Below, piece after piece: positions 1 through 52,955 of a stretch of 52,955 bases of DNA; within the stretch, counting starts at the first letter, position 1; each line of letters opens with the position of its first letter. The stretch comes from an uncultured Pseudomonadota bacterium (GTDB lineage: Bacteria; Pseudomonadota; Gammaproteobacteria; Ga0077536). The stretch lies in assembly GCA_913047675.1 (NCBI GenBank), contig CAJWTO010000005.1, positions 1 through 52,955 on the forward strand, given 5' to 3'. The notes beneath the pieces were generated by a model. That model was not told the DNA's origin. It was given only the letters and a program-made list of their open reading frames with translations, and made no database searches. The position numbers and the translations under genes were made by a program.

Positions 1-375
1 GACTACATGATGATTGGTGATAATATAGCCATCTTTAGAAACTATAAAACCAGACCCTTGAGACGGTCTGGCAGGCCGCGGTTGTTTACCACGATCGTCA
101 TAGAAGTAACGGAAAAAATCAGAAAACGGACCATTCGGTCCTCCTGGGCCAAAAGGTGGACCGTTTCGTGGTCCAGATCTTGGAGAGCGCTCATTCTCAC
201 TAAAATCACGCACGGGCGCTTTAGCAGTAGCTTTAATATTTACGACCGCAGGACTATTTTCCTCCGCCATATCGGTAAAATCTGGCAAGCCTGTCATTGA
301 TTGTGCCAATGGTATTTGTGAAAAGCTCAGTAGCGCTAAGAGTAATATTCCAGAAACCCGTGTAATATTTAACAT
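1..375 (-). CDS. degP: DegP/MucD (HtrA-family) periplasmic serine protease, N-terminal part, truncated by window edge
   Basis: Not in the ORF track; translated by hand on the minus strand from ATG at 375 (GAAGG upstream): MLNITRVSGILLLALLSFSQIPLAQSMTGLPDFTDMAEENSPAVVNI...SQGSGFIVSKDGYIITNHHVV. Shows a signal peptide, the LPDF...SPAVVNI motif and the GSGF...GYIxTNxHV motif with the catalytic His. Could be the degQ/mucD paralog. Confidence 0.92.
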   Translation of the reverse strand, partial: MLNITRVSGILLLALLSFSQIPLAQSMTGLPDFTDMAEENSPAVVNIKATAKAPVRDFSENERSPRSGPRNGPPFGPGGPNGPFSDFFRYFYDDRGKQPRPARPSQGSGFIVSKDGYIITNHHVV

Positions 376-644
376 TACTATCCTTCAAAATTTATGTTGG
401 GAGAAGCATAAACTATTTTAACCTAAAAGCTAAATTACTCTTGAATTACATTAATTTAATAAATCGCGAACTAAAAATAGTTTTAATCCATGCTGCATAT
501 TTAAAACGTATAAGGCTTTCTTTAAGAATCTCGTTAGAATTATTCCACCATTACAAATCATTCCTTTATAATGTGAGCCACATACAGAGTTTCATATCCG
601 ATAGATAAAAATTTGTAAGGACGATTTAAAAAGCTATTTAGTTT

Positions 645-2231
645 ATGCAATCATACGATGTCATGATAATTGGAAGTGGGGCCGCAGGATTAAGTGTAGC
701 CCTAGCGCTTCCGAAACACTTAAATATCGCCTTAATAAGTAAAAGTGAAATAAACGAAGGTGCAACCTTCTACGCTCAAGGAGGTATATCTGCTGTCATG
801 GATCCTGCAGACACTAATGCTGCGCATATTGACGACACATTGAATGCCGGCTCAGGGTTATGTCATCCAGATGTCGTTGAGCACATCGTCAGTAGCGGAC
901 GGGATAGAATAGAATGGCTCATAGAGCAAGGCGTACCTTTTTCAACCAGAACATCTAAATCGGGGAATCGGGAATTTCATCTGACACAAGAAGGAGGTCA
1001 TTCGCACCGTCGCGTAGTACATACAGCAGATGCTACTGGAGCTGCTGTAGAAGACACACTCGTCTCTCGCATAAAGGACTATGATAACGTCTGCTTAATG
1101 GAGTCTCACGCAGCCATCGATTTAATTACAACTACAAGGCGAGACACGAAGCAGAAACGATGTTTGGGCGCTTATGTTTTAAACGAGGCCTCGGGCGATG
1201 TTCTTACAATAAACTCTCGTGTCGTGGTGCTAGCAACAGGAGGTGTTGGCAAAGTTTACCTTTATACAAGTAATCCCAACGTGGCCACGGGTGATGGAAT
1301 TGCCATGGCGTGGAGGGCAGGTTGTCGAGTCGCTAACATGGAGTTTGTCCAATTTCATCCAACGTGCTTGTACCATCACCGAGCTAAAACAATCCTTCTT
1401 ACTGAAGCTCTTAGGGGCGAAGGTGCGGAGCTTTTGCTTCCTGATGGAAAACGATTCATGCCCGCATTTGATGTGCGAGCAGAATTGGCCCCCAGAGACA
1501 TTGTGGCGCGTGCCATTGATCATGAAATGAAACGGCTAGGATTAAGTTGTGTCTACCTCGATATTTCTAAAAAGCCTAAATCGTTTTTGCTTGAGCATTT
1601 CCCCAATGCTTATCAAACATGCGCTGAGTATGGAATTGATATTACAAGTGAACCAATTCCAGTAGTGCCCGCTGCTCATTACCTATGCGGAGGGATTGTT
1701 ACTGATATTAAAGGGGAGACAAATCTGTCCCACTTATACGCAGTCGGAGAAACCGCTTGTACTGGCTTACATGGGGCAAATAGGATGGCCAGTAATTCAC
1801 TACTGGAATGTCTAGTTGTAGCTTCGACGGCCGTTGAGTCGATAACGCGTTTATTACGAAGTACAACAAATGAAAATATAGAAATGGCTCCTTGGGATGC
1901 TAGTCAAGTAATTGAGGGGAATGAGGATGTGATTATCTCACATAGCTGGGACGAAATTAGACGTGTGATGTGGGACTACGTAGGGATAGTTAGAACTAAT
2001 AAACGATTAGAACGTGCACAACTAAGGATCGATATTTTGAAAAGCGAAATAAATGAATTTTACGCCTCTTTCCGCGTCAGTAAAAACTTAATTGAACTCC
2101 GCAATTTAGTCCTTATAGCCGAGCTAATTATCCAGTCAGCGAAATTACGGCAAGAAAGTAGAGGGCTTCACTACACTCTCGATTATCCCGAAACTGATGA
2201 TATCAATTTTTTATCTGACACAATTCTATGA
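645..2231 (+). CDS. nadB: L-aspartate oxidase
   Basis: FAD motif IIGSGAAG; AQGGISAV, EGGHSHRRVVH, QFHPT, TEALRGEG, LAPRDIVARAI, HGANRMASNSLLE and ESRGLHY motifs. Confidence 0.97.
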   Translation: MQSYDVMIIGSGAAGLSVALALPKHLNIALISKSEINEGATFYAQGGISAVMDPADTNAAHIDDTLNAGSGLCHPDVVEHIVSSGRDRIEWLIEQGVPFSTRTSKSGNREFHLTQEGGHSHRRVVHTADATGAAVEDTLVSRIKDYDNVCLMESHAAIDLITTTRRDTKQKRCLGAYVLNEASGDVLTINSRVVVLATGGVGKVYLYTSNPNVATGDGIAMAWRAGCRVANMEFVQFHPTCLYHHRAKTILLTEALRGEGAELLLPDGKRFMPAFDVRAELAPRDIVARAIDHEMKRLGLSCVYLDISKKPKSFLLEHFPNAYQTCAEYGIDITSEPIPVVPAAHYLCGGIVTDIKGETNLSHLYAVGETACTGLHGANRMASNSLLECLVVASTAVESITRLLRSTTNENIEMAPWDASQVIEGNEDVIISHSWDEIRRVMWDYVGIVRTNKRLERAQLRIDILKSEINEFYASFRVSKNLIELRNLVLIAELIIQSAKLRQESRGLHYTLDYPETDDINFLSDTIL

Positions 2232-2989
2232 AGAACAAAAATATAAAAGACGCTGCGACTAGTATCACACTTGACGACGCAGTTATTTTAATAACTGGAG
2301 CGAGCAAAGGTATAGGCTATGCAGTTGCGTTAAAGTGTGCACAGGAAGGAGCTACCGTCATAGCGTGCGGGCGTGATGTTACTTCTCTCGAACTACTATC
2401 TGATGCGATAGTAAAAGAAGGTTGTAGTAGACCGTCGTTACTCCCGATTAACTTAGCGAATGCGAGCGTTGAAGACTACAAAAAAGTTGCAACTCACATA
2501 CGCGAACAATTCGGTAAGCTCGACGGTTTAATCCTTAATGCAGCGATGCTCGGCGAACTCACTCCTTTAGTCAATTATTCAAGCACTCTCTGGAAGGAAG
2601 TCTTCCAGGTAAACGTGCACGCCAACTTACTCATGCTAAAAGAGTTTCGTCAGTTATTGATCGAATCTGAACTAAAATCTGTCTTATTTACATTAGAGAG
2701 CGAACAATTATTAAAAGCTGCCCACTGGGGCGCTTACGGTTCTTCTAAAGCCGCGCTGCGCTCGGTGATGCGAATGTTTGCAGCTGAAAACTCCGCCATC
2801 GATCAGATAAATGTGATGGGAGTGATCCCTCCTCCGACTAAAACTAATATTAGAACTACTGCATATCCCGCAGAAGATCAATCCTCGCTAGCTAGTCCTA
2901 ATGAAATCGCAAAGGAATATGTCCAACTGTTGACATTGCAGGATAGTGCCCGTCACGGAAAGATTGTTGACATAGATAGTCGCAGCTGA
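2228..2989 (+). CDS. Short-chain dehydrogenase/reductase, YciK-like
   Basis: TGASKGIG Rossmann motif, YGSSK catalytic motif, LDGLILNA, and C-terminal TNIRTTAYPAED typical of YciK-like SDRs. ATGA overlap with nadB. Confidence 0.8.
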   Translation: MKNKNIKDAATSITLDDAVILITGASKGIGYAVALKCAQEGATVIACGRDVTSLELLSDAIVKEGCSRPSLLPINLANASVEDYKKVATHIREQFGKLDGLILNAAMLGELTPLVNYSSTLWKEVFQVNVHANLLMLKEFRQLLIESELKSVLFTLESEQLLKAAHWGAYGSSKAALRSVMRMFAAENSAIDQINVMGVIPPPTKTNIRTTAYPAEDQSSLASPNEIAKEYVQLLTLQDSARHGKIVDIDSRS

Positions 2990-3013
2990 GTCATCTAACG
3001 TCTTCGCAATTTC

Positions 3014-5759
<2,746 letters not shown>

Positions 5760-5779
5760 GGTAGCAATCTATCTAGTTG

Positions 5780-8700
5780 TTAGGCAGTTGCTGCCAGCTC
5801 AACTGCTTTGTCAATATTTACACTCACTAATCGTGATACCCCCGCCTCTTGCATGGTCACCCCAATTAGTTGTTCCGCAATTTCCATCGTTATCTTATTA
5901 TGGGTTACAAACAAAAACTGTACTGTTTCAGACATAGACTTAAGTAATTCGGTGAGTCTAACAACATTAGCATCATCTAAAGGCGCGTCGACCTCATCTA
6001 ATAGACAAAATGGAGCAGGATTGAGTTCAAAAATAGAGAATACAAAAGCGAGAGCGGTCAGTGCTTTTTCACCACCTGATAGCAGTTGGATTGAACTATT
6101 CCTTTTACCAGGTGGCCTAGCCATAACAGTTACCCCGGTATTTAAAAGGTCGTCTTCTGTCATCTCTAAATTTGCTTTACCGCCACCGAACAAGACAGGA
6201 AACATTTTTTGTAGTTTCTCATCGACACTATCGTACGTTTCTTTGAATCGAGCTTTAGTCTCTCCGTCTATCTTGCGGATCGCTCCTTTCAAAGTATTCA
6301 GAGCCTCCGTGAGATCTGCATCTTGACTATCTAAGTAAGCCTTTCGCTCAGAAAGCTCTTCAAACTCATCGATAGCTGCTAAATTTATAGGTTCAAGTTT
6401 GCTAATTCTAGCTCTAAGTATTTCTAAAGTCTCCGCAAGACCTAATTCTCCGGTCCTCTGCTGCAATGCTACCAGCGTCGGCTCAAAGGCTTCTTCAGTT
6501 TGGTCAAACCTAGTCATTAGCTCACTTAACTTCACCTCGAATGTCCGCTCTTCCAACCTAACATTTTCAAGCTCGGATTTCAGCTCGGACAGGGCGCTAT
6601 CTTTTTCCGCGTGCTCACTATTTAACAAACTCAATTCTTCATTGTAACCTTCGAGCAGTTTTCTAGCTTCCGCCAATCCATGTTCACTTTTCAGTTTCTC
6701 TTCTAACGCTGTTTCTAGACTAGCTTTCTCTAGCTGACGAGGCTCACTCAATAAATTCAACTCTTTGTTGAGTGATGCTAGTCTAGATTTAAGCCCATTT
6801 TGAACATCAAGACTCTGGTTCACGCCCTTAATTGATGCGGCACTTGCTTGCTTTAATGATTCATAGGTCAGTTCGACTGCGTGCGCTTCCTCTTTTGCTG
6901 TAGACCACGCCCTCCTCTCTGTATCCATCAGTTCCTGCGCTTTGTCCTTATGCTCAAGGTATGACGCGCGGGTAACTCCCAAACTAGTCATTTTTTTCTG
7001 CGACGATTCGTACTCACCAGTTAACTGCTCTAAAAGATTATTATCGCGCTCCAGCTCAGAGTCAATTCTAAACAACTCCTCACTTAAGCCTTGGATACGG
7101 ACCTTGCTCACTTCTATATCTGATTCGTATTGAATAAGCCGGTTACGTTCTATTTCTAGAGCACTGATTGATTTTTCGCTAGTTTCGATTAATTGCCCAA
7201 GGCTCTGGTCCTGCTCAGCAATAACACCTTGCAGATGTTCTACCTCTAATAGACTTTCCTTTATTTGCGACTCTGTGAGTGTTATATCTTTTTCGATCAA
7301 GTGAATTTCGCGTTCTAATTCAAGCACACCAATCGCTTCACCGCTTTCGTCCGGTAGTTGGGCCCAGCTTTTTGCGAAGATTGAACCTCGGGCTGTCACA
7401 ACTAGCTCGTGAGGTGATAGCTGTTCTCGCATATTGAGAGCTTCTTCATCAGACTCAGCCGTATAGACACCATCAAGAAATGGTTCCATATTAATTGGTC
7501 CGCTTACTTTATCTGAAAGCATCTCCTGCTTGTTAACCCGCAATACCGACTGATTTGTCCGAGTATCCAAAACCGTCACTTTGAAGTCTTCCATAGGCGC
7601 TAAATCTTCTTGGAAGAATTTATTCACCATTCCATCCCCACAGAATGCATTCAAAGGCACTCTCAATGTCGCTTCGACAGCCTGCTCCCACCCTTCGTCA
7701 ATATTAAGTAGATCAGCTAGCCTCCCCTGAGAACTGACTCCTTTTTGATCAAACCAAGCGGCAATCAGCTCTTGATCGTCACCCAATTCCTTCTCTATGA
7801 CGGCTTTTATAGAACTTAACTCGCCTTTCTGTTTCTCCATAAGCAATTCTTTTCTATGTAAGGTGCTAACAGAAACCTCTAACTTAGCGCGACTGTCTAC
7901 TAATGCTTTCGTCAAAACTTCTTTCTCAAATATCATTTTATCTGCCGTGTTAGAGAGGGCTTCAACACTTTTTTGCAATGCAAGCAATTCACTTTGGCTT
8001 TCCGCGACTGTCTCGTCATTCAGGCCTATTACTATCTCATTCTTGCGAGCAATTCTTACTGGGATACTTGCAGTAAGATGCTCTAGTCGAATTTTCAGGC
8101 TATTGTTTTCTTGGGAGACTTCGTTAGAACTTACATTAAATTCATCCCAATCCCTGCGCCATTTTTCTAGATCTAACTCAGCCTGCTTCAAAGAAAGATT
8201 CCTCTCTTCCACGTTAGCACTATTCATTTTCAAACGTGGCGTTATCAGCTCAAGCTCTGACGCCGTTTTATTTTGCACACGCTCAGCTTCGCTGATTGCA
8301 ACACCCACTTTGCTTAATTGTTCACTTATCTCAATAACTTCTTTATTGATACTGCCTTCGCGCTCTTCCGAATAAGCTAGGCTTTGTTCTATACGGGCGA
8401 TCTCACTACTTTTACTGTAAAAATCTGCCTGACGCTTATTAAAATCATCAGTGGCAGAAATATGCTTATCTCGGACTACTTCCTGTTTTACCTCTATGCT
8501 TGCTACTGTTGCTTTCGAGCGCTCTAAAAGAGTTTCCTTTCGCGCTTTATCCGAATTATTTGCTTCATTGCTAGCACTTATCTCTTGCCACTCCTCTGCT
8601 ATAGACATGGCACTTAATTTTCTTTCTTCGGTCTTCAAAGACTTATATTTTTCCGCCGCGCTTGCTTGGCGTTTTAGGTGTCTAAGCTGCTTATCTAATT

Positions 8701-9298
8701 CTTCTCTAATATCGCTAAGTCTTTCTATATTCTCTTCACTATGCTTGATACGATTTTCTGTCTCTCTTCTTCTCTCTTTATATTTTGAAATACCAGCTGC
8801 TTCCTCCAGAAACGACCGGAGTTCCTCAGGCTTCGCTTCGATTACACGAGAGATCATTCCTTGCTCGATAACCGAGTAACCCCGAGGTCCTATGCCTGTT
8901 CCCAAAAATACGTTCGTTATATCCTTTCGCCGACATCGAGTTCCGTTCAGGTAGTAATTTGAAACTGCGTCTCGCCCTAAAACTCGCTTAATTGATATTT
9001 CATTAAAAGAAGCATACTGACCTGCAATTGTATGATCAGAGTTATCAAATATTATCTCGACAGTAGCCTGCCCAACAGGCTTTCTGGTATTCGAGCCACT
9101 AAAGATAACGTCAGTCATCGAATCGCCCCGCAAATGCTTTGCAGAGCTCTCACCTAAAACCCAAATCATGGCGTCAATTACGTTCGATTTGCCGCATCCA
9201 TTCGGGCCGACAACACCCGTCAGATCTCCGGGCAAAGTCAGCGTTGTTGGGTCAACGAAAGACTTAAATCCAGACAACTTTATTTGATTGATGCGCAT
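5780..9298 (-). CDS. smc: Chromosome segregation protein SMC
   Basis: True start MRINQIKLSGFKSF at 9298; Walker A GPNGCGKSN, long coiled coils, hinge, LSGGEK signature and LLDEVDAPLD Walker B/D-loop. Confidence 0.97.
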   Translation of the reverse strand: MRINQIKLSGFKSFVDPTTLTLPGDLTGVVGPNGCGKSNVIDAMIWVLGESSAKHLRGDSMTDVIFSGSNTRKPVGQATVEIIFDNSDHTIAGQYASFNEISIKRVLGRDAVSNYYLNGTRCRRKDITNVFLGTGIGPRGYSVIEQGMISRVIEAKPEELRSFLEEAAGISKYKERRRETENRIKHSEENIERLSDIREELDKQLRHLKRQASAAEKYKSLKTEERKLSAMSIAEEWQEISASNEANNSDKARKETLLERSKATVASIEVKQEVVRDKHISATDDFNKRQADFYSKSSEIARIEQSLAYSEEREGSINKEVIEISEQLSKVGVAISEAERVQNKTASELELITPRLKMNSANVEERNLSLKQAELDLEKWRRDWDEFNVSSNEVSQENNSLKIRLEHLTASIPVRIARKNEIVIGLNDETVAESQSELLALQKSVEALSNTADKMIFEKEVLTKALVDSRAKLEVSVSTLHRKELLMEKQKGELSSIKAVIEKELGDDQELIAAWFDQKGVSSQGRLADLLNIDEGWEQAVEATLRVPLNAFCGDGMVNKFFQEDLAPMEDFKVTVLDTRTNQSVLRVNKQEMLSDKVSGPINMEPFLDGVYTAESDEEALNMREQLSPHELVVTARGSIFAKSWAQLPDESGEAIGVLELEREIHLIEKDITLTESQIKESLLEVEHLQGVIAEQDQSLGQLIETSEKSISALEIERNRLIQYESDIEVSKVRIQGLSEELFRIDSELERDNNLLEQLTGEYESSQKKMTSLGVTRASYLEHKDKAQELMDTERRAWSTAKEEAHAVELTYESLKQASAASIKGVNQSLDVQNGLKSRLASLNKELNLLSEPRQLEKASLETALEEKLKSEHGLAEARKLLEGYNEELSLLNSEHAEKDSALSELKSELENVRLEERTFEVKLSELMTRFDQTEEAFEPTLVALQQRTGELGLAETLEILRARISKLEPINLAAIDEFEELSERKAYLDSQDADLTEALNTLKGAIRKIDGETKARFKETYDSVDEKLQKMFPVLFGGGKANLEMTEDDLLNTGVTVMARPPGKRNSSIQLLSGGEKALTALAFVFSIFELNPAPFCLLDEVDAPLDDANVVRLTELLKSMSETVQFLFVTHNKITMEIAEQLIGVTMQEAGVSRLVSVNIDKAVELAATA

Positions 9299-9399
9299 GC
9301 CTTTAGCATACCCGATCGACTTAGATTCGGACAGCACAAATTGGGGCGAATAAGTCAAAACCTGTCTTAAAATAGCGTTGGCCCAGCACACGATAAAAA

Positions 9400-9408
9400 T
9401 GCTATACT
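9400..9408 (+). promoter_or_regulatory. Putative extended -10 sigma70 promoter element (TGCTATACT) for queF
   Basis: Matches TGnTATAAT with one mismatch, about 55 nt upstream of the queF ATG. Sequence match only. Confidence 0.35.
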
Positions 9409-9463
9409 GCTAGCTCTTTTTTTCACGATTCAAACTACTCTCGACTAGCATCATGACAATAAA

Positions 9464-9859
9464 ATGACAACAAAACCATCCAAAAATCTTGATATTTTCG
9501 AGAATCCAAATCCTGAGAAAGACTACTTAATCTGTATAGAGATTCCTGAATTCACTTGCCTATGCCCTAAGACAGGTCAGCCTGATTTTGCAAATATATC
9601 ATTAAATTATGTCCCTGACTCTAAGTGTATTGAACTCAAAGCGCTTAAACTATATATCTGGTCCTATAGGGATGTCGGCGCCTTCCATGAAGCGGTCACC
9701 AACAAAATTCTAGATGACATCGTGCATATATGTGAGCCCAGATATGCACTGGTGACCGCGCGCTTCAATGTGCGAGGAGGCACCTATCCTACTATCAAAG
9801 TACAACACCGTTTATCAAATTGGGAACCGATCGACCCTAGTATTATCCCACGTAACTAA
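9464..9859 (+). CDS. queF: NADPH-dependent 7-cyano-7-deazaguanine (preQ0) reductase, short type
   Basis: [27 protein letters not shown] and FNVRGG motifs. Confidence 0.95.
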
Positions 9860-10608
9860 TGCCAACCATGATTATGGATTTCTTCAAAGGGGTCGCTGCA
9901 CCATTTCAAGCCCTGCCGCTCCTTTTTAAACCTAGAATTAGAACCTATGCCTTTCTGCCGCTCTGCTTGACGATTTTTGTGCTTACAAGCGGCGCGTATC
10001 TTCTCAGCTCAACTATTGATGCGACTTTGTCCTCTATGGCGCCCAATTGGTTTGGCTGGATTAATTCAATAATTTCTTGGGCCCTTAGCGTACTGATCTC
10101 CATGTGGGTTTCATTGTTTTTACTAGGATTAATCAACATTCTGTCTTGCCCTTTTAATAGTCTCCTTTCTTCAAAGGTACTTATATATCTGTCGGGACCC
10201 TCTGAGCAAGTAAATAAGCAAACGTCCATCTTCGTTGAAATTCACGAGTCTTTCGGCGCTCTTACCGCAGAAGTTAAAAAAGTAGTTTATTATGTAAAAT
10301 TTGCCTTAATAATTCTTTTACTATCCATAATCCCTGGAGTGAATGTATTTGCTCCCCTTCTTTGGGTTATGTTTGGAGCGTGGATGCTAACAATCGAGTA
10401 CCTAGACTACCCGTACTCCAATGAGCAGATTATTTTCCCCGAGTCCTTAAAGACTATGGCCCGCCAAAAGGCTACATGCTTAGGTTTTGGTTTATCAATC
10501 ACCTTGATAGCACTAATCCCCATAGTAAACTGGCTTACTGTAGCGATTGGCGTGGTTGGAGCAACAGTTTTATACCGCAACAACTTTACTACAAATGAGC
10601 TCAGCTGA
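9859..10608 (+). CDS. cysZ: CysZ / EI24-domain membrane protein (putative sulfate transporter)
   Basis: Hydrophobic hairpins; PFNSLLS, LLSIIPGVN, EYLDYP and LIPIVNW motifs typical of CysZ. Confidence 0.8.
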   Translation: MPTMIMDFFKGVAAPFQALPLLFKPRIRTYAFLPLCLTIFVLTSGAYLLSSTIDATLSSMAPNWFGWINSIISWALSVLISMWVSLFLLGLINILSCPFNSLLSSKVLIYLSGPSEQVNKQTSIFVEIHESFGALTAEVKKVVYYVKFALIILLLSIIPGVNVFAPLLWVMFGAWMLTIEYLDYPYSNEQIIFPESLKTMARQKATCLGFGLSITLIALIPIVNWLTVAIGVVGATVLYRNNFTTNELS

Positions 10609-11446
10609 TTTAGTCGGCCGATTCGCACCCACGCCTTCTGGTGGATTACACTTGGGTTCAATATGCGCGGCATTGGCTAGCTACCTTAATATCAAAGCGC
10701 AAGGAGGACAGTGGCATCTAAGGATAGATGATATAGATAAGACACGCATCGTAGCAGGTGCCTCCACCATGATCATGAAGACTATAGAGGCGCTCGGTCT
10801 TGAGTGGTCTGGCGAAGTCGTTTATCAAAGTTCAAACACCGCTAGGTATGAAGAGATCATTAAAACCCTAGAAACCTCTGGAGCCCTCTACCCGTGTATT
10901 TGTACTCGTAAAATGATTGGTAAGGGACTTTATAAAGGCACTTGTCGAGAGCGAATTGTAAGCATAAGTAAGCCTCACTCGTTACGAGTAAGATTAGACG
11001 ATAGGTTGATTAAGTTTAAGGATTTAACTAAAGGTCTGATAGTGGGTCGAGCGGATCAACTATTTGGGGACTTCGTAGCCAGACGCATCGATGGCTATCA
11101 TAGCTACCATCTTGCAACGATAGTTGACGACTCCGATGCGGGCGTCACCGAAGTTATAAGAGGAGATGATCTGCTACAGTCGACCTTCCCGCAGCTATGG
11201 CTATATAAAAAACTTGGTATAAAAACACCCAATTATAGCCATATTCTTACTGTAAAAGACGCAAGTGGGGTTAAACTCAGCAAGCAGACCGGCGCCGAAG
11301 TAGTTACGCCGAACATGGCCACCTACGCTCTGTCTACTTCTCTGGAGCTTCTTGGTATTCCAGTCCCTAAATCAATAGAAGGCGATAAGCCTAATACTCT
11401 GTTGAAGTGGGGATTGAGTCGATGGAAGGTACACCAAGCACGATAA
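10595..11446 (+). CDS. gluQ: Glutamyl-queuosine tRNA(Asp) synthetase
   Basis: GRFAPTPSGGLHLGS, LRIDDID, CxC...YxGTC zinc site, YHLATIVDD, RGDDLL and KLSKQ motifs; no anticodon-binding domain (283 aa from ATG 10595). Confidence 0.92.
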   Translation: MSSADLVGRFAPTPSGGLHLGSICAALASYLNIKAQGGQWHLRIDDIDKTRIVAGASTMIMKTIEALGLEWSGEVVYQSSNTARYEEIIKTLETSGALYPCICTRKMIGKGLYKGTCRERIVSISKPHSLRVRLDDRLIKFKDLTKGLIVGRADQLFGDFVARRIDGYHSYHLATIVDDSDAGVTEVIRGDDLLQSTFPQLWLYKKLGIKTPNYSHILTVKDASGVKLSKQTGAEVVTPNMATYALSTSLELLGIPVPKSIEGDKPNTLLKWGLSRWKVHQAR

Positions 11447-11452
11447 ATCTTT

Positions 11453-12052
11453 CTATAGTAGGGCCGTGATCATATCACTCAATTCAGTGTAATTATTAGC
11501 AATGGGGTATACTGGATAATCTTCGGCTACTTTTTTTGCTGGTTTAAATAAGATGCCCTCTTCCGCCTGCTCTAGCATTGATATGTCATTATACGAATCG
11601 CCAGCAGCAATAACTTCGTAATTTAAATTCTGGAAGGCTTGGACTGAATGACGCTTAGGATCTTTTTGCCGTAAACAGTAGTCGTTTATCTTGTTATCAG
11701 GACCTACCTCTAAACGGTGACACAAGGTCATTGGATATCCGAGTGTTTCTAGCAATGGACCTGCTAACTCATAGAACGTATCTGATATGATCGCGACCTG
11801 ACAGTACTGCCTTAGCCAATTAAGAAATTCTACAGCACCATTCAACGGTTTGAGACTCTTGGCCGCAGTACTTAGTTCGTTGTAACCTAAGTCATGTTTT
11901 TGCATAACACCTAATCTATAACGCATTAATTCGTCATAATCAGATATGTCTCTAGTAGTAACTTTAAGTTCATCAATTTCTGTCTGATGAGCTAGATTTA
12001 CCCATATTTCAGGAACCAGAACTCCTTCAAAATCTAGGCACACGATCTTCAT
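11453..12052 (-). CDS. thrH: Bifunctional phosphoserine phosphatase / homoserine phosphotransferase (HAD family)
   Basis: CLDFEGVLVPEIW N-terminus, IISDTFYE and AAGDSYND motifs. Confidence 0.93.
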   Translation of the reverse strand: MKIVCLDFEGVLVPEIWVNLAHQTEIDELKVTTRDISDYDELMRYRLGVMQKHDLGYNELSTAAKSLKPLNGAVEFLNWLRQYCQVAIISDTFYELAGPLLETLGYPMTLCHRLEVGPDNKINDYCLRQKDPKRHSVQAFQNLNYEVIAAGDSYNDISMLEQAEEGILFKPAKKVAEDYPVYPIANNYTELSDMITALL

Positions 12053-12087
12053 AACTTATCCTTTTAGGAGCAATATTAATGCCATTT

Positions 12088-12630
12088 TCATGTTCTACGC
12101 CACAAAATTTCGCCTACGTCATCTAGTCGAGCTGTTGTCCGCGCTACCACGAACAAAAGATCCGATAGCCGGTTGATGAATTTGATAGACTCAGCATTCA
12201 CCGCCTCGGATGAGTGCAAGACGAGTATCGCTCGCTCCGCTCGCCTACAAACCGCTCTCGAAAAATGTGCTGCAGCCGCAGCCGCGCAGCCACCAGGCAA
12301 AACAAACTCTTTCAAAGGTGGTAAGTCAGTATTATACGCGTCAATCATCGCTTCAATTTTCTCGACAGCCTTTGACTTCACAAATGATGATCCTGGGATG
12401 GATAGTTCTCCACCTAAATCAAACAAATCATGTTGAATATCGATCAAGATAGTCTGCATAGATTCGGGAATATTTGCCGCAATCAGCAACCCAAGAGTGC
12501 AATTAAGTTCATCGATTTCACCAATCGCGCACAACCTAGGACTAACCTTCTCAGTACGAGAGCCGTCTCCTAAACCTGTAGTACCTGAATCGCCGGTCTT
12601 TGTATAAAGTTTCGATAGCCTATTGCCCAT
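12088..12630 (-). CDS. ATP:cob(I)alamin adenosyltransferase, PduO type
   Basis: LYTKTGDSGTTGL, GEIDELN, IQHDLFDLG, FVLPGG, RAVCRRAER and NRLSDLLF motifs. Confidence 0.95.
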   Translation of the reverse strand: MGNRLSKLYTKTGDSGTTGLGDGSRTEKVSPRLCAIGEIDELNCTLGLLIAANIPESMQTILIDIQHDLFDLGGELSIPGSSFVKSKAVEKIEAMIDAYNTDLPPLKEFVLPGGCAAAAAAHFSRAVCRRAERAILVLHSSEAVNAESIKFINRLSDLLFVVARTTARLDDVGEILWRRT

Positions 12631-12819
12631 TTATAGGACCTCTGTTTGCGCCAATCAACGCTTTCTAATTCACAAAAATAGTAGTAAAGTAATTTTTTAA
12701 TTGTAAACGGTTTGAAGCAACCAGTCACATCCATTGGGCTGAGAGTAAATAGTCTATAAAGCTTAATTCACAAATACCAAGCCCTAGGGAAGCACGCCAG
12801 CTCAGGGAATCCTAGTCCG

Positions 12820-23856: not shown

Positions 23857-24852
23857 TTATGCATTCACATCAACGACGACTCTGCCACGGATCTCTCCCC
23901 GAAGAATCGCTGCGCCAAGCTCAGGGACCTTGGCCAAAGGCTCAACGGTATAAACGTCTGCGAGTGCTATAGGATCTAATAAGGCGCCCAAATCATTCCA
24001 CGCGCGCTCCCTCACATCCATCGGTGCCATAACCGAATCGACTCCCTGTAAACAGACGTTTCTCAGGATAAATGGAAGCACGGTAGACGGTAAATCTGCC
24101 CCACCGGCTAAGCCACACGCGGCAACAATTCCATTATATTTAGTTTGAGCGAGCGAGGTCGCGATAGTTGTAGATCCAACACTGTCGACACACGCGGCCC
24201 ACAACTCTTTCTCTAACGGCCGACTCTTCTTAGATAGCTCGTCACGGGAGATAACTTCTGATGCTCCAATTGATTTCAAATAATCCGCTGTCTCAGGCCT
24301 ACCGGTACTAGCGCATACTTTGTATCCTAATTTACTCAGCAGTAATATTGCGACTGAGCCTACCCCACCCGCGCTACCTGTCACTAAGATGTCTCCATCA
24401 GACACTATCGTTCCGTGATCGCGAATAGCATTAACGCATAACATGGCGGTGTATCCTGCAGTACCTATAGCCATCGCGTCCTTATTAGAAAAGTTTTCCG
24501 GCACTCTAACCAAAAAGTCACCATTTATTCTTTGCTTCTGGCTGTAGGCGCCCCAGTATCGCTCAGACAAGCCATAACCATTTGCTAGCACTCTATCACC
24601 GCTTTTCCATCTCGGGTCATCAGACTCAACAACCGTGCCGGCAAGATCGATCCCACAAACCATAGGGAATTTTTGACACACTTTACCTTGGTCGGTAACA
24701 ACTAACCCATCTTTATAATTCAAAGTAGAGTAATCTATATCTATCAGTACGTTTTCATCGGGCAAGTCATTAAGACCTAAGGCCTCCACTCCCACTGAGA
24801 AATTGCCATCCTCGTCCTTATTGGCAACCAACGCATTAAATTTTTCACTCAT
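23857..24852 (-). CDS. acuI: Acrylyl-CoA reductase AcuI / YhdH-type MDR oxidoreductase
   Basis: YSTLNYKD, GIDLAGTV, AMAIGTAGYTAML, VTGSAGGVGS, PFILRNV and GVDSV motifs. Confidence 0.85.
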   Translation of the reverse strand: MSEKFNALVANKDEDGNFSVGVEALGLNDLPDENVLIDIDYSTLNYKDGLVVTDQGKVCQKFPMVCGIDLAGTVVESDDPRWKSGDRVLANGYGLSERYWGAYSQKQRINGDFLVRVPENFSNKDAMAIGTAGYTAMLCVNAIRDHGTIVSDGDILVTGSAGGVGSVAILLLSKLGYKVCASTGRPETADYLKSIGASEVISRDELSKKSRPLEKELWAACVDSVGSTTIATSLAQTKYNGIVAACGLAGGADLPSTVLPFILRNVCLQGVDSVMAPMDVRERAWNDLGALLDPIALADVYTVEPLAKVPELGAAILRGEIRGRVVVDVNA

Positions 24853-25090
24853 GTAAATTCTCCGAAATATTATGTAAGCATATGTTTAATATAGATTTTA
24901 TAAGAAAAATCCGCGATCCGAAGATTCTAAAATAAACACTTAAGAATCTCTGCAATCATTCGCGTAATCTGACCCAGAATCTATCGTCGCCATATAGTCA
25001 AGCCGTCTATCCTATGATTATAATCAAGCCGAGCGCGGAACGCATAATATTATTATTAATTGATACTCATTAATAAAGGACCCACTAAAC

Positions 25091-25993
25091 TTGATGGAAA
25101 ATATTTCGAATTGGAAACATCCATTTACACAGATCTCTGATGCTACCCGGATCTTTGACGAGAATAATTATATAGCGGACAAAGCTATCTCCCTAACGAC
25201 AAAGCTCGCATTGGACTTGCAAAAACCGATACTCCTTGAAGGCGAAGCAGGAGTTGGAAAAACACAGTTAGCCAAAACTTTGGCCAATATTATTGATTCT
25301 CCCTTGATTCGACTGCAATGCTATGAAGGGCTAGACGCATCTTCGACGCTTTATGAATGGAATTATGCACGACAAATATTAGAAATTCGACTAGCAGAGT
25401 CGTCTGAGGAAAAAAAGAAAAATCTTGAAAAATCAATTTTCGGAGAAGATTTCCTCTTTGCGCGCCCACTACTCCAAGCTATCCGCCATAGTGGGGAGAA
25501 ACCTCCAGTACTCCTCATCGATGAAATTGATCGGGCTGACGAGGAGTTCGAAGCTTTTCTTTTAGAGCTGCTGTCCGATTTCCAAATTACTATTCCAGAA
25601 ATTGGCACGTTTACGGCGAAGATACCTCCAATAGTTGTGCTCACAAGTAATCGAACTAGAGAACTTAATGACGCTCTCAAAAGGAGGTGTCTGTATTTGT
25701 GGGTTGACTACCCCTCACCAGAGAAGGAAAAAGAGATCATTTTACGCCATGTACCGCTAATTGAAAGCCAACTAGCTACCAGCGTGACGATAGTAATGGA
25801 GAACCTTAGAAAGATTGATTTTCTTAAAAAGCCAGGTGTTGCTGAAACAATTGATTGGTCAAAAGCTCTACTCGGTTTGGAGCAAGAAGTAATAACACCG
25901 GATATTTTAGTTGAAACTTCTGGTGTTCTTCTCAAATACAAAGACGATATAGACCGGCTTAAATCTGCAGATTTAAAACAAGTTATTAAATAA
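25091..25993 (+). CDS. MoxR-family AAA+ ATPase (CoxD-like)
   Basis: Walker A LEGEAGVGKT, RLQCYEG, LYEWNY, Walker B LLIDEIDRADEEFEAFLLE, SNRTREL, ALKRRC and PGVAET motifs. Confidence 0.92.
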   Translation: MMENISNWKHPFTQISDATRIFDENNYIADKAISLTTKLALDLQKPILLEGEAGVGKTQLAKTLANIIDSPLIRLQCYEGLDASSTLYEWNYARQILEIRLAESSEEKKKNLEKSIFGEDFLFARPLLQAIRHSGEKPPVLLIDEIDRADEEFEAFLLELLSDFQITIPEIGTFTAKIPPIVVLTSNRTRELNDALKRRCLYLWVDYPSPEKEKEIILRHVPLIESQLATSVTIVMENLRKIDFLKKPGVAETIDWSKALLGLEQEVITPDILVETSGVLLKYKDDIDRLKSADLKQVIK

Positions 25994-25997
25994 GTAA

Positions 25998-27122
25998 ATG
26001 AGTGTTGAACTGGCAAACAAGAATGGTCAGTCATTGACTAACCATACTTTCGCTATCTTTAACAAAGCTCGGGATGCTGGAATACAAATTAGCCCCTCGC
26101 GAACTATCGATGTGTTTAAGTCATTATCCTCGATAGATCTATCAGATAGAACTCAGTTTCAAATTGCCCTACGTGTGAACCTAGTCTCTAGTAAAGAGCA
26201 CGAAGTCATATTTGACCGAGTTTTTTATAACTATTGGAATAATATACCAGAGAGCGACGGTGACTATATTTTGGCCAACTCTGAGATGATCCGAGGTGAC
26301 TTAGAGGTTGGTTTATCAAATGAAGGTCACAGGGATATGCTCAGTGAAAGCGACTCTTTCGCCGACAGCGAAGTATCCAGAAAATCTAATTTAGGCTTCA
26401 GATGGGACGATCAATCAGCAGCGCTGCAAAGACTAATCAGGTCTATCACTAGGAAACTAGCGACCAGACCATCTCGTCGTCGAAAAATTTCAGGCAGAGG
26501 GGATCGAATCGATGTGCGTCATTCGGTTCGCAAATCCATTCCTTTTGGAATGGAGTTATTAAAACTCTCAAAAACTAAGCCAAAAGTAAGAAAGACTCGC
26601 ATCATAATGCTCTGTGACGTAAGCGGCTCAATGGATGTGTTTAATCCTTTTTTGCTTCAGTTGATGCTAGGTGTACAAAAACTGCTAAAAAATTCGCGCA
26701 CGATAGTGTTTAGTACCAGAATTAGCGAGATCACAGGCCTGTTAAAAGGACAAAGTGTTCTTGACGTGCTTAACAAAGTGGCAAAGGCAGTCCGTCACTG
26801 GAGCGGTGGAACAAATATCGCGGAAGCTATCGCACAATTGAACAGAGGGATGTTACTAGAGGGTTCACCCAAAAGCACCGTGCTTGTGATTGTAAGCGAT
26901 GGATATGACAACGGCGATATCGAACGAATCGTAAAGGAGTTGACAATAACGAAGCGTCAGATCCGGTCCCTAGTTTGGATCAACCCAATGTACGGAGCGT
27001 CTAGCTTCGAGGTTCGCTCAAAAACCATGAAAGCCGCATTGCCTTTTATCGATGAATTTCTACCCGCGTACAATACTGAAAGCCTAGAAAAACTTATTGC
27101 AGGCCTTAATCGCATTAAATAA
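25998..27122 (+). CDS. VWA-domain protein (CoxE-like), partner of the MoxR ATPase
   Basis: MIDAS DVSGSM, FSTR, WSGGTNI, VSDGYD and WINP motifs. Confidence 0.9.
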   Translation: MSVELANKNGQSLTNHTFAIFNKARDAGIQISPSRTIDVFKSLSSIDLSDRTQFQIALRVNLVSSKEHEVIFDRVFYNYWNNIPESDGDYILANSEMIRGDLEVGLSNEGHRDMLSESDSFADSEVSRKSNLGFRWDDQSAALQRLIRSITRKLATRPSRRRKISGRGDRIDVRHSVRKSIPFGMELLKLSKTKPKVRKTRIIMLCDVSGSMDVFNPFLLQLMLGVQKLLKNSRTIVFSTRISEITGLLKGQSVLDVLNKVAKAVRHWSGGTNIAEAIAQLNRGMLLEGSPKSTVLVIVSDGYDNGDIERIVKELTITKRQIRSLVWINPMYGASSFEVRSKTMKAALPFIDEFLPAYNTESLEKLIAGLNRIK

Positions 27123-27167
27123 ATCCACAGCACCGTATAACTCGGTCTCAACAGATGCTATAAGCGT

Positions 27168-28619
27168 TTATTCGTAACAATTACCGTCCAATTTAGCTGT
27201 CTCTCTAGCAAAATCATCCATACTCTTTGGCCACTGCGTGACAAAACGACCTGACGGACCAGCTCGATAATAAAAGTCATTCCCGCAAGCGTGTTGCCAA
27301 ACATCTATTCCTTTGATGTCATCCTGCAATTTATCATTAAACTTGCGCATAACATCTTTTTTTATATCGCTCATCACAACACCTTCCGCTCGCATTGTTT
27401 CTAGTCGTCGAATAATATACTTGACCTGCTCCTCAATCATCACCAGAATACAGCCTTGATTTGTGTTGGGGCCGTACAACATAAATAAGTTTGGAAAGCC
27501 GTGGGTGCTGATGCCGAGATAAGCCTGTGGCCCATCGCTCCAAGCATCACGAATACTCACCCCATTCTTACCCTTGACATCAATGGCACTCAGGTAAGTT
27601 GTCGTTTCAAATCCAGTCGAATAAATCAGAACATCCAGTTCGGTTAACAAACCATCAGATGTGATAACACCTTTTGACGTAATCGAATCGATATCGGTCG
27701 TATTAAGGCGCACATGCTTCTTATTAAAGATTGGATAATATACGTCTGAGAATAAAGGTCTTTTACAACCGAATGGATGCTGAGGTGTAAGCGCCTCTCG
27801 CGTCTTGGGATCTGTAACCTCAGCAATCCTAGCTAAACCAGATTTTTCTATCTTGGACAGTATTTCTTTCTCAGTAAAAGTAGCCAGAGTATTCCATAAT
27901 CGATAGGTTTCGTTCCGACTTGCGGCAACTAGTGAAGGCTCTTCGCGGAAGGCCAATAACTCCTGTTCGGTATAGGGAGTGTTATTCTTCGGCACCACCC
28001 AATTTGCAGTCCGCTGAAATAAGTGCAGTTCAGACACGCGATCCACTATCTCGGGCACAAACTGGATCGCACTTGCCGCGATACCGATGACTCCGACTTT
28101 CTTACCACGGAGATCGATATCATGGTTCCATCGTGCTGAGTGGAAGTACTCGCCAGAAAATAGTTCTCGCCCCTTAATCTTGGGCCATACTATATTGTTG
28201 AACATTCCTAACGCACTCACGACGATCCGCGAACAGATAGACTCGCCAGCTTTAGTAACAGTCGTCCAAACCTCGTTACTATCGTCCCAAGTAATACTAG
28301 CCACTTCAGTATCGAGTTTTATACGGTCACGTAATCCATATTTATCGGTACAGAAATTTAGGTATCGTAGAATTTCAGCCTGTCCACCAAAGGGACGACT
28401 CCAATCTAACTTTGGTTCAAAGGAAAACGAGTACAAATGAGACTGAACGTCACATTCGGCTCCAGGGTAGGTATTGTGATACCAAGTACCACCGACACCC
28501 CCTGCTTTGTCTAATATCACAAAATCTTCAATTCCGGCATTTTTCAATTGTATGCCCATGCAGATCCCTGAGGAGCCAGCACCTATTATCAATACCTCTT
28601 GATCAATCGAGTTATTCAT
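27168..28619 (-). CDS. Flavin-containing (Baeyer-Villiger-type) monooxygenase
   Basis: GAGSSG FAD motif, GGTWYHNTYPGAECD, FxGxxxHxxxW fingerprint (FSGEYFHSARW) and GIAASA variant NADPH motif. Start at ATG 28619 with GAGGGG upstream. Confidence 0.9.
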   Translation of the reverse strand: MNNSIDQEVLIIGAGSSGICMGIQLKNAGIEDFVILDKAGGVGGTWYHNTYPGAECDVQSHLYSFSFEPKLDWSRPFGGQAEILRYLNFCTDKYGLRDRIKLDTEVASITWDDSNEVWTTVTKAGESICSRIVVSALGMFNNIVWPKIKGRELFSGEYFHSARWNHDIDLRGKKVGVIGIAASAIQFVPEIVDRVSELHLFQRTANWVVPKNNTPYTEQELLAFREEPSLVAASRNETYRLWNTLATFTEKEILSKIEKSGLARIAEVTDPKTREALTPQHPFGCKRPLFSDVYYPIFNKKHVRLNTTDIDSITSKGVITSDGLLTELDVLIYSTGFETTTYLSAIDVKGKNGVSIRDAWSDGPQAYLGISTHGFPNLFMLYGPNTNQGCILVMIEEQVKYIIRRLETMRAEGVVMSDIKKDVMRKFNDKLQDDIKGIDVWQHACGNDFYYRAGPSGRFVTQWPKSMDDFARETAKLDGNCYE

Positions 28620-28643
28620 ATTTCCCCCTCGTAGCATATCATC

Positions 28644-29597
28644 TCAAGCACCTAACCTATTAACTGAGCTAGCCAACACTGCTCCTCTAGGTACACCAGC
28701 GTTAACGAAGGCACCTCTTGTAGGTTCTTCGGTTAAATAGCTTACCATGCAAGTCCTCGCCGCCAACAAACCTTCTAAGGAGATCCCAGTCTTTAGGCCC
28801 ATTGATTCAAGCATGAATACCAAGTCTTCGGTTACGATGTTCCCACTCGCGCCCGGAGCATAGGGACAACCCCCTAGCCCCCCCAAAGACGAATCGAATC
28901 TCCTTACACCAGCATCTAAGGCCGCACCCACATTGGCTAACCCAAGGCCTCTAGTATCGTGGAAATGCGCACTTACGGGGATATCCCCAACAGTCGACAG
29001 AACAAGTTCAAAGACTTCTCGACATTGTGAGGGATTCGCAAAGCCGACTGTATCTGCGATAACAATTTCATCAGGTTCATGCGCAAGAAGCTCCTCAAGT
29101 ACTTTTATCACGCTATGAACCTTAATCTCTCCCGATATTGTACACCCAAAAACAGTCGCCAAACCGGCTGCCAACCTTACATTAGCGTGTTCTCGGTGCT
29201 CTTTCCTATAATCACATATCCGACCAAAATCAGCTATGGCATCGGCTACCGACTTTCTTACGTTAGCTTGACTATGTGCTTCTGAGACAGAGAGAACATA
29301 ATTCAATTGCTGGACACCACTCGCAAATCCGTCAATGGCTCCTCTAAAGTTGGGCACCAGTGCTGAGGTATGCAGAGTAGGCTCAGAACCTACAGCAGAT
29401 ATCACCGACTTGGTATCCGCTAATTGAGGCAAAAGCTTGGGAGGAACAAATGAGCCGAGCTCTATCTCAGGAACACCTGCATCAGTCTCTAAACGAATCC
29501 AGTCCAACTTCGCCTCGGTTGGAAAAATTGTTTCGATACTCTGCAAACCATCACGCAACCCAACTTCTCGGACCCAAATATCGTCGTTCGTCCTCAT
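28644..29597 (-). CDS. Hydroxymethylglutaryl-CoA lyase family protein
   Basis: REVGLRDGLQS, HFHDTRGLGLAN and GGLGGCPYAPGASGN motifs. Confidence 0.92.
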   Translation of the reverse strand: MRTNDDIWVREVGLRDGLQSIETIFPTEAKLDWIRLETDAGVPEIELGSFVPPKLLPQLADTKSVISAVGSEPTLHTSALVPNFRGAIDGFASGVQQLNYVLSVSEAHSQANVRKSVADAIADFGRICDYRKEHREHANVRLAAGLATVFGCTISGEIKVHSVIKVLEELLAHEPDEIVIADTVGFANPSQCREVFELVLSTVGDIPVSAHFHDTRGLGLANVGAALDAGVRRFDSSLGGLGGCPYAPGASGNIVTEDLVFMLESMGLKTGISLEGLLAARTCMVSYLTEEPTRGAFVNAGVPRGAVLASSVNRLGA

Positions 29598-29613
29598 CGT
29601 AACACCCTCACTG

Positions 29614-30405
29614 TTAGGTACCTGTGAATTTAGGCTTCCTTTTTTCGTTAAATGCGGCTACCCCTTCTTGCCGGTCATTCGTTGGGATCATTTTATTATA
29701 AGCCTCTAACTCGTACATATATCCGACATTCCGATCGGTTTGCATCGAAACACTGATAGATTTTTTGGCCTGCTTCACCGATATTGGAGCGTTGTTCGCT
29801 ATCTTCTCAGCTACCAGCATCGTTTCTGCCATTAAACTATCCTTTGGCAACACTTTATTTACAAGCCCCCAAGACTCGGCTTCAACAGCAGAAAACGGTA
29901 CGCCTGTGTATATGATTTCTCTCGCCCTACGCTCTCCTACCGCATGCGGCAAATTAAGAGTGCCGCCAGCTCCCGGCATTATCCCAAGAGTGATCTCGGT
30001 CAACGCAAACCTAGCAGTGTCTGCTGCGTATAGAAAATCGCACCCAAGTGCAAATTCGCAACCCCCGCCATAAGCTGCCCCATTAATACACCCAATTACT
30101 GGTATTGGACAGTCACGCATTAAACGAACCATTTGCTCATATATAGCATGCTGTTCTTGCCATTGGCGATCAGTCATTCCGTTTCGATCCTTTAGATCAC
30201 CTCCTGCACAAAAGATCTTATCTCCTGCACCAGTGACTACGAGACACCGAGTATCTTTTGAGTCAACGTAGTAATCGGTAAAGACTTGTCTCAGCTCTAT
30301 ACCCATTTGAGTATTCATTGCATTCGCGCGTTCAGGCCTGTTAAAGGTTAATAGAGAAACGTGAGGAGATTTTTCCTCTAGAAGAATTGTCTGATACTCA
30401 CTCAT
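29614..30405 (-). CDS. Enoyl-CoA hydratase/isomerase (possibly methylglutaconyl-CoA hydratase-like)
   Basis: FCAGGDLK, GGGCE and EITLGIMPGAGGT motifs with both catalytic Glu residues; adjacent to HMG-CoA lyase. Confidence 0.88.
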   Translation of the reverse strand: MSEYQTILLEEKSPHVSLLTFNRPERANAMNTQMGIELRQVFTDYYVDSKDTRCLVVTGAGDKIFCAGGDLKDRNGMTDRQWQEQHAIYEQMVRLMRDCPIPVIGCINGAAYGGGCEFALGCDFLYAADTARFALTEITLGIMPGAGGTLNLPHAVGERRAREIIYTGVPFSAVEAESWGLVNKVLPKDSLMAETMLVAEKIANNAPISVKQAKKSISVSMQTDRNVGYMYELEAYNKMIPTNDRQEGVAAFNEKRKPKFTGT

Positions 30406-30443
30406 TTAACAAATACCTCTTAGGAAAAGTACTTAATTAGACA

Positions 30444-31451
30444 TTAAGCAAAACGGAGGACGATCTTACCCATTTGCTGCGAATGTAGCATTCGCTCATG
30501 AGCCACAATGGCATCCGAAAAATCAAAGATCTGATCGATGATTGGCTCTAGTTTATTATCACTCACGAAGTCAAACATTTCCTGAAACTCTTCAAGCCTG
30601 CCCATAGTAGTGCCCTGAATACGAATTTGCTTAAAAAATAATTTAGCCATATTAAGTCCACGGGATGGATTGCCCTGCGTCGCTCCAAAGAAAACGTATC
30701 TCCCACCATTTTTAAGCGCATCTAAAACAGTATTCATACCATCCCCACCACCACTATCAATAACCAAATCAATCGAGCCTATTTCAGACCGCAATTCTTT
30801 GACCCATGAATCATTCGAATAATTGTAGCCTGCAACAGCACCTTCTCTCATGGCCGTATTGATTTTATCTTGGCTACTTGACGTGACAATAACCTCTGCA
30901 CCTCTTTCTTTTGCCCACAATAGCGCAAATCCAGCAGCTCCACCTCCGATTCCAGTCACCAGAACTTTATCACCTTTTTTTACCTCGCCGTGCGTAACTA
31001 CTGCTCGCCAAGCTGTCAGGCCCGCCAGGGGGAACGCAGCAGCTTGTTCCCAGCTCAAATGCATAGGCTTAGGATAAATAGAGCTTTTAGGCACGCAAAT
31101 ATATTCGGCAAAGGTACCCTGGTCCGGCATACCTAGTACCCGAAAATTTTTACCGCCACACAGTGGATCATCTCCCCACTCTAGCGCGGGATAGATCACT
31201 ACCTCGCTATCTAAGCATTCTTTTGAGGTCCCTACACCCACTGCATCTACGATACCTGAACCATCGGATCCTGCGATCGCTGGCATCTGAATACCTGGAT
31301 ATTGGCCTACAGTCATCCATACGTCTCGTCGATTGAGAGCGGCACACTTTAACTTGACTCTCACTTCGTCGGGCCGAGGATCAGGGACGTCAACATCGAC
31401 AAAAGACAAACTACTAGGGCCGTCACTTCCGCTAAGAGTCAGTGCTCTCAT
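30444..31451 (-). CDS. NAD(P)-dependent MDR / quinone-oxidoreductase-like dehydrogenase
   Basis: ALNRRD, GSDGSG, GTFAEY, AAAFPLAGLTAWRA, TGIGGG and GKIVL motifs. Confidence 0.85.
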   Translation of the reverse strand: MRALTLSGSDGPSSLSFVDVDVPDPRPDEVRVKLKCAALNRRDVWMTVGQYPGIQMPAIAGSDGSGIVDAVGVGTSKECLDSEVVIYPALEWGDDPLCGGKNFRVLGMPDQGTFAEYICVPKSSIYPKPMHLSWEQAAAFPLAGLTAWRAVVTHGEVKKGDKVLVTGIGGGAAGFALLWAKERGAEVIVTSSSQDKINTAMREGAVAGYNYSNDSWVKELRSEIGSIDLVIDSGGGDGMNTVLDALKNGGRYVFFGATQGNPSRGLNMAKLFFKQIRIQGTTMGRLEEFQEMFDFVSDNKLEPIIDQIFDFSDAIVAHERMLHSQQMGKIVLRFA

Positions 31452-31456
31452 CGACC

Positions 31457-32260
31457 TTACCAGCCTTTAAAATCAGGTTTACGTTTCTCAACAAAGGCGC
31501 TTACACCTTCTTTAGTATCCTTGGACGCGCGCGCTAATCCCGCAATTGCTCGTGTTTCCATTTCCATTTGAGTCTCCAATCCATTTGAGAGGCTGTCTGC
31601 TACTAATCGTTTTGCTTCCCCATAAGCCAAAGTAGGACCGCTAGCTAATTGTTGCGCCACTTCCATCACGCGCGGCATGAGATCGTCTGCCGGCAGTACC
31701 TCATTCACTAACCCCCATTCAAGTGCCTCAGAAGCAGTCAATACGTCGTTGAGCAATATTAACTGCATAGCTTTAACTTTGCCGACTAAACGCGGCAGAA
31801 ACCAAGTACTACTCCCATCAGGAGACACGCCAGCCTTAGTGTACGCTTCAGTGAAAACAGCTTTTTCCGAAGCGAACACCAAGTCACCACTAATCGCCAT
31901 CGAGAATCCGGCTCCTGCAGCGACTCCGTTCACTGCCACTAAAAATGGAGCGTTCATGCGCGCAAATCGAGATACCGCCGCGTGCAAACCGGCTGTTGCA
32001 TACCGCATGTACTCAGACATACCTTCACCTTCTGCGTGAAATGCCGGCAAATCACCTCCCGCAGAAAACATTTTGCCAGCACCCGTAAACACCACTGCAC
32101 GAATAGATGGATCTGAGTCACAGTGCGTGGCTGCTTTGAGTAATTCTTCAGACATACGGTCATTTAAACTGTTCGCATTATTTGGGCGGTTAAGCGTAAT
32201 AATTGCAACAGCTCCGTCCATTTCAAAATTTATGGCTTCGAAATCAGTACCAAACTTCAT
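31457..32260 (-). CDS. Enoyl-CoA hydratase/isomerase (PaaG-like, single Asp in SPDGS)
   Basis: FSAGGDL, AAGAGFSMA and GVSPDGSSTWFLPRLVG motifs. Start at ATG 32260 or GTG 32269. Confidence 0.85.
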   Translation of the reverse strand: MKFGTDFEAINFEMDGAVAIITLNRPNNANSLNDRMSEELLKAATHCDSDPSIRAVVFTGAGKMFSAGGDLPAFHAEGEGMSEYMRYATAGLHAAVSRFARMNAPFLVAVNGVAAGAGFSMAISGDLVFASEKAVFTEAYTKAGVSPDGSSTWFLPRLVGKVKAMQLILLNDVLTASEALEWGLVNEVLPADDLMPRVMEVAQQLASGPTLAYGEAKRLVADSLSNGLETQMEMETRAIAGLARASKDTKEGVSAFVEKRKPDFKGW

Positions 32261-32377
32261 AGCGGTCACCTCAATTGATTCAAATAATAATATTGTCTTT
32301 TAAACTTAAATACACTGTCACAACTAAAATACTAAACTCAATAGTCGAAATACTCCAGACAGTATGATGAGTTCGAA

Positions 32378-32548
32378 CTAACTACCGCGCTCCTCACGAA
32401 CACGCTCACGCAGTCTTTTCATGACAGTCCCACGTTCTTGTTCGGTCATCAGCATCCAAGAGACTATCTCATCTTCAGTACGAAAACATCCTTGACATAA
32501 GCCATCTTCTAAAAAGCACAAATTTATACAGGGTGATTCTATCTCCAC
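32378..32548 (-). CDS. DUF1289-family small Cys-rich protein (56 aa)
   Basis: Below the ORF-track cutoff; translated by hand from GTG 32548: VEIESPCINLCFLEDGLCQGCFRTEDEIVSWMLMTEQERGTVMKRL..., matching the SPCxxxC...CxGCxRTxxEIxxW pattern. Overlaps the upstream stop. Confidence 0.85.
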   Translation of the reverse strand: MEIESPCINLCFLEDGLCQGCFRTEDEIVSWMLMTEQERGTVMKRLRERVREERGS

Positions 32549-33396
32549 AGCGCTGCATTCTTTTTTGTGTTCAATGTTTGACTTAATCTACCTAGGTACT
32601 CAAGACCTAGTATGGCCCGGCTTCCGTACCAAGAGATCATTTCCCCATCAACTAAGTGAACCTTCCCGAACCAATTAAATTTCAATTCTAACTCACCAAC
32701 ATGCTTCGCCCTAAAAGTGTAGGGTTCGGTGCTTAAAAGACACGCGTCAATCGGCAAATCGTACATTTCCTCCTCTGACAGCGACGGGTATCTGGTCGAC
32801 GGAGATGCCGGGACTGTTTGACAATTAATAATTTTCAGCATCTGCGCAATATACGTATTCTTAGAAACTGTCATCCAAGGATCGCGCCAGATAAGATATA
32901 AAACATTTAAACGGTCTAGATGCTTTGTATAGCTCGTTATCGTTTGTAATTTTTCTTCAAGCTGAACTAGCAGCTCTCCAGCTCTCTCCTCCTCGCCAAA
33001 AATTTGACCTAGCATTGAATAGAGCCGAGCATTATCTGTCACTGTATTAGGATGAGTGACAATGACATTATCTACTACTGCACATAAATCTTCATAAGTC
33101 TGCAATGTATTTTCATCAATGTTAACAACTACATGTGTTGGCTGTAACGCTATTAATTTTTTCATATTAATATCTTTAGTTCCGCCAACCTTAGGGACAA
33201 TTTTCACCAACTCTTTTGGGTGAATGCAGAAACCAGTTCGACCCACGACCCTATCCCCCAAGCCTAATTCAAAGAGTAACTCAGTTATACTGGGCACTAG
33301 CGAAACTATCCTAGGTGAAGCTATTGCGCGGCAATGTTGATTGCCATAATCATCTAAAATCATATCAACATACTGAAATAATTCATCAGGTCTCAC
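32539..33396 (-). CDS. Helical-backbone metal receptor / BtuF-like (cobalamin-binding-like) protein without signal peptide
   Basis: RIVSLVPSITELLF, GRTGFCIHP, VGGTK, NIDEN, YLIWRDPWM, LSTEPY and DGEMISWYGSR motifs. ATGA overlap with icmF; alternative start at 33363. Confidence 0.85.
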   Translation of the reverse strand: MRPDELFQYVDMILDDYGNQHCRAIASPRIVSLVPSITELLFELGLGDRVVGRTGFCIHPKELVKIVPKVGGTKDINMKKLIALQPTHVVVNIDENTLQTYEDLCAVVDNVIVTHPNTVTDNARLYSMLGQIFGEEERAGELLVQLEEKLQTITSYTKHLDRLNVLYLIWRDPWMTVSKNTYIAQMLKIINCQTVPASPSTRYPSLSEEEMYDLPIDACLLSTEPYTFRAKHVGELELKFNWFGKVHLVDGEMISWYGSRAILGLEYLGRLSQTLNTKKNAALWR

Positions 33397-36300
33397 ATAT
33401 TACGACGATATTCACCCCCGACGTCATACAAAGCAGCCGATACTTGTCCCAAAGATGCGTATTTAACCGCTTCCATCAGTTGTTCGAAACAATTACCACG
33501 GGCTCTAGCGACTTCTTGCAGTGTAGAAAGCGCTTTCTCCCGATGCTCACTATGAATCTTTTGAAAATTCCTGACGGCATCTATCTGGTCTTTTTTCTCA
33601 CTTTCACTAGAGCGCATTAGTTCTAGCTCTTTTATCTCATCCTCTTGCCCTTCTTTTGGTAAAAACGTATTTACTCCTATCAGGGGTAAACTACCGTCAT
33701 GTTTTTTGTGCTCGTAGTACATACTTTCGTCTTGGATCTTTGACCGTTGGTACATAGTGTCCATTGCTCCCAACACACCTCCTCGCTCAGAAATACTATC
33801 AAACTCCTTATACACGGCCTCCTCTACAAGATCAGTTAGTTCATTTACCACAAACGAGCCTTGCCAAGTATTTTCACAAATATTCAAGCCAAGCTCACGG
33901 TTTATAACTAGCTGTATTGCTACAGCCCTGCGAACAGATTCTTCCGTTGGCGTGGTAATCGCTTCATCGTAAGCATTAGTATGCAAGCTATTACAATTAT
34001 CGAACAGCGCATAAAGCGCTTGGAGCGTTGTTCGAATATCATTGAAGCTAATTTCTTGCGCATGAAGACTCCGCCCCGACGTTTGTATATGATACTTGAG
34101 CTTCTGACTCTTAGAATTTGCACCGTAACGCTCCCTCATCGCTCTCGCCCATATCCGGCGTGCGACACGACCAATCACAGTGTATTCAGGATCCATACCA
34201 TTAGAGAAAAAGAAACTCAGATTAGGCGCAAAATCATCAATAGACATACCTCTCGCAAGATAGTATTCAACTATGGTGAAGCCATTCGATAATGTAAACG
34301 CTAGCTGTGAAATAGGGTTCGCTCCCGCTTCAGCGATGTGATAACCGCTTATAGAAATACTGTAAAAATTCTGCACTTGATGATCAACAAAATAGGCTTG
34401 TACATCGCCCATGGCTTTCATCGCAAACTCGGTAGAGAAAATGCATGTATTTTGCGCTTGATCCTCTTTCAAGATATCCGCTTGCACGGTACCTCTAACC
34501 GACTTCAATGTACGCGCCTTAATGTCTTGATAAGTCTTCGCATCGACCACATCTGCGCCTGATAAGCCCAACAAGCCTAAGCCTAAGCCATTATTTTGAG
34601 GAGGAAGCTCTCCTTGATAAGCTGGACGAGTTTTCCCTTCGAACATTCTAGAAATCTTTTTATTAGCCTCTTCCCAGCCTCCTGTCTCTTCCAGATATTT
34701 CTCTATCTGTTGGTCGATCGCGGCATTCATAAAAAATGCCAAGACAATCGGCGCAGGACCGTTTATCGTCATCGATACTGAGGTAGTGGGTGCGCACAGA
34801 TCAAAGCCAGAATAAAGTTTCTTCGCGTCATCAACCGATGCTATAGAAACTCCTGAGTTGCCAACTTTGCCATAGATATCAGGTCTTTCATGAGGATCTT
34901 CACCATACAACGTAACCGAATCAAACGCCGTAGATAATCGTGAAGCAGGCTGCCCCTCAGACAAATAATGAAATCTTCTGTTAGTCCGCTCAGGTGTACC
35001 TTCTCCAGCAAACATTCGGATCGGGTCCTCCCCTTCTCTTCGGTAGGGGAAAACGCCACCGGTATAAGGATAGCCACCGGGAAGATTTTCCTTCATCAAA
35101 AAACGTAATTGGTCCGACCATCCATCAAATTTTGGTGGTGCTATCTTAGGTATCCTTTGCTGACTCAAACTCAGTTTGTAATTATCTCCAGTGATTTCTT
35201 TTCCTCGCACTTCATAGCTGTACTTTTCTGAGGTAATCCCGGCCAAGCGTCGCTGCCAACCCAAAAGTAACTGACGCGCTTCGGCACCGATATCATCAAG
35301 AGCCGAATTATAACGCTGTCGCAGCGTCATCAATGACTTATCTTGACTCTCCAAAAGAGCTGTCTGAGCGTAAGGTTCGAATGCTGCAGGATGTTCTGGA
35401 TCATCTAGTTCACCGAGGGCGCTATAACAGTATTGAGCGCGATTAGCTGATTCGCATAATTCTTCAATCTGTTTATTTACGCCACGTCCTTGTTCGGCAA
35501 TTTCAGACAAGTAACGAACCCTATTACCGGGAATCAAAACCGTTGCCTTAGGTTCTTTGACTTTTATTTCACTTTCAAAAGACCACGTTGCGTCACCAAG
35601 CAGCTGAGCAACTTTCTCACACAATTGTGAGAACATCCAAGACACGCCAGGGTCGTTAAACTGACTCGCAATAGTGGGGTAAACTGGAATATTTTCGTCT
35701 TCAATTTCAAATTCCAGATGATTCCGTTTCCATTGCTTACGAACATCTCGCAGTGCATCTTCAGCTCCCCGCTTGTCGAACTTGTTCAAAATAATGACGT
35801 CTGCAAAATCAAGCATGTCAATTTTTTCGAGTTGACTTGCAGCTCCATACTCGCTTGTCATTACGTAGATTGAAGCGTCGACCAGATCGACAATTTCACT
35901 GTCGCTTTGGCCAATACCCGCAGTCTCTACGATAATCATATCAAAGCCTACAGACTTCAAAAAAGTAATAGCGTCTGCCAGCATCGCGCTCGTTGAGACA
36001 TGTTGGCGTCGAGTAGCCATAGAGCGCATGAATAGATTCTCATGCCGCAGACTGTTCATTCTTATTCTGTCCCCAAGTAAAGCTCCACCTGTTCGTCTAC
36101 GTGTTGGATCGACAGCTAAAACTGCGATTTTTTTCTCGGGAAAATATTGGCAAAAACGCGACATAATCTCATCCGTGACGCTACTCTTTCCCGCACCACC
36201 TGTCCCAGTTATTCCTATCACAGGCGTATTTCCAGAGGCCATCTGCCACTCTTTCCGGAGTCTCTCAAGCTTGTTATCAGAGACGACTGAGTCCTCAAGG

Positions 36301-36833
36301 GCGGAAAGCATTTGAGCAACACTATAAAAATCATCGATCGTAACGTTTCCGGGAATCTTTGATGTAAGTCTTGCGTCCTCAGACCGTTTCACTAAATCAC
36401 TGATCATTCCGGTCAGACCCATTTTCATTCCATCATTAGGATGGTAGATCCGCTCCACACCATAAGATTCCAGATCGGAAATTTCCTCAGGCGTGATCGT
36501 TCCGCCCCCTCCACCAAAAACTCTAACGTGACCTGCCCCAGCATCTCTTAGCATATCAACCATATAGCGGAAATATTCATTATGACCGCCTTGATAAGAA
36601 CTCATAGCAATACCGTCCGCGTCCTCCTGTATTGCTGCATTCACCACATCTGCGACAGAGCGATTGTGGCCCAAGTGAATTACTTCAACACCCTCCGCTT
36701 GAATCATACGTCGCATGACATTAATGGCAGCGTCATGACCGTCAAACAAAGACGCCGCTGTTACGAAACGCATTGGGGACACTGATATAGGCGTCTCCTC
36801 GTTACCAGATACATCTTCGACTTTAGTACTCAT
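33393..36833 (-). CDS. icmF: Fused isobutyryl-CoA mutase / G-protein chaperone
   Basis: N-terminal B12 domain (FDGHDAAIN), MeaB-like GTPase (GTGGAGKS, DPTRRRTGGALLGDRIRM, VETAGIGQ, NKFD) and mutase barrel (RMFAGEG, GTVQADILKEDQAQ, ISGYHIAEAG, HIQTSGRSL). Confidence 0.96.
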   Translation of the reverse strand: MSTKVEDVSGNEETPISVSPMRFVTAASLFDGHDAAINVMRRMIQAEGVEVIHLGHNRSVADVVNAAIQEDADGIAMSSYQGGHNEYFRYMVDMLRDAGAGHVRVFGGGGGTITPEEISDLESYGVERIYHPNDGMKMGLTGMISDLVKRSEDARLTSKIPGNVTIDDFYSVAQMLSALEDSVVSDNKLERLRKEWQMASGNTPVIGITGTGGAGKSSVTDEIMSRFCQYFPEKKIAVLAVDPTRRRTGGALLGDRIRMNSLRHENLFMRSMATRRQHVSTSAMLADAITFLKSVGFDMIIVETAGIGQSDSEIVDLVDASIYVMTSEYGAASQLEKIDMLDFADVIILNKFDKRGAEDALRDVRKQWKRNHLEFEIEDENIPVYPTIASQFNDPGVSWMFSQLCEKVAQLLGDATWSFESEIKVKEPKATVLIPGNRVRYLSEIAEQGRGVNKQIEELCESANRAQYCYSALGELDDPEHPAAFEPYAQTALLESQDKSLMTLRQRYNSALDDIGAEARQLLLGWQRRLAGITSEKYSYEVRGKEITGDNYKLSLSQQRIPKIAPPKFDGWSDQLRFLMKENLPGGYPYTGGVFPYRREGEDPIRMFAGEGTPERTNRRFHYLSEGQPASRLSTAFDSVTLYGEDPHERPDIYGKVGNSGVSIASVDDAKKLYSGFDLCAPTTSVSMTINGPAPIVLAFFMNAAIDQQIEKYLEETGGWEEANKKISRMFEGKTRPAYQGELPPQNNGLGLGLLGLSGADVVDAKTYQDIKARTLKSVRGTVQADILKEDQAQNTCIFSTEFAMKAMGDVQAYFVDHQVQNFYSISISGYHIAEAGANPISQLAFTLSNGFTIVEYYLARGMSIDDFAPNLSFFFSNGMDPEYTVIGRVARRIWARAMRERYGANSKSQKLKYHIQTSGRSLHAQEISFNDIRTTLQALYALFDNCNSLHTNAYDEAITTPTEESVRRAVAIQLVINRELGLNICENTWQGSFVVNELTDLVEEAVYKEFDSISERGGVLGAMDTMYQRSKIQDESMYYEHKKHDGSLPLIGVNTFLPKEGQEDEIKELELMRSSESEKKDQIDAVRNFQKIHSEHREKALSTLQEVARARGNCFEQLMEAVKYASLGQVSAALYDVGGEYRRNM

Positions 36834-36846
36834 ATTTAAATCTCCA

Positions 36847-37485
36847 TTAGTGCGCCTTTCCCAACGCCAACGCTGTCTGTGTTTTTAATATTGTATGAAG
36901 TTCCCTTATATGCTCAACATTCTCTGGGTCGGCGAGCCACTGATATACGATACCGATAATCGCGGCACAGAAGTTCTGAGCCGCTCCTCGGTAATCGACG
37001 GTCGAAGAGAGTTCCTTATTTACAACAGCTTTTTGTATCCAGTTTTCCACATCCCTACGCCGTCTGTGATGGATATTTGCCACGACCTCCCTCAGGCCTT
37101 GGTCAGGGCCAATAGAATTAAACCAAAGTATGTAGAATGCTCTTATGTTATTTGCGCCCTGTGTGATGAATGCTTGATGAGCATCTACCGCGGCACCAAT
37201 AGCACGCACGCCCACTTCATCTCTCACGGCGAGCCTCAGTTCCTTAAGCCATAACTCTCCTACGGAGCGCACGATAAAAGTGAAAAGCTGGTCTTTTGTT
37301 CCAAATCGGTGACTTGCCAAACCCCTGCTGTAACCAGCTAATTCGCCGACTTCCTTCAAAGTAGTTCTTGTTGTACCTTTAGCACAAATCAGCTCCACGG
37401 CGGCACTGAGCATCTTCGCATCCGACAACGCTGTCCTTTCAGCTTGTGTACGACGATCTTTTTCTAATAGCGCAGCTGTGCTCAT
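36847..37485 (-). CDS. TetR/AcrR-family transcriptional regulator
   Basis: RRTQAER N-terminus and HTH GTTRTTLKEVGELAGYSRGLASHRFGTK; lies 13 nt upstream of icmF on the same strand. Confidence 0.92.
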   Translation of the reverse strand: MSTAALLEKDRRTQAERTALSDAKMLSAAVELICAKGTTRTTLKEVGELAGYSRGLASHRFGTKDQLFTFIVRSVGELWLKELRLAVRDEVGVRAIGAAVDAHQAFITQGANNIRAFYILWFNSIGPDQGLREVVANIHHRRRRDVENWIQKAVVNKELSSTVDYRGAAQNFCAAIIGIVYQWLADPENVEHIRELHTILKTQTALALGKAH

Positions 37486-37505
37486 ATAGCAATTATCAGT
37501 TATAT

Positions 37506-37528
37506 ATTACTTGCTCGCAACAAGTAAT
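37506..37528. promoter_or_regulatory. Inverted repeat ATTACTTG-N7-CAAGTAAT, putative TetR operator
   Basis: Perfect 8-bp arms 20 nt upstream of the TetR start codon; TetR regulators commonly bind palindromes at their own promoters. Confidence 0.6.
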
Positions 37529-37577
37529 TTTTACTATATTATAATCAATATCTTGAAGAGGTTATCTAAGTCTTATT

Positions 37578-38396
37578 CTATTTAAAAGAGTAGGTCTCAG
37601 TAGGGAACTTTCCTCCTTTCACCTCCGTAACATAGCTACCTACTGCATTTTGTATGGAGTTAGAACCTTCCATATAATTCTTAGAAAATCGCGTACGCTT
37701 ACCAGGCGCTATATCGAGTACGTCATACAATACCAAGATTTGACCGTCCACATCTGGTCCAGCCCCAATACCAATAACTGGGACCTTTGCGCTCTTGGTG
37801 ATCTCTCGTCCCAGTCCAGTCGGGACACACTCCAATAAAAGCAGATCAGCACCTGCAACTTCTAGGGCGGCTGCATCCTCTAGCATTTTATCCGCAGCTG
37901 CGGCCTCCCGACCTTGTACTTTGTATCCACCATACTTGTGAATTGCTTGGGGAGTTAAACCAAGATGTGCACACACAGGCACCCCACATTCGGTGAGCCG
38001 CCTGACCATATCGATTTCTAATTCACCCCATTCAAGCTTAACCATCGCCGCCCCACCCTCTTTCATAATCCTGGCAGCATTACTTAAACAATCATGAGGG
38101 GAGGAGTAGCTCATAAAAGGCATATCGGACATCAACAAAGCACGAGACAGTCCTCTTGATACGAGCTGGGTATGGTAAATTATCTCGTCTACGGTCACTG
38201 GAATAGTTGTCTCTCGTCCCTGAACAACCATCCCTACAGAATCTCCAACTAAAACAAAATCAACACCTGCTTGATCAAGAACCATCGCAAAAGCCGCATC
38301 ATAAGCGGTCATCGCGGCAATTTTCTCCCCGCCTTCTTTCATAAGCTTCAAAGTTGCATTTGTAACTTTAGAACTTGTATCAGTTTGCACGCTCAT
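37578..38396 (-). CDS. panB: 3-methyl-2-oxobutanoate hydroxymethyltransferase
   Basis: MTAYDA, LVGDSVGM, DMPFMSY, HLGLTPQ, GGYKVQG, IGIGAG and GQILVLYD motifs. Confidence 0.96.
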   Translation of the reverse strand: MSVQTDTSSKVTNATLKLMKEGGEKIAAMTAYDAAFAMVLDQAGVDFVLVGDSVGMVVQGRETTIPVTVDEIIYHTQLVSRGLSRALLMSDMPFMSYSSPHDCLSNAARIMKEGGAAMVKLEWGELEIDMVRRLTECGVPVCAHLGLTPQAIHKYGGYKVQGREAAAADKMLEDAAALEVAGADLLLLECVPTGLGREITKSAKVPVIGIGAGPDVDGQILVLYDVLDIAPGKRTRFSKNYMEGSNSIQNAVGSYVTEVKGGKFPTETYSFK

Positions 38397-38462
38397 TGTT
38401 AAGTACCACTCGTCATATAATAAATTTTCTATTGTTCCTTTCGATGGAACGAAAAAATAGGG

Positions 38463-39341
38463 CTAAATGCCCTCGGTGTGAATCCATTTCTCTATTGCAT
38501 CAGCGATTTCTACAGGGGAGTCTTCCTGAATAAAGTGAAGTCCTTTTACTTTAACCTCTTGCTGGTTTGGCCATGTCCGGGCGTAGTCCCGAGGAAGTCC
38601 GCTTAATATCATCCCCGGATCAGCATCGATGAAAAGTTTCGGTATATTACTCTGGCTTAAAAATTCTCCATAATTCTCTACAATGTCGCAAACTTCTTTC
38701 GGTTCGCTCTCAAGCGGAATTTGACGTGGCCAAGTCAGTGTGGGCCGGCGGTCTTCTCCAGCATTCTTGAAAGGCTCTATATAGGCCTCCATTTCATCAG
38801 CTTCAAGCTGTCTGAGAATAGACGCGGGTAAAACTTTTTTAACAAAAACATTTTTCTCCAAAACTACCTCTTCACCAGCACTGCTCCTAAAGGTCTGAAA
38901 AATGTCTCGCGCAGACTCAGGCCAAACATCCCAGGTCAATGGACAGACGATAGCCTCCATATAACACACGCCTGAGACACGCCCAGGATACTGTGCAATG
39001 TGATCAAAGCCCAGTGCACTTCCCCAATCATGAATTACCCATATAACATCCTGCTTGACGTCTAACGCGTCTAAAGCACCATGTAAGTAGTCTCGATGTT
39101 CAACGAATGTATATCGATCGGGACCAGAAGGGGTTAGTTTTTCAGAGTCACCCATACCAATCAAATCAATCGCAATGCATCGTCCTAGATGGGCTAATTT
39201 TGGCATGATATTTCTCCACAGGTATGAAGATGTGGGGTTGCCATGCTGGAAAATAATTGGTCGACCTTCTCCCATCTCGACGTAGGCCATGCGACTGCCA
39301 TTCACTTCAACAAATTTCTTCTTTGCCGTCCATTCATTCAT
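38463..39341 (-). CDS. Haloalkane dehalogenase (LinB/DhaA-like, HLD-II)
   Basis: HGNPTSSYLWRN, DLIGMGDS, HDWG nucleophile, YMEA acid, TLTWPRQIP and GLHFIQED base motifs. Confidence 0.92.
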   Translation of the reverse strand: MNEWTAKKKFVEVNGSRMAYVEMGEGRPIIFQHGNPTSSYLWRNIMPKLAHLGRCIAIDLIGMGDSEKLTPSGPDRYTFVEHRDYLHGALDALDVKQDVIWVIHDWGSALGFDHIAQYPGRVSGVCYMEAIVCPLTWDVWPESARDIFQTFRSSAGEEVVLEKNVFVKKVLPASILRQLEADEMEAYIEPFKNAGEDRRPTLTWPRQIPLESEPKEVCDIVENYGEFLSQSNIPKLFIDADPGMILSGLPRDYARTWPNQQEVKVKGLHFIQEDSPVEIADAIEKWIHTEGI

Positions 39342-39461
39342 AGATCTATCCTTTTTTTATTCAAGTTATGCCCCGCGGCAAATAACATGAGTCAGAGACA
39401 TCGCTAAGCATTTCGACCGACAAGCAATATCTATTGAGCAGTAAGGAAAATTCAAATACCC

Positions 39462-40340
39462 CTATCTACTTTTAATTTGCTCCGCAAGCGCTGTAACGCG
39501 CTCGGCTAGCACAAGATGCGGTTTATCTATCATCTTTCCATCAATCTGCAATGTACCCGCCTCAGGGTTATTCTTGAAGGCCTCAATAACTGCCTTAGCG
39601 TGAGACAATTCCTCAAGGCTGGGAGAGAATGCTTTATTGATAACCTCAACTTGGGCAGGATGAATGCAAATTTTCCCAGTAAATCCGTCACGACGGGCAT
39701 CATCACACACAACTCGCAACTGATCTAAATCCCTAAAATCTGCCATAACGGTATCGATAGCTTGCACATGCGCGGCGTGAGCCGCAAATAAGCACAGCGA
39801 TCTGGTCATTTGATAAGGCGCTGTCCAATCTTTATTTGGTAGCGTATTCGCACTGGCGCCTACTGCCGCTCCTAAATCCTCTGCTCCCCAAGTTAGGCTT
39901 GAGACACGCTTAGGACTATCAACATACTGGCCCATGGTAAAGATAGCAGCTGCTGTCTCCGAGATAAGGGGTAACATTGCTATAGAACTCTGAGCGATTC
40001 CGTGCTCCGCCTCTAATACATCCATATAATGCGACACACAAATAACATCGTCTAATCCGTTTGATTTGGGGAAGACAACACCGTCTGGCGCAGCGGGAAT
40101 CACGGTCGCAAGATCGTTTAAAATCATTCCAGAATCTAACGGATTAACTCTTACGTAGAATTTAACGCTTGAATCAGTCTTAGCCTTTAAAAAGTCTCTG
40201 ACCATTTCCCTCGCTAATGGTTTACGAGCTTCTGCGACCGAGTCTTCTAAATCTAGAATGACGCAATCAGCTCCGATTGTTGAAGCCTTAAGCATTTTCT
40301 TTTCACTATCACCAGGAGCAAACAATAATGAACGCAACAT
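39462..40340 (-). CDS. CitE-like CoA-ester lyase (HpcH/HpaI aldolase-citrate lyase family)
   Basis: RSLLFAPG, LDLEDSV, YVRVN, ISET, WGAEDL, GFTGKICIHPAQ and DGKMIDKP motifs. Confidence 0.92.
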   Translation of the reverse strand: MLRSLLFAPGDSEKKMLKASTIGADCVILDLEDSVAEARKPLAREMVRDFLKAKTDSSVKFYVRVNPLDSGMILNDLATVIPAAPDGVVFPKSNGLDDVICVSHYMDVLEAEHGIAQSSIAMLPLISETAAAIFTMGQYVDSPKRVSSLTWGAEDLGAAVGASANTLPNKDWTAPYQMTRSLCLFAAHAAHVQAIDTVMADFRDLDQLRVVCDDARRDGFTGKICIHPAQVEVINKAFSPSLEELSHAKAVIEAFKNNPEAGTLQIDGKMIDKPHLVLAERVTALAEQIKSR

Positions 40341-40795
40341 TACGAAGGTTTCCTTAGAATAAGGCCAGATCTTTTACAATAGGCAACTAGATCATCGTTT
40401 TGATTGAAGGCGCTATGCGCAAATAGCACGATGCCATTGTTCGGTCTCGATTTACTATCGCGTTTCTCCAAGATCTCAGTTTCAACGCGAATGGTATCGC
40501 CATGAAAGCAGGGCTTAGGAAAACGAACTTCATCCCAACCTAAATTAGCGACCGCCGTTCCCAGAGTTGTATCATACACAGTAATACCTACCATTAAAGA
40601 CAGCGTAAAACAGCTGTTGACTATTCTTTGCCCGAACTCAGTATGCTCTCTGCAGTACTCATCGTCTAAGTGCAGTTTAGCTGGATTGTGAGTCATAGTT
40701 GTAAACAACACATTATCAGTCTCAGTTATGGTGCGGGTAATAGCGTGTTCAAATTTTTGACCAACACTAAATTCTTCGTAAAACAATCCTGCCAT
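40340..40795 (-). CDS. MaoC-family (R)-specific hydratase, similar to M. tuberculosis Rv2499c
   Basis: MAGLFYEEF...RTITETDNVLFTTMTHNPAKLHLD...FGQRIVNS...ANLGWDEVRFPKPCFHGDT...SKSRPNNGIV; one-base overlap with the CitE-like gene. Confidence 0.88.
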   Translation of the reverse strand: MAGLFYEEFSVGQKFEHAITRTITETDNVLFTTMTHNPAKLHLDDEYCREHTEFGQRIVNSCFTLSLMVGITVYDTTLGTAVANLGWDEVRFPKPCFHGDTIRVETEILEKRDSKSRPNNGIVLFAHSAFNQNDDLVAYCKRSGLILRKPS

Positions 40796-40868
40796 CGTGC
40801 CTCTCCTATTTATCAACTAAATCGTACTTTTAACAAAGTCTTGTCAACCACGGTCAATTAATTACCAA

Positions 40869-42377
40869 TCACAAAAATAAATCCTTGTACTTTTCCCGTA
40901 ATTCAGTTTTCTGAATTTTCCCCATAGCATTTCGCGGCAGTTCATCGAGCGTCACTATCGCTTTTGGAAGTTTGTATTTTGCTAACTTGTCAGACAAAGT
41001 GTCAAGCAGAGTCTCTCTACATAATTCTTTCTCGTTGGTCGTCACGACCGCCGCAACAACAGCCTCACCGAAGTCAGAGTGCTCAACACCAAACACAGCA
41101 ACTTCTAATACGAGGTTATCTTGTTCAATCTCTTTTTCAACTTCCTTAGGATATACATTTAACCCACCGCTTATGATCATGTCCTTTGAGCGACCCGATA
41201 TATAAAGGTACTCGTCGTCATCCAAGTAGCCTTGATCACCAGTAATGAACCAACCATCTTTTGTGAAGGCCTCAGAGGTTTTTTCTGGAAGATTCCAATA
41301 TTCGGGAAACACATTCTCACCCTTAACTTCAATAGACCCTATTCTATTGGCACCACCATCTGCCTTATTAATACTTGAGATGCGGAGTTTCACACCGGGA
41401 AGCACCTGACCAACTGAGCCAGCTATTCGATTGCCATTGATAGGATTTGAGGTGTTGACCCCTGTCTCAGTCATACCGTATCGCTCCAACACCGATTTAC
41501 CGGTGCGAGCCTTAAACCGTGCGAACAATTTCTCAGACAAAGGTGCTGATCCAGAAATAAACACTCGAACAGACCGGCAACAATTAGCACTGAAAGTAGG
41601 ATCGGCCAGTAACCGAGAATAATATGTTGGCACGCCTGCCATCACGGTGCTATCAGCCAACTCGGCAATTACTTCTTTTACATCAAAAGCGAGCGCGTAT
41701 TTAATCTGACAGCCGCTCAGCAATGAGGGCCCCAGCAATATGAATAGCCCATGGACATGAAATACGGGCAGAACATGAAGTACGGTATCGCTTGAATCAA
41801 ACTCCCACAGATCCTTTAATGTACTGGCGTTGCTAAAAAGGTTTCCATGAGTTAACCGAATACCTTTAGGGTCACCAGTAGTACCTGAAGAATACAAGAG
41901 TGCCGCCGTGTCATCCCCACGCATCTTTACCGTTTCAAATGATCTGTAGTGCTCTGAGCGAGGCCGAAAAAGTCTGTCCCCGTCGCGACCATCTAAAGGC
42001 AATATCTCAGTATTTTTTTTTCGGTCGACGCCATCAAATTTACTACGCAAATCGTGGGATGAAACTATTAATTTAGGCTTTGCATCTCTTAGAAAGAATT
42101 GAATCTCAGACGGCGTGTATGCGGGATTTAACGGATGAAAAATACAACCAACTCGTAAGCATCCCAGATAGAGCCAAAGAAAATTAAGAGACTTCCCTCC
42201 TATGACTGATACTAGATCACCTTTAGTCAAACCAAAATCTGTAAGGGTAGAGGCTACGGTTCCTGTGATCTTATCAACATCGTTATAAGTAAACACCTCT
42301 CCTTTGCACACAAGGGCGCGATTTCTCATCTGGAATTGCTCACGAAAACGTGAGTACAGATTCTCGCTTTCGCTCAT
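40869..42377 (-). CDS. MatB-like malonyl-CoA synthetase / dicarboxylate-CoA ligase
   Basis: YSSGTTGDPKG, LPVFHVHGL, ERYGMTETG, SNP...GSVG, NVFPEYW, IISGGLNVYPKEVE and LPRNAMGKIQK motifs typical of MatB. Confidence 0.82.
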   Translation of the reverse strand: MSESENLYSRFREQFQMRNRALVCKGEVFTYNDVDKITGTVASTLTDFGLTKGDLVSVIGGKSLNFLWLYLGCLRVGCIFHPLNPAYTPSEIQFFLRDAKPKLIVSSHDLRSKFDGVDRKKNTEILPLDGRDGDRLFRPRSEHYRSFETVKMRGDDTAALLYSSGTTGDPKGIRLTHGNLFSNASTLKDLWEFDSSDTVLHVLPVFHVHGLFILLGPSLLSGCQIKYALAFDVKEVIAELADSTVMAGVPTYYSRLLADPTFSANCCRSVRVFISGSAPLSEKLFARFKARTGKSVLERYGMTETGVNTSNPINGNRIAGSVGQVLPGVKLRISSINKADGGANRIGSIEVKGENVFPEYWNLPEKTSEAFTKDGWFITGDQGYLDDDEYLYISGRSKDMIISGGLNVYPKEVEKEIEQDNLVLEVAVFGVEHSDFGEAVVAAVVTTNEKELCRETLLDTLSDKLAKYKLPKAIVTLDELPRNAMGKIQKTELREKYKDLFL

Positions 42378-42398
42378 ATCTTTTAAACTCTTATGCCA

Positions 42399-43544
42399 CT
42401 AAAGAGAGCGAGAAATAAGCTCCTTCATAATCTCGTTAGAGCCGCCGTAGATCATTTGCACACGACTGTCAGCAAAATAATGTGCGACAGGGTATTCCAT
42501 CATATAGCCGTAACCACCATGCAGTTGAAGACATTGATGCGCGGCTTCAAATTGCTTCTCCGAGCACCACCATTTAGCCATCGACGCAGTCTCATTATCC
42601 AAACGATCCTCATTTAGCTCACCAATACAGTAATCAATAAAAACTCTAGAAATTTTTGCCTCGGTAGCTATCTCTGCTAGTTTGAACTTAGTGTTTTGAA
42701 AATCCATTAAAGGCTTCTTGAACGCCTTACGCTCTTTGGTGTACTCGATGGTCTGCTCAAGTACTGCTTCTACAGCAGCAATAGCTCCCACCCCAATAAT
42801 TAGTCGCTCCCGCGGCAACTGCGCCATTAACTGGTAGAAACCTTGTCCTTCCTCGCCACCCAAAATATTTTCAATAGGAATACGGCAATCGTCAAAGAAT
42901 AATTCACACGTATCTTGGCCTTTCATTCCCACTTTTTTAAGCGGTTTATTTCGGCTAAAACCTTCCAAGTCATCAACTTCACACATTAGGAGAGAAACCC
43001 CCTTAGCACCCTCGTTCGGATCTGTCTTACACACCACGCAAACTAAATTCGCATTGTAGCCATTCGTGATAAATATTTTAGAACCGTTAAGTACATACTC
43101 GTCGCCGTCTCTTACCGCCTTGGTTGTGATCGACTGCAGATCCGAACCGGTCCCGGGCTCAGTCATCGCAATAGATGTAATAACATCGCCTGACGCCATA
43201 CCTGGCAACCAGCGATGCTTTTGTTCTTCGGTCCCATATTTAACGATATAATGAGCAACTATGCTCTGTATCCCGTTACCGAAACTTGAAATACATAGCC
43301 TCAGCAATTCTTCGTAAGTAATCACGTCAAAGCCGAAATCCCCGCCGCCACCACCATACTCAGCCGGAACATCGGGACAAAGAAGACCCATTTCACCTGC
43401 TTTTTTCCAATATTCTTTTTCAGGGTAACCTTGCTCAACCCAATGTTCCCTTTGTGGCAAAAATTCAGACTCGAGAAACTTACGAACCCCATCTCGATAC
43501 ATATCGTGGTCTTCGGTCATCCAAGGTGATCTGTAAGCGTTCAT
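42399..43544 (-). CDS. Acyl-CoA dehydrogenase (LCAD-like)
   Basis: AMTEPGTGSDL, NGSKIFITNG, KVGMKGQDT, LPRERL, FQNTKF, QLHGGYGY and IYGGSNEIM motifs. Confidence 0.94.
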   Translation of the reverse strand: MNAYRSPWMTEDHDMYRDGVRKFLESEFLPQREHWVEQGYPEKEYWKKAGEMGLLCPDVPAEYGGGGGDFGFDVITYEELLRLCISSFGNGIQSIVAHYIVKYGTEEQKHRWLPGMASGDVITSIAMTEPGTGSDLQSITTKAVRDGDEYVLNGSKIFITNGYNANLVCVVCKTDPNEGAKGVSLLMCEVDDLEGFSRNKPLKKVGMKGQDTCELFFDDCRIPIENILGGEEGQGFYQLMAQLPRERLIIGVGAIAAVEAVLEQTIEYTKERKAFKKPLMDFQNTKFKLAEIATEAKISRVFIDYCIGELNEDRLDNETASMAKWWCSEKQFEAAHQCLQLHGGYGYMMEYPVAHYFADSRVQMIYGGSNEIMKELISRSL

Positions 43545-43582
43545 ATTCTCTCTCCAACTAAAGCAAGTTTATTTGTAAATCA

Positions 43583-44785
43583 TTAAGCAGCATGCAGTCC
43601 AAAAACCGACACGCTAGCTACATTACGAAAGGGGTGCCCACCTAAATTATGAGTCAGCCCCATAGTCGGGCTATTTAACTGTCGTTCGCCAGCTCGCCCT
43701 TGAAGTTGCAAATATATTTCATACGCCATTCGCAAACCACTCGCACCGATGGGATGCCCAAAGCATTTAAGCCCCCCATCAATTTGGCACGGCACTTGTC
43801 CATCTTTGTCAAACTTCCCATCCAAAACTGCGTTTATACCCTGCCCTTCGTCACACAAGCCTAGGTCTTCCATTACCACAAGTTCAGTCACTGAAAAACA
43901 ATCATGCACCTCAGTCATATTGAGCTCTTTATCAGGATTTTTGATTCCAGCTTCTTGGTAGGCACGTCCGGCTGCAATTCGTGTAGTCTCGAGGTAGCTT
44001 CCATCCCAGCCAGTCGTAGACATTTCAAACCCATTACTGGGAGCTAACTGCATGGCCTTAACGGTAACCATATCCGTTATACCCATTTCCTTGGCTTTTT
44101 CGACGCTTGTGACGATCGCACAGGCCGCTCCGTCACTGACACCACAGCAGTCATATAAACCTAAAGGCGCTGCAATCATCGGCGCGTTCATCGCCTGTTC
44201 CTCAGTGATCTCCCTCCTCAAATGTGCCTTTGGATTTAATACACCGTTAGCATGACTTTTCACTGATACGTGAGCCATTGCTCTTTTTAGGTCACTTGCG
44301 TCGCACTTGTGCTTTGCCTGATATGCACTTGCCAATTGAGCAAAAGCACCAGGAGCCGTTGCATTTGGTAGCCAGAGATCATCGAATGTACCTTTACTAC
44401 GTTCTGGAAGTCCCGGATAACCCGTGTCTTTTAATTTTTCGACTCCGACTGCCATGGCAACATCACATGCGCCCGCCGCGACCGCATAGACAGCACCTCG
44501 CAACGCTTCTGTACCTGTAGCGCACATATTCTCCACTCTCGTGACGGGAATGTTAGGTAACCTAAGGGACATACTAAGGGGTAATCCTGATTTACCTGCA
44601 CTTTGCTCTTGCATAAATAATCCAAGCCACGCCATCTCAATTTGTTCCCGATCCACGCCAGAATCACTTAGCGCCTCTGAAAACGCCTCAACCATTAACT
44701 CTTCCGGTCCACAGTCCCATCTCTCGCCAAAGCGCGTACAGCCCATACCAATAATTGCAACTTTATCTTTAATACCTTTAGCCAT
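43583..44785 (-). CDS. Thiolase, SCP-x/BbsB/PhlC-like type
   Basis: RVENMCATG with catalytic Cys, CCGVSDGAA, EVHDCF, GGLKCFGHPIGASG and HNLGG motifs. Confidence 0.9.
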   Translation of the reverse strand: MAKGIKDKVAIIGMGCTRFGERWDCGPEELMVEAFSEALSDSGVDREQIEMAWLGLFMQEQSAGKSGLPLSMSLRLPNIPVTRVENMCATGTEALRGAVYAVAAGACDVAMAVGVEKLKDTGYPGLPERSKGTFDDLWLPNATAPGAFAQLASAYQAKHKCDASDLKRAMAHVSVKSHANGVLNPKAHLRREITEEQAMNAPMIAAPLGLYDCCGVSDGAACAIVTSVEKAKEMGITDMVTVKAMQLAPSNGFEMSTTGWDGSYLETTRIAAGRAYQEAGIKNPDKELNMTEVHDCFSVTELVVMEDLGLCDEGQGINAVLDGKFDKDGQVPCQIDGGLKCFGHPIGASGLRMAYEIYLQLQGRAGERQLNSPTMGLTHNLGGHPFRNVASVSVFGLHAA

Positions 44786-44803
44786 AACTAGAATCCTTTA
44801 GAT

Positions 44804-46237
44804 TTACGCGCTTATTAAAGGCGCAGGTTTCCAAAAATATCGATGAAAATCTCGCTTATCATCGCGATCTTTTACTCTGTACACTAACCGAACCTCATCT
44901 CCGACCGAGACACTACCAGACTCGAAATCAGTAAATTCGAGCATCACATTCGCTCCCCCATCAAATTCTACATTACCATATATACAAGGAGGAGAAGGAG
45001 TGTATGCTAGCCAATCCTCAGTAAATGACTTAACTCTGCCAAGTTTAGTAGACAAAGTCTCTTCACTTTGTGTGCCGCTAGCCCCGCAACTTACGCATAC
45101 TATGCTCAGCGGATATTGAAGCGCGTTACATTTGGAGCATCGTCCTCCAATCATTGAATTGATGTCTCGTCTCTTTCGATAGTATGCAGAAAGTGCCGTC
45201 CTATTATCTCGTTCCGCACGCAGACCAAAATCCAAACCCAGTCGCTCTCTAAGAGATAAATAGAAAGTATAGTTCTCAGTTGACCGGCGTCGTTCCATGA
45301 ATTTCTTCAGACCTTTCTTAGCACGCATACCGACGAGAGCGCTGGTCGTTTTAATGACTACTGCATCAACTCCCTGACCAAAACCAACCAGCATGATAGT
45401 CTCTCCAGGACTGGCCTTTTCTAGTGAGCTGGCAAGCATCAAAAACGGATGTGCGGCACCAGTATCCCCGCAAGCGGACGCTAAGTTATCTTCAAAACGA
45501 GAAAGGTCAACTTTAATCGTCTTAGCCAAACCTTTCATAGCACCTATCGCTCCATGGACCACAAAGTGGTCAATATCTGAGAGCTTCACATTCGCGGCAG
45601 TCGCCGCGTTAGCCATAGCAGTGGGAGCGATTTTCAACCAACCTTCTTCTCGTACCCATCGTTCTTCGAGACTATAGTCGTAATCAGCTCCGGTAGACCG
45701 ATATTGATCAACTAAATCCTCATGCTCTGATGCGCTGCCAAGAAATTCAGCAATTGGCTCACCTTCACCTAAGAGTAATGCACCGCTTCCGTGACCATAG
45801 GACATTTCCTGCGCACTAGCAGGCTTCGCTTCGCGGCAATCACTTGCAATCAATAAGCTACTTGACGCCCCGGTCTTAAGCGCACGACTGAGGCCACTAG
45901 TAGCAGCCCGACGACTTCCCGCTAAATCCTCAGTTCCGACATCAGTACCCAAATTGAGAGCATCCGCAATCAACCCACTGTTAGATCGATCTGCAAAAGG
46001 AAAGGTTGTTGAAATCATACTGACGTGATCAACTGTTGAACTGACATCATTAAGACAATCTAGGCCAGCCTCAACAGCCATCGTTATAGAATCCTCGTCC
46101 CAATTTGCTACGGTTCTCTCACCTGAAGCCAATGCTCGAAGATTCGGTGCGGCCCAGCCCACTGCTCCAAAAATTGCTTTTCTATCCAATCGTAATGCCG
46201 GCACGTAAGCACCAAACGATAAAATCCCATAGCTCAT
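44804..46237 (-). CDS. HMG-CoA-synthase-like domain fused to a DUF35 zinc-ribbon/OB-fold domain
   Basis: N-terminal GAYVPALRL, ANWDEDSITMAVEA and GHGSGALLLG motifs; C-terminal GGRCSKC...YP...CVSCG, then VKSFTEDWL, VEFDGG and VGDEVRLVYR. Confidence 0.85.
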   Translation of the reverse strand: MSYGILSFGAYVPALRLDRKAIFGAVGWAAPNLRALASGERTVANWDEDSITMAVEAGLDCLNDVSSTVDHVSMISTTFPFADRSNSGLIADALNLGTDVGTEDLAGSRRAATSGLSRALKTGASSSLLIASDCREAKPASAQEMSYGHGSGALLLGEGEPIAEFLGSASEHEDLVDQYRSTGADYDYSLEERWVREEGWLKIAPTAMANAATAANVKLSDIDHFVVHGAIGAMKGLAKTIKVDLSRFEDNLASACGDTGAAHPFLMLASSLEKASPGETIMLVGFGQGVDAVVIKTTSALVGMRAKKGLKKFMERRRSTENYTFYLSLRERLGLDFGLRAERDNRTALSAYYRKRRDINSMIGGRCSKCNALQYPLSIVCVSCGASGTQSEETLSTKLGRVKSFTEDWLAYTPSPPCIYGNVEFDGGANVMLEFTDFESGSVSVGDEVRLVYRVKDRDDKRDFHRYFWKPAPLISA

Positions 46238-46360
46238 AAAATCATTCTCTCAAAGTGAGTGGTTTACAACATTTCAATCGCGAAGCAAGACGCTAAAAAT
46301 TTTCGGCGTAATAATATAACTCCCCAGAAACGATATTATGCGCCCATCGAGCATATAAAC

Positions 46361-47566
46361 TCAAATGACACGACTATTTATAAATTGCTGAATTTCGGAA
46401 TCGTTAAATCCAATCTCTTTTAAGACTTCTTCTGAATGTTCGCCAATGTCAGGCGGCTGTCCGAGAGAAGACTTATAATTCGAAAAATCCAAAGGTATCC
46501 GTGTCGCATGGATCTTGCCTTCAGACGACAAAGGAGTAATTGCCTCGACGAAGCCCATTGCGTCAACCTGGGGGTGAGACGCGACTTCAGTGACCCCAAG
46601 AACAGGGCCACAAGGCACTCCTAAACTCGATAACTCTTCAAGTACTTTCTCGGTAGTAAACTGATTGGCCCATTCCGCTACAGTTTCACAGATAAAATTT
46701 CGATGTTCTGCTCTCGATTGATCAGACTCGAAGCGCACGTCGTCGATCCATTCTGGCTTACCTATCACTTTAGCTATTCGAGAAAATAATCCATTGCCGA
46801 CAACTTGAGTAATAATGCTGCCATCGCGGGTTTTAAAAATATCAGTAGGTGCGGTAGTTTGACCACGATTGCCATCGGGACGTCGGTCGGTACTTAGGGT
46901 CTCCTGTTCAATAATCGCGCTACTAAAAGCGCCAATTGCGGAACCCAGTAAAGACGTTTGAACATGCTGACCCTCTCCATCTTGATCTCTTTGACGCAAA
47001 GCGGCCATTGTTCCAAACGCTCCCATCACAGCCGTAGTGTAGTCAGCGTAAGGAGCTGCAGATCGTCGCGGCTCCTCCTCAGTACCCGACATAAAGGCGG
47101 AACCCGACATCACCTGAGCAATACCATCGAACCCTGCCCAATCACTCCATGGGCCGTCATGGCCGAAGCATGTCTGCGTTGTCAGTATAATGTCTCTCTT
47201 CAGGGATTTAAGGCTATCGTAATCAAGACCTAAGCGCTTGAGCACTTTGGCTGGCATGTTAACAATAATTACGTCGGCCGATTCTACCAAACGTTCAACT
47301 ATCACTCTCGAATCTGGCGACTTTAAGTCCAGAGTAAGACCCCTTTTACCCAAACCGGTCATAGAAAGTAATGCACTCGTGTCACCATAGAGCGGCGTGA
47401 CAAAGCGATCTTCTCCCCCTGATGGTTTTTCTACCCTGATGACATCAGCCCCCAAATAAGCAAGTAGTCTGGCGCAATAAGGTCCGGCAATATATCTAGA
47501 GAAATCAATAACCCTGATACCTTTCAGCGCTCCTTTGGAAAATGCCTTAACTTCTTTGTGCTTCAT
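46361..47566 (-). CDS. CaiB/BaiF family III CoA-transferase
   Basis: ALKGIRVIDFSRYIAGP, GADVIRVE, GKRGLTLDLK, GFDGIAQ and PPDIGEHSEEVL motifs. Start at ATG 47566 (AGGAG upstream) or 47596. Confidence 0.92.
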   Translation of the reverse strand: MKHKEVKAFSKGALKGIRVIDFSRYIAGPYCARLLAYLGADVIRVEKPSGGEDRFVTPLYGDTSALLSMTGLGKRGLTLDLKSPDSRVIVERLVESADVIIVNMPAKVLKRLGLDYDSLKSLKRDIILTTQTCFGHDGPWSDWAGFDGIAQVMSGSAFMSGTEEEPRRSAAPYADYTTAVMGAFGTMAALRQRDQDGEGQHVQTSLLGSAIGAFSSAIIEQETLSTDRRPDGNRGQTTAPTDIFKTRDGSIITQVVGNGLFSRIAKVIGKPEWIDDVRFESDQSRAEHRNFICETVAEWANQFTTEKVLEELSSLGVPCGPVLGVTEVASHPQVDAMGFVEAITPLSSEGKIHATRIPLDFSNYKSSLGQPPDIGEHSEEVLKEIGFNDSEIQQFINSRVI

Positions 47567-47603
47567 CTCCACTCCTACGTTTACAGCGTCCAGCATAATT
47601 ATC

Positions 47604-47632
47604 TTTTACCGAAGTTCGTTATTGGTTAGCAT
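47604..47632 (+). promoter_or_regulatory. Putative sigma70 promoter (-35 TTTACC, -10 TAGCAT) positioned to give a leaderless mRNA starting at ATG 47639
   Basis: -10 hexamer at 47627-47632 ends 6 nt before the ATG; no SD sequence upstream. Confidence 0.35.
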
Positions 47633-47638
47633 ATCATT

Positions 47639-48115
47639 ATGAATTTCAATTTTCGTACGATTTCGGTATTTCTCGTTCTCGCTCTCCTAACGAGGTCCGT
47701 TGTTCCTGTCGGATATATGTTATCCAGCGTCGAGAAAACTAGTGGCTTTAGCCTGCAGTTAGATCTGTGTCCTACCCAAAATAATTTCTCTCTTAATGAA
47801 GTCTCAACAGATATCAATGCCACTTCCCATCTCGCCCATCACCAAATGGTCAGCCATGACCATGCGAGCCATCATCCGATGCTTGAAATGCTCTCAGGAA
47901 AAACTCGTCAGGGGCACAGTGACAATTTAACTTCTCACGACACCTGTCATCTATGGGCCGTGAGTTCGGCAAGCATTGTGAGCATCGAGATTGCACAATG
48001 GCTGTTAGACCCTCTATCTCTAAAAGCAGTATCTGTCTATACAGATATCACCCCCAACAGAAACGTTTACACTCGAAAGCAGACTCGCGCGCCGCCTCTA
48101 AAAACTCTTAGCTAA
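47639..48115 (+). CDS. DUF2946/CruR-like His-rich leader protein with C-terminal RAPP motif
   Basis: N-terminal TM segment plus PVGYM, LDLCP, His-rich HLAHHQMVSHDHASHH, HDTCHLW and terminal TRAPP (RAPP at 48086-48097). Confidence 0.75.
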   Translation: MNFNFRTISVFLVLALLTRSVVPVGYMLSSVEKTSGFSLQLDLCPTQNNFSLNEVSTDINATSHLAHHQMVSHDHASHHPMLEMLSGKTRQGHSDNLTSHDTCHLWAVSSASIVSIEIAQWLLDPLSLKAVSVYTDITPNRNVYTRKQTRAPPLKTLS

Positions 48116-48187
48116 ATAACAATCAATTTATAACTAAGGGGTACCTCTAAATGTGGTGCGCTCCCCTGCTATTACGAGTTAAATACG

Positions 48188-49279
48188 ATGAAACTACCAA
48201 TGTACCTAATACAAACCTGCGTACTCGTGTGTGCGCTTATGTTACTAACCCAAATCAATGCACACGAACCCGCCAAAAAAAGAATGCGTGCCGATTCCCA
48301 TGGACCTATCGGCGTGATGGCGGACCACATGCATAAAAAAGGTGAATATATGTTGTCCTATCGACACATGTACATGGACATGAGCGGCAACGAATTTAAC
48401 GGCAGTAATATTTCTGCTGATACTATTGTGACTACCATTGCAAACCGATTTTACGGAGCGTCCGGTCAGCCGGCCAAGCTTAGAGTTGTCCCTGAGAAAA
48501 TGGAAATGCACATGCATATGATCGGAGCGATGTATGCCCCTAGCGATTGGCTCACCCTGATGGTCATGGCTAGCTACCAAGAAAAAGAAATGACCCTAAC
48601 CACTTACAAGGGAATGATGGGCACTGAAGTAAGAGGTAAATTCACCACAAAATCAGATGGATGGGGAGACACCAAGATAAGTGGACTCGTTAAGCTGTAC
48701 GCGTCAAGTCATCACAAACTGCACGCCCACCTAGGTACGTCTTTACCGACTGGTTCAACTAATGAAACCGATAGCATCTTAAACCCTATGGGGATGACTC
48801 CAACCGTACGTTTACCGTATGGAATGCAACTCGGTGCAGGGACTTATGCCATACTGCATGGAGTAACTTATGTTGGCGACAGGAAAAAGTTCAAATGGGG
48901 CACCCAATATGCAGCGACGAACTATCTTGGTGATGATAATGGCTACACTCGAGGGGACAAATATGATCTCACTGGGTGGGTTAGCTATCAGCCAATCGAT
49001 GCGCTCAGTGGTTCTTTAAGAGTCAAATATTCTGACCAAGGATCGATCTCGGGCATAGATGGTAACATTATGCTTCCAACGCAAGCTGCCGATCCCAGGA
49101 ATTATGGCGGCGAGACTACTACCATATTAGTCGGATTAAACTGGGCAGCCCAACCCCAGAGTCCGGCGAGAGGATTAAGATTAGCTATAGAAGCGGGATT
49201 GCCAATCTCTCAAAACCTCCATGGTTTACAAATGGAGACGGACTTCTCAATCACTAGCGGTTTGCAATACATGTTTTGA
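48188..49279 (+). CDS. His/Met-rich outer-membrane beta-barrel protein, putative metal transporter
   Basis: Signal peptide, RADSHGPIGVMADHMHKKGEYMLSYRHMYMDM, MEMHMHM, GWGDTKI, YGMQLGAGT, amphipathic strands and C-terminal GLQYMF. Confidence 0.75.
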   Translation: MKLPMYLIQTCVLVCALMLLTQINAHEPAKKRMRADSHGPIGVMADHMHKKGEYMLSYRHMYMDMSGNEFNGSNISADTIVTTIANRFYGASGQPAKLRVVPEKMEMHMHMIGAMYAPSDWLTLMVMASYQEKEMTLTTYKGMMGTEVRGKFTTKSDGWGDTKISGLVKLYASSHHKLHAHLGTSLPTGSTNETDSILNPMGMTPTVRLPYGMQLGAGTYAILHGVTYVGDRKKFKWGTQYAATNYLGDDNGYTRGDKYDLTGWVSYQPIDALSGSLRVKYSDQGSISGIDGNIMLPTQAADPRNYGGETTTILVGLNWAAQPQSPARGLRLAIEAGLPISQNLHGLQMETDFSITSGLQYMF

Positions 49280-49301
49280 AAGTAGCCCGTTTCCTCAAAC
49301 T

Positions 49302-49330
49302 TTATCGGCTACTATACTTGTAGCCGATAA
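49302..49330. terminator. Hairpin TTATCGGCTAC-TATACTT-GTAGCCGATAA between convergent genes (putative bidirectional terminator)
   Basis: Perfect 11-bp stem with a 7-nt loop, overlapping the stop codon of the MBL gene; U-tracts are weak on both strands. Confidence 0.55.
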
Positions 49331-50178
49331 GTTCCGTTTTCACTTATTAATGTCCCTGCCGTTGGTCCCGCAAAATGAGTGCCGATTATCAAAGTCGGAG
49401 TATCGGCATACTTCCCGAAGATTTTCCGCCTGGTCTCAATCGCTTGTTCATTGTCGACATCAAACGGACTGACCAACGCTGCGTCGTGAAACTGAATGGG
49501 GTGATGAATAAAGTCTCCAGTAATCAACCCAGTTTGGCCTTTCGACTCGAGCAAAACCGAGCAATGTCCTGGCGTATGGCCTGGGGTAGGGATCAAGCTT
49601 ACTCCCTCACAGACCGAAGTGGGTGCCTCCACGGGACGCGCCAATCCAGCATCTAAAATTGGTTTCAAGCACTCATCAAATACCGTTCGCTGTAGCTTCA
49701 TGAAGTCAATATCTGTGTCTTCGTCAATACTGCCCCAAAATTCTAAATCTTGCTTGCCCATGAGATAAGTGGCGTTTGGAAAAGTCGGAATATACTTGCC
49801 ATCAACAAGATGAGTATTCCAGCCCACATGATCAACATGGAGATGAGTACAGAGTACATAGTCTATATCATCCGGCTTGTATCCTTCGGCCAGCATATCT
49901 TCCATGTAGTTAGTCGCCAACATATGGAACCCTTCAAAGCCCTCTCGAGGCCGACTATTGCCAATACAAGTATCAACAACCAACTTGTCCTGAGGCGTTT
50001 CTACGATTAAAGAGTGAATACTTAAACTTAGGTGGCCATCCTTTGTTACGAAGTGAGGAAATAACCATTTTATTTGTTTGACTACTTCTGGCGTGGCAGC
50101 AGGAATGACATCCGAGAATTCCGGAAACACTACCTCTTGAATCTTTGTTACTTTAATATCACCGATATTCCATTTCAT
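49312..50178 (-). CDS. MBL-fold metallo-hydrolase (lactonase-like)
   Basis: VVDTCIG, THLHVDHVGWN (HxHxDH), TPGHTPGH, TGDFIHHP and THF motifs. Confidence 0.9.
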   Translation of the reverse strand: MKWNIGDIKVTKIQEVVFPEFSDVIPAATPEVVKQIKWLFPHFVTKDGHLSLSIHSLIVETPQDKLVVDTCIGNSRPREGFEGFHMLATNYMEDMLAEGYKPDDIDYVLCTHLHVDHVGWNTHLVDGKYIPTFPNATYLMGKQDLEFWGSIDEDTDIDFMKLQRTVFDECLKPILDAGLARPVEAPTSVCEGVSLIPTPGHTPGHCSVLLESKGQTGLITGDFIHHPIQFHDAALVSPFDVDNEQAIETRRKIFGKYADTPTLIIGTHFAGPTAGTLISENGTYRLQV

Positions 50179-50215
50179 AAACGTTCTCCCCTTCGTTTAT
50201 AGCTTTTTTATTAAT

Positions 50216-51256
50216 TTACAGTAGCTCCTCCGCCACCAGCCTAAGTTCTTCAGGTTTAGTCGCCGAAATAACCATTGTACCGATTTCTCCTCGCGAGCCC
50301 GCGCTTTTCCACCGAGTTAGTTGTTCTTTGATATGTTCAGCGGGACCTACCAGGCAGCAATCATCTATTAATTGATCTGGAACGGCATCGCAAGCTTGTT
50401 GCTTTTGACCCGTGAGAAATAAATCCTGGATCTCTTGCGCGGCATCAACATATCCAAGTCGCTTCGCGTAGTCATTGTAGAAGTTTTTCTCGCGCGCACC
50501 CATCCCGCCCACGTACAAAGCGAACTGGCTTTTTATTTCACGTCTACACGCATCAATATCATCTCCCATTACCATCCTAACAAACGGAGCAAAATCAAAA
50601 TTCTCCATCGATCTTTCATCGTTGGACTTGGAGAATCCTCGCTCCAACGCAGGTTGAAACAAATCAAACTTATCTGGGTTAGCCCATACAAGGAAGGCTC
50701 CGTCAGCCACCTCAGCGGCAGTCTGCGCACCTTTTTCCGTAACAACTCCCGTGTAGATTGGAAGCTCAGGGTTTCCATGCAATATACTTTTGAGGGGTTT
50801 ACCTAATCCCGTACTGCCCTCGCCGACAAAAGGGATCTGATAGTGTTCCCCTTCGTGAGTTAGCGAATTTTCTCTGGCGAGGATTTTACGAATAATCGAA
50901 ATGTATTCTTTTGTCCGTGTTAAAGGCTTCCCATACGCCTGACCGTACCAACCTTCCGCAACTTGAGGGCCAGAAGGGCCAATACCCAAAAGGAATCTTC
51001 CGCCAGAAAGTTGATCTAGCGTCATTGCAGTCATCGCGGTCATTGACGGAGTTCGCGCTGCCATCTGCATGATAGCAGTACCTGCTTTGATTCTTGACGT
51101 TTGGGCAAGTATCCAAGCTATCGGAGTGACTGCGTCTGAGCCCCAAGCTTCCGCACTCCAAACAGACTCATAACCAATTTTTTCCGCCTCAAGTATCAAA
51201 TCCATTGGAATTTGAACCTTTGCACCCGAATAACCAAAAACCAAGCCAAGCTTCAC
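50216..51256 (-). CDS. LLM-class oxidoreductase, probable F420-dependent (Rv3520c-like) subfamily
   Basis: MKLGL..GY, VWSAEAWGSDA, MQMAARTP, LDQLSGGRFLLGIGPSGPQVAEGWYG, LYVGGMGAREKNFYN and QDLFLTGQK motifs. Confidence 0.8.
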   Translation of the reverse strand: MKLGLVFGYSGAKVQIPMDLILEAEKIGYESVWSAEAWGSDAVTPIAWILAQTSRIKAGTAIMQMAARTPSMTAMTAMTLDQLSGGRFLLGIGPSGPQVAEGWYGQAYGKPLTRTKEYISIIRKILARENSLTHEGEHYQIPFVGEGSTGLGKPLKSILHGNPELPIYTGVVTEKGAQTAAEVADGAFLVWANPDKFDLFQPALERGFSKSNDERSMENFDFAPFVRMVMGDDIDACRREIKSQFALYVGGMGAREKNFYNDYAKRLGYVDAAQEIQDLFLTGQKQQACDAVPDQLIDDCCLVGPAEHIKEQLTRWKSAGSRGEIGTMVISATKPEELRLVAEELL

Positions 51257-51348
51257 ACTTCTACTCCTTAAAAAAAATCCACCAAATTATCTTACTTCAT
51301 TTGACTCATCGTGCGACATTATTTGCATGCCGGCAAGATATCTCCATA

Positions 51349-52371
51349 CTAGCGCAACTCGTCTAGTATCTCACCGAACGCTTCTATAACATCTAAACAT
51401 TCGCTCCGAGATGGGTAGAATTCCGATCCATTTTTAGGGTTGCGAGTTCTAATACAAAGCCAATCTGGATTGGCCCTTTCTTTCATCTCTGACATCCTGT
51501 CAATCCATTTTTGTTTATTACCCACACAGACAAACATGCTTTCTACTTGCTCCGCCATATCCTTTGACTCAGCTTCTGGCGAAAGTCCATTATCCGCGTA
51601 AAAGCTCCACTCGCGAACCCATCTGTGCACATGTTTTTCTCTCAGTTTAGGATCGTCACCTAACCAACCTTCAAATCCAATCGTGATCTGAAAATCAGTT
51701 TTCCCTTTATCTGATGCTCTCTGACGCATATCTGCCACCGCGGGAGCCAATATGTCGAGATGAGGCGGGAACCATAAGCACCAACCTTCATAATCAAGCG
51801 CTCGCTCCATCGCTTTAGGTGCAAACGCGCCTATCCAAATAGGAGGACGAGGCCCTTGGAACGGTTTCGGGTTTAGTTTCACTCCCTCATAATTATAGAA
51901 CTCTCCGCTATAATTGAATTCTTCTTGCGTCCAAGCTCCAACAATACAATCCATGGTCTCTTCAAACCGCCTACCACGTTTCTCAAAGGGCACACCAAAG
52001 CATTTAAAATAATCTTGGTGATATCCAACACCTGCACCGAATACAAAACGACCTCGGCTCAAATTATCTACTGCTGCTAGAGCCTCAGCTAAATGTATCG
52101 GATGATGGAAAGTTGGTTGTATTACCGTGCTGGCGATTTGGACAGTTTTTGTATTCGCCGCGATAACCGCTAGCAGCGAGGTAACATTTGGCCACCACGT
52201 CTCTGGCCTTTGGTGTCGCTCAGGCACCCATAGACCATCGAAACCAACCTCCTCTGCTAAACGTGCTTCAGCGATACAATGATCCATCGCGTCAGCAACT
52301 TCTTCAGGGCTTGGCGGTTCCTGCTGATCGTACTCACCAAAATGGGTGTCGGGCATAAAAGCAATTTTCAT
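51349..52371 (-). CDS. LLM-class flavin-dependent oxidoreductase
   Basis: AEEVGFDGLWVPERH, HPIHLAE, DNLSRGR..FGAGVGY, RFEE and PKPFQGPRPPIWIGA motifs. Confidence 0.88.
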   Translation of the reverse strand: MKIAFMPDTHFGEYDQQEPPSPEEVADAMDHCIAEARLAEEVGFDGLWVPERHQRPETWWPNVTSLLAVIAANTKTVQIASTVIQPTFHHPIHLAEALAAVDNLSRGRFVFGAGVGYHQDYFKCFGVPFEKRGRRFEETMDCIVGAWTQEEFNYSGEFYNYEGVKLNPKPFQGPRPPIWIGAFAPKAMERALDYEGWCLWFPPHLDILAPAVADMRQRASDKGKTDFQITIGFEGWLGDDPKLREKHVHRWVREWSFYADNGLSPEAESKDMAEQVESMFVCVGNKQKWIDRMSEMKERANPDWLCIRTRNPKNGSEFYPSRSECLDVIEAFGEILDELR

Positions 52372-52410
52372 ATCACTACCTCTTAAGAGCTTTTTTCAAT
52401 AGTTGATTTG

Positions 52411-52425
52411 CTTGACTGTAACAAG
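52411..52425. promoter_or_regulatory. CTTG-N7-CAAG site, possible second operator matching the TetR palindrome core
   Basis: Shares the CTTG-N5-AA-CAAG core and spacing with 37510-37524; 39 nt upstream of the LLM start. Confidence 0.35.
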
Positions 52426-52744
52426 AGTGCAGCTATTTTTCGAACGTTTTAAATCAAAATTTAGAGCGTCTTTTCATACAACAAAATTATCCGCATCGGT
52501 CTTAACCACACAAAATTTAAGGTTTATAGAATTTACTTTTTCTCACAAAAACATATACTTAAAAATAGTCGCTCAGCCGCACCATAAAATACCGTGAAAA
52601 TATTTAACAAATCAAGCAAACCTATGTAATATCTGAATTAGGCATAAAAGATAATTTTTTATCCATAGACTGGGGAAAACCAACGTGTGCGTTCCCCGCT
52701 AAATCGGCATGTTCGACGAGGCTAACCATCTGAGGAGTTAACTA

Positions 52745-52955
52745 ATGGCTACAATTGCTAAAGAAATCAACAATGAAGTGGGTTCGGTCTCAGAGTTAAC
52801 CCCACCAACCCTGAGGCAAGCAGTAGATAAAAGAGATGAGTTGACTGAATCTAGCGGCCACTACTACGGGATTAAAGAACTATCGCTAAAAGCTTCAGAC
52901 CCGATTAAATATGAAAGATTCTACTCAAAGATCCACTCTTCCGTTTTAGGCGCCC
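52745..52955 (+). CDS. Acetone-carboxylase alpha-subunit-like (hydantoinase B/oxoprolinase family) protein, N-terminal part, truncated by window edge
   Basis: Not in the ORF track; GAGGAG upstream of ATG 52745: MATIAKEINNEVGSVSELTPPTLRQAVDKRDELTESSGHYYGIKELSLKASDPIKYERFYSKIHSSVLGA. Resembles the acetone carboxylase alpha N-terminus (TL...RD...GxYxG...L.L...P..Y.....) as I recall it. Confidence 0.7.
   Translation, partial: MATIAKEINNEVGSVSELTPPTLRQAVDKRDELTESSGHYYGIKELSLKASDPIKYERFYSKIHSSVLGA

What the first reader, a model, noticed from the sequence alone, without database searches (positions are those of the whole stretch)
43583..46237. Catalytically dead HMG-CoA-synthase-like domain fused to DUF35, paired with a thiolase: a two-gene PhlABC / archaeal thiolase-HMGS-like complex
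Seen: where archaeal-type HMGS has DLEFACKAGT (catalytic Cys), this protein reads DLAGSRRAATSGL, with Arg at the Cys position. The His/Asn region is also altered (VHGAI, GDTGAAH). The C-terminal CxxC...CxxC zinc ribbon and OB fold are intact, and the adjacent thiolase keeps its Cys (ENMCATG), HDCF and GHPIG motifs. Known: archaeal thiolase-HMGS-DUF35 complexes share a CoA site, and in Pseudomonas PhlABC the HMGS-like PhlA is non-catalytic while PhlC performs C-acylation. Inference: a pseudoenzyme scaffold shaping a thiolase or acyltransferase for a bulky acyl-CoA or for CoA-independent acyl transfer; the reaction is unknown.
Basis: partly seen in the sequence, partly recalled or inferred. Interest (0 to 1): 0.65.

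Follow-up and report, generated by a model that had tools for sequence, protein, structure and literature searches.

The report
Thiolase with dead HMG-synthase/DUF35 partner
Two adjacent genes encode a working thiolase and a partner protein that looks like HMG-CoA synthase but has lost its catalytic cysteine and is fused to a zinc-ribbon/OB-fold module; a Pseudomonas example of this design was tested biochemically in 2026, so this is an ordinary new member whose natural substrate is still unknown.

Summary
Gene 44804-46237(-) encodes a 477-aa HMGS/PhlA-like domain fused to a DUF35 zinc ribbon plus OB fold. Gene 43583-44785(-), 18 nt downstream, encodes an SCP-x/archaeal-type thiolase with Cys88, H294-D-C-F and G-H344-P intact.

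Against archaeal HMGS (E82/C114/H238/N270) the fusion reads T77/R109/H228/D258. The Cys, Glu and Asn are lost.

None of 199 family members has Cys at position 109. All 72 partner thiolases keep their catalytic residues. The two genes are adjacent wherever the contig allows.

This architecture is already described (PMC12960953, Nat Commun 2026). About 1,000 bacterial loci were reported, and the P. fluorescens fused complex cleaves acetoacetyl-CoA thiolytically but makes no HMG-CoA.

The retained HDCF motif and the absence of PKS/NRPS neighbours argue against PhlACB-like CoA-independent acyl transfer.

- The pair sits in conserved CoA-thioester catabolic operons (SUGCT-like CoA-transferase, LCAD-like dehydrogenase, MatB-like ligase, MaoC hydratase, CitE-like lyase, or an SDR elsewhere). 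It therefore looks like a dedicated degradative thiolase rather than an idle evolutionary intermediate.
- The former active site is strongly conserved (G-S-R-R, D-R-S-N).

Verdict: new member of a known kind, low-to-moderate interest.

The parts
44804..46237 (-). Gene for the 477-aa pseudo-HMGS::DUF35 fusion protein (P0001)
   Evidence: ORF, translation. Pfam ACP_syn_III_C, zf-ChsH2, OB_ChsH2_C. NCBIfam archaeal HMGS NF003274 scores 152 bits, below its cut-off of 244. AF2 model pLDDT 87.5, pTM 0.90.
45233..46237 (-). HMGS/PhlA-like thiolase-fold domain (about aa 1-335) lacking the catalytic Cys
   Evidence: Best PDB sequence hits are PhlA 9skh_A and 5m3k_A, MucA 9vbo_A and archaeal HMGS 6esq_I. 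Foldseek target TM-score is 0.86-0.87 to 6esq_I/6et9_I and 0.81-0.82 to PhlA.
45911..45913 (-). Codon of Arg109, at the position of the HMGS catalytic cysteine
   Evidence: Aligned to C114 of 6esq_I. The position is never Cys in 199 family members; R110 is kept in 198 of 199.
45077..45151 (-). CxxC...CxxC zinc ribbon of the DUF35 module (aa 363-387; C367, C370, C381, C384)
   Evidence: Pfam zf-ChsH2. The four Cys are conserved in 198-199 of 199 sequences. Matches DUF35 6esq_E and PhlB 5m3k_B.
44822..45070 (-). OB-fold of the DUF35 module (aa 390-472)
   Evidence: Pfam OB_ChsH2_C at 400-454. Beta-strands at 390-472 in the model.
43583..44785 (-). Gene for the 400-aa SCP-x/archaeal-type thiolase (P0002), 18 nt after the fusion gene, with an AAGGA ribosome-binding site
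   Evidence: NCBIfam NF004810 scores 671 bits, above its cut-off of 403. PDB hits 7yvy_A, archaeal thiolase 6esq_A and BbsB 7pxp_C are full length; PhlC matches only at the C-terminus. Intergenic sequence read directly.
44522..44524 (-). Codon of thiolase nucleophile Cys88 (ENMCATG)
   Evidence: Aligned to the Cys of the archaeal thiolase. Conserved in 72 of 72 partner thiolases.
43895..43906 (-). Thiolase H294-D-C-F motif
   Evidence: Conserved in 72 of 72. H294 has the same number as the H294Y mutation that inactivates PfACAT (PMC12960953).
46361..47596 (-). Family III CoA-transferase, first gene of the operon
   Evidence: Pfam CoA_transf_3. Best PDB hits are 4ed9 and succinate-hydroxymethylglutarate CoA-transferase 9br7. 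Found upstream of the fusion in 47 of 79 loci.
42399..43544 (-). Acyl-CoA dehydrogenase
   Evidence: Pfam. Best PDB hits are 2pg0 and human LCAD 8w0t. Follows the thiolase in most type-A loci.
40869..42377 (-). MatB-like acyl-CoA ligase
   Evidence: NCBIfam NF005702 malonyl-CoA synthase subfamily scores 603 bits, above its cut-off of 558. PDB malonyl-CoA synthetase 4fuq scores 424 bits.
40340..40816 (-). MaoC-type (R)-specific enoyl-CoA hydratase
   Evidence: Pfam MaoC_dehydratas and MC_hydratase. Best NCBIfam hit is RipB/Ich, below cut-off. PDB beta-methylmalyl-CoA dehydratase 8hgn.
39462..40340 (-). HpcH/CitE-like beta-hydroxyacyl-CoA lyase; its start overlaps the MaoC stop
   Evidence: Pfam HpcH_HpaI. 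NCBIfam CitE and RipC hits are below cut-off. Best PDB hits are M. tuberculosis CitE-like 6aq4 and human CLYBL 5vxc.

Best explanation
The two genes encode the subunits of one thiolase holoenzyme of the bacterial 'ACAT/HMGS-DUF35' type.

The 400-aa protein is the catalyst. Cys88 is acylated, and H294/C296 (HDCF) and H344 (GHP) do the acid-base work. It cleaves a 3-oxoacyl-CoA with free CoA.

The 477-aa protein does no Claisen chemistry, because the HMGS nucleophile is Arg, the Glu is Thr and the Asn is Asp. Its thiolase-fold domain and its covalently attached DUF35 zinc ribbon/OB fold probably clamp onto the thiolase dimer, as HMGS and DUF35 do in the archaeal complex and as PhlA and PhlB do in PhlACB. 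In that position they would stabilise the thiolase and form part of its CoA/substrate chamber.

In this organism the complex probably serves as the thiolytic step of a CoA-thioester catabolic operon. That operon also holds a SUGCT-like CoA-transferase, an LCAD-like dehydrogenase, a MatB-like ligase, a MaoC hydratase and a CitE-like lyase. The likely feedstock is a small or branched (di)carboxylic acid, and the likely thiolase substrate is acetoacetyl-CoA or a carboxylated/branched 3-oxoacyl-CoA.

Shown here: the sequence features, the family-wide residue pattern, the synteny and the fold. Shown elsewhere, on a homologue only: complex formation and thiolysis without condensation. Inferred: complex formation here, the physiological substrate and the direction of flux.
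For: - Residue mapping to archaeal HMGS gives T77/R109/H228/D258 against E82/C114/H238/N270.
- Position 109 is never Cys in 199 homologues, and the zinc-ribbon Cys are conserved. More distant clades at 30-44% identity also lack Cys (Q, S or T) and are still paired with an intact thiolase.
- Thiolase C88, HDCF and GHP are kept in 72 of 72 loci. The thiolase scores above the NCBIfam NF004810 cut-off. Its closest solved relatives are DUF35-dependent thiolases: archaeal ACAT 6esq_A and BbsB 7pxp_C.
- The order fusion-then-thiolase is kept in 72 of 79 genome loci; in most of the other seven the contig ends at or just after the fusion gene, and in one (L078) no full-length thiolase match was found at the expected place although the contig continues. 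The gap here is 18 nt and carries an RBS.
- The AF2 model has pTM 0.90 and matches archaeal HMGS (target TM-score 0.86-0.87) and PhlA (0.81-0.82).
- The context is catabolic. The operon order CoAT3-FUS-THL-ACAD-LIG-MaoC-HpcH is conserved in more than 30 species. Other lineages show SDR-MaoC-FUS-THL-ACAD-CoAT with a TTT transporter (Variovorax), or Rieske oxygenase-FUS-THL-SDR (Niveispirillum and Woeseiaceae).
- The genome has no HMG-CoA reductase.
Against: - No biochemical data exist for this protein or for any close relative. The tested P. fluorescens protein could not be retrieved, so its orthology rests on the shared architecture, motifs and H294 numbering only.
- Type-A operons such as this one have no 3-hydroxyacyl-CoA dehydrogenase gene, so it is unclear where the thiolase's 3-oxoacyl-CoA comes from.
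- The very strong conservation of G107-S-R-R110, D83-R-S-N86, H172, D174, D177 and R180 is more than a passive scaffold would seem to need.
- Complex formation could not be modelled, because only single chains can be folded with these tools.
Confidence: 0.8

Rival explanations
1. The HMGS-like domain is not a mere scaffold. Its former active-site tunnel, now lined by invariant G-S-R-R and D-R-S-N, would be a functional ligand pocket. It could bind the distal carboxylate of a dicarboxylyl-CoA or part of CoA, and so set the thiolase's substrate specificity or regulate it. Less likely, it could carry a new catalytic activity.
For: R110 is kept in 198 of 199 sequences, D83, R84 and N86 in all 199 and S85 in 198, and G107/S108 are near-invariant. 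R109 is fixed throughout a 55-locus clade. In archaeal HMGS the equivalent Cys lies at the end of the pantetheine tunnel that opens into the shared CoA site (Voegeli 2018, as cited in PMC12960953). The operon partners are dicarboxylate-type enzymes, SUGCT-like and MatB-like.
Against: Position 109 is L, Q, M or V in other clades with the same thiolase partner. The three loci L050-L052 have R109 in the other (Rieske/SDR) operon type, so the residue tracks clade rather than context. R110 corresponds to a Lys that HMGS and PhlA also have, so it may be structural. No coordinates were available to place these residues.
Confidence: 0.15
2. A PhlACB/MucABC-like Friedel-Crafts C-acyltransferase that moves acyl groups between small-molecule acceptors without CoA thiolysis.
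For: PhlA proteins are the best solved sequence matches of the N-domain (92 and 85 bits). Like PhlA, it lacks the Cys and has Asp for Asn.
Against: Those enzymes have lost the thiolase HDxF motif (PMC12960953), whereas HDCF is intact here and in all 72 partners. PhlC matches only the C-terminal third of the thiolase at 67 bits, against 184-198 bits full length for archaeal-type thiolases. There is no PKS or NRPS in the window. The fused P. fluorescens homologue behaves as a thiolase.
Confidence: 0.03
3. An anabolic acetoacetyl-CoA/HMG-CoA-forming complex like the archaeal mevalonate enzyme, or a retro-aldolase like Ltp2/Sal that uses DUF35.
For: It has the same three modules as the archaeal complex. 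DUF35-bound thiolase-like aldolases exist in steroid degradation (PMC12329534, listed).
Against: Three of the four residues of the HMGS tetrad are gone. NCBIfam HMGS models score far below their cut-offs. The genome has no HMG-CoA reductase. The Pf homologue does not condense acetyl-CoA. From my own knowledge, Ltp2/Sal-type aldolases lack the thiolase nucleophile, whereas Cys88 is invariant here.
Confidence: 0.02

Closest known systems
PfACAT/HMGS-DUF35 complex of Pseudomonas fluorescens (Nat Commun 2026;17:2196, PMC12960953)
   Same: Two-gene design with the HMGS-like domain fused to DUF35. The HMGS catalytic tetrad is degenerate. The ACAT partner keeps Cys, HDxF (His at position 294 in both) and GHx. 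There are no PKS/NRPS neighbours.
   Different: The window protein keeps the tetrad His. Here the pair lies inside a conserved CoA-thioester catabolic operon, whereas the paper regarded such loci as not yet recruited to a pathway.
[quoted passage not shown]
   Same: The same three modules and folds. Target TM-score to the HMGS chain is 0.86-0.87. The thiolase scores 184 bits full length with the same Cys, HDCF and GH motifs. DUF35 matches 6esq_E.
   Different: The HMGS nucleophile, Glu and Asn are replaced. DUF35 is fused rather than a separate chain. The genome has no mevalonate pathway. The expected direction is thiolysis rather than condensation.
PhlACB (PDB 5M3K/5MG5, 9SKH) and MucABC (9VBO) Friedel-Crafts acyltransferases
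   Same: The N-domain is closest in sequence to PhlA. It shares the Cys loss and the Asn-to-Asp change. A DUF35 partner (PhlB) is present.
   Different: Those systems have three separate proteins. PhlC and MucB have lost HDxF and act without thiolysis. They sit in PKS/NRPS clusters. The thiolase here is not PhlC-like.
BbsAB benzoylsuccinyl-CoA thiolase (PDB 7PXP)
   Same: An SCP-x-type thiolase dependent on a DUF35 zinc-ribbon subunit. It works in a beta-oxidation-like operon with a family III CoA-transferase and an acyl-CoA dehydrogenase. BbsB scores 171 bits against the window thiolase.
   Different: BbsA has no HMGS-like domain. The Bbs pathway is anaerobic toluene catabolism, with a crotonase-type hydratase and an SDR. 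NCBIfam BbsA and BbsB models score far below their cut-offs here.

Membership tests
Bacterial ACAT/HMGS-DUF35 complexes (PfACAT/HMGS-DUF35 type) | HMGS-like domain covalently fused to a DUF35 zinc ribbon plus OB fold | tested here: met
   Pfam domains, PDB hits to PhlA/HMGS and to DUF35/PhlB in a single chain, and the AF2 model.
Bacterial ACAT/HMGS-DUF35 complexes (PfACAT/HMGS-DUF35 type) | HMGS E-C-H-N catalytic tetrad lost | tested here: met
   The tetrad reads T77/R109/H228/D258, so three of four residues are lost, including the nucleophile. The His is kept here but varies in the family: P in 98, H in 75.
Bacterial ACAT/HMGS-DUF35 complexes (PfACAT/HMGS-DUF35 type) | Adjacent ACAT-type thiolase keeping the catalytic Cys, HDxF and GHx | tested here: met
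   C88, H294-D-C-F and G-H344-P are present and conserved in 72 of 72 partners. The gene is 18 nt downstream.
Bacterial ACAT/HMGS-DUF35 complexes (PfACAT/HMGS-DUF35 type) | No neighbouring PKS/NRPS genes | tested here: met
   All neighbours from 23857 to 52371 were scanned with Pfam and none is a PKS or NRPS.
Bacterial ACAT/HMGS-DUF35 complexes (PfACAT/HMGS-DUF35 type) | Forms a complex that cleaves acetoacetyl-CoA thiolytically and does not make HMG-CoA | not testable with these tools
   Known only for the P. fluorescens representative (PMC12960953).
HMG-CoA synthase (archaeal type, NF003274 / TIGR00748) | Score above the curated cut-off, and a catalytic Cys | tested here: not met
   152 bits against a cut-off of 244, and 88 bits against 353. 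The Cys is replaced by Arg.
PhlACB/MucABC Friedel-Crafts acyltransferases | Thiolase-like subunit that has lost the HDxF motif | tested here: not met
   HDCF is intact. PhlC matches only residues 268-389.
PhlACB/MucABC Friedel-Crafts acyltransferases | Located in a type III PKS or NRPS-PKS cluster | tested here: not met
   The neighbours are CoA-thioester catabolic genes.
PRK06157-type thiolase (NCBIfam NF004810) | Score above the curated cut-off over the full length | tested here: met
   671 bits against a cut-off of 403, covering residues 1-398 of 400.
BbsAB benzoylsuccinyl-CoA thiolase | Scores above the equivalog cut-offs for BbsA and BbsB | tested here: not met
   BbsA scores 17 bits against 250, and BbsB 157 bits against 750.

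The most novel reading that the evidence does not exclude
These 'orphan' pseudo-HMGS::DUF35-thiolase pairs would not be evolutionary leftovers. They would be the dedicated thiolase holoenzymes of undescribed catabolic routes. In this clade the route would degrade a small, branched or substituted dicarboxylate. It would be opened by a MatB-like ligase or SUGCT-like transferase and processed by an LCAD-like dehydrogenase, a MaoC hydratase and a CitE-like lyase. The former HMGS active site (invariant G-S-R-R and D-R-S-N) would be re-used as an anion-binding pocket that gives the thiolase its substrate specificity.
Probability: 0.25. Interest if true: 0.55.

Novelty: new member of a known kind. 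Interest (0 to 1): 0.25.

Why it matters
This gene pair is a clean, family-wide example of a pseudoenzyme retained as an obligate partner of an active enzyme. It occurs in hundreds of proteobacterial species, yet no physiological substrate is known for any of them.

The conserved operon contexts found here argue that the complexes already have defined catabolic roles. They also name culturable carriers, such as Variovorax paradoxus VAI-C and Niveispirillum cyanobacteriorum TH16, in which this can be tested.

For this particular locus the result mostly improves annotation. The fusion should not be called HMG-CoA synthase or FabH.

Tried and rejected
1. The idea that the family III 'CoA-transferase' is an alpha-methylacyl-CoA racemase, which would make the operon an MFE-2/SCPx-type branched-chain beta-oxidation. 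Rejected: its best solved relatives are SUGCT, formyl-CoA transferases and BbsEF, and no racemase appears at E <= 1e-20.

2. The idea that Arg109 tracks the dicarboxylate-type operon. Rejected as stated: L050-L052 carry R109 in the Rieske/SDR-type context, so the residue follows clade.

3. Retrieving the P. fluorescens protein to measure identity. No supplement is held for the paper. The genome scan returned almost only MAGs. Cluster look-ups carried no names.

4. The promoter/terminator scan gave counts no higher than in shuffled sequence. The one suggestive feature is a hairpin plus T-run just after the hydrolase gene (38473-38459).

5. Assigning the substrate from the neighbours' closest families (RipB/Ich, RipC/CitE, Mcd, glutaryl-CoA dehydrogenase). 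All score well below the curated cut-offs, so no pathway could be named.

6. Multimer modelling was not possible, because the tool folds single chains only.
Full report
**1. What is in the sequence**

The finding spans two co-oriented minus-strand ORFs, 44804-46237 (477 aa, P0001) and 43583-44785 (400 aa, P0002). They are separated by 18 nt that carry an AAGGA ribosome-binding site.

Pfam finds a KAS-III/HMGS-type C-terminal half (ACP_syn_III_C) followed by the ChsH2-type zinc ribbon and OB fold (DUF35) in P0001. It finds thiolase N- and C-domains in P0002.

NCBIfam's archaeal HMG-CoA synthase models hit P0001 over its first 330 residues, but far below cut-off (152 bits against 244; 88 against 353). 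P0002 passes the NF004810 (PRK06157) thiolase model at 671 bits against a cut-off of 403.

**2. The active-site check**

By sequence against solved structures, the N-domain is closest to PhlA (9skh_A at 92 bits, 5m3k_A at 85 bits). Next come MucA (9vbo_A, 69 bits) and the archaeal HMGS of the thiolase/HMGS/DUF35 complex (6esq_I, 68 bits). The C-terminal 120 residues match DUF35 (6esq_E) and PhlB.

The archaeal catalytic tetrad is E82/C114/H238/N270 (PMC12960953). Using it, the printed alignment gives T77/R109/H228/D258:

| HMGS residue | Window residue | Status |
|---|---|---|
| E82 | T77 | lost |
| C114 (nucleophile, 'DLEFACKAGT') | R109 | lost, confirmed |
| N270 | D258 | lost |

An AlphaFold2 model built on 65 homologues is confident (pLDDT 87.5, pTM 0.90). 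Foldseek matches it best to PhlA and archaeal HMGS chains. The target TM-score is 0.86-0.87 to archaeal HMGS at 2.8-3.0 Å, and 0.81-0.82 to PhlA.

The thiolase aligns over its full length with archaeal acetoacetyl-CoA thiolase 6esq_A, with 7yvy_A and with BbsB 7pxp_C. It shares their Cys, HDCF and GH motifs. PhlC matches only its C-terminal third.

**3. Is the pattern more than a one-off?**

The fusion has at least 2,657 database relatives among the 8,000 candidates scored. A pattern scan of species-representative genomes found 233 loci. About 2% of evenly sampled Gammaproteobacteria carry it (7 of 300). The window's own genome has one copy.

Across 199 distinct fusion proteins:
- Position 109 is R in 176, Q in 12, L in 9, M in 1 and V in 1, and never Cys.
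- Position 77 is Thr in 196.
- Position 258 is Asp in 185.
- Position 228 is variable (P in 98, H in 75).
- The four zinc-ribbon Cys are essentially invariant.

More distant clades at 30-44% identity also lack the Cys (Q, S or T). Where the contig allows, they too sit next to a thiolase with intact residues.

In 72 partner thiolases, C88, H294-D-C-F and G-H344-P are kept in all 72. The fusion-then-thiolase order is kept in 72 of 79 loci. In most of the other seven the contig ends at or just after the fusion gene. In one (L078) no full-length thiolase match was found at the expected place although the contig continues.

**4. What is already known**

A full-text search found one paper that describes this design: Nat Commun 2026;17:2196 (PMC12960953). 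Its authors mined 1,030 bacterial loci with co-localised HMGS, ACAT and DUF35. Of these, 1,001 had no PKS/NRPS neighbours.

They chose a P. fluorescens representative with a fused HMGS-DUF35. They noted the missing E-C-H-N tetrad and the intact Cys, HDxF and GHx in the ACAT. The complex made neither HMG-CoA nor acetoacetyl-CoA from acetyl-CoA, but it cleaved acetoacetyl-CoA thiolytically. H294Y nearly abolished activity. The His of HDCF in the window's thiolase is also residue 294.

The same paper shows that the Friedel-Crafts acyltransferases PhlACB and MucABC differ by having lost HDxF. The window's pair therefore meets every sequence-level criterion of the PfACAT/HMGS-DUF35 kind. It fails the criteria for true HMGS, PhlACB/MucABC and BbsAB (see the membership table). 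The genome has no HMG-CoA reductase, so a mevalonate role is excluded as far as an 88%-complete genome allows.

**5. Context and likely role**

The pair lies in a tight minus-strand operon:

| Gene | Coordinates |
|---|---|
| Family III CoA-transferase | 46361-47596 |
| Fusion | 44804-46237 |
| Thiolase | 43583-44785 |
| Acyl-CoA dehydrogenase | 42399-43544 |
| MatB-like ligase (NF005702, 603 bits against cut-off 558) | 40869-42377 |
| MaoC hydratase | 40340-40816 |
| HpcH/CitE-like lyase (start overlaps the MaoC stop) | 39462-40340 |
| Alpha/beta-hydrolase scoring as haloalkane dehalogenase | 38463-39341 |
| panB | 37578-38396 |

The closest solved relatives of the neighbours are:
- succinate-hydroxymethylglutarate CoA-transferase (SUGCT) for the transferase;
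- human LCAD and a Geobacillus dehydrogenase for the ACAD;
- R. palustris malonyl-CoA synthetase, at 424 bits, for the ligase;
- beta-methylmalyl-CoA dehydratase for the MaoC protein;
- M. tuberculosis CitE-like beta-hydroxyacyl-CoA lyase and human CLYBL for the lyase.

This order, called 'type A' here, recurs in more than 30 species of uncultured Gammaproteobacteria. A second context, 'type B', occurs in Steroidobacteraceae, Woeseiaceae and a Niveispirillum plasmid. It surrounds the same pair with a ligase, ACAD, CoA-transferase, Rieske-type oxygenase, GSTs and an SDR. In Variovorax paradoxus the pair sits in SDR-MaoC-FUS-THL-ACAD-CoA-transferase next to TTT-family substrate-binding (TctC-like) genes.

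The common denominator is an (R)-hydratase-type beta-oxidation set fed by a CoA-transferase. I therefore read the pair as the thiolytic enzyme of CoA-thioester catabolism. [quoted passage not shown]

The actual substrate remains unknown. All neighbour-family matches that would name a pathway are well below curated cut-offs. The type-A operon also lacks a 3-hydroxyacyl-CoA dehydrogenase gene. One self-consistent but unproven scheme is a leucine/HMG-like route: dehydrogenase, MaoC hydratase and CitE-like lyase would yield acetyl-CoA plus a 3-oxo acid, which is re-activated and cleaved by the thiolase.

**6. Is the dead domain only a scaffold?**

The fusion is under strong constraint, with 64-67% mean column identity over 28-65 sequences that are 51-90% identical to the query. 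Invariant or near-invariant positions include:
- D83-R-S-N86 and G107-S-R-R110;
- H172, D174, D177, R180 and D187-Y188;
- the linker 340-347 (R-A-E-R-D-N-R-T), seven of whose eight residues are invariant or nearly so;
- a C-terminal R-Y-F-W-K.

The linker is the least confident part of the monomer model (pLDDT below 50). That would fit a segment that orders only on the partner; this is an inference.

A quick maximum-likelihood tree shows that R109 is fixed in a 55-locus clade, while sister clades have L, Q, M or V. H228 survives only in the 27-row subclade that includes the window.

I tested whether R109 tracks the dicarboxylate-type operon, and it does not strictly. L050-L052 have R109 in the type-B context. 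A functional anion-binding pocket therefore remains possible but unproven, and I give it about 0.15-0.25.

**7. Verdict**

It is wrong or unsupported in its alternatives, CoA-independent transfer and a bulky substrate.

The kind is already published and biochemically sampled, so this is a new member of a known kind. Earlier notes of this scan on look-alike loci reached the same filing. I found the paper independently and treat those notes as agreement, not as evidence.

Noticed in passing
window 38463-39341 (-): An alpha/beta-hydrolase passes NCBIfam's haloalkane dehalogenase equivalog (NF002938, 401 bits against cut-off 241). It follows the CitE-like lyase in 27 of 79 related loci, and its start overlaps the lyase stop in L086/L087. 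A dehalogenase-family enzyme inside an acyl-CoA operon is unexplained.
   Followed up: partly
window 37578-38396 (-): This is the genome's only panB, while panC is on another contig. It sits at the end of the operon here and in 21 related loci. In L086/L087 its start overlaps the hydrolase stop. This could be a link to CoA supply or to a 2-oxoisovalerate-yielding pathway; the reason is unknown.
   Followed up: partly
L005:13548-15134; L086:14378-15955: A conserved ORF of about 525 aa with no Pfam or NCBIfam match lies between the ligase and MaoC genes in many type-A operons. It is absent from the window, where that gap is only 52 nt.
   Followed up: no
L074:6721-7992, L088:7596-8816 and related loci: In a second operon type the same fusion-thiolase pair is immediately preceded by a Rieske-type oxygenase alpha subunit (best NCBIfam hit GbcA-like, 123 bits, below cut-off). 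It is flanked by one or two GST genes and an SDR. This suggests a different, possibly aromatic or N-methylated, feedstock.
   Followed up: partly
window 45197-45220 (-), residues 340-347 of the fusion: In the linker R-A-E-R-D-N-R-T between the HMGS-like and DUF35 domains, seven of the eight residues are invariant or nearly so. It is also the lowest-confidence stretch of the monomer model (pLDDT below 50). It is a candidate contact segment for the thiolase.
   Followed up: no
loci L001-L079: The thiolase partner is much more conserved than the fusion. For example, it is 80-91% identical where the fusion is 57-74% identical.
   Followed up: no
G000:C6:41121-42353 (+): The same genome has a second SCP-x-like thiolase (247 bits to NF004810, below cut-off). 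Whether it has its own DUF35 partner was not checked.
   Followed up: no

What the first reader, a model, noticed from the sequence alone, without database searches (positions are those of the whole stretch)
47639..48188. CruR-like ribosome-arrest metal sensor (RAPP) with a variant ligand set, controlling a non-TonB outer-membrane protein
Seen: a 158-aa protein with an N-terminal TM segment, one Cys in LDLCP, a dense His tract, CHLW where the family usually has CxxC, and RAPP five residues before the stop. The 72-nt spacer to the next gene can fold (AGGGG-TACC at 48137-48145 with GGTG-CGCT-CCCCT at 48155-48167). Known: Bordetella CruR (DUF2946) uses CxxC plus RAPP-dependent ribosome stalling to control a downstream TonB-dependent receptor in response to copper, and RAPP is an established arrest motif (ApdA/ApdP). 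Inference: a translation-coupled sensor in the exported nascent chain, whose CxxW/His-rich site may sense a different metal (Ni, Co or Zn) or Cu with altered affinity. Its target is a different class of transporter from the described case, so this is a candidate new system.
Basis: partly seen in the sequence, partly recalled or inferred. Interest (0 to 1): 0.8.

Follow-up and report, generated by a model that had tools for sequence, protein, structure and literature searches.

The report
Copper-type stalling leader before methionine-lined pore
A small gene ending in the ribosome-stalling motif RAPP sits in front of a methionine-lined outer-membrane pore; it is a divergent, Cys-x-x-Trp variant of the known copper-sensing CruR leader peptides, and the pore it precedes is probably an undescribed TonB-independent copper channel.

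Summary
ORF 47639-48115 (+) encodes 158 aa with an N-terminal hydrophobic helix, Cys44, a His-rich tract, C103-H-L-W106 and RAPP five residues before the stop. A 72-nt spacer separates it from a 363-aa gene. It is the only R[AG]PP-terminal small ORF in the 2.15-Mb genome.

It scores below the Pfam DUF2946 cut-off (12.6 vs 23.7 bits). It has the CruR architecture, and Cys103 aligns with the first Cys of CxxC and Trp106 with the second. CxxW defines a subfamily of 31 sequences with Cys, Trp and RAPP invariant and a near-fixed 47-residue Cys-to-Arg distance.

The downstream protein is a Met/His-rich barrel that resembles the 12-stranded FapF and COG4313 channels. RAPP leaders directly precede 53 of 76 homologous loci (controls 0-2). 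These leaders are CxxC, CxxW or single-Cys types. A PCuAC copper-chaperone gene is adjacent in 18 of 80 loci. Elsewhere, CxxW leaders head TonB-receptor operons, one with PepSY_TM.

Copper, not Ni, Co or Zn, is therefore the likeliest signal. The direction of control and the mechanism are inferred, not shown; Rho-type attenuation is favoured by a C>G bubble in 54 of 54 loci. I rate it a new variant of a known kind, with an unreported target class.

The parts
47639..48115 (+). Leader gene: 158-aa CruR-like arrest-peptide ORF of the CxxW subtype
   Evidence: ORF. The frame is open in 8 relatives, with an excess of third-position changes. PF11162 scores 12.6 bits, E = 0.24, aligned through to the profile end. 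Subfamily alignment A5.
47651..47719 (+). N-terminal hydrophobic export or anchor segment (about residues 5-27, ...ISVFLVLALLTRSVVPVGYM)
   Evidence: This is the only confidently modelled part of the leader: helix 5-20 with pLDDT about 80. R19, G25 and M27 are invariant or nearly so in A5.
47768..47770 (+). Cys44 codon (LCPTQNNF), the semi-conserved first Cys of DUF2946-type leaders
   Evidence: Nearly invariant column in the 50 leaders of A3 and invariant in A5.
47831..47944 (+). His-rich tract (H65...H100, including the invariant H73, H79 and H93)
   Evidence: A His run lies at the same place in most CxxW leaders.
47945..47956 (+). C103-H-L-W106, the sensor motif in place of CxxC
   Evidence: C103 falls in the invariant Cys column and W106 in the column of the second Cys. 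Cys and Trp are invariant in 31 of 31 sequences of A5. The Cys-to-Arg(RAPP) distance is 47 residues in 26 of 31.
48086..48097 (+). RAPP arrest motif codons CGC GCG CCG CCU. Expected stall: Pro152 codon in the P site and Pro153 codon in the A site
   Evidence: Codons. RAPP is invariant in A3 and A5. The stall position is taken from the CruR toeprint in PMC12992588.
48010..48149 (+). C>G stretch (C/G 2-3 in 60-nt windows) spanning the leader's 3' end and the first part of the spacer; candidate Rho loading region
   Evidence: The same skew is present in 54 of 54 leader loci (mean +0.21 against -0.01 in the barrel gene; Wilcoxon p = 2e-10). cruR has the same layout.
48138..48164 (+).
   Evidence: Pairing potential is kept in 8 relatives, but no significant covariation was found.
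48188..49279 (+). Regulated gene: 363-aa Met/His-rich outer-membrane barrel (signal peptide, C-terminal Phe)
   Evidence: More than 1152 homologues. AlphaFold2 model with pLDDT 88. Fold matches to FapF and the COG4313 channel 4rl8. 6.8% Met, with 13 internal Met and 4 His positions invariant in 35 sequences (one more Met and one more His at 97%) and no Cys.
49301..49331 (+). Terminator-like hairpin that closes the two-gene unit; it lies between convergent genes

Best explanation
The 158-codon ORF is a translated regulatory leader of the CruR/CutF (DUF2946-like) kind. It heads a two-gene unit whose second gene encodes a methionine-lined, TonB-independent outer-membrane channel, most likely for copper.

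Proposed mechanism:
1. The ribosome arrests on RAPP, with the Pro152 codon in the P site.
2. At that moment Cys103 and Trp106, a fixed 47-50 residues back, have just left the exit tunnel or entered the Sec channel, with the His tract ahead of them.
3. Metal binding there, most likely copper bound by Cys plus His with Trp assisting, changes how long the arrest lasts.
4. By analogy with CruR and an uptake-type target, I favour this logic. Without copper the stalled ribosome covers the C-rich 3' end of the leader and keeps Rho off, so the channel gene is transcribed. With copper the arrest is released, the ribosome terminates, and Rho stops transcription in or after the spacer.

Shown here: the ORF, its motifs, their conservation and spacing, the leader-barrel linkage, the copper-linked neighbours, and the C>G skew.

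Inferred: that arrest occurs, that copper is the ligand, the sign of the response, and the involvement of Rho.

The confidence given (0.6) is for the core claim: a CruR-like, copper-type arrest leader controlling a non-TonB channel. I would put the Rho-type logic on its own at about 0.4.
For: Leader identity:
- Architecture is TM, semi-conserved Cys, His tract, Cys at a fixed distance, then RAPP. C103 aligns with the first Cys of CxxC.
- 29 of 50 sister leaders, and 17 of 21 CxxC ones, hit PF11162 at E <= 0.01.
- In the CxxW subfamily, Cys, Trp and RAPP are invariant at about 20-30% overall identity, and the stretch from Cys to RAPP aligns almost without gaps.
- The leader is predicted to be disordered (pLDDT 51), as reported for Bp2923.
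- It is the only RAPP-terminal small ORF in the genome.

Linkage to the barrel: a RAPP ORF lies directly upstream in 53 of 76 loci, against 0 of 76, 1 of 76 and 2 of 74 in the controls.

Copper:
- PCuAC is adjacent in 18 of 80 loci.
- The barrel has 13 invariant internal Met and 4 invariant His positions in i, i+2 ladders.
- CxxW leaders precede TonB receptors nearest to TIGR01778, one followed by PepSY_TM.
- The genome has a heme-copper oxidase and no detectable TIGR01778-like receptor.

Rho-type layout: a C>G bubble at the leader's 3' end plus spacer here and in 54 of 54 loci, as in cruR.

RAPP arrest of CruR has been shown in vitro (PMC12992588).
Against: - The protein itself fails the DUF2946 gathering score (12.6 against 23.7 bits).
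- A profile-profile comparison of CxxW and CxxC leaders aligns only the RAPP tail (probability 22%). Common descent rests on architecture more than on sequence statistics.
- The defining CxxC is absent, and whether one Cys plus Trp and His binds copper is untested.
- One close homologue has RATP.
- The spacer is 72 nt, much shorter than the 162 nt of cruR.
- The C-richness could be a by-product of Pro, Ala, Arg, Ser and Thr codons.
- Thermodynamic modelling showed no consistent exposure of the ribosome-binding site on stalling, so the coupling step is open.
Confidence: 0.6

Rival explanations
1. Same leader and same metal, but CutF-type logic. Copper binding prolongs the stall, and the stalled or queued ribosome opens mRNA structure that hides the channel gene's ribosome-binding site (GAGUU at 48176-48180), so copper switches the channel on.
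For: CutF, the other studied DUF2946 member, works this way. Two segments, ACUCG at 48071-48075 and AACUC at 48103-48107, are complementary to the invariant GAGUU upstream of the start codon, and they appear paired with it in predicted folds. The spacer is short and carries a conserved hairpin.
Against: Masking the stalled-ribosome footprint did not consistently raise the unpaired probability of the binding site in 8 relatives: 0.27 to 0.36, 0.37 to 0.16, 0.61 to 0.53 and so on. The paired segments are invariant, so there is no covariation. A channel that sits beside PCuAC, an oxidase-assembly chaperone, looks like uptake, which should be repressed by copper rather than induced.
Confidence: 0.2
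2. The CxxW and His-rich site senses another metal (Ni, Co or Zn), and the barrel imports that metal.
For: His-only CutF-like clusters lie next to HupE/UreJ Ni/Co genes (PMC9973294). The leader is very His-rich. The second Cys of the copper motif is missing.
Against: The same barrel family is led by canonical CxxC leaders (21 of 50) and neighbours PCuAC (18 of 80). A Met-rich, Cys-free lining is typical of Cu(I) or Ag(I) sites (established knowledge of CusF, CopB/PcoB and Ctr1). CxxW leaders also head TonB receptors that best match the TonB copper model. No Ni, Co or Zn gene recurs in the 80 loci.
Confidence: 0.1
3. The 158-aa product is a working membrane-anchored periplasmic metal-binding protein, a chaperone or partner of the barrel, and its C-terminal RAPP has no regulatory role, or it only monitors Sec export as SecM and ApdA/ApdP do.
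For: It has an export signal and a His/Cys-rich exported part. RAPP arrest peptides that monitor secretion are well known (PMC10987492, listed). Metal sensing is untested here.
Against: Apart from Cys, Trp, RAPP and the anchor, the sequence is barely conserved (mean column identity 17-30%), and it is predicted to be disordered. The exact Cys-to-RAPP spacing makes sense only if the position relative to the ribosome matters. The downstream genes are metal-related, not Sec or YidC.
Confidence: 0.07

Closest known systems
CruR (Bp2923) of Bordetella pertussis, Pfam DUF2946/PF11162, leader of cruR-crtA(bfrG)-bp2921 (PMC9426467; PMC12914433)
   Same: It is a small exported first gene. It has a semi-conserved early Cys and a sensor Cys about 47-49 residues before a C-terminal RAPP that lies 3-5 residues from the stop. 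The rest is predicted to be unstructured. A C>G stretch runs from the leader's 3' end into the spacer. The downstream gene encodes an outer-membrane uptake-type protein.
   Different: CxxW replaces CxxC, and the Cys-to-Arg distance is 47 rather than 49. There is a dense His tract. The Pfam score is below threshold. The spacer is 72 nt against 162 nt. The target is a small Met-lined barrel resembling 12-stranded channels, not a 22-stranded TonB-dependent transporter, and no PepSY_TM gene follows.
CutF of Rhodobacter capsulatus (cutFOG; PMC9973294; bioRxiv 10.1101/2025.02.05.636593)
   Same: It is an exported DUF2946-like leader with a metal motif about 45 residues before a proline-rich C-terminus. 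The spacer is short and carries a stem-loop before the regulated gene.
   Different: CutF has CxxxC and controls a periplasmic multicopper oxidase for detoxification. There, copper induces stalling and opens a stem-loop over the ribosome-binding site. Here the target looks like uptake, and modelling gave no clear unmasking.
COG4313 channel Pput2725 (PDB 4RL8) and FapF (PDB 5O65), 12-stranded outer-membrane barrels; Pfam PF13557 Phenol_MetA_deg
   Same: These are the best fold matches to the downstream protein (TM about 0.73-0.76 on target length). Some family members hit PF13557.
   Different: Sequence identity is 12-14%, and there is no sequence-level PDB hit. The window protein does not reach PF13557. 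The invariant Met/His ladders and the N-terminal H-x-P-I-G-V-M-x-D-H-M-H segment are special to this family. The known members carry hydrophobic molecules or amyloid subunits, not metals.
RAPP arrest peptides ApdA/ApdP and the RAPP/RGPP small-protein survey (PMC10987492; PMC12992588)
   Same: A C-terminal RAPP in a small exported protein upstream of the regulated gene. The survey lists TonB receptors, YcnI, PCuAC and PepSY as enriched downstream classes.
   Different: ApdA and ApdP monitor Sec or YidC. The text of the survey does not mention this barrel family as a target.

Membership tests
DUF2946 / CruR family (Pfam PF11162) | Match to the PF11162 profile at or above the gathering score (23.7 bits) | tested here: not met
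   12.6 bits, E = 0.24, aligned over residues 64-153 to profile positions 28-117 of 117. The whole-genome scan gave no hit. Other CxxW leaders score 15-20 bits. 29 of 50 leaders of the same barrel family hit at E <= 0.01.
DUF2946 / CruR family (Pfam PF11162) | Conserved CXXC metal motif | tested here: not met
   CHLW: the first Cys is kept and the second position is Trp. This is invariant in the CxxW subfamily.
DUF2946 / CruR family (Pfam PF11162) | C-terminal RAPP a few residues before the stop | tested here: met
   RAPP at residues 150-153, five residues before the stop. Conserved in 8 of 9 close homologues and in 31 of 31 sequences of A5, counting one RATP as a variant.
DUF2946 / CruR family (Pfam PF11162) | Spacing between the metal motif and RAPP conserved to within 1-2 residues (45 intervening residues in Bp2923) | tested here: met
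   43 residues lie between W106 and R150. The Cys-to-Arg distance is 47, against a mode of 49 in CxxC leaders of the same barrel family. It is 47 in 26 of 31 CxxW leaders.
DUF2946 / CruR family (Pfam PF11162) | N-terminal export signal (signal peptide or N-in TM segment) | tested here: inconclusive
   A hydrophobic helix at residues 5-20 is modelled with pLDDT about 80 and the segment is conserved. No dedicated signal-peptide or topology predictor was available.
DUF2946 / CruR family (Pfam PF11162) | First gene of an operon with copper-related genes, separated by a non-coupling spacer | tested here: met
   It is first in a two-gene unit with a 72-nt spacer. The barrel family neighbours PCuAC in 18 of 80 loci. 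The copper role of the barrel itself is inferred.
DUF2946 / CruR family (Pfam PF11162) | RAPP-dependent ribosome arrest and copper-dependent control of the downstream gene | not testable with these tools
   This needs toeprinting and reporter assays.
TonB-dependent copper transporters (CrtA / OprC, TIGR01778) | 22-stranded barrel with an N-terminal plug and a TonB box, about 650-750 aa | tested here: not met
   The protein is 363 aa. The model is a small barrel whose best fold matches are the 12-stranded FapF and COG4313 channels. There are no Plug or TonB_dep_Rec hits.
PF13557 Phenol_MetA_deg / COG4313 channels | Profile match, or the 12-stranded COG4313 fold | tested here: inconclusive
   The window protein has no Pfam hit, but part of its family carries PF13557. 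The fold match to 4rl8 has E = 3e-13 and TM 0.75 on target length. I read it as a distant structural relative forming its own Met/His-rich subfamily.

The most novel reading that the evidence does not exclude
The CxxW leader and the Met-lined barrel together form a dedicated, TonB-independent outer-membrane copper uptake route. It is controlled by a nascent-chain sensor that uses Cys plus Trp (cation-pi, as in CusF) and His instead of a Cys pair. Leader types (CxxC, CxxW, single Cys) and targets (TonB receptor or passive barrel) are freely recombined across Alpha- and Gammaproteobacteria. This would give small-genome marine bacteria that lack a copper TonB receptor their only specific copper entry.
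Probability: 0.4. Interest if true: 0.72.

Novelty: new variant of a known kind. Interest (0 to 1): 0.58.

Why it matters
Copper uptake across the bacterial outer membrane is poorly understood. A 2026 paper states that the few copper-specific outer-membrane transporters known are all TonB-dependent (PMC12914433). This locus, with 53 of 76 related loci, ties a large unnamed family of Met/His-lined small barrels (more than 1100 homologues) to copper-type arrest-peptide leaders and to PCuAC. That nominates a passive copper channel family that can be tested directly.

It also shows that the CxxC motif held to define CruR leaders is dispensable in many natural leaders. 29 of the 50 leaders collected here have CxxW or a single Cys. 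These fall under the Pfam threshold, so profile-based surveys probably miss them.

The strict 47-residue Cys-to-RAPP spacing gives a clean handle for studying how a ligand bound outside the ribosome tunnel releases or prolongs arrest.

Tried and rejected
- Pfam and NCBIfam on the leader and the barrel gave only a sub-threshold DUF2946 hit and nothing for the barrel. The PF11162 scan of the own genome gave nothing.
- A profile-profile comparison of CxxW and CxxC leaders aligned only the RAPP tail (probability 22%). Sequence statistics alone therefore do not prove homology.
- A PDB sequence search with the barrel profile gave no hit.
- I modelled ribosome-binding-site unmasking by a stalled ribosome with ViennaRNA, masking the footprint, in 8 relatives. 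There was no consistent change, so I did not adopt the CutF-type mechanism as first choice.
A longer fold that pairs the RAPP codons with 48153-48161 (z = -2.48) is not kept in relatives on inspection of the alignment. The consensus hairpin has conserved pairing potential but no significant covariation.
- The SD-like AAGGGG plus ATG at 48151 opens a 61-aa ORF. The frame is not conserved in L001, so I rejected it as a gene.
- The Rfam scan found nothing credible.
- The promoter scan found no sigma-70-like site on the + strand upstream of the leader.
- A literature search for PF13557 or COG4313 with copper found no link. The supplements of the CruR and CutF papers do not mention PF13557.
- Four of the contig look-ups (P0131, P0139, P0143, P0004) returned contigs too short to identify the downstream gene.
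Full report
**What is there.** The + strand carries an ATG-initiated ORF at 47639-48115 encoding 158 aa. The protein begins with a hydrophobic segment (MNFNFRTISVFLVLALLTRSVVPVGYML). It has exactly two cysteines, C44 in LDLCPTQNNF and C103 in SHDTCHLW. His makes up 8.2% of residues 28-149, against 1.9% in the window's long ORFs. It ends ...NRNVYTRKQTRAPPLKTLS, so RAPP occupies residues 150-153, five residues before the UAA at 48113-48115. After 72 nt (48116-48187) comes a 363-aa ORF at 48188-49279. That ORF is followed by a terminator-like hairpin at 49301-49331 shared with a convergent metallo-beta-lactamase-fold gene. Upstream, a family III CoA-transferase gene is transcribed divergently, with only 42 nt between the two start codons.

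**Is it more than chance?** I laid out the whole 2.15-Mb assembly (88% complete) and listed every six-frame ORF of 50-300 aa with R[AG]PP within eight residues of its end. This leader is the only one. Nine close homologues (63-99% identity) keep the frame, the LCPTQNNF block, the HSDNLTSHD[TS]CHLW block and the NRN[VI]Y.R.QTRAPP block. One has RATP. Across five equal-length genes, third codon positions change about twice as often as first or second positions in all but the closest pair. Amino-acid replacements are frequent outside the conserved blocks. This is the pattern expected of a translated leader in which only a few positions matter.

**Relation to CruR/DUF2946.**
The alignment does run end to end into the profile's C-terminus.
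- I collected 80 genomic loci that encode homologues of the downstream protein. From these I aligned 50 RAPP-ending upstream ORFs.
- In that alignment only M1, one Cys column, and R, P and P of RAPP are invariant. C103 of the window protein sits in that Cys column, which is the first Cys of CxxC in the canonical leaders. W106 sits in the column of the second Cys, and C44 is in the nearly invariant "iC" column.
- 29 of the 50 leaders, and 17 of 21 with CxxC, match PF11162 at E <= 0.01.
- A profile-profile comparison of CxxW leaders with CxxC leaders aligns only the RAPP tail (probability 22%).
- The assignment therefore rests on shared architecture and context, not on strong sequence statistics. 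By Pfam's own rule the window protein is not a member.

**The CxxW variant is a real subfamily.**
- An exhaustive profile search of 1.8 billion representative proteins found 15 clusters. Nearly all carry LCP[ST]QN, then a His run, then C-x-x-W, then RAPP.
- Adding the CxxW leaders found upstream of barrel homologues gives 31 sequences at about 20-30% identity. M27, C44, C103, W106, R150, A151 and P153 are invariant. The stretch from Cys to RAPP aligns almost without gaps.
- The Cys-to-Arg distance is 47 residues in 26 of 31 sequences (range 46-48). For CxxC leaders of the same barrel family the mode is 49 (range 46-52), and Bp2923 is also 49.
- Among the 50 leaders, 21 are CxxC, 15 are CxxW and 14 have a single Cys (CP.., CLFG and others). 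The second Cys is therefore dispensable in most leaders of this barrel family.
- CxxW leaders score 12-20 bits on PF11162. The published survey based on that profile probably missed them.
- The subtype is rare: a profile of it matched 5 of 400 sampled genomes of the class, one of them a single-Cys RGPP leader.
- The leader is predicted to be disordered apart from its N-terminal helix (pLDDT 51), as Roy et al. reported for Bp2923.

**The downstream gene.**
- It has more than 1152 homologues, mostly unnamed or called "transporter". A minority reach PF13557. It has no sequence-level PDB relative.
- AlphaFold2 gives a confident barrel (pLDDT 88). The best structural matches are the 12-stranded FapF and the COG4313 channel 4RL8 (E about 1e-13, TM 0.73-0.76 on target length, 12-14% identity).
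- It is not a TonB-dependent transporter.
- The mature protein is 6.8% Met (background 2.8%) and has no Cys.
- In 35 diverse homologues, M44, M55, M63, M65, M105, M109, M111, M115, M125, M135, M213 and H47, H49, H110, H179 are invariant. They often lie in i, i+2 ladders along strands (MYMDM, MEMHMHM). An invariant N-terminal H-x-P-I-G-V-M-x-D-H-M-H segment is also present.
- Met/His-rich, Cys-free sites are the hallmark of Cu(I)/Ag(I) handling in the envelope. This rests on established knowledge of CusF, CopB/PcoB and Ctr1, not on a test here.

**Linkage and metal.**
- A RAPP-ending ORF lies directly upstream on the same strand in 53 of 76 loci. The controls give 0 of 76 on the opposite strand, 1 of 76 downstream and 2 of 74 further upstream.
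- The only recurrent functional neighbour is the copper chaperone PCuAC. It lies on the same strand and adjacent in 18 of 80 loci, before or after the barrel gene.
- The five leaderless loci examined carry a histidine kinase and response regulator pair next door instead.
- The window leader's nearest non-clade relatives head other targets. P0135, P0138, P0140 and P0142 precede TonB receptors of 706-728 aa, one of them followed by PepSY_TM as in cruR-crtA-bp2921. P0136 precedes a PF13557 barrel.
- Three of those four receptors have the TonB copper receptor model as their best NCBIfam match, well below its cut-off.
- The window's genome encodes a heme-copper oxidase subunit I and no detectable TIGR01778-like receptor.
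- Taken together, leader types and targets are interchangeable modules around one signal, and every clue points to copper. I found nothing pointing to Ni, Co or Zn.

**Mechanism.**
- RAPP arrest with Pro-tRNA in the A site is established for ApdA and ApdP, and has been shown for CruR in vitro (PMC12992588).
- With the Pro152 codon (48092-48094) in the P site, C103 and W106 are 46-49 residues from the peptidyl-transferase centre. That puts them just outside the tunnel, or in the Sec channel if export is co-translational (the argument of PMC9973294). The near-fixed spacing fits a sensor that must sit at a defined place when the ribosome stalls.
- For the coupling step there are two precedents: Rho-dependent termination, prevented by the stalled ribosome (CruR), and opening of a stem-loop over the ribosome-binding site (CutF).
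- Here the last 100 nt or so of the leader and the first 35 nt of the spacer are C-rich and G-poor (C/G 2-3). The same skew is present in 54 of 54 leader loci (mean +0.21 against -0.01 in the barrel gene, p = 2e-10). This mirrors the C>G bubble and rut site mapped in cruR.
- A spacer hairpin at 48138-48164 keeps its pairing potential in eight relatives (86% paired against 40-60% for slid controls) but lacks significant covariation. It could be a pause site.
- Segments ACUCG and AACUC can pair with the invariant GAGUU nine nucleotides before the start codon. However, masking the stalled-ribosome footprint did not consistently expose that site.
- I therefore favour CruR-type logic: no copper leads to stalling and read-through, and copper leads to release and Rho termination. 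My confidence in that step is moderate, and the CutF-type alternative stays open.

**Comparison with the literature.** The CruR paper lists TonB receptors, PepSY_TM, Sco, PCuAC, YcnI, CopC, MbnPH-like and AhpC_TSA as partners. The CutF paper lists OEP/RND, TonB, PCuAC and HupE/UreJ, and notes clusters with Cys, His or mixed motifs. The RAPP survey lists TonB receptors, YcnI, PCuAC and PepSY. None mentions this barrel family or a CxxW class in the text or supplements held. Figures could not be read. A 2026 paper states that the known copper-specific outer-membrane transporters are TonB-dependent. Earlier notes of this scan describe the same barrel family behind RAPP leaders in a Roseovarius genome and a similar pair elsewhere. 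I used these as leads only, and my own survey agrees with them.

**Verdict.** It is a CruR-like arrest leader with a variant sensor motif, and its target is a non-TonB channel. The variant is a conserved subfamily. The pairing with this channel family is widespread rather than unique, and the evidence favours copper over another metal. It is a new variant of a known kind. The larger interest lies in the channel family and in the finding that CxxC is not required. Arrest, the ligand, the sign of the response and the Rho step all remain untested.

Noticed in passing
window 48188-49279: The downstream 363-aa protein belongs to a large unnamed family (more than 1152 homologues) of Met/His-lined small outer-membrane barrels. 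13 internal Met and 4 His positions are invariant in 35 diverse members, and there is no Cys. It is a candidate passive Cu(I) channel family.
   Followed up: partly
L027, L039, L049, L052, L063 (about 900-2800, or 4100-5900 in L039): Barrel homologues that lack a RAPP leader have a histidine kinase (HisKA/HATPase, 6TM sensor) and response regulator pair next door instead. This suggests alternative regulation of the same channel.
   Followed up: partly
L016:2310-2729, L018, L019, L029, L041, L055 (ORFs ending just upstream of position 3001): Some alphaproteobacterial leaders of the same barrel end in GHDPP, RDPP, LDPP or TGPP instead of RAPP. The L016 leader still reaches the DUF2946 cut-off (24.0 bits). 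These may be variant arrest motifs.
   Followed up: no
P0002 (close homologue of the leader): A natural variant reads RATP instead of RAPP in an otherwise 91% identical leader. It may be a loss-of-arrest allele or a sequencing error.
   Followed up: no
window 47597-47638: Only 42 nt separate the divergent start codons of the CoA-transferase gene and the leader, and this synteny is kept in relatives L095 and L096. No sigma-70-like site was found on the + strand, so the leader's promoter must overlap the neighbour's coding region.
   Followed up: partly
window 48136-48153: A strong Shine-Dalgarno-like AAGGGG lies 9 nt before an ATG (48151) inside the spacer hairpin, 46 nt upstream of the real start. 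The ORF it would open (61 aa, a different frame) is not conserved in L001. The purine run forms the 5' arm of the conserved hairpin.
   Followed up: partly
L015, L021, L065, L067, L073 and 13 other loci: The PCuAC copper chaperone gene sits in varying order relative to the leader and the barrel: PCuAC-leader-barrel, leader-PCuAC-barrel, or barrel-PCuAC. This argues for co-function rather than a fixed operon design.
   Followed up: partly
window 49301-49331: A 12-bp hairpin followed by a T-rich tail lies between the convergent barrel gene and the metallo-beta-lactamase-fold gene. It is probably a shared terminator.
   Followed up: no
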